62,000 bases of DNA from Lama guanicoe (lineage: Eukaryota): contig MU053652.1 in assembly GCA_013239625.1 (NCBI GenBank), positions 1,240,001-1,302,000 on the forward strand, in the 5' to 3' direction. The notes under the pieces were generated by a model. The model saw only the letters and a program-made list of their open reading frames with translations. It was not told where the DNA came from and did not search any database. Made by a program: the position numbers and the translations under genes. Below, one piece after another: positions 1 to 62,000 of the stretch. Position 1 is the first letter of the stretch; each line of letters opens with the position of its first letter.

Positions 1-1184
1 CCTGTCATCACTGAGACCTGTGTACAACTGATGTGATACAACAGACGGATAATGGTGAGCGACAGGGTGCAGCGGGGGGACTTCAGTTACCCTGGAGGGA
101 ACTCAGTGATATTTCTACAGTTGCCCTAATAGATCTGGCCAAAATGTGATTTAGTTAACTGATCTGCACCACATGTATCTGTGAGTGTATGATTGTGTCA
201 TAAGATCAGGTGGGAACAGAAGAAATAAACCAGCTTTGAGATAGTTGTAGCTTTATAAACAATGGCCCCCACACTGTATGCACTAACTTAATATTTGTTG
301 GATGTTAAATATGACCATACTTTCATCTTCTGAAGGATAACATGGTGTTTGCTTTTTGCTTGCTACAAAAAGAGAAAAGGAAAATGGAATAAATTTGAAG
401 ACTGAAAAGAAGAATCTGTTGCAAGTGATGTGGGTGACTGAATTCTAGACTTAAAAAAAGTTACATCGCTTATGTTTTTATTTTTCATTTCTTGATTCTC
501 TATAGTGACCTGATTTTAAATGTATAATTAACAGTTATTGTTGTATTCTAAGTGTTCATATTATTGTCCTAAAGATAAAACTAAATGTTTTTGGTGGAAC
601 CTTTCTTGACTTCACAAGATTAGTTCATCATTCAGGTTTACCCTGGGGAATGAGCCTTGAGACATTCATGCACTTTACCCTGACACCACGTAACACTGAC
701 CCCACAGAGTTGTATAATCTATTTTTAACAGTAGTAAATATGATGGTTATTACCACAACTGTTTCTGCTGTAACTGTCAATATCTTGAATAAACTTCCTC
801 CTTACTACAGACATGACTGCGGAAGTTTAAAGCAGAATCCAAACAGACTTCCTACAGTTTTCTGTATCAGGTGATTAGATGCCATAGGTCACTGAGCTGA
901 AATAAGTATCTGCATTTGAAACTTGTAATTGCCAAGTATTGTGCTATTTTTAAAAAGTCTCTTTTGCTCCTTTCCCCTCCCTACCCCAGATCACATTGCT
1001 TTTTCACTTATACTGTCTTTCACCTGCTACTTGATTAGTCCAGTGTCTTTAGTTGTTACCATTCTCTTCTTTGCCACGTACCATAGTTCACTGTCTGCCA
1101 TGAGGTAAGTTAACCTTACTTCTGGATACTGTATTAAGTCTTGGTGCCGTTTGAGTTTTATCCTCACTTAATAAGTAAGACCTG

Positions 1185-1188
<4 letters not shown>

Positions 1189-1255
<67 letters not shown>
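1189..1255. repeat. Pure poly(T)67 tract
   Basis: Uninterrupted T run counted directly. Confidence 0.97.
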
Positions 1256-1340
1256 CTTTCACTGCCCACCTTTGCCGTGCAGTCCACCCTACCTTTCTGG
1301 AACTCTGAAGCTACTCTGGTATTCTCCCTCAGGAGAAGGG

Positions 1341-1714
1341 TGTGTTCTTTGGGGCTGCTGTAACCAAGTACTACAGACTGGGTGCCTGAAACAACAGAAC
1401 TTTATTTATTCAGTCCTGGAGGCTGGAGGTCCAAGATCAAGATGGTCAGCAGGGCTGGTTTCTCCCAAGGCCTGTCTCCTTGGCTTGCCCATGCCATCTA
1501 CTCATGTGGCCTTTTTTTCTGTGTGAGGGCATCCCTGGTATCTCTTCTTATATGGACTTCCATCATATTGGATCAAGGCCTCACCTTTTGGCTGCACTTA
1601 ACCTTAATTAACCTTTTAAAAGACTCTATTTCCAAATACAGTCAACTTCTAAGATACTAGGGGTTAGGGCTTCAACATACGAGTTTTAGGAGGGACATAA
1701 TTCAGTCCATAACA
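1341..1714 (-). mobile_element. MLT1B-like (ERVL-MaLR) solo LTR
   Basis: The reverse strand begins TGTTATGGACTGAATTATGTCCCTCC..GTTGAAGCCCTAACCCC.. and contains GACTGTATTTGGAAATAG, typical of MLT1A/B. Length about 375 bp. Confidence 0.88.
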
Positions 1715-3269
1715 GATGGATAGACTAATATACATGTCAAATATATCCATCAAGTATATTTGGTTAGATACTGTACTGTTTTATAGTTCTTCCTCAGCAG
1801 AAATGAATTCTCCTATTCAATCTTCAGAGTATCTTCTAGGTCCAAAACTTTGTATTGATTTTCTAATGGAAGTTATTTTCATCGGGACTCTGAAGGGCTT
1901 GGGAGTTTAAACGGGTTAAGGTTAGGATTTAATTGATTTGTAAAAATGATGTCATATGTTCCTATTCATCTATTTTTATCTAAGCAGGTATGGTTGTGGT
2001 AGTAAAACAAATGGGCCAAAGAGTAGCCACTCAAATGTGACAGATTATTGTGGGCAAGATCTTGATTGAAGCACTGAGCCTGTGCAAGTGTAAAACAGAA
2101 GACTATCTAAATTTGAGCTTGACAACTAACTACAAATTGTAGTGCCTTGTCATGGTAAGGAAGGAGGGAAGTACAGCTACTGATGCCTCTTTACTGTCAT
2201 GTATGAAGGATAGTGACAAAATGATCATTCCCTCATTTATTACATTTTTGGGGTATGTGAGATAATTAACTAATTTTATGTATTTCACATAGATAAAACT
2301 AAAAGCTCAGTGGTGGTATTTGTTATTCTTAATTTTGCTTTAAAAAAATAATGCTTTATTTTGTCTTCCTGTGGGAATGACCCAATCTCAGAGAGGTTAA
2401 TTTACCTTTTGAAGCCTATTTTTAAAGCAAACAGGCCTCTGGGTATTTTAGGAGCATGTCTACCAGTTCTGTGTTCCGTTATCTCTGTAAACATGGATCT
2501 TAATATGGAATTTTAAAGAACTGGCAATAATGACAGTTTCAAGTTCTAGCAGTCTTCTGTAAATCATGTCGTGTATTGTCTTTGACAATTTATCTTACTT
2601 GAGAATCTGCTGAGGTTTATCTTGATTAATTTTAATATATAGATCCTTAGTGCTCTTAGGATTAATTTTTTCAAAAACTATTTGAATTGGTCTCATTGGT
2701 TACTTTTTTCACCACATTCCCAGACATATACATACTATGATGCCTGGAAATTCAAAATGTGCTTTACTTTTCAGTGACTTAGCCATTTCATTTTATCATG
2801 GAAACCATAATGAAACTTATATCAGTGTCACTCATTTTCACTTTTATTCTTGCTCAGTCACTAAATGAATACTAAGTTAATATCATTGCAACATTTACTG
2901 CCAATATGAGTGTATTGTGTATGAAGATTTAGGAGGTGTCATTATTATGTGACATTAAGTGGAAGAGCAGTTTTAATGAGAGTTGTATAGATACTTGAAA
3001 AGAAAAAATTTATAAATGTGCCCCTCTTTAAGTAGCACTCTCATTCTGAGTTAATTCTATTAAAGCAAGTGAAACATGAATTAGGAATTAAAGTAGTGTT
3101 GTGGTTGTTTTTTTGGTAGCGCTTATCTTTATCCAGGTTATCTCTGTATAAAGAATACTTTCTGTGAACTATTATGTACTACAAATAAAATTATTTTAGT
3201 ACTATGAAAGTCTCATGGATTTCTACCATTATTCTGAATACAAATCCACCTAAATTATGAGGGAGAACA

Positions 3270-3505
3270 GTAGGGGACAGCATTATGTCTTTTTGGAGTA
3301 GAGATCTGATCTGAATGCTGGCTTTGCCTCTTAGTGATCTGTGATCCTGAGTAGATGATTCACCCTTCTGCACTTCAGTCTCCTTAGTTAATGGAATTTG
3401 GTTAATGAGAATACCTACCTGATAAGCTTGTTTTTAAATGAAGATTAAGATAACATATATAGAGTACCTGGCACACATTAAACTTTCAGTACAAAATGCT
3501 TATTC
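3270..3505 (+). mobile_element. MIR SINE
   Basis: MIR-like core (cttcagtctcctt, atacctacctgataagcttg, gtacctggcacac). Confidence 0.7.
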
Positions 3506-3534
3506 TTACAGAAGACTCCTTTCTTTGAACTCAA

Positions 3535-3814
3535 GAGCAGTAGAGTGTGGTGGTTAAGAGTATGGTCTCAAAGGTCAGACTGCTTGGGTTTGAGTTCCAG
3601 TTTTATGGGTTACTAGTTTATAGATCACATAGCAATTACTTGACTTCTTCAAGGGCCACTTTCTTCATCTGTTAGATGGAGGGCAGTAATAACACCCACC
3701 TTGGGTTATTGTTAGGGTTATTTTGAGGATTCAGTAGGATATTCCATGTAAAGTTCTTAGCACAGAGCAGTGACTTGCACAGAATCATAGTAAATGCTCT
3801 GTAAGTGTGATTAT
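3535..3814 (+). mobile_element. MIR SINE, near full length
   Basis: gtggtggttaagag..gtcagactgcttgggtttgagttccag..ttcttcatctgtt..tgaggatt..catgtaaagttcttagcacag. Confidence 0.85.
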
Positions 3815-4687
3815 CAATCTTATCTAACCATCCGTTCATACATCCATCTACCGATCCATCCATTTCAGAGAATTAATTATACTCCAGTTGTATAGTGTTT
3901 TCTTCAAATATCCTTTCTCATTTCTTCTTGCCTTTATCCTTTCTAAGGAGCGTAGAAAATCTCTATAGTGGTGAAAATGCAGGAAAAAAGAGCAAATGAA
4001 GCTAGATGAACTTGTTCTCTTCTGCATGAGCTATTGATTGTCTTTTTCCAAGGGTGTGCCCAGGACTAGTCCAAAAGTACCAAGTGGGAGAAGTGAGAAC
4101 TCTTTTCTTCTTTTTAAATTAACAAGTGGGTTAAAAACATCAGCTTGGCTTTTAGTCTGAAAAATACTCCTTTTAGTTAATATAAATTATAAAATTGATA
4201 TTGATGTTAAGTGGTAGTTCCTGTGTATTGGTGCCTTCACTTTTATTTTGCTTACTCAGAAAATCCTTTTCAAGCGCGGGGAGAACCTCTATAAAGTCTG
4301 TGGGCCTCAGGTGCTGAATATTGCAGTGTTATGTGTGGGGGAAAGGGGTGCAATTTTGTTTGACTTTTAAAAGATATTCTGAAAGGGAGACCCAAGTGAT
4401 GAATGGTAGCCACTTCTGCTGATGTAAAGCCCTGAAATGAAGATAGTCAGTGGCATTGCACATGAAATATGTAATTTTAAGAGTTCTTACTTAGGGACCA
4501 AGAAGGTAAATAACATGCAAGGGCTGGATAAAGATCTTAGAAATCAACAGTGAAACAGTAGCATGCCATGAGCTGAGAACTGATGAAAGAAGTTTTTAAT
4601 GAGCACCGTCTTACTGCTTTGAAATTCAGGAAGAAAAATACCTAACTTATGCCTGGATATGCCTTTGAAACTTTTTGTACCCCTGTA

Positions 4688-4967
4688 CTAAGCACTTGAA
4701 GTGTGGTTGGTCCAAATTGGGATCTGCTCTAAGTTTAAAATACCTACCAGATTTCAGAGACTCAATATGAAAAAAATATAAAATATCTCTTTAATAATTT
4801 ATATTGATTACATGTGGCATTGGTAATATTTTGGATATATTGGGTTAAATAAAGTACTTTGTTAAAATTAATTTGGCCTGGTTCTTTTTACTCTGTTTTA
4901 TGTAGCTTTTAGAAAATTTAAAACTACATTTATAGTTTGCATTATATTTCTAATATTCACTGTTGCT
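4688..4967 (-). mobile_element. MER33 (hAT-Charlie), partial
   Basis: gcacttgaagtgtggttggtccaaattgggat..aatattttggatatattgggttaaataaa..agaaaatttaaaactaca is the reverse complement of the MER33 body. It is homologous to the copy at 12430. Confidence 0.85.
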
Positions 4968-6064
4968 CTAACATTTTATTTAGACATAATACACTTGCAT
5001 GAAAATATCAACATCACAAAAATGAAAAAAGCTAAGTCCAGTACCTTATCCCACACCTCAGTGGAAACCATCATTTACAGTTTCTTAGGTATTCTTTCTA
5101 CCATTTTCCTAAGCATTCTGTTCTGCCCTTAGGTACATTGTAAATTAGAGAATAATCATAAAAGCTGCTATAATTTAATATAGATTTATGGATTGGGGTG
5201 GGTGAAAAGGTACAAAGTGAATACCTGCCTTTTTGTCTCAGTTATTCACACTTGAGAAAAGTCTAATTACTGAATCCGTGCTTCCTTAAAGAGATACTGT
5301 CATTACCTGCAGGAAGGACTGGTGCTTAGGAGAAATTAATTAATTTTCATTGAATTTGTAGCATCAGTTCTTTTAAATAGTTTAACAACAACAACAAAAA
5401 AGGACTCTTCTTGGCAGTGGTGGTAATGAAGATCTTACAGTGACCTAGGACTGTTACCTATCATTGGCAAACTTTTAAAGTTTTCTGCAGTATACATTTG
5501 AAAGCAGTTTTGCGTCTTTTTGAAATAATTCTTGATGTAATTGCTGATCTGGTAAAAATGGAATAGAGTGAACTTAATTAATAGCATTGTATAAATGTCA
5601 TGATATAAAGGAAGGAATGTTAACTGTAGTTGATGGTAGAATTACTGATTTTTTTTAACATTGTGGTTTGTACACTTCTAAGCAGATAATAAATGCTCAA
5701 TAAATACTTTAATCAATGACTGAAACATGTTATATCAAATAGATTAATAAAGCATTGAGTGTCACTGATAATTTGTCTTTTTATGAATGAAGATTCTTGA
5801 TAAACTATCAGAATATGACATTAATGAAAGTTTAGGTGAGAAAATATTTCATTTATATATTTGTGTTAATTGTATTATTTTGTGCTTATTTTCCTTCTTT
5901 ATTATAGAAACTAAATGAGGCAACATAAAAATTGCTGTTGCCTGTTCTCTGTGTTCCAACCACCATAGTGATCATGTTAGTGGAGTCGTGTGTGCAGGCC
6001 CTTCCCAAGAGCATTACAGGTGCTCGGTAAACGTTACTTAGATTTTTCTTTGTTTACTCATATT

Positions 6065-6240
6065 GGTATTAATGCTTTTTGTTTGACCTAGTGCTTACCA
6101 AGTTTTTTAATTTGATTCTCTAACAATTGTGTGGCTACGGTGTTACTGTGCCCATCTTCCTATGAGAAAACCAGCAGCTTAGAGAGGTATATTGAGAAGA
6201 TCAGTATGTAGCAGAGTCAAGTCTTAAACCCAGACGTTTT
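6065..6240 (-). mobile_element. MIR SINE fragment
   Basis: ttgattctctaacaatt..cccatcttcctatgagaaaac..gcttagagagg..gcagagtcaagtcttaaacccag. Confidence 0.65.
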
Positions 6241-6672
6241 AAGTTATATTTTAGTCATTATTGACATGGCTGTTATGACCTATAAATGCAGATGAATGTT
6301 GGGAATTGAGTCATATTTCCATCCTTTGACTAGTATTTTGTTTCCAAACCACAGTAATATGAAAATTCCAGTTAGAAGTGCCTTACAGTCCTTTCTCCAC
6401 AACTTTGTGGTTTGGGGTATTATTTAACTGGTTTCAGTAAATCCTGCTCTTGTTGCCCTCTTAATGCTTATTTTTAAGGTATAGTATCTGCAAATGAGGC
6501 AAGTCCAGTAATTGTGCAGACTATCCATTCATTGGATTAGATTCTAATTGTACTCTAACTTTGAACCAAGTTCTCTGTGAGATTCTTTAGATTAGGAACT
6601 TCCCTTTATAGAAGATGTGGAGGTAAGTCGTCATTTGGTCTGAACTTGCTACTTGATTTGTTTCACATATTT

Positions 6673-6829
6673 ATTTTATTTTTTAAAGTTTAATTTTTTA
6701 TATTTTTGGGGGAGAGGTAATTAGGTATGTATTTACTTGTTTATAAATAGTGGAGGTGCTGGGGACTGAACCCAGGATGTTGTGCATGCTAGGCACACAC
6801 TCTACCACTGAGCCATACCCTCCTCCCCC
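6673..6829 (-). mobile_element. Camelid tRNA-derived SINE (Vic-1 type) with TSD
   Basis: Reverse strand GGGGGAGGAGGGTATGGCTCAGTGGTAGAG..CCTGGGTTCAGTCCCCAGCACC (A and B boxes), then ACCTAATTACCTC and an A-rich tail. TSD gtttcacatattt (6660-6672) / gtttcatatattt (6830-6842). Confidence 0.92.
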
Positions 6830-7019
6830 GTTTCATATATTTTTAAAAAGAAGAATAATCAAATTGACATGTTGATGCAACTTGCAGATTTGATTCCTAA
6901 ATGTGTTTGAATGTAGACCACACAGTGTTTTCTTTAAAACTAACACTCACTTTTTTTTTTTTTTGGTACCTCTTGGCACAGACGTGTGAGTTTCTAGTAA
7001 TTTAAAAATTCTGGTGAAT

Positions 7020-7232
7020 GACACTTGATAAATGGTGTGATATTGTGAATACTGATAAGCACTAGAAATTCATTGGTGGAGCATCAATTTCACACCTGAG
7101 ACAGCTGCTCAAAGTTTAGATTAAAGGTTTGCCTGGAGTCCGGAGTCTCTTTTGCAGGTCTCCTGATAAATACAGTGATTCCAAAGCACATTTTTCTTCT
7201 GCATCAAATCCAGGCAGCACTTTGAGTCATTA
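7020..7232. promoter_or_regulatory. Candidate intronic enhancer (NKX2/GATA/T-box/E-box/AP-1 motif cluster)
   Basis: CACTTGA 7022-7028; TGATAA at 7026, 7053 and 7164; GGTGTGA 7034; TTTCACACCT 7088-7097; CAGCTG 7102; TGAGTCA 7223. Motif evidence only. Confidence 0.35.
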
Positions 7233-9371
7233 AATATTAAACCTTATATTCAAGAACATTATTCACTCATTAATATTGCATTGCGACCTAAACTGCATTG
7301 TTCAAAACATTTTAGGATGTTATGCAAGTCTGTCAAAATACATTAACAAACTTAGTCATGTTGAACTAAGCAAAAAATGACAAACTGTTTGCACCACAAA
7401 CGTGTTGTCGTTGAATTTTTGTACAATGTAAGCATTTTGAGTTGGGATGTTTGGAAATCACTGTAAAGATAAAATGGATTGCAGTAGAAGACAGAAGGAA
7501 TGAATATTCATCTTCCATGTAACATCTGCTATATATCTTAATGAAATTTATAGTTATCCCTGAAATTTTTCTTCCTTGACAGTATTTATTTATCTTCTAA
7601 ATTATTTTAACTAGGAATTGAATATGAGTTAGTACAATTCCAGCTGCTTATAAAAGTGCAGTCTCTAATTCAGGATCCATTTTTCCAGTCTCCCTGATGG
7701 CTATCATCTCTGCAGAATCAAAGCTAGGTCGGCTTCCTCTGAACTGTAGAGGAAACTTTTGATATTTGGCTAGAGTGTAAGAGAGTGATTGAGTTCAAGC
7801 CTTGGTCTCTGTGACAAAATTTGTTCTGGATTGCCGTGAACACATGTGGTTTCTTGCTGCTTTTCACAACCCTGTTAGTTACAGTGAGAAGCCATAAAAT
7901 TCTTCCCAGGAAGGAAAATGATAGCATTTTTGTGTCTAAAATTGTTTCTTCTTAAAAAAAGAAAGTCAGTCCTTTTTCTCACGCAATAGGGAAAATTCAA
8001 ATAGCAGAAGGTTTGAAAATACACAGTTGCTGAGGAGATAACATTGTTTTTGTGCAATGGCAATAACATAGCTTCTGAGCTTTATCTGAAGTATGGTTAT
8101 ATTGATTATATTATACCTTAGTTGATTATTGACATTTAATGGATTAGAATTTAATAAGGAAGAACAGTATGAATGAAGGTTGATGTTTAATCCTTGATTA
8201 CTAGATTTTTTGAACGGAGGATGGATTGATTTTCCTGTGACATGTGAATCAAGAACCGTGCATGTAAGGATCCAGTGGGTTCATCTTGAACACCTACGGC
8301 TGTTATTTTAAAAATGATAGAAATGGGCATTGTGAGGTAAATAATGAAGGTGGCATAGTTACTTCCTGCTGGCTGAGAGTTAAATTATTCATTTTGTTAG
8401 TTTAGCTAACATGGTTCGTGCTGCAGGGGCTTGGAGCACTGTGTCAGTGACTAATATTGTGTAATTAAAAAGCCTCAGTTCCTCAGGCCTATAACATAGT
8501 AGAAATTTAGAGCTGGTTGTTAACATCATGGAAGGAGTTTTCTTTGTGTAAGCACATGCGATTTACCCAGTCATTTGGAAGTTTTTATGTTGTTAGACAT
8601 GGGTGTGACACGGAGGCAGTATGCCCACGATGTATTCAGCTGTAGTTAATCTTGTGATTCCTTTCCCTTGTGCTTCCACACCACAGTTTTTTCTTCTTGA
8701 AAGGCTGCCCTATAGTAAATGGTCCATTTGAAAAGCCTGGTGATCATACTTCTTCCTTACTCCAACGTTGAATCCCTTTTCCTTCTCTCCCCAGATTATG
8801 GTGGGTTAGTGAATGGGTTTGGGAGGATCGCCACCTCTGTAACTACTAAATTTGCAGGCACTGTATGGGCATTTATGCCTTTGCAAGCAACTTAAATGCT
8901 GATTTGTTACCTTTTCAGCCTTAGTAACTCTTAAGGGAAAAAGACCTAACACAAACCTCTTCTGATTTTTATGTTATACACAGCATTTTGTAGTCCTGTG
9001 CAGTGTAACTGTAATCTTTAGTTTCTGTTTCCTCACATAATTTAATTTTATATGCAGATTTGTACCTTTGGAGTAGCACTGTAGCTGTATTTGTCAACCT
9101 TAGGAGTCTGTGAGTGGAAAAACAAAAGCGTGGAAGCACATTCTGGATGATCTGTCAGCCACTTGTTGCCACGTGACATCAGGACCTGAGTTTGCCGCTG
9201 CAGCTGCATTAGGGCAGACTGACTGGTGGTTGTGCCTGGCATAGATGGATGGAGAAAGGGCTTTGTTAAGGGAAGGGGAAACAGCTAGACATATATATTA
9301 ATATTTGAATCAGAACATGGAACATTTTACCTCGAGGAGATTTGAGTAAACATTTTGGTTCACACACGCAA

Positions 9372-9620
9372 GATCATGTGGTATAGTGACTAGCACGTGG
9401 TTTTTGGAGTCACAAGTCTAGGATATGAATGCCACCGTATAACTTTCCTATGTGGTTTTGAGGAATTTATTTCACTTTTCTCAGCTTTGATTTCTTAAGC
9501 TCTGACAGGTGAATAACAACTGCTCTGTGGGATTTTTGTGAGGATTAAATGAAATAATGTATGTAAACCACCTGTTAAAATACCTGGCTTAAGGAGGTAC
9601 TCCATAAATGGTAGCTACTA
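9372..9620 (+). mobile_element. MIR SINE
   Basis: tttggagtcacaagtctagg..ctcagctttgatttctt..tgtgaggattaaatgaaataatgtatgtaaa..cataaatggtagcta. Confidence 0.85.
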
Positions 9621-11879
9621 GAATATTACTAGTTAAATATTATGCATTTTTTTCATTTAAATGGCATAGGTTGTATGTTAAAACCTTCAATACTAAAAAT
9701 AAGTTAAATGGAATAGAGAGTGAAAGGACTACATGGATCCGAGTGTCTTTCAGTGGAGTGAGTGGGACCTGTGTCAGGGCAGCTGCCTCAAGAGCAAGGC
9801 CTCGGTGATCTGTTCTGACTCCTGCTGGTTGATTCCATGTTCTCACGCTACAGTCTACATAGTAGATTAGCAAAAGGTACTTTTTAATGCATTTTCATTT
9901 CAGGCGACTCCATTTGTTTGTTTTCATCATTGATGTGAATTCTGAATGGTAATTCTTATTCCTTAAAGTATGCCTGTGATTCAACTTGAGAGTCACAGGT
10001 GAGAAATATCAAGGGGATGAACAGGAGTCACCCTGGAATGACAGTGGGTAAAGTCATACAGAATTGCACATCGTTTGCTCTTTCGATACATGTTTCTGCT
10101 GTCCCATTTTATGTTTAAGGTGAAAATTAAAATAAAGTGAAATCCAATATACTGCTCACTGTGGCTTTCAGATCAATGTGTTTTTATTAGAATTTGTTTT
10201 TTCTTTAGCCTGATTTCATCAGGAATACCAGAAATAAAACATCTGCCAAGGAATGAATTTTTAGCTGATGAATAGAGTCAGAGAGGCATGAAAACGGATT
10301 GCTGTCATCTAGGGAGGATGCATTGTTGCAGGGGGGGAGGCGGTGCTGAGGCTGTCTGCAGTACTTCCTGGGCAGACCAAGGTGACTTTAAACAGAAAGA
10401 TGAGCCTGGTCTCATGGTAAAGGCCTCTTCAACTTTTGATATTTCTTTTGAGGTTACAGAGTAGTTAAGATAAAAAATATAGGACCGTCTTTACTCAGAA
10501 ATGAGACTGATGGAGATTCTTTTCTAAAGCCTGTGTTTAACCACCTAATAATAACAATTGTGGCTGTGCTCAGTGATACAAAATTTGACTGTTTATCCTT
10601 TCATTGGGGTGGGTTTCAAATAGTATTTTGGGAACAAAATTGCTTTTGCAGCCTTTACTCCTTGAGAGGCGGGTTGTCCCTCTGTTTTGCATACAGCTTC
10701 ACTAGCCCTTCAGTTTTCCAAAGAGGATACCCCTCTTCTCTCAGCTAGGCTGACCTTTTACAGCAGTTGGCTGAGCCTTTCACCAGCGTTATAGAACAGG
10801 TGCTTGCCATGGAGTTTCATCTTAAACTTACTACTGTGTGGTACTTAATTGGAGCAGTGCTCTGTAGTATAGGTGGGTCTGTCTTCTATCCGTTGATTCC
10901 CCTGTACCTGTCCTTCAGTTATGCCAGGTGGTTATCCCTGAGCTGCAAAACCAGACCATGTTGTTCTCTCCCCATGTAGAATTGTTCTTATTTGATTGTG
11001 TTTTGGTGTTAGTAGTTTTCCCCCGTATGTATTTAGAAAGATTTCGCTGTGCTTATAGTACAGTGAGGCTATGTTACACCTCAAGGTTTTTTTGGGGGGG
11101 AGAATGCAGCTTACAGTGCAGAGATGATATAGGAAAATATTTCTGTAAGAATTAATGTACAGTGCCTGAGATTGCCCCATCTAGCACTTTTTGTCTAATA
11201 ACTCTGCCCTAAAATGCTTTAAATAATCCTTCAATTTTTTTTTTAAAAGATAAAATAGAAATTTTAAAAGTGGAGAGGGTTCTAGGGAGTTGGTGACTTG
11301 AGAACATCTCCACTGTCCTCTCATTGCAATTTTAGTCTAATTCCCAGTGGCTTTTTCTTAGAAGAGCATCCGATAGCTGGATGTGAGCCAGTAGGTTAGT
11401 TTCAGCATGGCTCAAGGATCACCGAAGTTGACCCCTGTCTGTCTGAATGTTCCTGAGAGAACCTTTTGGTTTCTCTGTCCCTGTTAACTAGTGTAGATAG
11501 GGAGTGAGAGATTGAGAAGAGAGAGACCTTCTCCTGGTTTCCTTGACCAGGAGCCGAGAACGTCTCAGCGGGTAGTATACCGCTGGGCCACAGGGTAGAG
11601 ACCGCTTCTTCCCCACCATTCAGCAGGAACCTCCGCCTAACATAGCCCAGCAGCTGGGTCTGAGCCCTAGTGAGTAGAAGATGAAAAGAAGCAGCAGCCA
11701 GGGAGAAAGATGCTCAAAAAAGGTGCTTCTGGCAAGAACTGTTGGAATATGTCAATGATGCTTTTGATGTTTGTAGTACTGGCAACTGTTGCCACTTGAT
11801 TGTAAGAAACGTTGACTTTAAGATACATATTGAATTCATAAATACTGAAGGATTGGGGAAAATAACCTTCTGCATGTTA

Positions 11880-12295
11880 TGTTTGATGAAATAGACAAAA
11901 TTCTAGGTGGAAATAAAGGAAAGAGAGAGAGAGGAACAGTAATAATTAAATAATATAAAACATTTCACTGAGGTGGAGAGAGATTGAGCCTGCAAATTGA
12001 AAGACCTCTCTTGATTCTAGGAGGGATTGATGAGAAAAGATGCACACCTGGTCATAGACTGCTAGCTTTTCTGAATTCTAAGGATAAAGAGAAAATCTTA
12101 CAAGCTTCCTGACAGAAAGCACCACTGATTTATAAAGAAATGGGATCAGTCTGGGTTCAGGCTTTTCTTTGCCAGACTGGAAGCTGCAAGGCAGAGTGAC
12201 ATCTAGGGGTTCCTGAGAAAGGACTGAAACCCCCCAATACTGTGATGAGCTCTTATTTACCTGTCAGGGTGAAGAAGTGACTTAAGAATTTATTA
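11880..12295 (+). mobile_element. Ancient L1/HAL1 ORF1-derived relic
   Basis: aaattgaaagac..gatgagaaaagatgcacacct..aaggataaagagaaaatcttacaagcttcc..ctggaagctgcaaggcag resembles decayed L1 ORF1 RRM/CTD coding sequence. Confidence 0.7.
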
Positions 12296-12306
12296 ATGTT
12301 AACAGC

Positions 12307-13242
12307 TTGCAGCCAGAATCCACTAAGGAGACAAACTCATCAGTTATTTTTACAGGGAGAATTTAATGTAAGAATTGTTAATGAGGCACTTAAGAGCTGG
12401 AAAGGGGAAACAACAGAACAACTCTAGGGTAGTGCTGTTCAAAAGAACTGTAACATGAGCCATCTATGTAATTAAAATTTTTCAAGGAACCATATCAAAA
12501 TAAGAAAAAAGAGGTGAAGATAATTCTAAAATATTTTATTTTCCCCAATATATTCAAAATGTTATTTTAACATACAGTCAATATGATATATATTAATGAG
12601 ACATTCTTATTTACATCCTAAGTATTAAAAGTCCAGTGTGTATTTTATACCACCAGCACATCTCAGTTTGGACAGGCTGAATTTCTTGGGCTTAATAGCC
12701 ACCTGAGGCTAGTATCAGCTGTATTGGACAGTGTAGCTCTAAGCTATCCCAGAGGTAGCCCAGGCAGGAGGTGGACATTAAAACTGAAGCTTGGAGGAGG
12801 GGCTCTGTGGAGCTGCAGCTCAGGTCTCTGAGGAGGGTAGCAATCCTATCTCCTATCTGGTCTTGAGAGGCCAGTGGGTCTGGGACCCACTGATTTTTGA
12901 GGAGTCTGCCAAAAGACAGGGCTGATGTCTCCAGAGTAGGGTGCAGTAGGGTTGATTTTGCAAGTGTGGGCAAACTGCAGACTGGATTGATCTGCTGCTG
13001 CAGGAGCAGGTGCTGCTGCTGGTGTGAGCAGTGAGGCCCGAGTGATGCTAGAAGGCATACTGCAAACAGAGTTCTTTTTCCTCCTGCAGCCTGTAGGCTC
13101 CCTCTGGCACCCTCTATTGGCAGAGCCTAACAGGGACCCAGCGGCAAAGCAGGAATGGGGTTTGAGACTCCCAGCTCCCACTTCACAAGGCAGACGATAG
13201 AAGAGGGGTGTGAGGCCGAGTTGTAGCTAAATATCTGACACA
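12307..13242 (-). mobile_element. LTR78/LTR33-like ERV solo LTR, interrupted by MER33
   Basis: cagttatttttacagggagaatttaatgtaagaattgttaa at the left end and cctctattggcagagcctaacaggga..ggcaaagcaggaatg..tgacaca at the right end are characteristic of these LTRs. Confidence 0.75.
12430..12736 (+). mobile_element. MER33 (hAT-Charlie), full length
   Basis: Terminal inverted repeats tagtgctgttcaaaa / tattggacagtgtag. Degenerate 8-bp TSD ctctaggg (12422-12429) / ctctaagc (12737-12744). Confidence 0.9.
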
Positions 13243-13779
13243 CTAGCCCATCTCAAGAAGACTCTTAAAGAATTCTAACCAAATTACAATTCAGTTACAA
13301 CAGAGACCTTGAACTAGAGAAGGGTGGAAAGGAGAAGAAGCCCTCCTGAGGCTCTGTCTTTGCACTGTGTATGTGGTTGGAGGACAGACTGGGAACAGCT
13401 AATAAAGCTACTAATACGGGTTCTTGAAAATGAAGATTAATTCTTAATGAGAAAGCTAAGAATTGTATAAATTTAAAAGCACTGAACTCTTAGCTAAGAG
13501 TTGGGGGTGGAATGGGGAGTCAAAGCATTTAAATGATATAATCTTACTGAGTTTGCAGAGGGCAGCCGTCAAAAAATTAGTAGGAATTTTGTTTTTAAAC
13601 AGTAGGAGGCAAAAAAAAGTGTGAATGTTCAGGAAGGAAATGACCACTAATCACGTGGAAAAATACTGCAGATCTTTTTGAGAGGGGGAGAGAATGTATG
13701 GTAACTTGATAAAGCTGGGAAAATAAGGGAAAAAAGATAACAAAGTTAAGATTAATAGTAAACATAATATAAAATGAAA

Positions 13780-14175
13780 GAAATAAATTGAAGTGTTATC
13801 AGTTGCTATACTGTTAATAATTATGACTGGCCACAATCACCCATTTAAAGATCTTGCTGCCAGATTCTATGACAACACCCCCCATCAGAGCTATGTATTT
13901 ATATAACATACACTTAAAACTTAAAACAAAGTAATTTGTTTTAATCTAATAAAAGTTAAAAAGTTAATGGATTGGCATAGCTGTACCAAACAAGAAGAAT
14001 TATGATGAACAAAGATACAAAGAAAGGTTATAAACACTAAACAAAGTAAAAAAGCACAATTATGTAATGATAACAAAGTTAATAAAGACAGCAGTCATTA
14101 ACCTTTATGCATCAATCAAATTAGCAGCTCAATATGAGAGACAAAAGTGATTAGAAATACAAAGACTACTTTTAA
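13780..14175 (+). mobile_element. Ancient L1 ORF2 endonuclease-region relic
   Basis: A-rich decayed segment with attaacctttatgcatcaatcaaattagcagctcaatatgagagacaaaagtgattagaaatac (NxYAPN..YIKQKL-like). Confidence 0.55.
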
Positions 14176-15931
14176 AATATAATAAAGGAATTTGTGTAAT
14201 TATTCTTTCTTTAAAAATGTGTACTGTGGGCTTGATGGAGGAATCTGCTAAGTTTTAACATTAAAGCATCTACCATAAAAAGCGCTGGAGTGGGTTAGGT
14301 GCCATCTGTGTATATTTGAGAGGCATGATGCAGGTGGAGGGAAGAGTCTGCAGTTTAGTTCAAGCTTGAAAGTCCTTTGAATTAGGAAAGAAGAAAAATA
14401 TTGATTCTTTCCTCCTACAAATCTTAGAAGGGAGAATAGAAATATCTTCTCTCTCTCTGGCCAAAAGTTGCCCAAGACTTAACAATTTACCAAGGACATA
14501 ATTTCAAAATATGTGTCCTGGCAAAAAATGTGTCTTTTAACAAAAAAAAAAATACAAATGCAAAACGCTGTAAAAGGCTTGATGTGTATTTTGTAGACTG
14601 AGGATTGTAAGATGCTGTCATTTCTTCATAGCTCAGAGCCCAACCATGACTCTCAGGTCACCAAACCAGGAATATTGTCCTAGTTTCCTAACTTCAGGAG
14701 GCAGCCATCTCACATTGTCATCTGTCCTGGCTCAGGTCCATCCGAGATGAGGTCAGCACTTGCCAGAGGAGTTGCTGTCTTGCTTTGCCAGCCCGATGAA
14801 AGGGATTTGCTTCAGAGATACCTGCATTTGACTTCTAGTTCCTTTTTCCTCCAACGACTTTCTGGTTGTCCTCCTCTAGCATCTTAGTAAATAAACAGCT
14901 GCCACACCCATCCAATGTATGTTTGCAAGGGAGAGGGGTGTAGATACTTTCAAAACCTGTCTCTAACAGTAGCGAGTCTTGCACAGGCATTTCCTTCCAC
15001 TTCGTCTATAAAACAGTTAATGTCCAAGCCCTGCTGATACGGGACAGTTCAGTGGTGTGTGCCTCTGCCTCCCCACTCCTACCGTTGTTCATTGTATTTT
15101 GATATTCTGACAACTGATGTATACTTTAAGATAGAATTTGATTATTGGGGTTTAAGATGCCTCTAAATATTCATTTTAAGCCAAATAAAAAAAGAGGCCA
15201 TAGGTTCTTCTGGTAGATGGAAGACAAGGGGCTTTGGAATGTTGTCTTAGGGAATTCTTGAGGGAGGAGAGTGTGTGGGCCATGGACACAGTGACATTAA
15301 ATTGTGAACTAAAATCGAATTCTTTTCAAATATAAATGAATTTTCCTGTGCAGGAAAAGAATGTATTTGGTAAGAAAAAGTTCTCAGAAAATCCAGGACA
15401 GGTAGAACCTATTCTCAAGTGAGACTTGAAATAGGGACTCGAGGTACAAAGTAATATACAATGTGTAGATGGGAGGTGAGCACCTCGAAGAGGGAGATGA
15501 GAACCGTTTAGGATTATAGCTGTGGGTAATCCCCGATGATAGCTGTAGGCTTCCACTTATGGGCTGAGTTTTCCCCCTCTGGCATCATTTTGAAGCCATG
15601 CAGGAGAAGGCCCAGATTGTGACTAAATTTTAGTGTGCTTTAAAACAAAATCGCTTTTTAAAAATGTTCTTGTGGAAAGGAAGGACACCTTGATTGTTAA
15701 ATTTTGAATGACATTTTAAATGATATTTATGTAGAAATGTAGATGACCAAAATAAATGTCCTCTTGGTTATATTCAGAACCAGGTCATAATGCTGGTTAA
15801 GTAATACTGATTTACTGTATGGTTTGCTAGATTGCAGTCATTCAGTGTTCCTAGACAGTGCCATTTCTTGCTAAATTATGATTATATAAAGAGTACTTAT
15901 GCCCCATAATACTAAACTGTGCTCACACTCT

Positions 15932-16055
15932 GTATTCATTTCTTTCAAAAATATTTATTGAATGCCTGCCAACAGCCAGGCACCATTTAGTGTCTGGGTT
16001 ACAGTAGTTAGTGCACAAGACAAAGCTCTTATTCCCCTGGTTTATATTCTAATAG
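15932..16055 (-). mobile_element. L2 3' end
   Basis: attcatttctttcaaaaatatttattgaatgcctgcc..gccaggcacc. Confidence 0.8.
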
Positions 16056-16069
16056 TATAAATATGTATT

Positions 16070-16104
16070 TGTGTGTGTGTGTGAGTGTGTGTGTGTGTGT
16101 GTGT
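16070..16104. repeat. (TG)n microsatellite
   Basis: TG array with one interruption, seen directly. Confidence 0.95.
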
Positions 16105-16119
16105 CGGTTCATGGGTATA

Positions 16120-16350
16120 TCTATAAGAATGTAGACCCCGAAGCCAGCCTGACTGGCTACACCTGTCAGTGGCATTGTGACCTCTGGTAAGTTACCTATA
16201 ACTCCTGTAAGCCTTAGTTTTATATAACTTATCTGTGCCTCAGCTTCCTCGTCTTAAGTTTGATAGTGTTGTTGTGAGGATTAAATGAGTTAACACCTGT
16301 CAGGTGCTTGGAACTGTACCTGCTACAAAGTAAGCATTAATAAATGTGAA
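16120..16350 (+). mobile_element. MIR SINE
   Basis: tctgtgcctcagcttcctc..gttgttgtgaggattaaatgagttaac..gtgcttggaac..taagcattaataaatgt. Confidence 0.82.
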
Positions 16351-19049
16351 ACCTTTATCTGTTACACATATTGATACTATGTATAGTTACATATAGATCC
16401 ATATTATATATGAACGTTACTTGGTTGCATTATTGTCCATTCATCTTCATGTGTTTATTTTGGAACTTCAGTGCATGTACATTTCCTTCCAGGATTTGAA
16501 AAACTTTGAGCTGAGACATACTAATCTTGCTATGTACTTTTATTTTTGTTAAGTCTTATTAATAGAAAGCTGTATACTTGTTTTCTCATTGTTTTTAATA
16601 GTCTAATAATTAGCTCATTGAATTACCCAATTCAGCTTTTCTGTTTAAAAAGTGAATAGTAAACAGTATTTTGAATGCTAGTTCAGCATGTTCTGACAAA
16701 GTATGATGTATTAAAATAAAATTCATGATTAGCATTAAAAGTGACCTTTGAGATTATAGTCACTTATCTTTCTTTCCTGTGTTTGAAACAGTCAAGTACA
16801 TTGCAGTACTATGCAGATATTGTCTGTGTGTAATGGTCATAGTTCAATTTTAGATAAATCATTTCCTCAAATCACTTTATCTGGAACAATCTCAGTTTCC
16901 CATTTATTCTCACCCATTATCTGAGGTTCTTATCAACTTTCTCCCAGTAATATAATGGCCTTATATATTAAATTATAAAGTAATTTTCTAAGCCAGAATT
17001 GTATAGCATTACTTATGCGTCAGCCTACATGAAGATAAATCTGAGTATTTGTGAATGGCCAGATGAACAGTGCATGGGTTCAGAGAAACATTTAGGGCCA
17101 CTGAAAGCCAAACCACTTGGATAAGGGCTGGTAATAACTCTGACTCTGGCAAACTGTGACTTGATATAATGAAAACAAATAAAAAAGGAGCTTCTTTTAA
17201 AAATAATTATGAATAATATGGTGTTTAGAAACTCTCCTTATATGACCGCAGGGATGAATAAGGTAATAGAAACTCATTTGGGAAGTGATATGGGGGGATG
17301 GGGAATGGTTACCCTTCAGGAAGTTTAAGAAGCGTGGCTTTGGAAATGAGACCAGGTTGCTTCATGTTTCCTGTGTGCTTTTATACATTTCAGTTTTTCT
17401 CATGTTAAAAAAGAAGGGAGAGAGTAATGCCTCCTTCATGGGGGATAACAAAGTTGAGTATATAAAAAATGCTTCCTTAAAGTTATCTTTAAAATACCCT
17501 TCCCACTTTCTTAAAACTTTTAGGTTTTTGGGAATAAAATAATATTGGCTGATTTTTACTCAGAAATTGAAATATTAGATTTTATATAACATATCGATAA
17601 GAACTGAATATATATGCGAAGTTTATTTTTTTTCCTTTTAAAGGGCATGTTATAATAGTATTCATAATAGGAGATTGAACTGGTGTTCAGAAATTCATTT
17701 TGCTGGTGTATCTTAAATCTGTTACGTGATTGAGAACAAGAGCTAAGTTGCTGGGGCTTGAGGTATAAGGGCAGAGCTGACTGGTATTTGTTTCATTAAG
17801 CTTAGGCAAGCTATCCAATTACTTAATGCAAATAAGAAAAGTTTACACTAAACTCCTACGTCTTTGCTTAAAACTCCAGAGAATTTAAATGAGGAGAGAT
17901 ATGTATTTAAAAGAAGGAAATTTAAATGAAACTAAAATCAGGGGCTTAATGTAGAATAATATTAGATCAGGAGATCTGATATAGTAAGTGAGAAATGCCA
18001 ATAAATAAAAAAGAGAAAGTATTCTCCAAGATACTTGGTATGTTTAGTTTTATTTTGAGATAATTCTTAAATCTTTGGAAACCTAAGTTAATAATGAAAG
18101 ACGTATGTTTTACATCTCTTGCCCCCCCCCCCCATAATAGGGACCTTAAAAGTAAAGCCCTGTCTTCCCATGTCAATAAGGACTCACCCTTCTTTCTCTT
18201 GAGGAATGTTTACAAAACAACCTGGCTTTGGCTCTACACTCAGGGAGGCTAGGAGCATTCAGGGAGGCCCAGAAAGCAAGATCATCGCATTGGGCTCAAA
18301 ATAAGAGAAAAGTTGGTTGATCGCACAGACACCTATCTTTTCTAGATGGTCATGGAACAGAAAGCCTGACGGAATATAAAAGCAATAGCACCAAGAGGAA
18401 GTTCTGAAAAGAATTCGGAGCTTCAAGATTACAAGCAGTTTTTCTGTGCAAAGTAGTTGTAGTTCGTTAAATGATCTAAATGAATTGGTAAAAGAAACAG
18501 CTTATTTTAAGCAAATATTGCTATAAATGCATTATGTGGAGGGGAGAGGTGGGGAAATGAGGAGCAGTACAATTGAGAAATTTCTAGTCTTTTGCTTTTA
18601 TGTCTAAATGCATTGGACTAAACGAAAGCCCTTGTTACACCATTTTTTTGGAACTCTGCCCTCCAAAATAGTTTGAGAGAGAGCAAAACTTCTAAAATTT
18701 TCTAAATTTTTTCTAACATTGCAAAAACGATTTAAGCTTCAGGGATCCTTCCAAAGCCTTGTACCAACTTGTATTGATAACTCTGTGTGTATGTTTGTGT
18801 GTTTGGTTTTAAGGGAGCTCTTGGTGACTCTAGATCTTCCAGTGTTTGGTATATGAAAAGGCAGCACAAAAGTTTAACTGAAGAAAATAATTTCTCACTG
18901 CCTCTGGACCTGACTAATGTTTCCTTGAAGATACTTTTTCTTTCCTAATAGTGCTCATTTTATGTCCTTTAGATTTCAATTCAAATATCAGCTCCCACCC
19001 AATATAGTTTTATAGCAAACTCACTTAAAAAAAAAAAAAAGGAAGTAGC

Positions 19050-19156
19050 AGAGTTGAAGCTTCATGAGGGTAGGGACTGTATCTCTTGCTCACTGTTATA
19101 TTCTCAGTAATCAGAATAGTTAGTACCTATCACCAGTAATTACATATTGGATGAAT
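19050..19156 (+). mobile_element. L2 3' end
   Basis: aagcttcatgagggtagggactgtatctcttgctcactgttatattctcagta. Confidence 0.7.
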
Positions 19157-19647
19157 TTTTTGCATCCTGTTTACTTTTTCCTAGTGTATGGTTTTTATCA
19201 AGTAGTTGGAAACTCTGAGAATGAGGCTAGAAATATGTGTTCAATGAGTGAAAATGATAAAATTTGGAGATAATAGTTCTTTGTTTCATTTATCCCCTGC
19301 CAGCACCCTTCTCAAGAAGTTTTTGGAATGGGGAATAATATATTTAATGTATGATGTTTGTAGGACTTTTAACTGCAAGGGACCTTAAGACTATAAAGTT
19401 CAACCTTCAGATTTTAAAGCTGAGAAAACAGGTTTGTTAGATTGTTCAAGTAAGTTGCTGGTAAGTAATGAGAATTTGTTCTGGTTCCTACTGCCAGACT
19501 ACCTAAAAATACAGAATTCTGTTTCATAAACAGTCAACAGACCTTTCTTTTCTTTCTTTTTTTTTCATTTTATTTTCAGACATTCTTTTACAATAAACTA
19601 TTTTAGAATTTGTGCAGGTCTACTTGTAAGAACAAACGGAAGTAACT

Positions 19648-19702
19648 GTAAGAAAGGAAAGTTAGAAAGTAAGAAAGGAAAGTTAGAAAGTAAGAAAGGA
19701 AA
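19648..19702. repeat. Perfect 21-bp tandem repeat, 2.6 copies (gtaagaaaggaaagttagaaa)
   Basis: Copies at 19648-19668, 19669-19689 and a partial copy at 19690-19702. Confidence 0.95.
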
Positions 19703-19969
19703 ATTTTTTTTAGTCAGTTTGTGCCATCTCTCTTTAGCCAAGAGTCTAGCATAACTAGGTGTTGATATTTCAGAGGCTCTGAAATGTTGTGGAATGTAAA
19801 ACACCCTATGTTTTAGGGCAGTGTAGTCTGGGATCATCACACTTGTGACCCTTGACATTATGGTGGCTCGGCACTTGTAGGGTTCAGGTTGTGTCTCCAG
19901 ATTCTTAAATCCTTCAGTCTTTTATTTTCTGTAGCTTGTTTCCCGTTTTGTTTGTGGTTGGAAATAGGC

Positions 19970-20116
19970 CACTCATTTGTTCATGTGCACATTCAACAAG
20001 TGTTTTTTGAGCCCCTGCTGTGTGGCCGGCACTGTTTTAAGCACTGGGGATTTAGCAGTGAAAAAAAAACCAGACTAGGTCCTTGCCTTATGGAGCTTAC
20101 AAGCAAGTGGGAAAGA
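19970..20116 (-). mobile_element. L2 3' end
   Basis: cattcaacaagtgttttttgagcccctgctgtgtggccggcactgttttaagcactgggga..ccttgccttatggagcttac. Confidence 0.85.
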
Positions 20117-20359
20117 AAGGAACATGTGCAAGGGTAGGGCTGCTAGAATGTTATAGTCAACTGACATTTTAGGAGTCCTCAAAGATCCTAAAAATAAAGC
20201 AGAACTTCTTATTGGTGAAAAATTGGAAAGAAAAAAAAAGATGGAGAAGACAGAGCTATATGTAGTCATGGTATATGTAGTGAATTTGGAGATTTTCTTC
20301 TTTTCAGAAAATAACTGCTTTCCCTGCATTCCTGACCCCATAGTGGGTACTGTTATTAT

Positions 20360-20575
20360 TATTGCTACTTATCTAATGTGTTGAGTCCTTATTATTATTA
20401 CAGACTTTACACTAAATGCTTTGTGTATATAGAACTCTAAGGTAGGTATTACAGTCTGTTTTACTCCTGAGAATAACAGGACCCAGGGAGGCTAACTGAA
20501 TCACCTACTCAGCTAGTAGGTGGTAGAGCCTTGGTTTGGATCCAGGAGTCCAATACCACAGTTTTTGCATCTGTA
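20360..20575 (-). mobile_element. MIR SINE
   Basis: aactctaaggtaggtatta..gagaataacaggacccagggaggctaa..agctagtaggtggtagagcc. Confidence 0.75.
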
Positions 20576-22009
20576 CCAAATATTGCAAACTAAATAATCT
20601 TTATTTTTATTATAACACTGAAGGCTTTTGAGCTAATGTTTTTGCCTCCTTTTCATTTATTTGCTAAAACTTTATGATATTTCTTAAAGTTGAGCCACTT
20701 TTAACTCCATTTGTAATTAAAATTTATGCCACATGTAAATTAACTCAGAAAAATATAGTTATTAAAATAAACAATACTTTAAAAATTGAAAAAAATTGAT
20801 ACACCAAATATGGAAACTATGAGAGTCTAGTTGTATAGAATTCATTTTATGTTCAAAAACTAATAATGTAAGTTTTATAATAGTTTTATGTATGTATGTA
20901 AAGTGCCTAACACTGTGTTTGGCATATAGTCAGTGATCCATAAACGATAGTAAGTTTTATTATTTTGTCTTAGTTTCTACCTCACTTGTAAAGTAGATTA
21001 TGTATTTTACTTGCAAGTGACAGGTTGGTAAAAATGCTTTAACTGCCTAGTTTTCTAATCTAGTACAGTAACCTCAGCAGTTACCAGCACAATAGCCTTA
21101 GGTGGACCACTTCGTTTTTGCTGTTACTTTCGTTTCCTGTAACTCCAGGATTTATTTGGGTAAAAGTACCTTTGTTTCTATTATTCATCTTTATTCAAGA
21201 CACAAAACCACATCGGTTTAATTGGGGGGGGTACGGGAAGTGTTATAACTTTGGAATATATTTTATAAGGTGTTTTTATCTGTTATAATTGGTTTCTGAG
21301 AATTTCAGAATATCAGGGTGATGTAGCAGTTTAAAAATAGTAACCGAAGATTTTATTTTCTTTAATTCTTTTCAAGAATCTTTTTTAAAACTGAAATTTG
21401 ATAGATTAGTATTGAGTTCAATTTGGTCCTCATCATTCCCACTTGTAAAGTAGATTGCACTCAGAATTTCACTTATACCAACGTAACAGTAACAATTTTA
21501 CTTTTTCTTCTTAAAGCATCGCTTATACTTTTGGGGATAAGATGGTATAGAGAGGTTATTCGCTCAAAGAAGAAAAGGCAATCAGAAAATCTTTGTCCAT
21601 GAGATTAGACTAAAATGAACTCTCATCCAGTGATTCCTGAATACCTTTATGTGCCAGGCACTATGGTGAAGATCTGTGCCAAAGTAATTTATCCTTGTTA
21701 TGCACAGTGAGGGGCGGGTGTTTCAGTGGATTGTAACTCAGTATGATCTAATTGTGTGATGAGGTCACTGATAGACCTAAGGCAATCGGATGCTTCATTA
21801 GAATTAGCACTGTGCACGAATCTTGGGAGATAAAGTTCTTGCTGTCTTATTTTGTTGGACCATGTCACAGTGTTAGATTTAGTTCAGAGCCAAGGGACAA
21901 ATTCGAGTTATTCCACAAGTGAGGAGTCCTGCTATTGAAAAGTCTGGCCATTTTTGCATGAAGAAGTCATTTACTGGGAGGAAGGATACCTTAATTGTGT
22001 TTTTAGTTC

Positions 22010-22115
22010 CCTTCTACAAATGTCAGGTCCATGAGGACAGGTACTGGTCCTTGTTCAGCACTGTGTCATCAATGCCTCACACAGTACGTGGTGTATGTTC
22101 AGTACACAATTGAAT
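22010..22115 (+). mobile_element. L2 3' end
   Basis: aatgtcaggtccatgaggacagg..cttgttcagcactgtgtcatcaatgcctcacacagtacgtgg. Confidence 0.7.
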
Positions 22116-22132
22116 TACTTTTGATGGGAAGA

Positions 22133-22435
22133 TGATGGTTACCTTCAAATATTTGTCTTGTGAATGGCTTGTTAATTAGATGTATTACTTCTGTCTCCAG
22201 AGGGCAGATGGAAGCACCAGGGATGGAATATTTAGGTGGACAGATTTCAATTTGACATAAGAATTTTATAAAGCTAATTCAGCAGTCAGATCGATTAGCT
22301 TTTTAATGTATTTGAGTTCTGTCCTTTTAAATGCTTAGGTAGAGGCTGCATGGTAATTTACTAGAAAATATACCCACTTTTGATCAATTTTAGGCCAAGA
22401 TGATTTCAGCTACTAACTCTATGGCTGTTTCTATT
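22133..22435 (+). mobile_element. L3/CR1 LINE 3' end, about 80 nt upstream of the exon
   Basis: cttcaaatattt..ctccagagggcaga..ggtggacagatttcaatttgacataagaa..agaggctgcatg..gatgatttc match the recalled L3 3' consensus. Confidence 0.72.
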
Positions 22436-22517
22436 TTTTTATTTAAGTATTTCATAAAAAAATAATGTCAGCTACTAAAAAATTTTTTTCTAAGTTAGAT
22501 GTTTGTTGTCTTCTCAG

Positions 22518-22635
22518 ACTTAAGCAAGGCAAGGAACTGGACGGAGAGATGACTTTAACCAATGAGCAGTTAACCAGAGCTATTCTTCGTGAGAGGATAT
22601 CAAATGAGGAGGAACGTGCTAAGGCAAAGCACCTG
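22518..22635 (+). CDS. CHCHD3: CHCHD3/MIC19 internal coding exon (equivalent to human exon 4, 118 nt, phase 2 to phase 0)
   Basis: Acceptor tttgttgtcttctcag|A and donor CACCTG|gtaagt. Translation (R)LKQGKELDGEMTLTNEQLTRAILRERISNEEERAKAKHL matches the recalled human MIC19 segment RLKQAKELDRERAAANEQLTRAILRERICSEEERAKAKHL (32/40 identical). The 118-nt length matches the recalled human exon. Confidence 0.96.
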
Positions 22636-25277
22636 GTAAGTATTAAAGATTTAGCAGAAAGGTCTTGTCTGCAAGGAAATCTCTGATGTTTGTGAAAAGC
22701 TTGTCAATTTTCAGTGTTGATGATATTCATGTTCTCTTTGCTTAGATTTTCTTTATTTTTGCCTTTCATAAGTGGCTGACAATTTGCTAAGATTAACCAT
22801 CAAGGACTTTTTGGCGGATAACTTGAGAATTATTGAAGAAAAGATCTACACAGAGACACAATGCATCTCGCCTGAAGGAATAGTGTTTGTTTGCTCCCAT
22901 CTCCCCTGCTTTTGGTTTCCTTGTATTAGAAACCTCTAGGGTGAGCAGCCTAGCTTGTTTCTGTCCTTACTGGCGGCCAACAGATGTTAGTCTCCAGCAA
23001 AGGTAAGGTTTGATCAGTCACTTTCTGAATTTTAGAAAGGGTAGACATGGTAGAGCAAGGGCTTTGGGGAGCCGTCTTTTATGAGAAAACAAATTTTTTT
23101 TCAAAGAAAATATTTTTAAAAATTTAAAAGATTACATAAACGTGTTTCAGAATGATTATTAATAGAAGAAAATTTAAGAGGCACTCATAAATCTTTCATT
23201 CTCATGTAACCAGAGTTTACACTGGGCTATTTCCCACTAGATAATTTTTATTCCTAGGTCTGTTTTCTATTTAAGACTTTGGAGAGTGCTGTAAATAGTG
23301 TTCAACACCATGAACATCATGAACATTTTCTTGTATCGGGAATATTGTTTTTAATGGCTGAACAATACTGTCTTATGCATGCAGTGTGACTGATTGAATG
23401 ACTTCCCACTGTTAGATAAAGTGGGGCTGTCTGGGTGAAGCCTGGGGTTCTGACTATTTAACTCTCACTTTAGCTTTCCTAGAAACCCATGTCACTTCTC
23501 TAACTTCACAGCTTTAGTGCTCATTGGAATATAGCTGAGAAATCATTGGTGGGGTAAAATAGGACTACATAGTGGAGAACTTCAAATTCAGAACTCAGGT
23601 GATGGGTTCTTAGTTTGACAGGCAGTTGGGAACTGTTAAAAATGTATAAGGAAAGGGTCAGTTTGTGTTCTCTCCTTTTCTTTCCCTTGGTCCTTTCTTT
23701 GAGAGACTAACCTATGACCAGATGCCAATAGAGAAAATACAAGGAAGCCAATGTGTAATGAATCTATTTTTTCAGTGACTAATCCAGGATCCAGGCTGAA
23801 TGGGTAGGCAGTGAAACCAGAACACAGGTGATAGACTAAGAAAGGAATGTCAAGGTACTGGCTGGTGCCACCATGAGGACACACATACTGGGTGGAATAA
23901 GAGATGTGGAAGGAAAGTCATTCTTTGTGGTTGGGGAATAATTTCAGAATTAAAGACGTTAGGTCTTAAGTAATTCCATCATTAATGACATCTGCTATGC
24001 TCCTGAGTTTGAGGGTTTTTGGAGGAACTGAAAACGTGTTGGGCCACTATGTTGAAGGGTTGTTTCCAGGAATGTTACAGTTTCCCAATTTGAAGGCCGG
24101 GGATGGAGTGGAGAGGGTTAATGATGTATATTTTAAGGATGGCTCAGGAACAAGCTTCAGAGTTTCTAGTGAGTGGAAGAATTGTTGGTTGGCATTTTGC
24201 TTTGTGCCCCAGCTTTTGCCTCTTTTCCTTAAAGCACTCCTTTCTTAACTTCTCTTTGCCCAAATTTGGGCATACTGTCTTTAATTCTCTTAGTTCAGGG
24301 AGATAAGCAAGATAGGGATTTTTCAAAAAAACTCATTAAATGCACACACACGATAAGCCATAAAAAAGGAGAGTTTTCACAAGAAATATGAAAAGTATTA
24401 AAAATTTCTTAACGGTAACTGTAAAATATTATGTAATATAGTTTAGTTGGAGTAGTATATCTTCAGCCCATTTGTTCCTTGTACCTTATATATTATATCT
24501 TTTTCCTGACTGTTTTTTGTTTGTTTGTTTGTTTTCAGGTTAAGCCTAAGAAATTGGCATTGTAGGTCTTGTCTTTACTGATTCTGGGGTTGTGGGGTAT
24601 AGGGGGCAAATTACTATACTCACACCTCCTGAATTTTAGCATCTATCATAATACTGGCCAAATAGAGCCCTCAGAGCACTTAGGGACTAAGAGTAGAATT
24701 TATACAATATAGTTATAGCTGATTCAGAGGATTCTGCCCTGGCTTGTGCATTCTCAGACATTTCAGTGGTAGTTCATGGCCACAGCAGCATGGCTGCCTA
24801 GAGCAACTTAGGTACCTGTGACTCTCAACTTATTCACCAGTTTACCCCCGTTATTGTTGTTACTCGTTATTATAGAAGACATGCATATTTGTTAGGTAAA
24901 GATCAGAAAATAAACACGAAAATATTAAGATCATTTAGATACCTGTTTTGTGGAGATAGTTACTATTAACATTCTGGTTTATTGTCTTAGATCCCTTTTC
25001 ACATTACACTGAGTCTGTATAAAACATTCATATTAATATGTGTATTTGTATTTCCCCAAACATAGATGATAGTATACAGTCTTATAACTATAACTCTTAC
25101 AGTAGCCTTCACATTAATAAACTTTAGACTGTATGATAAAGGTCTTTCTATACTAATATGTATGTATTTGCATGATCACTTTTAATGGTTAAGTGTATTT
25201 TGCTGAATTTTCCTGTAATTATTAAAATATTACAGGGATATTATATAAAATTTGGAAAATGTAAAAGTTATGAAGGA

Positions 25278-25985
25278 ACCACCTCAAACCCATTTGGATG
25301 GCTACCATTTAAAAAAAAAAGGATAATAACAAATATTGGCAAGGATATTCTGGGAATGTAAAATGGTACAGCCACATTGGAAAATGGTGTGGTTGTTCCT
25401 CAAAAAATTTAAAATTAGAATCACTATATGATTTGGCAGTCCACACTTCTGGGTCTTTATCCAAAAGGATTGAAAGCAGGATCGCAAAGAGATTTTTGTA
25501 CATCCATGTCCATAGCAGCATTATTCATAACAGCCAAAAGGTGGAAGTAACCCAAATGTACATCAATAGATGAATGCATAAACAAAAATGTGTTCTATAT
25601 ATACAACAGAGTGTTACTCAGCCTTAAAAAGGAAGGAAATTATGACGCATAATACAACATAGATAAACCTTGGAGACATTATGCTAAGTGAAATAAGCCA
25701 GTCACAAAAAGACAAATACTGTATGATTCTACTTGTATGAGGTATCTGGAGTAGTTAAATCCAGAGACAGAAGACAGCAGGGTGGTTACCAGGGACTGAA
25801 CAGAGGGAGGAATGGAGAGCTTCTTAATGGGTGTGGAGTTTCGGTTTTGCAAGATGAAAAGAGTTCTGGAGATTAGTTGTACAGCAATGAATGTACCTTA
25901 TACTCTGGAACTGTATACTTCTAAATAGTTAAGATGGTGAATTTTATGTCATGTATATTTTACCACAATTAAACATTAGAAAATA
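25278..25985 (+). mobile_element. L1MB-type 3' end (5'-truncated)
   Basis: ORF2 C-terminus and 3'UTR hallmarks: gggaatgtaaaatggtacagccac, catagcagcattattcataacagccaaaaggtggaag, atgctaagtgaaataagccagtcacaaaaagacaaatactgtatgattc, aagatggtgaattttatgtcatgtatattttaccacaatt. Possible decayed TSD aaaagttatgaaggaa / aataattactaaggaa. Confidence 0.95.
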
Positions 25986-27299
25986 ATTACTAAGGAAGTA
26001 GTATTGTTGCATGTATAGTTAATGATTAGAGGGTATAAAGTTCTTTCTGCCTCCTCATTCCATGTATACAGCCTAGGTTTCAGATTCTGCATCCCACCAT
26101 CCTGGAAAACATGTGTTGGAGAACATGACTTCAAGCCTATATTGTCCCTTAGTCCCTTGATGGGGGGGGGAAGTGGCATCTGGGGAAGCAGACATCCTCA
26201 GAACCCATGACTCAAGTGAGAGTCACCCTAAGAACATTAGCATTGTTCTGCTGTGAGTGCTGGGCTCCGTGGTTGCCATTCTTAACCCTAATATATGGAA
26301 TTCTTTTGAGTGATGGCCAAACATTGATTTGTTCCTCTTTATTTAGAACCCAAATACTGCAACCAACAAGAAAGTAAAGTTTGGATTTCACACATTTGAA
26401 GGAATTGGCAAGCTGTCTTTCAGGAGAACTAGAGGGGAAAAACCCAAAACTGATGTTATGTTGGTTCTGTGAAATAAAGCTAACTCTTCACCGACCCCCT
26501 CCCCCTTCTCCACCCACGAACAGTTGACATTTAGATTGCTGTCTTCTTAGATGTGAGTCCAGGCTTTTCTTCCCACAGTTGTAGCAGCTAGCTTTATTGA
26601 AGCTCTTTGAAGGGCAAAGTCATGGTGGCCCTGTTGTTGAAGTTTTAAAATAGGATCAGATGAAAACTTTCCCCTTTGGAAGAATTGCTTTAGCTGGAGA
26701 AGCTGTTTAAGTCCTGCTCTAGTTTCAAAAATTGTATAGCAGCCCCTTACTCTGCCTCTCACTGACTAATACCAATATTTCAATCAGCCGATTCTACCCA
26801 GAGGTTTTGGAGATGCAGTTCACTGATAATTTAATCTGCATTAAAATGTTAAAGAAAATTCACATTAAAATAATGCTGCTCAGGAAAGCAGGAAAGCACC
26901 TCAGCAAAGAATGAAGACTCATTCAAAGGACAGGCCAGGAAACCTGTAAAGTTAACGTGACTTGACATTTGTGTATCTTTGAGATCTCATACATCTAAAT
27001 CTCTTACTTGCTGTGTCATTAGGTTTTTTTAAAGAGTAGGAAGTTGTGTTTGACTTCACAGTTATGTTTGATTTCTTTTAAAAATGCTAACTAAAATTTT
27101 GATTCACTCTTGTTAAGTTATGCTGGTTTAACGTTAGTCATTTTTTATTATCACCAAAGAACTATGTAGTATTTCCTTGTTTCTTTTTTAATCTAAACTT
27201 GAAAAGAGGCTACAATTTACTTACTTCAGGAAATATTTACTTAACTATTCTGGAGCTTATAAAACTAAATGTGAAATAAATAACCTTCACTTTTTGGAC

Positions 27300-28150
27300 A
27301 GATGAAAAACACTGTGCTAGGTACTAAGGACATATACATGAAAAAGATGAAGTCCTTAAGGAATTCACAGTGCATCATGGGAGACATGTTGCTAAATAAC
27401 AATGTTAAAAAGTGCTAAGTATGTTATAGAACCATGCTACCTATATTCTTGTGAGAATTCTTACTCAAGTGAAAGCAGGGACCTTCTTTTAACTCATTGC
27501 TGTATCTGCATTTGTTTGTTCACACACGTTTGAGTGCTTAATATACACCAGGCTTGGCAAAGAGTACATAGTCAGTAAATGCTTGTTGATTTAATAAATG
27601 AAGGATTGAATCTACTCAGGTTGTGGAAATGGGAGGAGAGAAAGTGGGGAAGACAGGAAAACATTTCTTAGGGGAGTGGTGTCTGAGTGGAATCTTGAAG
27701 TTTGAGTAGAAATTGCGTGTATGGTTTGAGGATAGGGATGGTCCAATTTGCAGTATCTCAGGTAAAATCATGGAAGCATGGGGACACTGGGACACCCCAA
27801 GAAGTTGCTGAATGGGACGTACAGGATAAGGAGTGTTGAGGGATGAGGCAGAAGAAGTTGGCAGGGCTAAGATCAAGAGGCGCATGTATGCAACCCAAAG
27901 ACCCCTGGACTATATACAGGCAAAGGTTTGAAGGGAGAAATGAAACAGTTAAATGGGCATTTTGATAGCTCTCTCTAGTGAAATGTGAAGGACAGAATAG
28001 AGGAAGAAGTGCATGTAAACAGGGATCTTCCTTTTCTATGTTCCCCTCTCCCCATCACAAACTTACTAGACACCTACTGTGTGCTAGATGTCTTCAGTTG
28101 CTGGGGATCCAAAAATAAATTAGATTTAGTTGCTTTTCCCAAGTCTCCAT
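27300..28150. mobile_element. Cluster of L2 fragments (mostly minus; one plus-strand 3' end near 27470-27605)
   Basis: cactgtgctaggtactaaggga.., gtctgagtggaatcttgaag.., cagtaaatgcttgttgatttaataaatgaa, cacctactgtgtgctag. Confidence 0.65.
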
Positions 28151-31100
28151 CTCCAATCAAGTATGGGGTTTGTGGGGGAGGTCATTCTTACCTTGGATTT
28201 TTTTTTCTACTTATATTATAATTTCTGAATTTGTAAAACCTCATAGTGTTTAGAAAAATATAACACAAAAAATTAGGGTAAGTGGATGCATAAATTTAGT
28301 TTTTGCAAGTTTAAGTGACTGTTTCACCAAGATGTCACTTTTCATCCCGTTTCCCTTTTGTCTGAAATGCATCACTGAAGCAATCAAGAAGAAGAATTGA
28401 TTAATTTTGTGCTATGTGCTTTTCAGTTCTGTGTTTTGTCTGTACTTCAAACTGTGACAGTTGAAATTCTATGGTAAAAGAGAATAAGGTTTTGAATTTA
28501 GGGTCTGGAGGAAAGTGACTAATTTAAAGGATGTAGGTAAGAATACCACTGCTGCCCAAATGTAAGTGAAGTTCTGCTCAAAGGCACGGGATACACTTGG
28601 GGTTGTCCTTTTGAAATGATCAACATGGTTTATGTTCAAAAGTTCTGTGTTAAAGAACAGTAAGGGAGATCAGTTGGGGCTTTTGGTATCATTAGAGTTA
28701 ACCAGATGAATGAAGTTGCAGTGTAGCAGTGGTTATCCCTGGTTTTTTGTTTGTTTGTTTAGCACTTAGAAATCCTTTTTAAAACTGTTTGCTATTTTTT
28801 TGAGTGCAATTTAGTACTCCAATTTTAATCTCTATTAACACGCTCCCTCTGGTTATATATGCCCTGGGCTGGTTTTCTTGCTACAGACACTAAGCCCCAA
28901 TTGTTTTGACATGCATGGCACGCTAGTTTGTTTTGAATGCCAAAAATGAAGTTAATGACTTTGAGCTTTCGCTTTTGAGAACTACTTAAATATAGAATTT
29001 CTACTTAATGTCTGAGAGATTTAAGCCATTTAGGCAAGATATTTTCCTCAAATCATTGGTGAGATTGAGGCCTGGGGTCCATCTGCAAGCCCAATCTTCC
29101 TGTCTCTTGCTCAGTTCCTGTCTTTCCAGGAAATTTACAGGGCAGGGGCCCTCAAAACAGGTGGGAGCAGAGGCTCACAGCATCATTTGTCCTCCTGTGT
29201 AAACGTTTGAATTTAGCAGGTCATTATAGTTTCCAGGACAAAGCATTTGTATTCCATCTTCTCCCTTTATATTCTTCGTTATCTTTTGTGATCTTTACTT
29301 CCTGTGTGTGTTAAAGCAGCAATATTGTCAGCTGGAATGCATACAGCCCTCTGAAGAGATTGTTAATCACATACTCTGTGGAGTGGCAGGGCAGCTTCTG
29401 GTACGTTTGTTTGCTGCGGTGGTGAAAAAGAGAACCTTTTTTTCTCAGTGTGCCGGCCTCATCTTTATGTTAAGAGCCCAGAGAAATAATAGGACTGCTA
29501 GTACAGATTTCAGTATTGCTTGTCTACTGGAAACTTAACTATATGAATGTGTTTCTCAAATACACATAGTCAGACCCCTTCCTCATCAAGATTTGTAGGA
29601 ATACCTAGGATCTTAACATTACCAAATAGCCTTAGAGAAGCCCGATGTCATGCTGAGTAGATACTAGGGGCTGCCTGGAGGAGAGAATGGCTGAGCATTC
29701 TCTGGTAGTGGAGATTAAATCTCACTGTCAAGGTTAGCGAGTCTGTCCAGTGAACCCAATGCAGAGGTGACTGCAATTTGCTGGTGTTGCTTATTTCCAA
29801 GGAACTATCTCGATCTGTGTGGCCTGTTGACAAAGTGGTCAGAAGGAAAACAGCACAGGTGAGTAGAATGCTGTTGATGTTCTTGTCAACCAGCAGTCGC
29901 ATGTAAAGGCAGCTGTGAGGAGCATCTCTGCCTAGGATGTGCTGTCGTATTGTCACTCTAAACAAACTTTGAAATACTTATCAAGTTGCTTGCAAACCGG
30001 TTGGCTCAGGGCAGCTCTTGTTGAGTGGGGTTCTGTGTGGTAGCTCTGTCATAAATAGCTTATTGAAATCCCATCACTTGGGTCATTATGAGTGTCAGGG
30101 TGAGGAATGGAGAGCACTGAGTAAAAATCCATAGGTAACTAAGGCGCAAAGGGCTGGTTATAATTCCATCTCTTTATAATGACCTGGCATTTATTGTTAA
30201 CTTATTTGCTTCACTGCCTGGTGTGAGATGAACTGTCATTAGGGCCTTGGAATTTTATTACACTGGCATCATAATCTCATTTCCTACTGAAGAGGCCAGG
30301 AAATACGGCCCTCAGTGTTTATTTGACTGGTAACAGATTAAAAGTGTAACAGAAGCATAATGAAGTCTGTCGATCCTTCCAAATCCCAAAGAAGAGTTTT
30401 GCCCGTGATGTTTTGATTGAGACTCTAAGGCAAGCGGGCTCCTTTCTGTTCAGCAGCAGTCTTTTCCCTGGCAAGTCTCAGAACCGTCAGTTCCGATACA
30501 GCCTTAGAGAATTGCTTTCAACCTGTGGTACGCAGACCTCTGGTTTAGTGAGTTCAGTAGTAAATTGAATAACAGTAATGTTTACTAGGTGACATACCAT
30601 GTGCAGTGAGCTCTGCTTCATTTTTGTTTATTGGACATTAAATTCTTTGCAGTGCTGAACATTCTTGAGCAGCTCTGTATTCATTTCTTTTAGTATGCCT
30701 GCTTTTATTGCTTAGATATGATTTCTAAACGGGACTGAGTTATGTTCTTTCTGTGTTTCCTGATGTGCCTCGCTTTTGGGGGTGGGCGGGTTTGTTTTCG
30801 TGTAGCCCGGGGTTATTCCCTTAACCTTAAAGACATTCAGTATTTTGTTCCAATGTGACTCTCTCCACTCTTTTCTTTACTAACTATATTTAAAGGATGA
30901 CTTCTCCTGAAAATACCAAGGGGCAGAATTACGAAATGAAGTAAGGCCTCCATTCTCTAGAGAGCAGGAATCTGTTTACAAACCTGCAGTATTTATTACA
31001 TACCTCATTTAGCTCATTCATCATTTTAATAGAAAAATGAGTCATTTTAGATGATTCTGAAATAATTCGAGGTAAGCTACATAGCCCTGGGCAGAATATG

Positions 31101-33139
31101 ATTTACTCAGCCACCAAGCTATTTTCAAAAAATAAAACGGAATGATCAGCACCAATAATTTATGATTGCTTGTGGTCAACTTGTCAGATGTCTTCATTGT
31201 CATAGAAATTTGTTGATAAGATTAGTTTAGAGGAGTTTTCTAGCTAACTTTTTGTTCTTCTGTCTTTTATGACAAATGGCTGCAAACTTCCATACTTAGC
31301 TGTGTGCCTGTTTAAAACAGTGACTGTAAATTTAATTCCAGATTTGTGTTTAATATTCTCTTGATAAGAAAGAACACCAGTCAGTGTCACAGGGCTAGTT
31401 TTATTGAAGATTATAAACCTGCTTACATTTTCTGCTTAGACATTAAACATTGATCCTTTTACAGTTTCTTTAGCCTTTCTGATTCTCAGGAACACAGCTA
31501 GCTGATCGCCTGGAACCATAACTCTGAAACCGAAATGAATCACAAAGTGTTTCTAGGTAGGACTGCAATACTTGTGACCTTTATTAATAACCAGCATCAG
31601 AGCAAAAACAGTTGATATTTGTTTCTAGTATTCTTCATTTAACCAAGAGCTTTCAAGTCCAGCATCTTGTTTGGTGTTAATAAATGCTTGATATGGGTAG
31701 GACATCTATCATTCCTGTTACAGTTGATGAAACAAATGTTCAAAGTTTGCACAAAGATAGAGCCAGGGCTACAAATCAGGAACACTCCTCCCCCCGCCTA
31801 GGTGAACTCATTTGGGGCACAGTTTAGCAAATTTCGTTACAATTATTACATTTTTAACTTGCAGGGGATTTGGAACCACTGTATTAGAAAGCGTGATGGC
31901 ACTTTTAGGGATAGGCATGTGATCAAAGCAGAAATTACATAAGCAAAAAAGACATCCAAAAATCACACATATGATGAACACACACAGAAAATAAAAACCA
32001 TCATAGCATGATGGGCCTGCTCAGCGTAGAGGCCGGCAGCGCTGGCTCCTCTCATAGGCCTTGAGTCTTACTGCTTAGTGAGATACTGTGTTCATAGTCA
32101 TATCGCTATCAGGGATTAAGAATAAGCTCTTGAAGAGCAAGAAATGTAGTAATATGTATTAGAACTAGTTTCCAACCAAAGTGTTTGAATTGAAAAGGTT
32201 TTGGGACTTCAGATAAATTTCAGTATTCCAAAAAAATTCTCAGCGTGTGAATCTCTACCTTGCAAAGGGTACTAGTATACTAGAAAAGTATACTACTGTA
32301 TACTTGTATAAAGTCATTTTTGAGTGGACTTATAAAAAAAATGTTTGCTGTGGTCTGTTCTATTTTGGGAAAGGTAGTTGATATAGATGTAAAAGGACCA
32401 GGTTTGTGGCAGTTAATCATGCCCTTGCCCGCAGAAGAACAGCAATATATAAAGGCAAAAACTTCCCTTTTTTTATGTACAATGCAGACTGTTTATTTGC
32501 AGGGGAGGTAAGAGATGATTCAGTTCATTTTCTACTGTGGATAATTAAGGTGCATTAATCTGGCAGGATGCCTGTTGAGAAAAGAGATAAGCATGCTACA
32601 ATAGATTATTTTTAAGAGTAAGTGTAATGTATGTTGTGTCTTCTTTACTCATGCAGTAGATTTGATCAGTTTTGTGTTTTGGGTTTTCATTGAACTTTGG
32701 GACAAATTTAGGGTGAAGATATTCCACAGTTTTTTAAAGTCAAGCTCTGAAGAGAATTTTAAAAATTATGTCCTTGACCATTTTGAGGATTTGTGAAATA
32801 AGTTAATAAAAATGAAACAAATTTCGGATGTAGTTCTATCTATTAATGTATTTTTCAATTTTATTCAATAATCCCAAGAATAATTCTTATTGACAGCAGT
32901 TTAATTAATGTAACAGAAAATTAGTGTATTTCCCAAGAATAGACTCCTCACAGCTCTGGTGGATTGATAGGAAAGAGCTGGTAACTAATTTTTACTTTAA
33001 GTCTACTATTGTAAAATTAAAAGCTGAGTATACACATTGCTAGGTCAGTTATGTGTATGTATGTGTGTGCACTTTGTGTTGCATATGGTAAAGTCATTTC
33101 TTAGATGCTATAAAATTAGAATTTTAAAGTTCATTTCTT

Positions 33140-33543
33140 AAATTTTTTACTTCGAATTTTTAGCTTATGGAAAAGTTGTAAAGACAAAGAATTTGAGTTA
33201 GATTCATCTATTTTTAAACATTTACCACACTTGCTTTATCATTCTTTCCCTTTCTACACCCAAGTGTATGTGTACACACAAACAGACGTGCGTGCACACA
33301 CACATTTTCTGAACCAGTGGAGCATGGGTTGCAGACATCATGCCAACTTGCCCCTTAGTATTTCTGCCCCTTAAAAATTGTGTTATATAACCAAGTACAG
33401 TTGTCAAAACCAAGAAATTTAGTGTTGATGGAATGTTTTAACTTTTAATCAAGATTCCAATAATATTTGTTACCACAGTTTTTCCTCCTGGAACAGGATA
33501 CATTCTAGGGTCATATATTTCATTTACATGGTTGTCATGTCTT
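33140..33543 (-). mobile_element. L1MC4/5-type 3' end
   Basis: aacatttaccacacttgctttatc..ttttctgaacca..gttgcagacatcatg..ataaccaagtacagttgtcaaaaccaagaaattta..gttgtcatgtctt. Confidence 0.78.
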
Positions 33544-35969
33544 AAAACATTTTAAACATGATTTGCAAACAAAAGGATCAAGACGGATACTGTATTAACC
33601 TCGGTTTATGAGTTCTTGCTGTCATTACTGGAGTTTTAGGAAGATCAAAATAGAAAGGATGAAGAGGTGGAGAGTTTCATTCAGACATACAGATTAATAC
33701 TGTGTGTTATGGGTGAAGAAACGATTGTTTTGGATATTTTCTTTTTATGAACCAAAACTAAAACAAGTTATATGGTTTCACAAACATCTGTGTAGATTCT
33801 GTGTCTTTGAAATATAGCAGGCATCCAAGTTGTATCATTAAAAATTATTAAAGAGTAAACTGTTTCCGTATTTTCTACAGAGTTTTTGGAACAGTAATTT
33901 TATCTGAAATAACCTTCTCTCCACACCCCACCACCACCCCCTCCCTAGGTACTGCTCCATATAATTTTAGGCAAATTGCTTTTTTTTTTCTTTATGCCCT
34001 TTGTTTCCATCTGTTTAAAATAAGGACAAGGTTGTTAATGCACTTTTCTTTCAAGTCTGTTACCTTGATGAATAAATATATAAATACAGGAGTTTTAAGA
34101 GAGGACAAAGTTCTATATACTTATAAATTGACTTTTCATAAAGTAATTTTGTTTTATGAATAGGTTACCAATTCCAAGAGTCACATCTATTTTAATTTTC
34201 TTTAGTTATTAAAAACAGTTCATTTAAAAAAAGAAATAGTTTAAGTTGAAAGCCTCTATTTTCTTGTTTAAGTTGTATTTTGGTTATTGAAAACTTATTC
34301 TGATGAGTAGAAGTGATTTAGTCATAGGCAGAGTATAAGTGCTGTTAGCAGTCACTGTATTGAAAAGGTCACAATGAGAGGGGTTCTTTCTGGAGACGTA
34401 AGGGGATGGGGTCTTTTTGCTAGTATGTGTTTATTGGCTTAGAATGAAAACTCAGACCTTTGTTAGCCAAATAAACTTAAATTGATATATAAAATATTTA
34501 TACAATCAAATTAAAAGACCTTTAAAAAGTGACTTAAATGCCATACATTTCTGTATTATAGTGGATTAAATACTTTTGCTACCTCTAAGTCCAAAGATTC
34601 ATCTTTTTAAATGCTTACTTTATTTCCCATTTATTTTCCATTTATTTCTTCAATTCACTAAAAATCACTTGTTAATTTTTAATATGACCATTGTATCTCT
34701 ACTTTGCCCATTTGTGACATAATTTTTCTTCCTTTCCTAACACCCCATCCCCAACCCCCATGTTAAATTTGTGACCCAAGGGCAATGGCGTCTTTGGAAT
34801 GTTCCCATCATTCCCTGTCATGCACAGGGGATGGGAAAACGAATTGGTGCTTCAAATTTTTTCTTTGAACTCCTTGAGAAACTCAGTATATTATAAAGAA
34901 ACTGGCTCAGTTCCAACCCTGAAGGCATCAAAAAGAACAAGTTCTAAATAACATCCTCCTCTAGAATACAGCATATTTTCACCATGTATCTCTGTCTTGT
35001 AGATCACCATTTCCAGGATATATCTATAGCTATACATATGCTCTGCCTGTATATTGTACCACTGCTTCCCCCCGCCCTCTCTTCTCTCTCCTCTGAGTAT
35101 TTTTTTTTTTTCTGTGAGCCTTGGGAACAGTACACAGGCCTGTAGAGTGACACAACAAAAGCAGACTCCTGAAGTAGTCAGGTTTTGTCCTTGTAAATGA
35201 CATGGTACAAATGCATGTGGTGGATTAAAATATGTTCACCCTGACAGGGATCTTTTGCTTGAAGTGAAAAAGCTTCCCGTCAATTCCGATTGCAACAAAG
35301 GTTATGCTGCTGCCAGTGAGGGTGAGTTGCCAAGACCGCAAGTTTCTCAAGCTCTGTTCTGGAGATACATTTGTTACTTGATTCTCAGCTTTGACTTGGT
35401 TATAATCTTGTCTTGGCATGCTTTATTTCCAGAATACATCAGTTTTCATGTTTCTTTGGCTTTTTCTCAAGATTTATGAAGGCGGGTGTGGGGGATTTAG
35501 CTTTTTGTCTGGCAAGTAGCAAAGCCTGTTTGAGTTCCCTAATCAATAATTGTAAAATAACTAGGAATTGATCCATGCCAGCTGTAAATCCATCCATGCA
35601 ATTCTATTAGTGTCTGTCGTCCTAGAGAAGCTGTACAAAAGACATTTCTGTCCCCATGTCACTGAAGATGGGACATGAGCCAAGTAGCAGGCAGCTGTGT
35701 ATTAAGGGAATGTTCTTAAAGTGTCCACAGTTTGATACAAGGCTTTGGGAGCTGTTCCCCAGATTTATAGTATAGACATTGCAGGAGGTTGAAAAAAATT
35801 TGTGTCATTTAAGTGTAACCTAGTTTGGGAACTCAGAGCTTGTCCTGCATGTAAGAAGAGTAATGATGTGATTTGATGCTGTTGTCAGGTTGTGCCTTCT
35901 CCCGAAATACACTTTTCACTGATTAGGAATAACCTCATGCTCGTCTCGATTTGATCTGTAATTCTTCTT

Positions 35970-35999
35970 TTGATCTTAGCCAAAAGGCTGAGAAACCAT
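35970..35999 (-). pseudogene. 3'-truncated (tailless) U2 snRNA retrocopy, U2 nt 1-30
   Basis: Reverse strand ATGGTTTCTCAGCCTTTTGGCTAAGATCAA vs U2 ATCGCTTCTCGGCCTTTTGGCTAAGATCAA (27/30). Flanked by direct repeats gatctgtaattcttctt (35953-35969) / gatctggaattcatatt (36000-36016). Confidence 0.88.
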
Positions 36000-38239
36000 G
36001 ATCTGGAATTCATATTATTCCCCCCTCTCTCAAGATGGAATTAAGAGGGGAAAGCGGTGGGTGTTCAGTATGACCATTGTTGATGAACATCTCAGTTGCC
36101 TGGGTATCAAAGATGCTAGTTGATAATTTGGGGAATGGGGACACACTTTTCCTTCTCTCCTAGTTATCATGATGGCATACTAGTTTGTCAGATTGCCACT
36201 TTGTCCCTGTGGAGGTTTGTAAGGCCTAAAGATTCTAACCAAACAGGGCAGTTTCATTTTGGGAGGTCTTAGCTTGTGGACTGTAGGAAGTGTCTCCATT
36301 TCAGTAACTTAGAAATGAGGGAGAAATAGTTGTCTTAGAAAGTTCAGAACATTCTCTGAGTGACTTAAGAACAAGACTTGCCTGTCACTGATTGAATATA
36401 TTAACACATCTAAAGAAAGAATATGTCAGTCTTGAGTTTTTTCAGTCTTTAAAGTTTTAAAAAGATTATTTAATATCATGGGACTTGTTTACAGTATGAT
36501 GTTTAGTGGAATAAAAATCAGCATGCTCTTTAATATCTATATATTTGCACAGGCATAAAGCTTGGTGAGGATTATGTTTTTTTCTTTATATTTTTCCTTA
36601 TATTTTAAAAAATATTTTCTGTGTTTACCTGATTCTCTCAAGTGATATAGGTATTAACTTATATATAGCTAAAAAAAGAAAGGACGCCTTCAGTCATTAT
36701 TGTTTTAGAGTCTTATATAGAGAAGGAAAGGAAAGATTCAAAACGACAAGCAACTACTGCGTCTGTCCCACCCCAGCCCTGATCTAACAATTGTCTGACC
36801 TTGGTAGATGTCTGCCTCTTGTGCAGATCCATATAGTAAGCTTAGTGTCATGCTAGCATACTTTCAGGTCATAGAGCTCATCAAATAACCTCTGATTATG
36901 ATTTGGGTTTCCACATAGATGTCCTAGAGAAAGCACATGTCTTGGCCAGAAGTCCTACATGCCTTTTCTTGACAGGTGAAGTTCTTATTTTAAAGTGATG
37001 ATTTGGTCTTCTTGTTGATTTGTAAGTTTCTATAAACTTCCAAGCCTACAGGCAAACTAGGCTTCTAAATGTTTACCAAAGTAATTAATTCCTCACTGGG
37101 GCTTTTTGAGAGGTGGCTCCAAGCCATTTTCAGTAACAGTCCTTGTGCCTCGTGCCAGATTGGGCCTCCCTTCTCCAAAACATCAGGGAATAACAGGAAT
37201 TGGGAAGCACGTGCTCATGAGGGAGGGCACGTCCATGATGTGAGAGGCTCACAGTCAGAGGGGTGCGGCCCTTCTTAGTTTTGCCCAGAGCCTGCTGCTT
37301 GGGCTCAAGCTCCTTTCTCTCTCCTTTCTTAGAGGCCAGTCAGCATTAGTGCAGATGGTAACGAAGTAATGTTGCATGATCACTGTACTTCTTGGTAGAA
37401 CTTGAAGAGATGGTGGCAATCACCTACCTAACCTCCACCTCCTCCTTGTGAAGAAAGAGGCTCAGGGCTCTTAAGGATAGAGTGACAGGGTGAGGACCAG
37501 CCCTGTGAAGTCTCTAGGGTATTTTTCATCTTCAGTGGTGAGTTCCAGATAGGCTCCCAGGATTGCAGGCCAGAGGACAGGAAGGCCAGGGATCTTTCCA
37601 CAGTTTGGGCTGGCTTGGGATTAGAAGTGCTGTGGAGGATGGGCAGCCTCCCTGCTGTGTAAGCTGGGCACACAGGGCATTTGGGACAGATGGCTCTTTA
37701 GCAGAGTGATGTGGATGCGTGTTGATCTTTGTCTAGCATGCCTTTTCTGTAATCTCCTTTATACGTTGCCATTTTCTCAGCTGCCCTTTCTACCACGTAC
37801 CTGTCTCCTTGTCTCAGAGCCTTAACTAGTTGGGCAAAGATTAATGTTACAACTTCCTAGGCAGTGAAACTGGTGGCTATACCATAATTTTTCTTAAATA
37901 ATGGCAGAAAGGCCCATATTATTAATCCATTATCTTCAAGGCCACTGCTATGACTACGGAGGTAGTTTGTAAATGCCCCTGACTTCTCTCTGGTCTTACT
38001 TTGAAACAAGGAGGCGGAAATATGGTCATTGAATACAGTGAATAATGATCATTGATGGACCTCTCTTTTTATGAGTATAATGAGCTTATATTGTACTTAT
38101 GTGAAGTTATAACAGAGCTCTTATAATTTAAAACATAGCTTGCCCATCATAACCAATGCCTGTTAATTTAGCAACAGTGAACTTTTTCTTTTTCCTTTTC
38201 TCTCATATGTATATCTGTGTGCGTATGTATTTCATTTGT

Positions 38240-38370
38240 ATTTATATTGAAGAATTACTTATTTAGAACTTACTATATGCTAGGCACTGTGGTCTGTATG
38301 CTGAGGACACATCAAAACATCAGCGAAAAAAATCCCTGCCCTTAATGGGGTTTACATTTAGTAGGAGGAA
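38240..38370 (-). mobile_element. L2 3' end
   Basis: acttactatatgctaggcactgtg..gctgaggacaca..aaatccctgcccttaatggggtttacatttagtagg. Confidence 0.75.
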
Positions 38371-38603
38371 TTGGCATATATTACGCTTAGCACTGATTGC
38401 TCTAAATCAAGCTCTTGATCTTTTTTTTTACATGTGTATGTGCTGCATTATACCTACAGAGTACTTTATAACTCTTCAGTGCATTTTTACTTTTATATTT
38501 GAGTTTGAACATTTTTGATAATTGTGTCAGATGACAGTTTTTGAAAATAGTCTTTAAAACTGCATAACGTCATTCAAATGTTAGGTTTAACATTAGATAA
38601 ATC

Positions 38604-38858
38604 TGTATTAGGGTTCTCTGTTCTCCAGAGAAACAGAACCAATAGGGATGTGCGTGCGTGTGTGTGTGTGTGTGTACATATTTATACGTATGTACATATA
38701 TACACATAAAGATGGATTTATTTTAAGGAATCGGCTCATGGGATCGTGAGGGCTGGCAAATAAAAATCTTCAGGGCAGGGCTGCCGTTTGGAGACCCAGC
38801 GAAGAGTTGATGTGGCAGTCTGGAGGCAGAAATCCTTCCTCTTTGGGGGGCCTCAGTC
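38604..38858 (-). mobile_element. MLT2-type (ERVL) LTR, partial, with internal (TG)n/(TA)n
   Basis: tgtattagggttctc..cagagaaacagaaccaatagg..gatttattttaaggaatcggctcatg..ggagacccagcgaagagttgatg. Confidence 0.88.
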
Positions 38859-39681
38859 GTTTAAGAACTGTTGCTGCTTTTACAGTTTTTCAGGGCAGGA
38901 TTTTGTGGCATGTTGGAAGCCATGCCTTGTGAGCAATTGGGTCTACAGCTATGGATTTGTCTGGTCTCTGAGCATGGTAGCATCCTTTTTTCATTGAGAT
39001 GCCAGAGGGGGCACAGGTGAGGGCTGAAGTGGCCTGATGTTGAAACTGTACTTGCTCTCATCTCTCAAGCGCTTCTCAATAATTCATCTCTGGGTGATGT
39101 CCTCACCATGTCCTCTGACCCTATCTCTGCCAAGATACGGCTCTGGCCATCTCCTGTATGTTCTAAACTGTGGAGTCAGTGAAACGTGCTAGTATCATGA
39201 CCATAATCTTCCTCTTGAAAAAGCAGAACTGTGCAATACGACATAGGTGGTGTAATACTGCATCCCCTAATTCATAAGGTGAATAGCAACGTGTGGTTAT
39301 TAACCCCTTGGTTTTGTGCACATTCCTGTGCCAGGTGCTGTGTCAGGAGCCAGGAAACACAAGATAGTTCTTGCTCTCAGGAAGCTTACAGTGGCCATAG
39401 TAGAGACTGCCACTTAAGAAATAAAGTAGTTAGGCTGGCAAGAGCTTCCGGAGCAGACAACACCTGTGCCCTGCTGCTTTCACCCTCCTCATGTGGTTCT
39501 TCTACCTGGAGTGTCATCATTTACTTTTCCACCCACCTCTTAGCCCCGCTTTTAAATTTTGCCTTTTATTTCAGAGCCCAGCATAAATGCCTTCTGTGTA
39601 AAGCCTTCCTGATTTTCTGATTCGGAAATGATCACAACCTTTACATATTTCTAAAACCTTTGTTCACAACTCTTTTATGAC

Positions 39682-39806
39682 TAGGGTGACCCTATAATTT
39701 ATCATCCAAGCAGGGAAGGTGAAAGGAGGCACTAGTAATTAATTGTATCACAGCAGCACACATAAACTGGGACACTCCAGGGAAACCAGGATGTGTGGTC
39801 ACTCTA
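39682..39806 (+). mobile_element. MER94-like (hAT-Blackjack) MITE
   Basis: Terminal inverted repeats tagggtgacc / ggtcactcta, internal tataatttatcatccaa and taaactgggac. Degenerate 8-bp TSD tttatgac / gttatgat. Confidence 0.85.
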
Positions 39807-42800
39807 GTTATGATCTTTGCACCCTGTTTGAGTAAAGTATGATCTGGCCAAGTGTGGGTTCATCTCCTACACTTTTAGAGTATGAATTCCATTGTAGAAA
39901 TGGGAGAGGCATAAAAGAACTATGTCACTTAAGCTTGCATTTCCACACAGAGATTTACACTGTGAACTCAGTAACGCTTACTGAATATTCCATTTATATG
40001 CTGTCCACAGTAGGTATCACAAGTTGAGCAGGCCTGCTGGAACGTCCTGGATAACTGTCAGAAGACCATCAGTGTGTATAGGTAGAGCTAGGGCCAGCTG
40101 TGAAGGGGTTCCTTTGCCCAAATCTTGGTACAATGGCATTTGGGTTCATTCAGGGCTGCTGTGGTTAACCAAATGACAAGGCTGTTCTACTAGGTGGAAC
40201 ACGACCCTGGGGAGTCCCCGAGGAGCAGTCGGGAAGGTAGTAGAGCTGTGGTTCCCGAGAGATCCATCGAAGTGGACAGAGGAGCCTAGCTGAGGCAGGC
40301 AGGTGACAGGGCTTGTTCCCACGTGCTGTGGTTGGTATCTTCAGAGTCTTCATTAAACCTGACTACCTCCTGGCAATGTATTAAACTGAAAGCATTTGAT
40401 AAGGTTATAATCAAGCTGCTAAAAGGTACATAGAGTAGAGGACTCTATAAGGTTCTTTTACAGACTGAATGTCGCTGACAGATTTCCTTGATGGACTCCA
40501 GATGACACTAGTTCATGGGCTTTTATATACAAATGAAGCACTTATCATTTAAACAGTCCTTTTCACTGGCCTGAGTAGGCAGCTATTGGTAGAATGAAGT
40601 GACGTATTGAATATAATATTGAGTTTATTACCACGTGGTTCTAAAATAAATAAATGATGGATACATTGACTTCTACTTTATAGATGGCTTTAAGAGACCT
40701 CTTTAGAACACTTCAAAGTTCTCTTTAAAGGCGTAGTATTTTACTGCTGTCTCCCTTGTTATCATTATTCTTTAGTGCCTAGGTACCAATTCCTATTGAA
40801 AAGGTGGACACTTAGAATCTTTTTGTGGGTAATGAGCATTTGGTTTTACTGCAGCCTGTAATTTGGACTTCAGTGGCAAATTGTTAGTACAAACTTTTGA
40901 GCCTAGGGTATTATAACACTTTTTGTCAGACACCTGTGCTCAGCAAACTATATGGCACAAGTTTATTGTATTTTCTATGAAAGTGAACTTCTCATCCATC
41001 CATTTAGGACTGTCTTGAGTGCTTTCCTTTCTATAGTTAAAAATCCCTTAGGCTTGCTGTTACCTTCCTGGACAGGATTGTTTGTTGTGTAATTCTTTGC
41101 TACACTTACTGTTCTTCACTTGCTCTTGTAAAGTCTGTAGATGACTCTTAATGCTGTGAGTTTTGCGCCAACCTCCTTTCCCCTGTCAGCTGTGAGTATG
41201 GCTGCATAACGAAGAGCTGTGATCCTGGAATGGAGATTCCCAAGCCTGCTGGCCACCAGAGTCCCCTGTCAATACAAATGCCTCAAGGAACTTGGACTTA
41301 CAGGGTGGGACCTGGCATGTGTGTTTTTAAAATACATGATTCTGTTGCTCAGCCCTCGTTGTTACCAGCTGATGGAGGGCATGCGCAGAGTAAGGGGTCC
41401 TCCTCCTCTTGCTGGTGCTCCACGGCCTGTGGTTGGAGCAGCTTTGGTGTAAGCCCAGTAATAGTAAGGCTGTTCATTGGTGTGCCAAGGCCTCGGCACC
41501 TGAACGTGTATTCACTCTTCCTCCATGTTATATGATTACAAAATCTGTATTAAACATGCTATGCAGCGGTCATAATCTTCGTTTTTGTTAGGATTCACAG
41601 AAGCTGTCCCCCTTATACTTTCTTGTCTCTCCCCTTAGTGCCACTTCGTTTTTATTTGGTCTTTGAGAAAAGAGCCGTGGCTTTAGGGATAGAAGACCTC
41701 ACTTCTGCGCTCTTCAACTGATGAGCTTTTGCTGTTCAGCCAGTCACCTCACTTTTATTTCCTCACGCCCAAAACCAACGTGATATTTTCTTTATAGCTT
41801 TCTTAGTAGGATCCAGTCAGCTAATGTGTACACTGTCCCTTTGTGAAAATGTAACGCTATAGTTTTTGGGACACTGGATCAGTGTTTTTCCTCAAAGCAG
41901 ATCATCAAAAAATATTCCAAACATGTTGAAGACAGAAGATTCCTGTGACGTGTTTCCATCACCTCTTTCTAAATTCTTTCCCCCTCTGTGCACCCTCCTG
42001 TGAGGCTGGGACTTCTACCCCTTGATTCATTCCTAGGAAACAGGACTGACTTCCCCCGCAGTTAGTGTCTCGTGTTGGAGAACCACCAGTCAGTAAGCAT
42101 GTGGAACTTTCTCCTTGGCTTTTTCAACTGCTTAATTCCCATCACGTTGTTAAAATAATATTTCACTAATTCTGATTTTCCTAATTATCATGCAGATAAA
42201 CAGTGGGGATCATGACATTAGAATAAGTGAGTGGCTTATGATTTTTGCCTCAGAAAGAGAAACTCTTGCTGTTTTTCTTCCCCCTTGAGCAACGCAGCAG
42301 TAATAAATGAGCAAGTCCAGAGGACTTTATGATAGATAGTTAATGGTGCTGTGCCTCAGCCAACAGGCCTGTTTCCATAGCATCTGTCACAATTCAGAGC
42401 CATTAGCATACCTTTAATGGTTTCTTTTCAAAATAATTTCTACTAGGGCATTTAGAATGCATCAAGGAAAAATATTGAGTTGTAGGGATGAGGAATTTTA
42501 AATGTAGACAAATGGTGTTCATTCTCTCAGATGTAATTTTGATAAAATTGAGAAACCACATAGCAGTATACTACACACTATAACACAGTTGACAGTATTT
42601 CATCTACTACCTGGGAATTATTTTTTTAGGCATTTTAGGTGCATTATTTAAAAAAAAACTCATTTAATAGAATCTTATTAGAAGAAACTGTAGAGTTTCT
42701 TAGCACCATTAACCCCACAACAGGCCTTCTCTTGGTGTGTGTTTGGCGTGTCCATTGGTTGTCTTTCACACTCTGTTTTATGATCAATCATGGAGTCAAT

Positions 42801-43714
42801 GGTTTTCTCATTTTAGAAGATGAGAAATGTTTTGTCAGGTATAAGTCATTTTTATGTAATACTGGCAAATACTAGGCTTGTTATTTATTTAGTTGTGAGG
42901 CGGAAATCTTCAGAGAAGCAAATTAAGGCATCTTTTTCCCGAAATGTCAAGGTTACGTGAGAGGAGATCTTTATTAGATTTTAAAATATGAATGCATTTA
43001 CAATGACATGTTAAAAAAACAAAATTACTTTCTTTACTTTTTAAACGTGAGTGCCAGTGTATATTTCAGCATGTGTACATAGCTATTTGAATATTAGTTC
43101 CTTACATTTATAAAGGAGCCTCTTTTTTCAGATCTTTTTTTTTTCATACTTTTTAAAAGTTTTTTTTTTAAAGTATTTTTTCATACTTAAATGTTTATAC
43201 AGCTGACCATTGGAAGGGCCAGGGCTTCTGACTTGTGCCTGTCTTTTAACCTCTTTTACCGAATGTTGTTTTAGCTATTCTGTACTCTGGAATGGTTTGT
43301 GTAGCCTCACCAGTATTAACATTTCCACCCAACACTTCTAACACCTTTTTGGGGAAACTCTTTTTTATTTCAGTATCCTTTTCTTGGTGCTTAAGAATCA
43401 AATAGTTTAATTTTTAAAAATCTTAAGACATGTCTGAATAACTCTAGGATCAGAGGGTTTTTTTTTAATACGGTTGAAACATTGATACTCTATGAGGTTA
43501 TTCATTGTTACAGATTTTAAAAAATTGAGCCATTTAAAATTTAGAGTCAGTTCACTGAATTGTGGAAGGATATTATCCATTTCTAGAGGACATTTCAATA
43601 TTTTTGCATTCTGTAACAATGACTGTCATACTACTAAATATAAGCTCATTAAAAGATGGAAGTTGTAATTTTAAACTTTCTTTTTTGGTATTTGTTTATG
43701 ATTAGTCCTTATCC

Positions 43715-43945
43715 ATAGGGTCCAAGAAAGCTTATTTTCACATCCTTGTTCCAAACAGCAGGACAGAGTCGAGGGGAAGTAGGGATGTATCCCTTCTCTT
43801 TTAGAACGAGCCATGGAAGGTGCACTTAATCACTTTCCCTCACATTCTGTTGACCAGAGCATAGTTAACTGTGCACACCCAGCATCAAGGGAAGGTAGGA
43901 AATGTCCTTTTCTCCCCCTAGGATGATAATGAGCCCTACTAAAAT
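43715..43945 (-). mobile_element. MLT1J/K-like LTR fragment
   Basis: cactttccctcacattctgttgaccagagcatagt..cacacccagcatcaagggaaggtaggaaatgt. Confidence 0.65.
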
Positions 43946-44619
43946 AAACATCAGAAGCTTTATTTCAGATACCTCCTCATAACATCCATCTCACCTTTAT
44001 AAGTCTGCCAGATTGCATGGTCTTTGTTAGCTTTCTGATGCAAAGCCAATTTAGAAAGTATTTAGATATTTAACATTTCTTGACAACTGTTCTACAATTA
44101 TAAATCATATTGACTTTTTGATTACATAAATTCATTTGAAAACAGCGAATACTATTCTTTTCCTGATTTGTGGTGATAAAAAGTTGTCAATAAAATTTAG
44201 AATCTTTAAATAAGTTTTGAAAAGGGGTGATGGACCAAATGGAATTTTAATTACTTGATTTCAGTACATTTCTCTTTCATTTGCATCTTTCAAGAGAAAA
44301 GTGAAAAGCAATATTATCCTTGAGAAATTCTCTGTTAGCATCTAAGCAGCCGTTTTTAATTACAGAAAATGTCTTCAAAATCTGTTTTGTCATTTTAAAG
44401 TTTTAGCTGAGAGAAAGTCAATTGTCAGTTGTGTAATGGAGGAAAAAAGTCTTACACTGAAAAGCTATTTGTATATTACGTTGAGTAGACAGAGACGTTA
44501 TTTGAATATTAGTGGCTGGTTTTCCATAGAAAATTTTTCTCCTTGAATTTGGTATCATTATTGGTCACGTAAACACAAGAGTCTCCACTGTGAACCAATT
44601 CATGCCTGCAGAAACATGC

Positions 44620-45040
44620 CTATAATTTAATGAGAACTGTTCAAAAATAAACCAAAATCATGCATGAAGTTCTTCCTTCTAAAGGAATGAATTCTTTGGG
44701 AAGCCACTGGGTTTATTCTACTAGAACTGCCCTTTTTCACATCTCTCTGCCCCTCTCTCGCTCTCTCCCTCTTCTCTCTCTTTCCTCCCCTAATCTTCTT
44801 TTCTTTCTTTCAAGAATTGTCTTAAAAAGGACATTTCTTTGAATGTCCTCCAAGGTGATAAATCTTCATCAGCTGGGAATAGATTTGGCTTTTGGAAACA
44901 GCCAGAGAAGTCATTTGGAGTCAAGGCTGTTAGGCGATGAACCTGTAATAACATTTTCAGTTAGGCACAAGGAGTAACTGTAAAGTAGACTGATTTTCTT
45001 GATCTTTTGGAAGGCTAAGAGGGAAGTTCCAAAATAGAAA
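44620..45040. mobile_element. MARNA-like (TcMar-Mariner) relic with CT-rich interruption
   Basis: gatttggcttttggaaacagccagagaagtcatttggagtcaag..ctgtaaagtagactgattttctt..gaagttccaaaa. Confidence 0.6.
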
Positions 45041-45920
45041 CTCTCAGTCTGATGTGTATGTTTGTTAAAAACAAGTCTTATTACTTGATGATGTTACAAA
45101 ATTTATGTATTATTTACTTACTCACTTGTTTTTGTATTTGCACCTACCTCTTTTTCCCAGTGGCTGTGTTTGTGACTGCCTCTAGGATCATTGTCACATT
45201 TTTATTTTATGATGATAGTCCTTTTGGAGTTTTCACTTATATCTTTATATCATATTTGAAATATAATAATTAAACTGACATACAGGAGGAAATAAAATTT
45301 TACTCAGTGTTTAATTATGTAAATTGGCTACCTGATTTTTTTCTTTTGGAGTTTAACATTTGAAAATGAGCAGCAAAGTTTTTATACTTACCTTAAATGT
45401 AATCATCATGTACATCCATATTATCAAATGCAATGATATTATAGTATTATCAAATAGGTGGTATATTTATTGTACTCTCTCTCAACTTACATTGCTTGGA
45501 AAGTATAACTTTCAAAAATGAAGTGTTCAGCTATTACACTAAACATTTGAGACTTTCTATATCTGTTAATATAAAACTTAATGATACTTATTAAACTTAA
45601 AAATATCTGTGGTTCTCTTTTCTTTATTTGTTTTGAACTTGAGCAGTATCTCATCCTTCAAGGCTATAATTTAGAAAATTTCTATTTTACATTCTTACTA
45701 CCGTTAGAGTTTTTGGTTTTTTTCCCTGAACTTCATGTGTAAAGTTTGAAAAGAAAGTGAAGATGCTGTTGAATTGGCTTTGGCGGGCAGGCAGGTAGGA
45801 AGTAAGGAAGGAAGGAAAATAAATTAGTACAAAAGCCAAAAAGGTATGCTTAGATATTAAGATAAAAGTAACTTTTGTTTCTGGAATTTCGTGCTGCATG
45901 ATTTATTTCAATTAATTTTT

Positions 45921-46272
45921 TTTGTTTATATATATATTTTTATTGAAGTATAGTCAGTTTACAATGTTGTGTCAATTTCTGGTGTATAGCCTAATGCTTC
46001 AGTCGTACATGAACGTACATATATTTGTTTTCATTTTCTTTTTCACCCTAAGTTACTACAAGATACTGAATATAGTTCCCTGTGCTATACAGTATAATCT
46101 TGTTGTTTATTGGGTTTTGTGAGAATTTTCCTGTATTTTGAAGTGAGAGGCACTGCTAGAGTTGAGTAGGTGTTCTTTGTGAGTCAATGGGTTTGTAGAT
46201 GTAATTCTTGATGTATTAGTGGGAGAGAGTGAGCTATGAGTCTCTCTACTCCACCATCTTAGCCCCTTCCTC
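45921..46272 (-). mobile_element. Bipartite L1-derived element: L1 5'UTR start (46111-46272) fused to L1 3'UTR end and A-tail (45921-46110)
   Basis: The reverse strand starts GAGGAAGGGGCTAAGATGGTGGAGTAG (L1 5' terminus with YY1-type motif) and ends ATAAACAACAAG..CTGTATAGCACAGGGAAC..CTATACTTCAATAAAAA. Perfect 13-bp TSD tcaattaattttt (45908-45920 / 46273-46285). Confidence 0.85.
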
Positions 46273-46521
46273 TCAATTAATTTTTGATTAAGACAATTAT
46301 GCTTTTGACTATTGTAACACATAAAAAGTTCAAAGCACTCATTGTAGTGATTAGCCATACATGTAAGAAAGCTGTTTTACTGGAATATTCTTTTGTCTGC
46401 TTACTTTAAAAAAGCGTGCTTTATTTTACATAAAAAGCAACAATCTTCATTAGATTTTCTAATATTTTAACAGAATGGTCTGTCTTGTAAATAAATACTC
46501 ATTAGATCATGTCTGAGATTT

Positions 46522-46974
46522 TTTTTAACATTTTTTATTGATTTATAATCATTTTACAATGGTGTGTCAAATTCCAGTGTTCAGCACAATTTTTCAGTCA
46601 TTCATGGACATATACACACTCATTGTCACATTTTTTTCTCTGTGATTTATCATAACATTTTGTGTATATTTCCCTGTGCTATACAGTGTAATCTTGTTTA
46701 TCTATTCTACAATTTTGAAATCCCAGTCTATCCCTTCCCACCTTCTACCCCCCTGGTAACCACAAGTCTGTATTCTCTGTCTGTGAGTCTATTTCTGTCC
46801 TGTATTTATGCTTTGTTTTTGTTTGTTTGTTTGTTTTTGTTTTTTAGATTCCACATATGAGCGATCTCATATGGTATTTTTCTTTCTCTTTCTGGCTTAC
46901 TTCACTTAGAATGACATTCTCCAGGAGCATCCATGTTGCTGCAAATGGCATTATGTTGTCGGTTTTTATGGCTG
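46522..46974 (-). mobile_element. Young camelid-type L1, 5'-truncated
   Basis: L1 3' end hallmarks (ttccctgtgctatacagt, tagattccacatatgagcgat, ttacttcacttagaatgaca, catccatgttgctgcaaatggc). Perfect 18-bp TSD agatcatgtctgagattt (46504-46521 / 46975-46992). Confidence 0.95.
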
Positions 46975-48619
46975 AGATCATGTCTGAGATTTATGATTGG
47001 CAAAAAAGAACGCTGATTCGTGTACACTTTTTGGTAGACTAGACAACTGATAAAACTTGGTGGCTTGGGAAAAGTTTTAGGGTGATATAAAAGTTACTGT
47101 GGGTTTGGATATTAAAAAACAAACAAAAGAAAATATAAAATTTAGATATTCTCATTAAACACATTATAATGATAGTTTGTTCATTTATTCATTTACCCAT
47201 TCATTTGATAAGATGTATATGTATCAGGCTATAGTCAGTAATAGAGATGGAAGTTTGTATTAAAATAGAATTCTGTCACTTTGGAACTCAGTCTGATATA
47301 TACCAGTTTTCACTCTGCATGTAAATTTATAAAATAGGAAAGTGAGACTAATCATTTTTGGATGAAAATTCCTGGGGTTAACTCTCAGTGAGCAGTAACA
47401 AAAGATGATTTAATATTTGTCATTTGAGTGAAGCCCCAAATGACATGAGGGTCCAATTTCAACTCAGTTTAGCCTCTCAGCCAAATTGAGCAAGGTCACA
47501 AGAAGAGTTCTAAGTGATATTCCAGACCTAGGCTTTTGGAATGGACTGATTTTTATTATTCACGTATTTAATAAGTGCCTACTCTGTGCCAGGCACTATT
47601 TTTCACCAAATCAGTTACATTCAGAGGTATTGAGATATCTTGAATTTCTCATTGTTCTTTTCCAAAATAGGGGGGAGAAAAAGACTGATTAAACGTTTTA
47701 GTTAAATTATTCCCCTATGATTAGCTGAGCATATCTTATCAAGACCAAATGTAGTCATCATCAGCCTGATTTTATTTTTAAATGTTGGAATAGTAATGTG
47801 TCTAGTTTTTATTCAGTTTATATTTATTAAATGGATATTTGGACAGTGTGTGCATGCAGATGGTTCTGTTTATCATTTTCCGTAAAAATGTTTATGTGAC
47901 CTTTGTAAATCTGCCCTCTGAAGATTATGCCTCTTAGAATCTCCAGTGTTTATTAGTATAATTGTTAACTGGTGTTTCTTGGTGTAGACTGTGGTTCTGT
48001 TTTCTTATATTCAGAAAATCTTACACACTTTTTGGGTGCCTAGTGCCAGTGGTCTGTATTTTAGTTGATCTTCAGTGTTTATGTAAGTAGATAAGTTTGT
48101 GTTTTTTAATAGTTCTTTTAAAACAAAATTTTAGTAATGCAAGTTGAGTTTGCTTAAATGAGTGTTAAACAAATGATGGCTCATTACTCTTCATATTAAT
48201 GTTATCTTCCAGCTTTTGCATGTTCTTTCTTTTGGTCTTTCCCCTTTTCTTGCTTCCTGTATATCACTTTTAATGGTCAAGAAGTTTGGGATCATTTAAT
48301 CACACAGAAATTCTTATAACTTTTAGTAGAAAATAGGAATTCATTTTGATGCTTGGTAATCCACTGGTGTGTGCATGTGTGTAGAGATATGTGTATAAAA
48401 GGTACACATAGTATTGAAGACATTTAATCTATTGTGCTGTATTCCTTGACCACTGAAAATAGAGTTCTGGAGTACCAAGCCTTATTTAAAAGTAATATTT
48501 CAGGTTAGTTTTGCATTTTGCATGTATTTAATTAATCATTTTCGTTTTAAGATGAGCACTGTTTTAAGGTGAATCTTTTTAAAAGTTGATTTAAAAAAAG
48601 AAAAGAAAACCCAAGAAGC

Positions 48620-48860
48620 AATCATGATTTTTAACAGTGCTTTAAAAGAAGCATTCCTGTTAAAGTCAGGAACAGAGTGGGATGTCCGTTATTTATATCA
48701 TACTGGAGGTTCTAACGCTATAGGATAAGAGAGAAAAATGGAAGAGAAAACATAGAAAGGAGGAGGTAAAATTTCCATTATTTGCAGACTGGGTACCTGG
48801 AAAAGCAAGAAAATCAACTGGCAAATTTTTACAAGCTTAGAGAATTCAGTTACTAACTGC
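48620..48860 (+). mobile_element. Ancient L1 ORF2 reverse-transcriptase relic
   Basis: gaagcattcctgttaaagtcaggaacag..ggatgtcc..tactggaggttcta..ccattatttgcaga (decayed SGTRQGCP / LFADD region). Confidence 0.75.
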
Positions 48861-48999
48861 CTGTGAAGTCAATGAAGAAGCTCTTTATGTACTGATAAAG
48901 AATGAGAGCAACGAAAAAGTCCACAGTAATTTTCCATTTTGGAAAGACAGTCATGTAACATACAGATGATTATATTAAAATGAAACAAAAATACATTTG

Positions 49000-50480
49000 T
49001 TGTAGAAAAATTTTTACCAGTAGTATTGAAAAAATAAAACACTTGTATCCTACAATTTTTGATGACTACCATTAATATTTTATGTATGATCCTCATGTTT
49101 TAACCACTGTATGTACAGGTGTACACACTTATGTGCACACACATGCACACACTTTGTGGGAGTTTGAAGGTTGGGTAGAAGAGGACAAGTGTGGGCTCAT
49201 TTTGTACTACTATTTCAAAACCTTTAATGCAACAATATAGTGTGAATATTTTTTATGTATATTAATACTCTTCTATAGCAGTCTTTTTATAGATACAGTA
49301 TAGTCTGGATATTTGACCATTTCCCTATTTTTTGGTATTTATGTTTTTTTCTCCTTCTAATATTATGAGCAAACTCAGAAGAAGAATATCCTCTTGACTA
49401 AATCTTTGCTGATATGCATGATGTATTTTCTGTTTTTCAATAAATTTCTGGAAGTAAATTTGTTGGATGAAAGGGTGTATTTTAATGTTTTTATCTTCAT
49501 ACACACAAACACACATGCAATTTTCTCTGCAGGAAGTTTGTATCAGTTTATACTCGTATTAGCCTATTTCCTTGGTCACTAACCAGCATTATAATTTCTT
49601 TGATTACTAACTTGAAAATGAAACAGGATCTCGTTTTTATTTGTTGTTCTTAGTGGGAAGAGAGAGAAAGAGACAGACACACATACATAGACACACACAT
49701 AGAGTTAATTTGAATTGCTCATTCTTAACCTGTTTTCAGTTTACAGTACTGTTTTAAAATATTTTTATGTTTTAATTTGTAGATTATCAAATCTATTGGC
49801 CTTTTTTATAATAATTATATGCTTAGAGAGCTTTGTCTGTAAGATTTATTTAAATAGTATTATTTATACTTTCGTGTTTTCAACTTTTTAACTATGAAAT
49901 TTTTATTCAACCTTGTATTTATTTTGGCTTATGGTATCATACTAGGTTTTTCTAGAAAGTTTTGCCAGTATCAGTGTTTTGAATAATTTATCCATTCTCC
50001 TTAGAGGTATCTTGTTTTTTTTTTTTATACCAGGTTCTGATATAGAATTAAGGCTATTTCTGGCATTTGAATTCGGTTCATTTGGTATGTTTACCAATTC
50101 TTGAACCAGTACCACACTATTAAATTACTGTAGATTTACACTTCAAAAAATATTTGTTATACTGTATAGCACAGGAAGTACATTCAATATCTTATAGTAA
50201 CTTATGGTGAAAAAGAGTATGAAAACGAATATATGTTTGTTCACGTATGACTGAAGCATTATGCTGTACACCAGAAATTGACACATTGTAAACTATGCTT
50301 CAATGAATATACATATACACAAAAAAATTTGTCAAAGCCATTACCCAGTGACTACCATTAATTTTCAGAATTTTTTCAAAATCTATGCTGATCTATCTAT
50401 TCTTCAAAATGAACATTACTCCCTTTTCATTAATTATTTTAATATCCAAGCCCTTTGGTTATTCTTTGTGCATTGTAATA
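49000..50480 (-). mobile_element. Degraded L1ME-type fragments
   Basis: ttctggaagtaaatttgttggatgaaaggg, ttgaataatttatccattctcc, ttcttgaaccagtaccacactattaaattactgtag. Confidence 0.65.
50157..50322 (+). mobile_element. Short camelid-type L1 3' end inserted into older L1
   Basis: tatactgtatagcacagg..ggtgaaaaaga..gactgaagcattatgctgtacaccagaaattgacac. Approximate TSD aaaaaatatttgt / aaaaaaatttgt. Appears to be the same subfamily as 45921-46110. Confidence 0.88.
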
Positions 50481-51499
50481 CCTTTATAAAGTATTTGGAA
50501 TGTATGTATAAATAGAAATTTTTATACTTCTAAAATTTAAATAGTAGGTGGTTTATTCCTTAAAGTATCAATTCATGCTTATTCCTTATCCTTTGTCCTT
50601 TTCTCATTGTTTGCTTGAGTCCCTTCCTCTCTATTTGCTGTCAAATTCTTTATTACTCTTGCATGGTTGGATGCTTTGTAACCCTTGCAGCCAGTAAGAT
50701 GCCTAGTGGTAGATAGCACATGTAATGTGAATTTTGCTATTAATGAATAACATGAGTTTGTTATTTATTGATGTTCACCTTTGAACTTCATTTATATTAT
50801 TCTTCCTGTTTTCATTATGAACAAAGATTTACTTCTTTGCTTTTTTATAGGACATTTATGTCATATATTTTTCTCTTCATGTTTTATGGATGTTGTCTAC
50901 AGTATTTTCAAGTCTAATTCTGGTCTAGATTCCATTATATTATTTTCAGCTCTTCAATGTATTTTATATAGATATCTTTTTTTCATTATAAAAATAGAAG
51001 AAACTATCTCAAAATTCTTATGTATAAAGCCACAGGATTCAATGATGTGAAATTATAGTGGGTTCTTTGGTATCTTCAGAGAGTTGCAATTATTAACACT
51101 GTGAGTAATTTTCTTTTTTCTTAACTTGTAGTTGCTAGAGAACGCTTTAGAAAATTAATGCTTCTGTCAAAAATCTAGATAAGTAGGATCCAGGCTTAGT
51201 CTGGATATGGCAACATTTAAGAGTCCTGCAACTTTTTACTAACTGTGAAAAAAGAAATCTATTTTATACACCATTAAATTGTTACACGTCGTAAATAATT
51301 TATTTCAGCCTTGTTCCCAGCTGTATCAAGGATGATAAACTAGTCACTGTAAGGATTTTTTACATGAATGTAATAGTCTTCCCCTCTCCTTCTACCTTTT
51401 CCCTCTCCCAGGCTCTCTTCTTCATTAGAAAGAAGTGGTTGCTCCCTGAGTGGTCCCAGCCAAAAGATAAAGGCCTAGAATTGTGAAGGGGATCCATTA

Positions 51500-51695
51500 G
51501 GGCACTTCAGGGAGTCAGGTGGCTCAGGATAATTTGCCTCCTTAGCTCCCCTGCTCTCTAAATACGTAACTTTGGCCACAGTCCGGTCTTTCTGAATCTC
51601 AGTTTCCTCATCTTTCAACCAAACATAGGCACCTCCAAGGATTTCTTAAGAATTCAAAGAGATAAGATACTTGAAATTGCTCTGTAAACTGTGCT
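51500..51695 (+). mobile_element. MIR SINE
   Basis: tctctaaatacgtaactttggcca..tctgaatctcagtttcctcatct..gctctgtaaactgt. Confidence 0.75.
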
Positions 51696-54559
51696 TTGTA
51701 TACTCATGTTTGTATACTCATATTAAATCCCTGTAGTTAACTATCACGTAGTTATTTTTGACAGTTTAATGAGGATTATTAGCAAATCCACATACAAATT
51801 CCACAGTTGACCATGGGAAGCCAGGAGCTGCTATAAGTGATCCCTTACCTTGTCCTGTTCTTTTTATAAACATCTCATGCCTCCCTGACTAGATTCCTGC
51901 CCTGTCTGATCACTCACCTATCCCATGGGTTTGGCAGGAAAGCAGTTGGAAAAGCAGGGTAGATGATGGCATTGAAAAGAACAGGACTGAGTTTCTAAGT
52001 TTTGATGTCTCCAGCAATGCAGGGATCCAGGACCACCAGGAAGGGAGGAATTGATTTGTAAAGGTAGAAGGTTTGAAGATTCATGTAGGTTGTTAAGGAG
52101 GGATAGAAAGGTAGGAAATAAGGACGTTATGATTGAAGAAATGGAACCTCAAGTTACTAATCTATGCAGTAGAGCAGACCCTGCAATCCTGCAGCCTAGG
52201 AGTAGCTGTTAAGATGACTGGCTGATGGTCTTAGAGGGGGTATTTTAAGGAGGACAAGGAAAGCCATGGTTTAGAGCTGAAGTGTAGTCCTGCTGAGCAG
52301 TGGGGAGAGTCTCCGTGGAGCATAGCCGCTCGATGACGGCCTTGGGAATGTGACATAGGTGTGGCTGCCTAGGCTGAAGATGCAGCCTTGCAGGGAACTA
52401 GCCTTGCTTGAAGCTGTAAGAAATACAGTGCCTTGTTTTAAGGCATGAATGACTACAAATCTAAAAATTGCTGTTGTAAGCAGTGACCTTAGGCACTGCT
52501 TATGTTGGATGTAGTCACAAATTTGAGGGCAGAATTCAGGAAACTACTGCCCCACCATAATCTTTTTGGTACATTTGAGCACATGGATCATAATGCCTTA
52601 GCAGTTAGAATTATGTAAGAGTGAATAAAAATGGGAGTGCCTTAAAATCAGCTTTAAGTAACTTGAAAAGACATTGGCCATTGAGGAAGTGGCTTCTTTG
52701 ATTATTCTGGAACTTGAATCTTGGATGTGGAGTCTGAGGTCTAAGATTTCCTCTACTCTCTTCTGTTAAAAATGGAAAGTGACAGGGTGAATGCAGCAAT
52801 ACCCTAGTCATTCCATTTCTGAGTAATAATAAGAGTAGTAATACCATGCACTTTTCTTCTTAAGCCCCTATTCCTAGCTTTCTTGAAACCCATTGAATAT
52901 ATTTCTTAATAAGCTTGGTTATGTCTCCACTCCACAATGGTCCACGAAAGATGCAACAATCTACTGTTAGAGGCTATCCCAATAATCTTGGGAGAAATAA
53001 CTGCTAAAAGCCTGACATTGAAGGAGGAGACAAAATATTAAAAGTGGGAGCTGTATTAAAGTACTCCGATCATGAGAATTCCTAGTAATGGTCTTGATTC
53101 ATCCATAAAACAAAACCAAAATCTCAGAAGCACTTTGCTACTTCCCATCCAATTGCCTATAAGGAAATAGGGAAATGAAATACTCAGAGGAAAGATTTCC
53201 CTTACAGATGGCCACAGATTTAATCAGGGATTTAGGATGCACGAGGGGATAAGCCTCAATTATATAGAAAACGCACTTAAATGGAGCACTTTATTTCCCA
53301 GGGACACAAGATAATTGAGTTACACCTAAATCTTGACCCGTCTAACACACACGTGTACACATCTAGTTTCTATGTGCTGAGAGGTGTTAAATGGTTTGAA
53401 AACTGTAATTAAATAGCTGAAATTGTGCTGCAAAATCACTATAAGCATTGCCTCATGTAGTATTTCAATGTTAAGTGCTAAAATTTAATCCAGATAGCTG
53501 TGACTAATCTAGTCTTTATTTGTAACACATTCAAATTAAGAGGTGTATGTTCTTGTTCATGTACTTTCTCATTAACACTAATATTGCTAATGGGAGTGAC
53601 AAATATATTATGTTTTTGCCAATCACTTACACCTTTTAGAAAGCTAGCTCCTTAGAGGAGGTAATTTTCCATGTTATACATTTATAGAGCTGTGTGTTTA
53701 ATAGTTTCTCAAAAGAGAGTATGTCCATAGGGACTATTTATTAGTTGATGGGCTCTGGGGAAAACAAAGTTTGAATTAATCAATTTGAACCATAGAAGAA
53801 ATTATGATGACAATTGCTATAAATGGGAATATCACACTTTTTTGTTCCTATAGGTCTTTTAAGCTCCCCCTCTTCCCTTATTTATTATGAGATTTCAAAG
53901 TTTTTTCCCCAGACTCCTGGCTTTGATGCTTGAATAGCCCCTCTCATTCCTCCTCTTCAAATCCTCCTGTTTGTTCAAAGGACTCCTTGATGGTTAAGAC
54001 AGTGACTGAACAGTTCTTAGTATTTAAAACCGTGTAAAGCCATCTTTTTGTGAATACTCATCTTGTTAAGAGCCAGAATGTTTGGTTATGGTGTTCTTAC
54101 CAACCACCTTAGCAAATACTCTTTTCTCCCTCCAAACCCCACCTTTATGAGAGATTCAGAATGGTATCTGCTCAGGGACTGTCTGCTGCTACCCGGGGTC
54201 TCAGCTCCCCATGACACACTCTTGACATACACACACTCACACTCGCAGTCTCCCACCCCTCACACTCTACACCTGGTGGAAACAGTGGCTGTGTGCTTTG
54301 TGGCTTCTCCAAGCTCCCCAGCTCTCTCCCTCTCTCCCCTCTGTCGCTCTCCCCTCATTGCCCCCTCTCACACACCCCGTGGGCAGTGGCTGTACAGTCC
54401 TCACAACTTCAGCTCCTCTTTGGGTGCTTCTCTCTTCTCCCCAGAGCAGAGATCTAAACTTTCAGTCTGGAAAGCCTTCTCCAGCAGACTCACTGGAGAC
54501 ACATGTATGAGAAGATAGTGGCATGTGGGGATAGTAACCTGGCATTCCTGTTTCCAGTT

Positions 54560-54776
54560 GACACTCATGTTTCCTTAGAGACATTGTTATAAAGAGTGGT
54601 TGGGTTACCTAGGACTGTTAAATGGACATTTTCATGGTAATATAGTCGAACTATATTATAGATTCAATAAGAACTTACCTAGACTCGTTTGGGACTTTGG
54701 TCAGTACATTAATTTCCCAAAACCAAATTCCAGATGACTTTTGGAAACAGCCCATTTCCAAATTGTATACTGTCTA
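54560..54776. mobile_element. Tigger15a/MamRep434-like DNA transposon relic
   Basis: tttccttagagacattgttataaagagtggttgggttacctagg and terminal atgacttttggaaacagcccatttccaaattgtatactgtc. Confidence 0.6.
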
Positions 54777-54829
54777 TATTCTGATTCAGATTGTTTACTC
54801 AGCCTCTGGAAATAAATGGATTAAGTCTG

Positions 54830-55060
54830 CAATGTAGCAGAGAGGAAAGAATATTAATGTTAGAATCAAGAAACTAGAGTGACTCCTGTTATTAGTTTTA
54901 TATTCTTGGGTAAATAGTTTAACCTCCATGAGCTTTAGTATTTCCATCTGTTAAGTGGAGATGGTTAACAGTCACAATACCTAGTCACAGAATGACAAGG
55001 AACATTATATGAGATAATGAGATGAGTACATGCAAATGCCTTGTATGTTGTTATGAAGGA
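54830..55060 (+). mobile_element. MIR SINE
   Basis: aatgtagcagagaggaaaga..ttagaatcaag..cttgggtaaatagtttaacctccatgagctttagtatttccatctgt. Confidence 0.8.
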
Positions 55061-56964
55061 ATGTAAACAAAAGATACAGTTATTTAATATTTAATAATTG
55101 GAATGATAGAAAATAACTGACAGGTCTCTAAAATACAAATTTTAAGTTAGTGAAATGATTTGTTAGGACTTTTAAATTCCTGCCATCTTAAAACACTATT
55201 GATGTTTTTAATAGAGATTTTTAATGAATTAATTTTCTTAATGGCAGCATTTTTGTAAGTAAAACACCTTACAGTAATAAAGTGCTTTGATAAGGCAATG
55301 TCCTTTGACAGATGAAACATCAGTGTCTCTGTGTAACACAGTGCAGACATACCAGCTCTCATATTAAATCTTAATCAGTTACAGTGTTCACTAATTACAA
55401 GAGCTGGTTTATATATTGAGTAAATTGCTGTTTGTAAATGTTGGGTTATATTAACTAACATAGTGTATTTTGAGCCACAGAATAAGCATAAGTTTTGCTA
55501 AAAGCTTTCATCAGTAGCTTGAAGAAGGCACTGCTGCCTAATATTTCAGCCAGTGTGGAAAGGCAGGTAATGACATTATGAATACATTTAAAATGCAGGC
55601 CAATTTCTTCTAAGATGCATGTAAGTATTACTTTACTAGGAGTCTGTGGAAATATGATTTATTTAATGCATTTCAGCCCCCATAATATTAAGATATAATT
55701 GAGAAGTGAAAAAAAATTGCATGTAGTCAGTATGGTACATGAATCATAGACTAAATTGCTTGTAATTTTAAAGGCACTTAAAGGAATTGTGAAATTTATA
55801 TAATGCATTCTTATGTTTGGAAAAGGTTATAAGAACAATAGTCTGGTTATTTTAGTATTTCAGTCCTAAAAATAGGACTCTGAATTGTTATTAAACCTAA
55901 GGCAGCCATACACTGAGCAAACCCAAATCTTTCTATGTCCAGTTTCATTAAGTAATTTTTGTGGGTTTTCCTTTAAACCTCTTATAGTTAGCAAAGTAGT
56001 TGAGCAGCATATAATTTCTATGAAGGCCATAATCTAGTTTTTATAAACTATGCAACCGGATGAATGACAACAACATAAATGTTGCCAGCATGTTTGGAAG
56101 GGAATCAGTTAAATAGTACTTGGAATTTTGATGATTATTGCTTTGAAAAGACTGAAAATCACAGGTCTTGGCTTTATAGTTTAATTACTTGCTTAACAAT
56201 TGCTAGTGATTCACTGAATCACAAGGCTTCCAAACAAATAACATCAGTAGCTGCTGCCATGCCTGAGCAACTCCAATTTTCTTGACAATGGCTACCAAAC
56301 TGTGTTTAGCCTAATATAAACTGTTAGTTTAACAGCAAGCAATAGGAGTTTCAAGCGTGCCATTGATGAGATGCTAGCAAATTGAGCGCTTTACCAGCAG
56401 TGACACTTGTGTCAAGAATAACTTGAGCATGTTTCATCAAGACCAGTGGGAGAAGGAAATACAGTAATTATCCACATCCCTTTTTGATATTGGATTTAAT
56501 AATAACGAGCGCTGTCCAGCTTTCCAGAGCTTCTAATTGATAATACGTTCTCAAGAGCACAGCACGTGTTTGAGTAAAGCTGTGAAACAGGGCAGGCTCA
56601 AGGTTCTCCATACTTTCATGGGCCAGACTCGAAACTACTGGTGGCAGTTTAAAAGAAGAGCAGGTTATAGGCAGAGATTCAGGTGTCCTGGTGGGAGAAT
56701 TTAATTTGTGCCTTTACTGTCCTGTGCTTCTTTCTTCACTGTGTCTTAACGTCGTGGCCGTTCCACGAGTCCACTGCTCTTCCGTCTTGCCCTTTTGCGA
56801 TGGCAAGGTCTTTATTTCAAATGGATTTTTCCAGAATTGGATGAGTTCCTCGGTTTTTATTTATGTATCAGCCACAATCTTTTGCTCACATGAGAATTAT
56901 CTTAACCCTGTTCAGTATTTTACCACTGAAATAATGGAAAAGAAATAGGTCAGACTGCATTTAA

Positions 56965-57180
56965 GCAGTGGTAATAATGCCCAGGGTCTTACTGGGTGCT
57001 TACTCATGCCAGTCACTAAGCCAGGAACTCCACATACATTTTATTAAATTGTTACATCATGAGGTGATAATATTATCCTTATGATAGGAATAACAGAGGC
57101 TTGGAGAAATTAAATAGTTTACCCCAAGTCACTAGGTAGACGATCTGGCTCCAGACCTGTGCTCTAGGCTTTTTGCCATA
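56965..57180 (-). mobile_element. MIR SINE
   Basis: cttactgggtgcttactcatgccagtcact..atgaggtgataatattatcc..acagaggcttggagaaattaaatagtttaccccaagtcac. Confidence 0.8.
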
Positions 57181-57304
57181 CCCTCTCTTTAGTATAAATA
57201 TGTACTCTTAGTTTAATTGTGAGCATTATTTATTGAGGTGAGATACTATATGAAATATGCTCTTTCTTGGTGTAGATGGGTATTTAAAGATGTTATTTAA
57301 ATTA

Positions 57305-57522
57305 GAGCCCACATTAATGCATTTTGCATTGACCCAGTGCATACATGTATATTAATTGAAACATAGGAAATAATACTTCTTGTGATTTATTCTGCTGTTT
57401 TCTGCTCTCATATTTTCTATCTTATTTTACTCTGTCTTCATTTTTAAAAACGGTGGTTGTGATTCACTAAGATAATTTTACAGTCCACTAATAGATAGCA
57501 GCCTACACTTTGAAAATCACTG
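57305..57522. mobile_element. Charlie4-like hAT fragment
   Basis: ggttgtgattcactaagataattttacagtccactaat..cactttgaaaatcactg terminal motif. Confidence 0.6.
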
Positions 57523-58513
57523 AGAATCAGTTCTGGTCTTGTGGGGCTCATGCTGGTCAGTGGAATCTGTGTTCCTCTCTCACCAAGTTTTACTCTCACC
57601 AAGATGTTGCCTCAGGTCTTTGCACTTCTAATTTTGTTAGTTTTCTAATTTTGTGAGACCTTGAGTAGTTTTGCCTGTAGGCATTTGTGAGTGATTGAAT
57701 TCTGAGAATGGATTAATACCTTTCCTGAGGCTCAGAGAGTTTCTCCTTTGCCATTTTATCATGGTCCTTTGGGGGTCCCTTGGACTTTTGGTTACAGAGT
57801 TATGCTCAGAATTAGACTGTCCAGAGGCTGCCTCCCTTTCCTTCTGCAGTACTTCTATGCAGGGAAGTTTATTACAATAATTGAAGGAAACTGAACTAGA
57901 AAAATGTTCTCTCTCAGGTCCTCTCTTCCATTTTGTCTCAAGTTGTATGGGAGACAGTATTCTGGATGTGTTTTAAATAGAGTTGAGAAGATGCAGGGTA
58001 TCCTCTTGCCTTCATCATCTTTGTCTTTGTACCCTTTGTCACGCAGACCTACCTAAGCATTGGCCACCAGGCTAGATGGAGGTTGTTGTCCCACTTGTCT
58101 TTGCCTAGAACCAACTAGAGGCATAGGACTGGGGCCACCTCGCACCCTCTGGACATGAGGTGTCCATGTCATTTCATGCAGTCCCTCCTGGAGCCAGCAA
58201 ACTTGAGTACCTGGTCTGTGCTGGAAGGCTCCAGGGTTGCACCCTTTGAGTATACATTTTAGTGGGGAAGGCAGACAATAAATAAGAAAATTGATATGTA
58301 AATATGTATTTTCCAAATGTGGTAAGTATATGAGGAACAGTGAGGCAGAGGAAGATGTTAGACAGTTGTGACTGCAGCATTTATTTACTTACCTGGGCCC
58401 CACACCCAGGGTTTTTAGTTTCCTCAGCACCTACAGAGCCTCTAAAGAGATAAGAATGTGTAAGTCAAGGCCATCATAGGTTCTTCATTTGTGAGAGGCC
58501 TGTAACTCGAGGA

Positions 58514-58687
58514 CAGTGTTGCGAGGAATAGGTCCACTGCAGTTCGTAGGGCAGTGGCATTGATGTTACTTGGAGGCTTGTTAAAAATGCAGCCTCTCTG
58601 TTCCAACTTGGACATACGGAAGCAGAATCTGCATTTGAACCAGACCCTGGGTGAATCCGTATGCGAAGTGAAGTGTGAGCAGTACTG
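58514..58687. mobile_element. MER5A1 (hAT-Charlie)
   Basis: gcttgttaaaaatgcag..cagaatctgcatttgaaccagaccctgggtgaatccgtatgc..aagtgtgagcagtactg. Confidence 0.82.
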
Positions 58688-58715
58688 CTAGAGTAGTGGC
58701 TCTCAACTTGACTGC

Positions 58716-59185
58716 TGCAGAGAGATAGAGTTGGACGCAATGGGTCAGTCCCAGTAAAATGACATTCGGCCAAATCTTCATGCATTGGGCCAGGGTGGGA
58801 ATGGTCATATGCCCCAGCTTTGCTCACTTCTGCTACTTTTATTAGGGCTGTGCAAAGCACCCTGTCTTGTCCTTTGAAATCACCCACCCCCCTCCTCCCC
58901 AGCTGGAATGGACCACTTGAAATTAGTCCTCTCCCAACATTATTCAGAAATCCTGTGTGTGCACTCCAGCCCTGCATATATATCCCCAGCACCAGGCCTA
59001 ATCCCTTTCTTTCCACTTGCACTTGAGAGCCCTTTTGCTTGTAGCCCCCGTGCCAGGGACTCCCCTCACCATGCCTATGCCTCAGTGCATAATAAACCTT
59101 TGAATCGCTTGTGATCACTGACTCAGCTGTGGTGTGTTTTTACCTCTAGTACTGTTCAAGAGAGAGACCTGCAGGCACAGGTGTG
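58716..59185 (+). mobile_element. ERV(L)-type solo LTR in sense orientation, apparently splitting a MER5B
   Basis: TG start, TATA-like ATATATAT (58976-58983), gggactcccctc motif, AATAAA (59091-59096) and GT-rich downstream element. MER5B-like sequence on both sides (58694-58715 and about 59190-59343). The subfamily is not determined. Confidence 0.65.
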
Positions 59186-59189
59186 GGCT

Positions 59190-59343
59190 GAGTCAAACTA
59201 GGGCTTTTAAAAAAGGTGAGAGGAATCTCAGTTCTCAGACATCCCTCCAAACCAGTGAAATCAGCTTCTCTGCAGGGTGGGACCTAGCATTTTTTAAAAT
59301 CTCCTAGGTGATTCCGAAGGGCAGCTAAGATTGACAGCCTCTC
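59190..59343. mobile_element. MER5B-like remainder
   Basis: gggcttttaaaaaa..accagtgaaatcagcttctctgcagggtgggacctagcattttttaaaatctcctaggtgattcc. Confidence 0.75.
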
Positions 59344-61266
59344 CTCTGGAAGGAAAATATCCTTTATATTGTTAGGGCCCTAGAACATTTTAGAAGTTAC
59401 TTATGATAAATTCTGTTTTAAATGCCCATCATTGAAAAACACCCTTCTCATGCAGATGTGTATGTGTATAGCATGCTGAGTACACTTCTAGAATTGCTTG
59501 GTCCCATTTTCTTACAAAACTTCGGCAGAACTGACAGCAACAAGACAGAGTTACTGGTGTTGAATTTGAAACACTACAATGAGACCAACAGCAGATCCTA
59601 TGGAAAAATGTTGCAACAAATGTGATTCAGTTGGCAAATGAATAATAGCATTTTTGAATTTGAAAAATAACAAATCCTTTTAAATTTTAGGATATTTCTG
59701 CCTGTCATTGTCATCTCCCTTAGACCTGCTTAACATTTATGAAACTGATCAAGACCTAGGCTTATATCTGATTCTGAAAGTGACACCTATAGTCCCAAAC
59801 ATCCACACTCTGGAAGATTCTTGTGTCAGCCTTGCTTCTGCTTTTTGCTTTTCCAGATGACACAGAACAGAAAGGATCAGCTGGGAGTCCCTCAAAGCCC
59901 AACGATTAAATGGAATTACAGAAGGTATTCTGAGGCAGGAAACAATGATTTGATGAAGAGACTCAATGGGAATATTTTTGAGTCTCTTAGATTTTTACAG
60001 AGTTTGATAAACCAGGGCTATAATATAAGCCATGGTTTGGAAGAGAAACCCAGGTTGAAAAACTGAAAAGGAGGTCCCTAAAATTTTGTAGGATGGAAAA
60101 AAGAGAAATTTTAGCAGAAAAGGTTTGCGTGCTAATAACAAGGCTGATTTGAAATCCTGTCCTCCCAGCACTTTGATACACATCTGTCGGTGGTCCGTCT
60201 TTGACTTCAAACCCTGTATGAGCTGGCTTAACTTTCGAATCCTGACTAAAAGGGAACAGCTGGAGGTGGCAGGTTCAGTGGTCGTGCGTGACAGTGATTG
60301 GCTCCCAAGTTGCGTGGGCCAATAAGCAGTTCCTTCCAGGGTGGAGACCGAGGGAAGCGCCTTGCTTGTGCCTTGTCTTAGTGTCTGCATGTCTTTGACA
60401 AGTGAACAATAGGATGCACTGTTTGATTCCAGACTGTCTTGCTTCTTTGCTGTGTCCCTCCTGCAGTCTTTCTCTTTTTATGTCACATTACGTGAGGTGC
60501 TCATCACCTCTCTTTCTTGACCCTGGGCTCCAGTGTTCATTGGTCGTGCTCACCCAGGATGTGCTCTAATTGGCAAAACTGTAACCTGGTAGCAGCAGCC
60601 CGCTCTTTCCATTTCCTAATTGGTGTCGGGGGCGGCTGGTGGAGCCCAGCCATGCTGGATTGATTGATAGATTGGTCGCTGTGACCATCAAGCTTCCATC
60701 TGGCCAACAGGTTTATTCCTTTTGAAACTAAAAATTAAAATGTTAAATATATCCTACAGTGTTCGTAGTGGGTCTGAAAGAAAATCAGCTCTTTATCATT
60801 AAGGAGCCACTTTCATTGTTACCTGAAGGCCCCTTGGGTTTGCAACTTGAAGTTTTGTTCTCTTTCTAGTACACAGCTGGCTGTTTTCTTGCTTTCATAA
60901 TGCAGTGTAAAGCTGCGTTATGTTTCACACCGCCTGCTGCACAGTGGGTTTCTTCATTTCAGAAGTAGTGCAGACATGGTGTTAAATATGTGTGTTTGGG
61001 GTGGAGATGGGGGTGGCATTGAAGACCTGATTCTTACAGAACTTGAAATTTACAAGCTTATTTACATTGGTCAGTGAGAAGGTATTGTTATGTTAAAGAT
61101 GAATTATAAGAAGAGCAAAGTGATACAAGTTCTTTTTTAAAGGCTATTTCATGTAGTTGACATTTATATTGACAATATAACTGAGCATTTAGGCATTTGA
61201 GTGTAATATAATGACCGTTTACCCAAATTAATGCTGAAGTTACAGGCTACAAAATGCTGCATTTTA

Positions 61267-61784
61267 TTTATTTATCTATCCATTTATTTTTTATTGAAAT
61301 ATGGTTGATTTACAGTGTTGTGTTAGTTTCTGGTGTATAGCATAGTGTTTCAGTTTTACATATATATGCATATTCTTTTTCATTATGGGCTATTACAAGA
61401 TATTGAACATAGTTCCCTATAAGATCTTGTTGTTTATATATGTTATATATAGTAATTGGTATCTGCTAATCCCCAAATCCCTAATTTATCCCTTTCCCCC
61501 TTCCCCTTTGGTAACTGTAAGTTTGTTTTCTGTTTTGTAAATAAGTTCACGTGTATCATTTTTTAGATTTTACATGTAAGTGTTATATGATATTTGTGTT
61601 TCTTTGTCCAACTTCACTTAGTATAATAATTTCTCGGTCCCTCCATGTTGCTGCGGATGGCATTATTTCATTCTTCTTTTATGTCTGAATAGTATTCCTG
61701 TGTGTGTGTGTGTGTGTATGTGTACGTGTGTATGTATTGATATTGATTGTATATATATATATATCACATCTTCTTTTTCCCAGG
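61267..61784 (-). mobile_element. Cetartiodactyl-type L1 3' end, 5'-truncated, with TSD
   Basis: ttattgaaatatggttgatttacagtgttgtgttagtttctggtgtatag..ccctttggtaactgtaagtttgttttc..ccatgttgctgcggatggcattatttc. TSD atgctgcatttta (61254-61266 / 61785-61797). Confidence 0.93.
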
Positions 61785-62000
61785 ATGCTGCATTTTAAAA
61801 TCATCTAATACTTTGATTAACATATTATATTCTAGTATAACAAAACAATGTAGTGATCTTAAACAGATCAGATATTACTATTGAGCATACCTCTTTGATG
61901 ATTTTGTCTCATCAAATTTCTGTAGCCATTATGAAATCATTTATAGCAGCATTTCTTTTATAGAAAAATAAATTTGAGTTATTCTTTATCAACACACATT

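Follow-up and report, generated by a model that had tools for sequence, protein, structure and literature searches.

Human spliced integrated L1s (SpIREs) carry a precise internal deletion which starts at a donor in the 5'UTR, and they retain a target-site duplication (TSD) of 6-25 bp, an A tail and an endonuclease site (Larson 2018, PMC5860796). The consensus for that site is 5'-TTTT/A-3', and one group, SpIRE97/622, comprises 116 copies with one junction (PMC5860796). Other L1 splice products have been described, among them one SpIRE reactivated by a host promoter, and none of those in the available text of the two reports joins the 5'UTR to the 3'UTR (PMC2896524 and 10.1101/2025.02.02.635956). 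Bipartite non-autonomous LINEs in which the open reading frames (ORFs) are absent are represented by Bov-A, RTESINE, RIME, NARTc and the Vingi derivatives (Kojima 2018, PMC5786205). In giraffe, two L1 variants, L1-1A_Gir and L1-1B_Gir, have been termed large deletions in a paper whose main text contains the letters "splic" 0 times (PMC8620236).

The stretch of DNA analyzed here (the window, 62,000 nt) contains a mini-L1 element of 352 nt on the minus strand at 45921-46272. Read in its own direction, 162 nt of an L1 5' end (46272-46111) are followed directly by 190 nt from an L1 3' end (46110-45921), and the junction reads CCCA/ATAAAC at 46111/46110, the slash marking the breakpoint here and in the L1 sequences below. 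An earlier note on this DNA had described a 162-nt 5' segment joined to about 190 nt of 3' end, and the sequence bears this out. Elsewhere in the window, three L1 3' ends match the 3' part (84%, 74% and 72%); no match to the 5' part was found elsewhere in the 62,000 nt. By eye the 5' segment resembles the starts of the published pig L1B and giraffe L1-1 consensus sequences, and a 30-nt block of it is identical to pig L1B12 at 25 of 30 positions. The motif AAGATGGCGG lies near the start of both the giraffe and the pig consensus sequences, and its counterpart at 46251-46260 (minus strand) is presumably a YY1 site. No frame is open across the element, which agrees with the note's statement that both ORFs are absent. 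The predicted RNA fold was unremarkable (z = -0.40, with 35/100 shuffles as good). A blastn search with the element against plasmids and phages gave no match, scans with L1 5'-end or 3'-end motifs gave 0 matches in the viral, metagenome and genome contig collections searched, and five motifs sought in paper texts gave no match. The features of the element are collected in Table 1.

Table 1. Features of the mini-L1 element and its target-site duplication, with positions in the window.
Feature	Position	Strand	Evidence
TSD copy on the element's 5' side	46273-46285		13 nt, 100%; 0/20,000 random pairs
TSD copy on the element's 3' side; endonuclease-type site TTTTT/GA in the empty allele	45908-45920		Direct repeat and random-pair test
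L1 5'UTR, first 162 nt from L1's own 5' end; putative first exon	46111-46272	-	Sequence; by-eye likeness to pig L1B and giraffe L1-1 5' ends; many other contigs aligning
L1 start motif AAGATGGTGG at +13 to +22, conserved; C-to-T change relative to AAGATGGCGG	46251-46260	-	Sequence
Junction, putative exon-exon joint; base 46111 is G in many other copies	46110-46111	-	Contig tables
L1 3'UTR, last 172 nt, with AATAAA at its end (45944-45939); putative last exon	45939-46110	-	72-84% to three window L1 3' ends; ordinary L1s continue upstream with AG
A-rich tail, decayed, merging into the A's of the TSD	45921-45938	-	Sequence

The whole unit is bracketed by a perfect 13-bp direct repeat. Among random position pairs at similar spacing, a repeat of at least 10 bp occurred in 5/20,000 and one of at least 13 bp in 0/20,000, and the perfect 13-bp TSD claimed earlier was thereby confirmed. 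On the + strand the empty site reads TTTTT/GA, which is a variant of the 5'-TTTT/A-3' consensus. The locus thus shows the hallmarks of target-primed reverse transcription, with a TSD within the 6-25 bp range, an A tail and an endonuclease site.

Contigs from four of 24 listed runs (X1, X14, X15 and X16, of which X1 and X14 are DNA runs) were aligned to 45760-46450 at 80% likeness, and 32 of the 83,790 pieces, picked by length and not randomly, were listed. Twelve of these 32 cross the junction 46110/46111 and extend 31 letters or more beyond it in both directions, and 11 of the 32 are bridging pieces from other loci (records 4-7 of X1, 11-14 of X14, 22-23 of X15 and 31 of X16). The recurrence of the junction, which the earlier note had proposed as a check, was therefore observed. 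Records 11-13 of X14 duplicate records 4-6 of X1, and at least 5 distinct junction loci are present in X1 and X14 among the pieces listed. The eight other-locus pieces for which a difference was computed diverge from this copy by 12.3-17.5%, and record 4 of X1 aligns ungapped over 200 nt. These loci are known from junction-bearing contig pieces in which their own TSDs lie out of view. Flanking sequence stands at single-copy depth (12-18) and two long contigs, of 11,146 and 1,734 nt, match solely inside the element, which argues for separate insertions; segmental duplication was ruled out on the same grounds.

At position 46111 a G is carried on the sense (minus) strand by 28 contigs in X1, 21 in X14, 7 in X15 and 6 in X16, and this G accounts for 41% (X1) and 47% (X14) of the depth of contigs covering this base. 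A T is found at 46112 in 9 contigs of X1 and 9 of X14 (17% and 31% of depth, respectively). The junction dinucleotide is a decaying CpG, and CCCA here is a decayed CCCG, as had been supposed from the single copy. An excess of CA over TG at this CpG was dropped as evidence because other CpG sites were equally biased. At 46114 two letters coexist in the DNA runs (63-69% versus the rest). The summed junction depth divided by single-copy depth comes to 89-116, a ratio which is not a true copy number, and the number of copies can be put roughly at dozens to about a hundred. In X1 the junction depth (1,771) is, by a rough estimate, 0.04% of the 3'UTR peak bin (3.99 million). A comparison of junction copies with unspliced 5' ends (depth ratio 46112/46127, 0.70-0.74) was discarded, as this copy's own changes bias which contigs align, and the use of X15 and X16 as proof of transcription was abandoned since contigs cannot show transcription. 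None of the 15 joints listed is that of an empty allele, but with 39 further joints beyond this listing and the TSD repeats skipped, no weight was placed on this.

The locus itself was also recovered from the runs. Over 370 nt X14 shows no change. The coverage in X15 and X16 comes from a contig that reaches from the 5' flank across the TSD, then the 5' segment and the junction, and stops 30-34 nt into the 3' segment, short of the 3' flank; it differs at 10 positions (2.7%). As the junction is present at this locus in runs 2.7% diverged, both the insertion and the junction are older than the split from that organism, and the 12-17% by which copies differ speaks for an old burst. Likeness to the pig and giraffe L1s places the element in the even-toed ungulate lineage.

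With respect to the 3' breakpoint, the best-supported loose end of the alignments in all four runs lies directly behind 46110 (709, 753, 174 and 241 contigs). The consensus of these loose ends carries AAAATAG immediately before the junction on the sense strand, with an agreement of 0.59-0.68 over 30 letters; AG thus directly precedes the 3' breakpoint in ordinary, unspliced L1 3'UTRs. The neighboring L1 at 46707-46696, a different subfamily (74%), reads GAATAG/ATAAAC exactly as the earlier note had reported. A third copy, at 61437, reads ACATAT/ATAAAC and has no AG. The AG taken by that note as an acceptor is thus upheld by the loose ends and by one window copy spanning the site, the neighbor, and is lacking in the other. 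AG makes up about 5-7% of dinucleotides across the L1 copies of the window. Upstream of the acceptor A and T predominate, and 7 of the 17 nt at -20 to -4 of the loose-end consensus are pyrimidines, which confirms the weak pyrimidine tract that had been conceded as a caveat. The acceptor is weak and has no pyrimidine tract, and this is the main point against splicing.

The neighboring L1 is a 453-bp 5'-truncated L1 at 46522-46974 (minus strand) flanked by a perfect 18-bp TSD (46504-46521/46975-46992), and it lies 236 bp from the element in the same orientation. An older L1 3' fragment at 61261-61700 (minus strand) is 72% alike to the element's 3' part and has no AG at the acceptor-homologous site. 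The L1 3' end at 50157-50323 (plus strand), 84% alike to the same part, starts 13 nt downstream of the junction and could be either a truncated L1 or a truncated mini-L1.

The donor side was compared with published L1 consensus sequences by eye. Pig L1B reads CCACATAACTGG/GTAGAA (at 4 places in the file) where the element has TCACAAAACCC followed by A or G at the breakpoint, and 8 of 12 positions are alike ungapped when the G of other copies is counted. The conserved block upstream and the breakpoint lie 47 nt apart in pig and 42 nt apart here, and the length difference upstream amounts to 3-5 nt. Giraffe L1-1 reads AAAAGAG/GTAGGA at +163/164, and the deletions of L1-1A and L1-1B both begin at this homologous donor, GAG/GTAGGA (PMC8620236, supplement 2). 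L1-1A resumes after a long pyrimidine tract ending in TTCAAG and L1-1B after CTCTAG. Both variants are cut GT-AG from the homologous donor, so that in a related L1 this site acts as a donor for splicing. From the GTAG which the pig and giraffe L1s carry at the homologous position, the parent L1 would have had GT after its 5' breakpoint; the GT donor postulated in the earlier note is thus supported indirectly, by related L1s compared by eye.

Taken together, we consider it highly probable that the ends-only L1 originated by splicing. As to how the copies arose, our preferred reading, held with moderate confidence, is that they formed repeatedly from full-length L1 transcripts by 5'UTR-to-3'UTR splicing and were mobilized in trans, each copy being a dead end like a processed pseudogene. 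Splicing of a full-length L1 RNA would link base 162, next to the 5'UTR donor, with the sequence behind a cryptic AG in the 3'UTR, and the whole coding middle would be removed like an intron, presumably by the spliceosome. The short polyadenylated RNA would then take L1 proteins in trans, as the loss of both ORFs implies, and target-primed reverse transcription would insert it. An RNA of about 350 nt would be copied past the junction almost every time, so that a rare splice could leave about a hundred copies, and the junction depth, only some 0.04% of the 3'UTR peak, calls for no more than a rare by-product. Several points weigh against a splicing reading besides the poor acceptor and the AG absent from one of two window copies. 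The GT is taken by eye from other species in the face of the upstream length difference, the intron would span several kilobases with stronger acceptors skipped, and human SpIREs which need help in trans are few (11 SpIRE97/976; Larson 2018, PMC5860796).

A second account shares the splice origin and differs in what followed: one or a few early mini-L1s would have kept the internal Pol II promoter and been copied in trans as a SINE-like, ORF-less L1 family. The element does begin at L1's own 5' end with a conserved start motif, copies are many despite the weak acceptor (the 28 X1 contigs with G at 46111 and a depth ratio of about 100), and giraffe L1-1A and L1-1B, which are cut at the homologous donor, were common enough for consensus sequences to be derived. 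Human SpIREs, however, are dead ends whose promoter activity is lost (Larson 2018, PMC5860796), junction copies make up only about 0.04% of L1 3' ends by depth, and no change specific to such a family emerged. The two letters at 46114 further indicate more than one template, which would be natural under repeated formation, and self-propagation appears to us rather unlikely.

It is improbable, in our judgment, that splicing played no part and that a single deletion, whether by template switch during reverse transcription or at the DNA level in a source L1, produced a shortened master which was then amplified in trans as proposed for Bov-A/RIME-type elements. The poor acceptor context would fit such an event, and bipartite non-autonomous LINEs are generally held to arise by internal deletion (Kojima 2018, PMC5786205). 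This account would have to explain, however, why one breakpoint falls on an AG and the other, judged by homology, on a GT donor that two giraffe L1 variants have used. The ambiguity of the breakpoint amounts to one G only. No insertion at the junction is listed among the aligned copies, which indicates that the 3-nt TAG common to donor and acceptor was not used as microhomology; it is not kept. Loss of the middle of one full-length L1 after insertion at this locus, a caveat of the earlier note for which nothing speaks beyond the structure of a single copy, is excluded in substance and can be given hardly any credence, as other loci, whose flanks are unrelated, have the identical junction, and so does this locus in the runs that have diverged by 2.7%.

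With respect to genomic context, a rough exon scan of the window returned 6 weak candidates and no host gene. From 2001 to 50000 the + strand has a steady excess of G over C and mostly of T over A, as in a long intron transcribed on that strand; were the window such an intron, the element would be antisense to its host. A tRNA-derived SINE-like repeat with an A-rich tail lies at about 6670-6830 (minus strand), and it may resemble the camelid vic-1 SINE. The Rfam tRNA match at 6751-6822, within this repeat, is the only Rfam match in the window, and none falls in the element. A 71-nt T run, 97% pure, at 1189-1259 is perhaps the tail of a young minus-strand retro-insertion, and a perfect 21-bp tandem repeat of 2.6 copies was observed at 19648-19702.

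If splicing was its origin, the element would add even-toed ungulates to the primates as a source of L1 splicing fossils, and would do so in an extreme form in which both genes are gone. Short copies with one fixed junction allow two questions to be tested directly: with what frequency L1 proteins work in trans on an L1 RNA that has no ORF, and whether splicing can seed a non-autonomous family within the L1 clade. In pig and giraffe the donor seems to be conserved, and splicing from it would account for the two published giraffe "deletion" variants as spliced copies. If self-propagation were true, the element would represent a bipartite non-autonomous family of the L1 clade, a clade absent from those listed in the relevant part of Kojima 2018 (PMC5786205), and a SpIRE would then be the birth of a SINE-like L1 parasite and not a dead end. 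The abstract and the non-LTR section of a camelid transposable element survey (PMC8605555) do not mention the element. No description of a 5'UTR-to-3'UTR spliced L1 family was found in the literature searched, which lay outside Repbase, Dfam and Belancio 2006.

This locus is an old, multicopy, ends-only L1, most likely born by splicing, and several known systems share some of its properties. By the SINEBase definition (PMC3531059) it resembles a SINE in being shorter than 700 bp and non-autonomous (352 nt, no ORF), but a SINE has a head derived from a small RNA and an internal Pol III promoter, whereas the head here is an L1 5'UTR, and it is therefore not a SINE in that sense. HAL1 is also a non-autonomous bipartite L1 derivative but keeps ORF1, while this element has no ORF (PMC5786205). 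As in the ORF-absent bipartite LINEs, for which Pol II transcription and mobilization in trans are presumed, only LINE 5' and 3' ends are present, without an ORF and in many copies. Those treated in Kojima 2018 (PMC5786205), however, belong to the RTE, Ingi, Vingi and R2 clades only and are ascribed to internal deletion, whereas here both halves are L1 and the element was probably splice-born. The deletions in L1-1A_Gir and L1-1B_Gir start at the homologous donor and end at an AG, but lie within the 5'UTR and leave both ORFs in place (PMC8620236); these two variants look like unrecognized intra-5'UTR SpIREs. With the SpIREs the element has in common a precise internal deletion, which here probably starts at a 5'UTR donor, a TSD, an A tail, an endonuclease site and one junction at many loci. 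In the described SpIREs the acceptor lies in the 5'UTR or at the start of ORF1 and ORF2 is retained (PMC5860796), whereas here it would lie in the 3'UTR and both ORFs are gone. Unlike the human SpIREs, this element is 352 nt long, is found outside primates and would need both proteins in trans.
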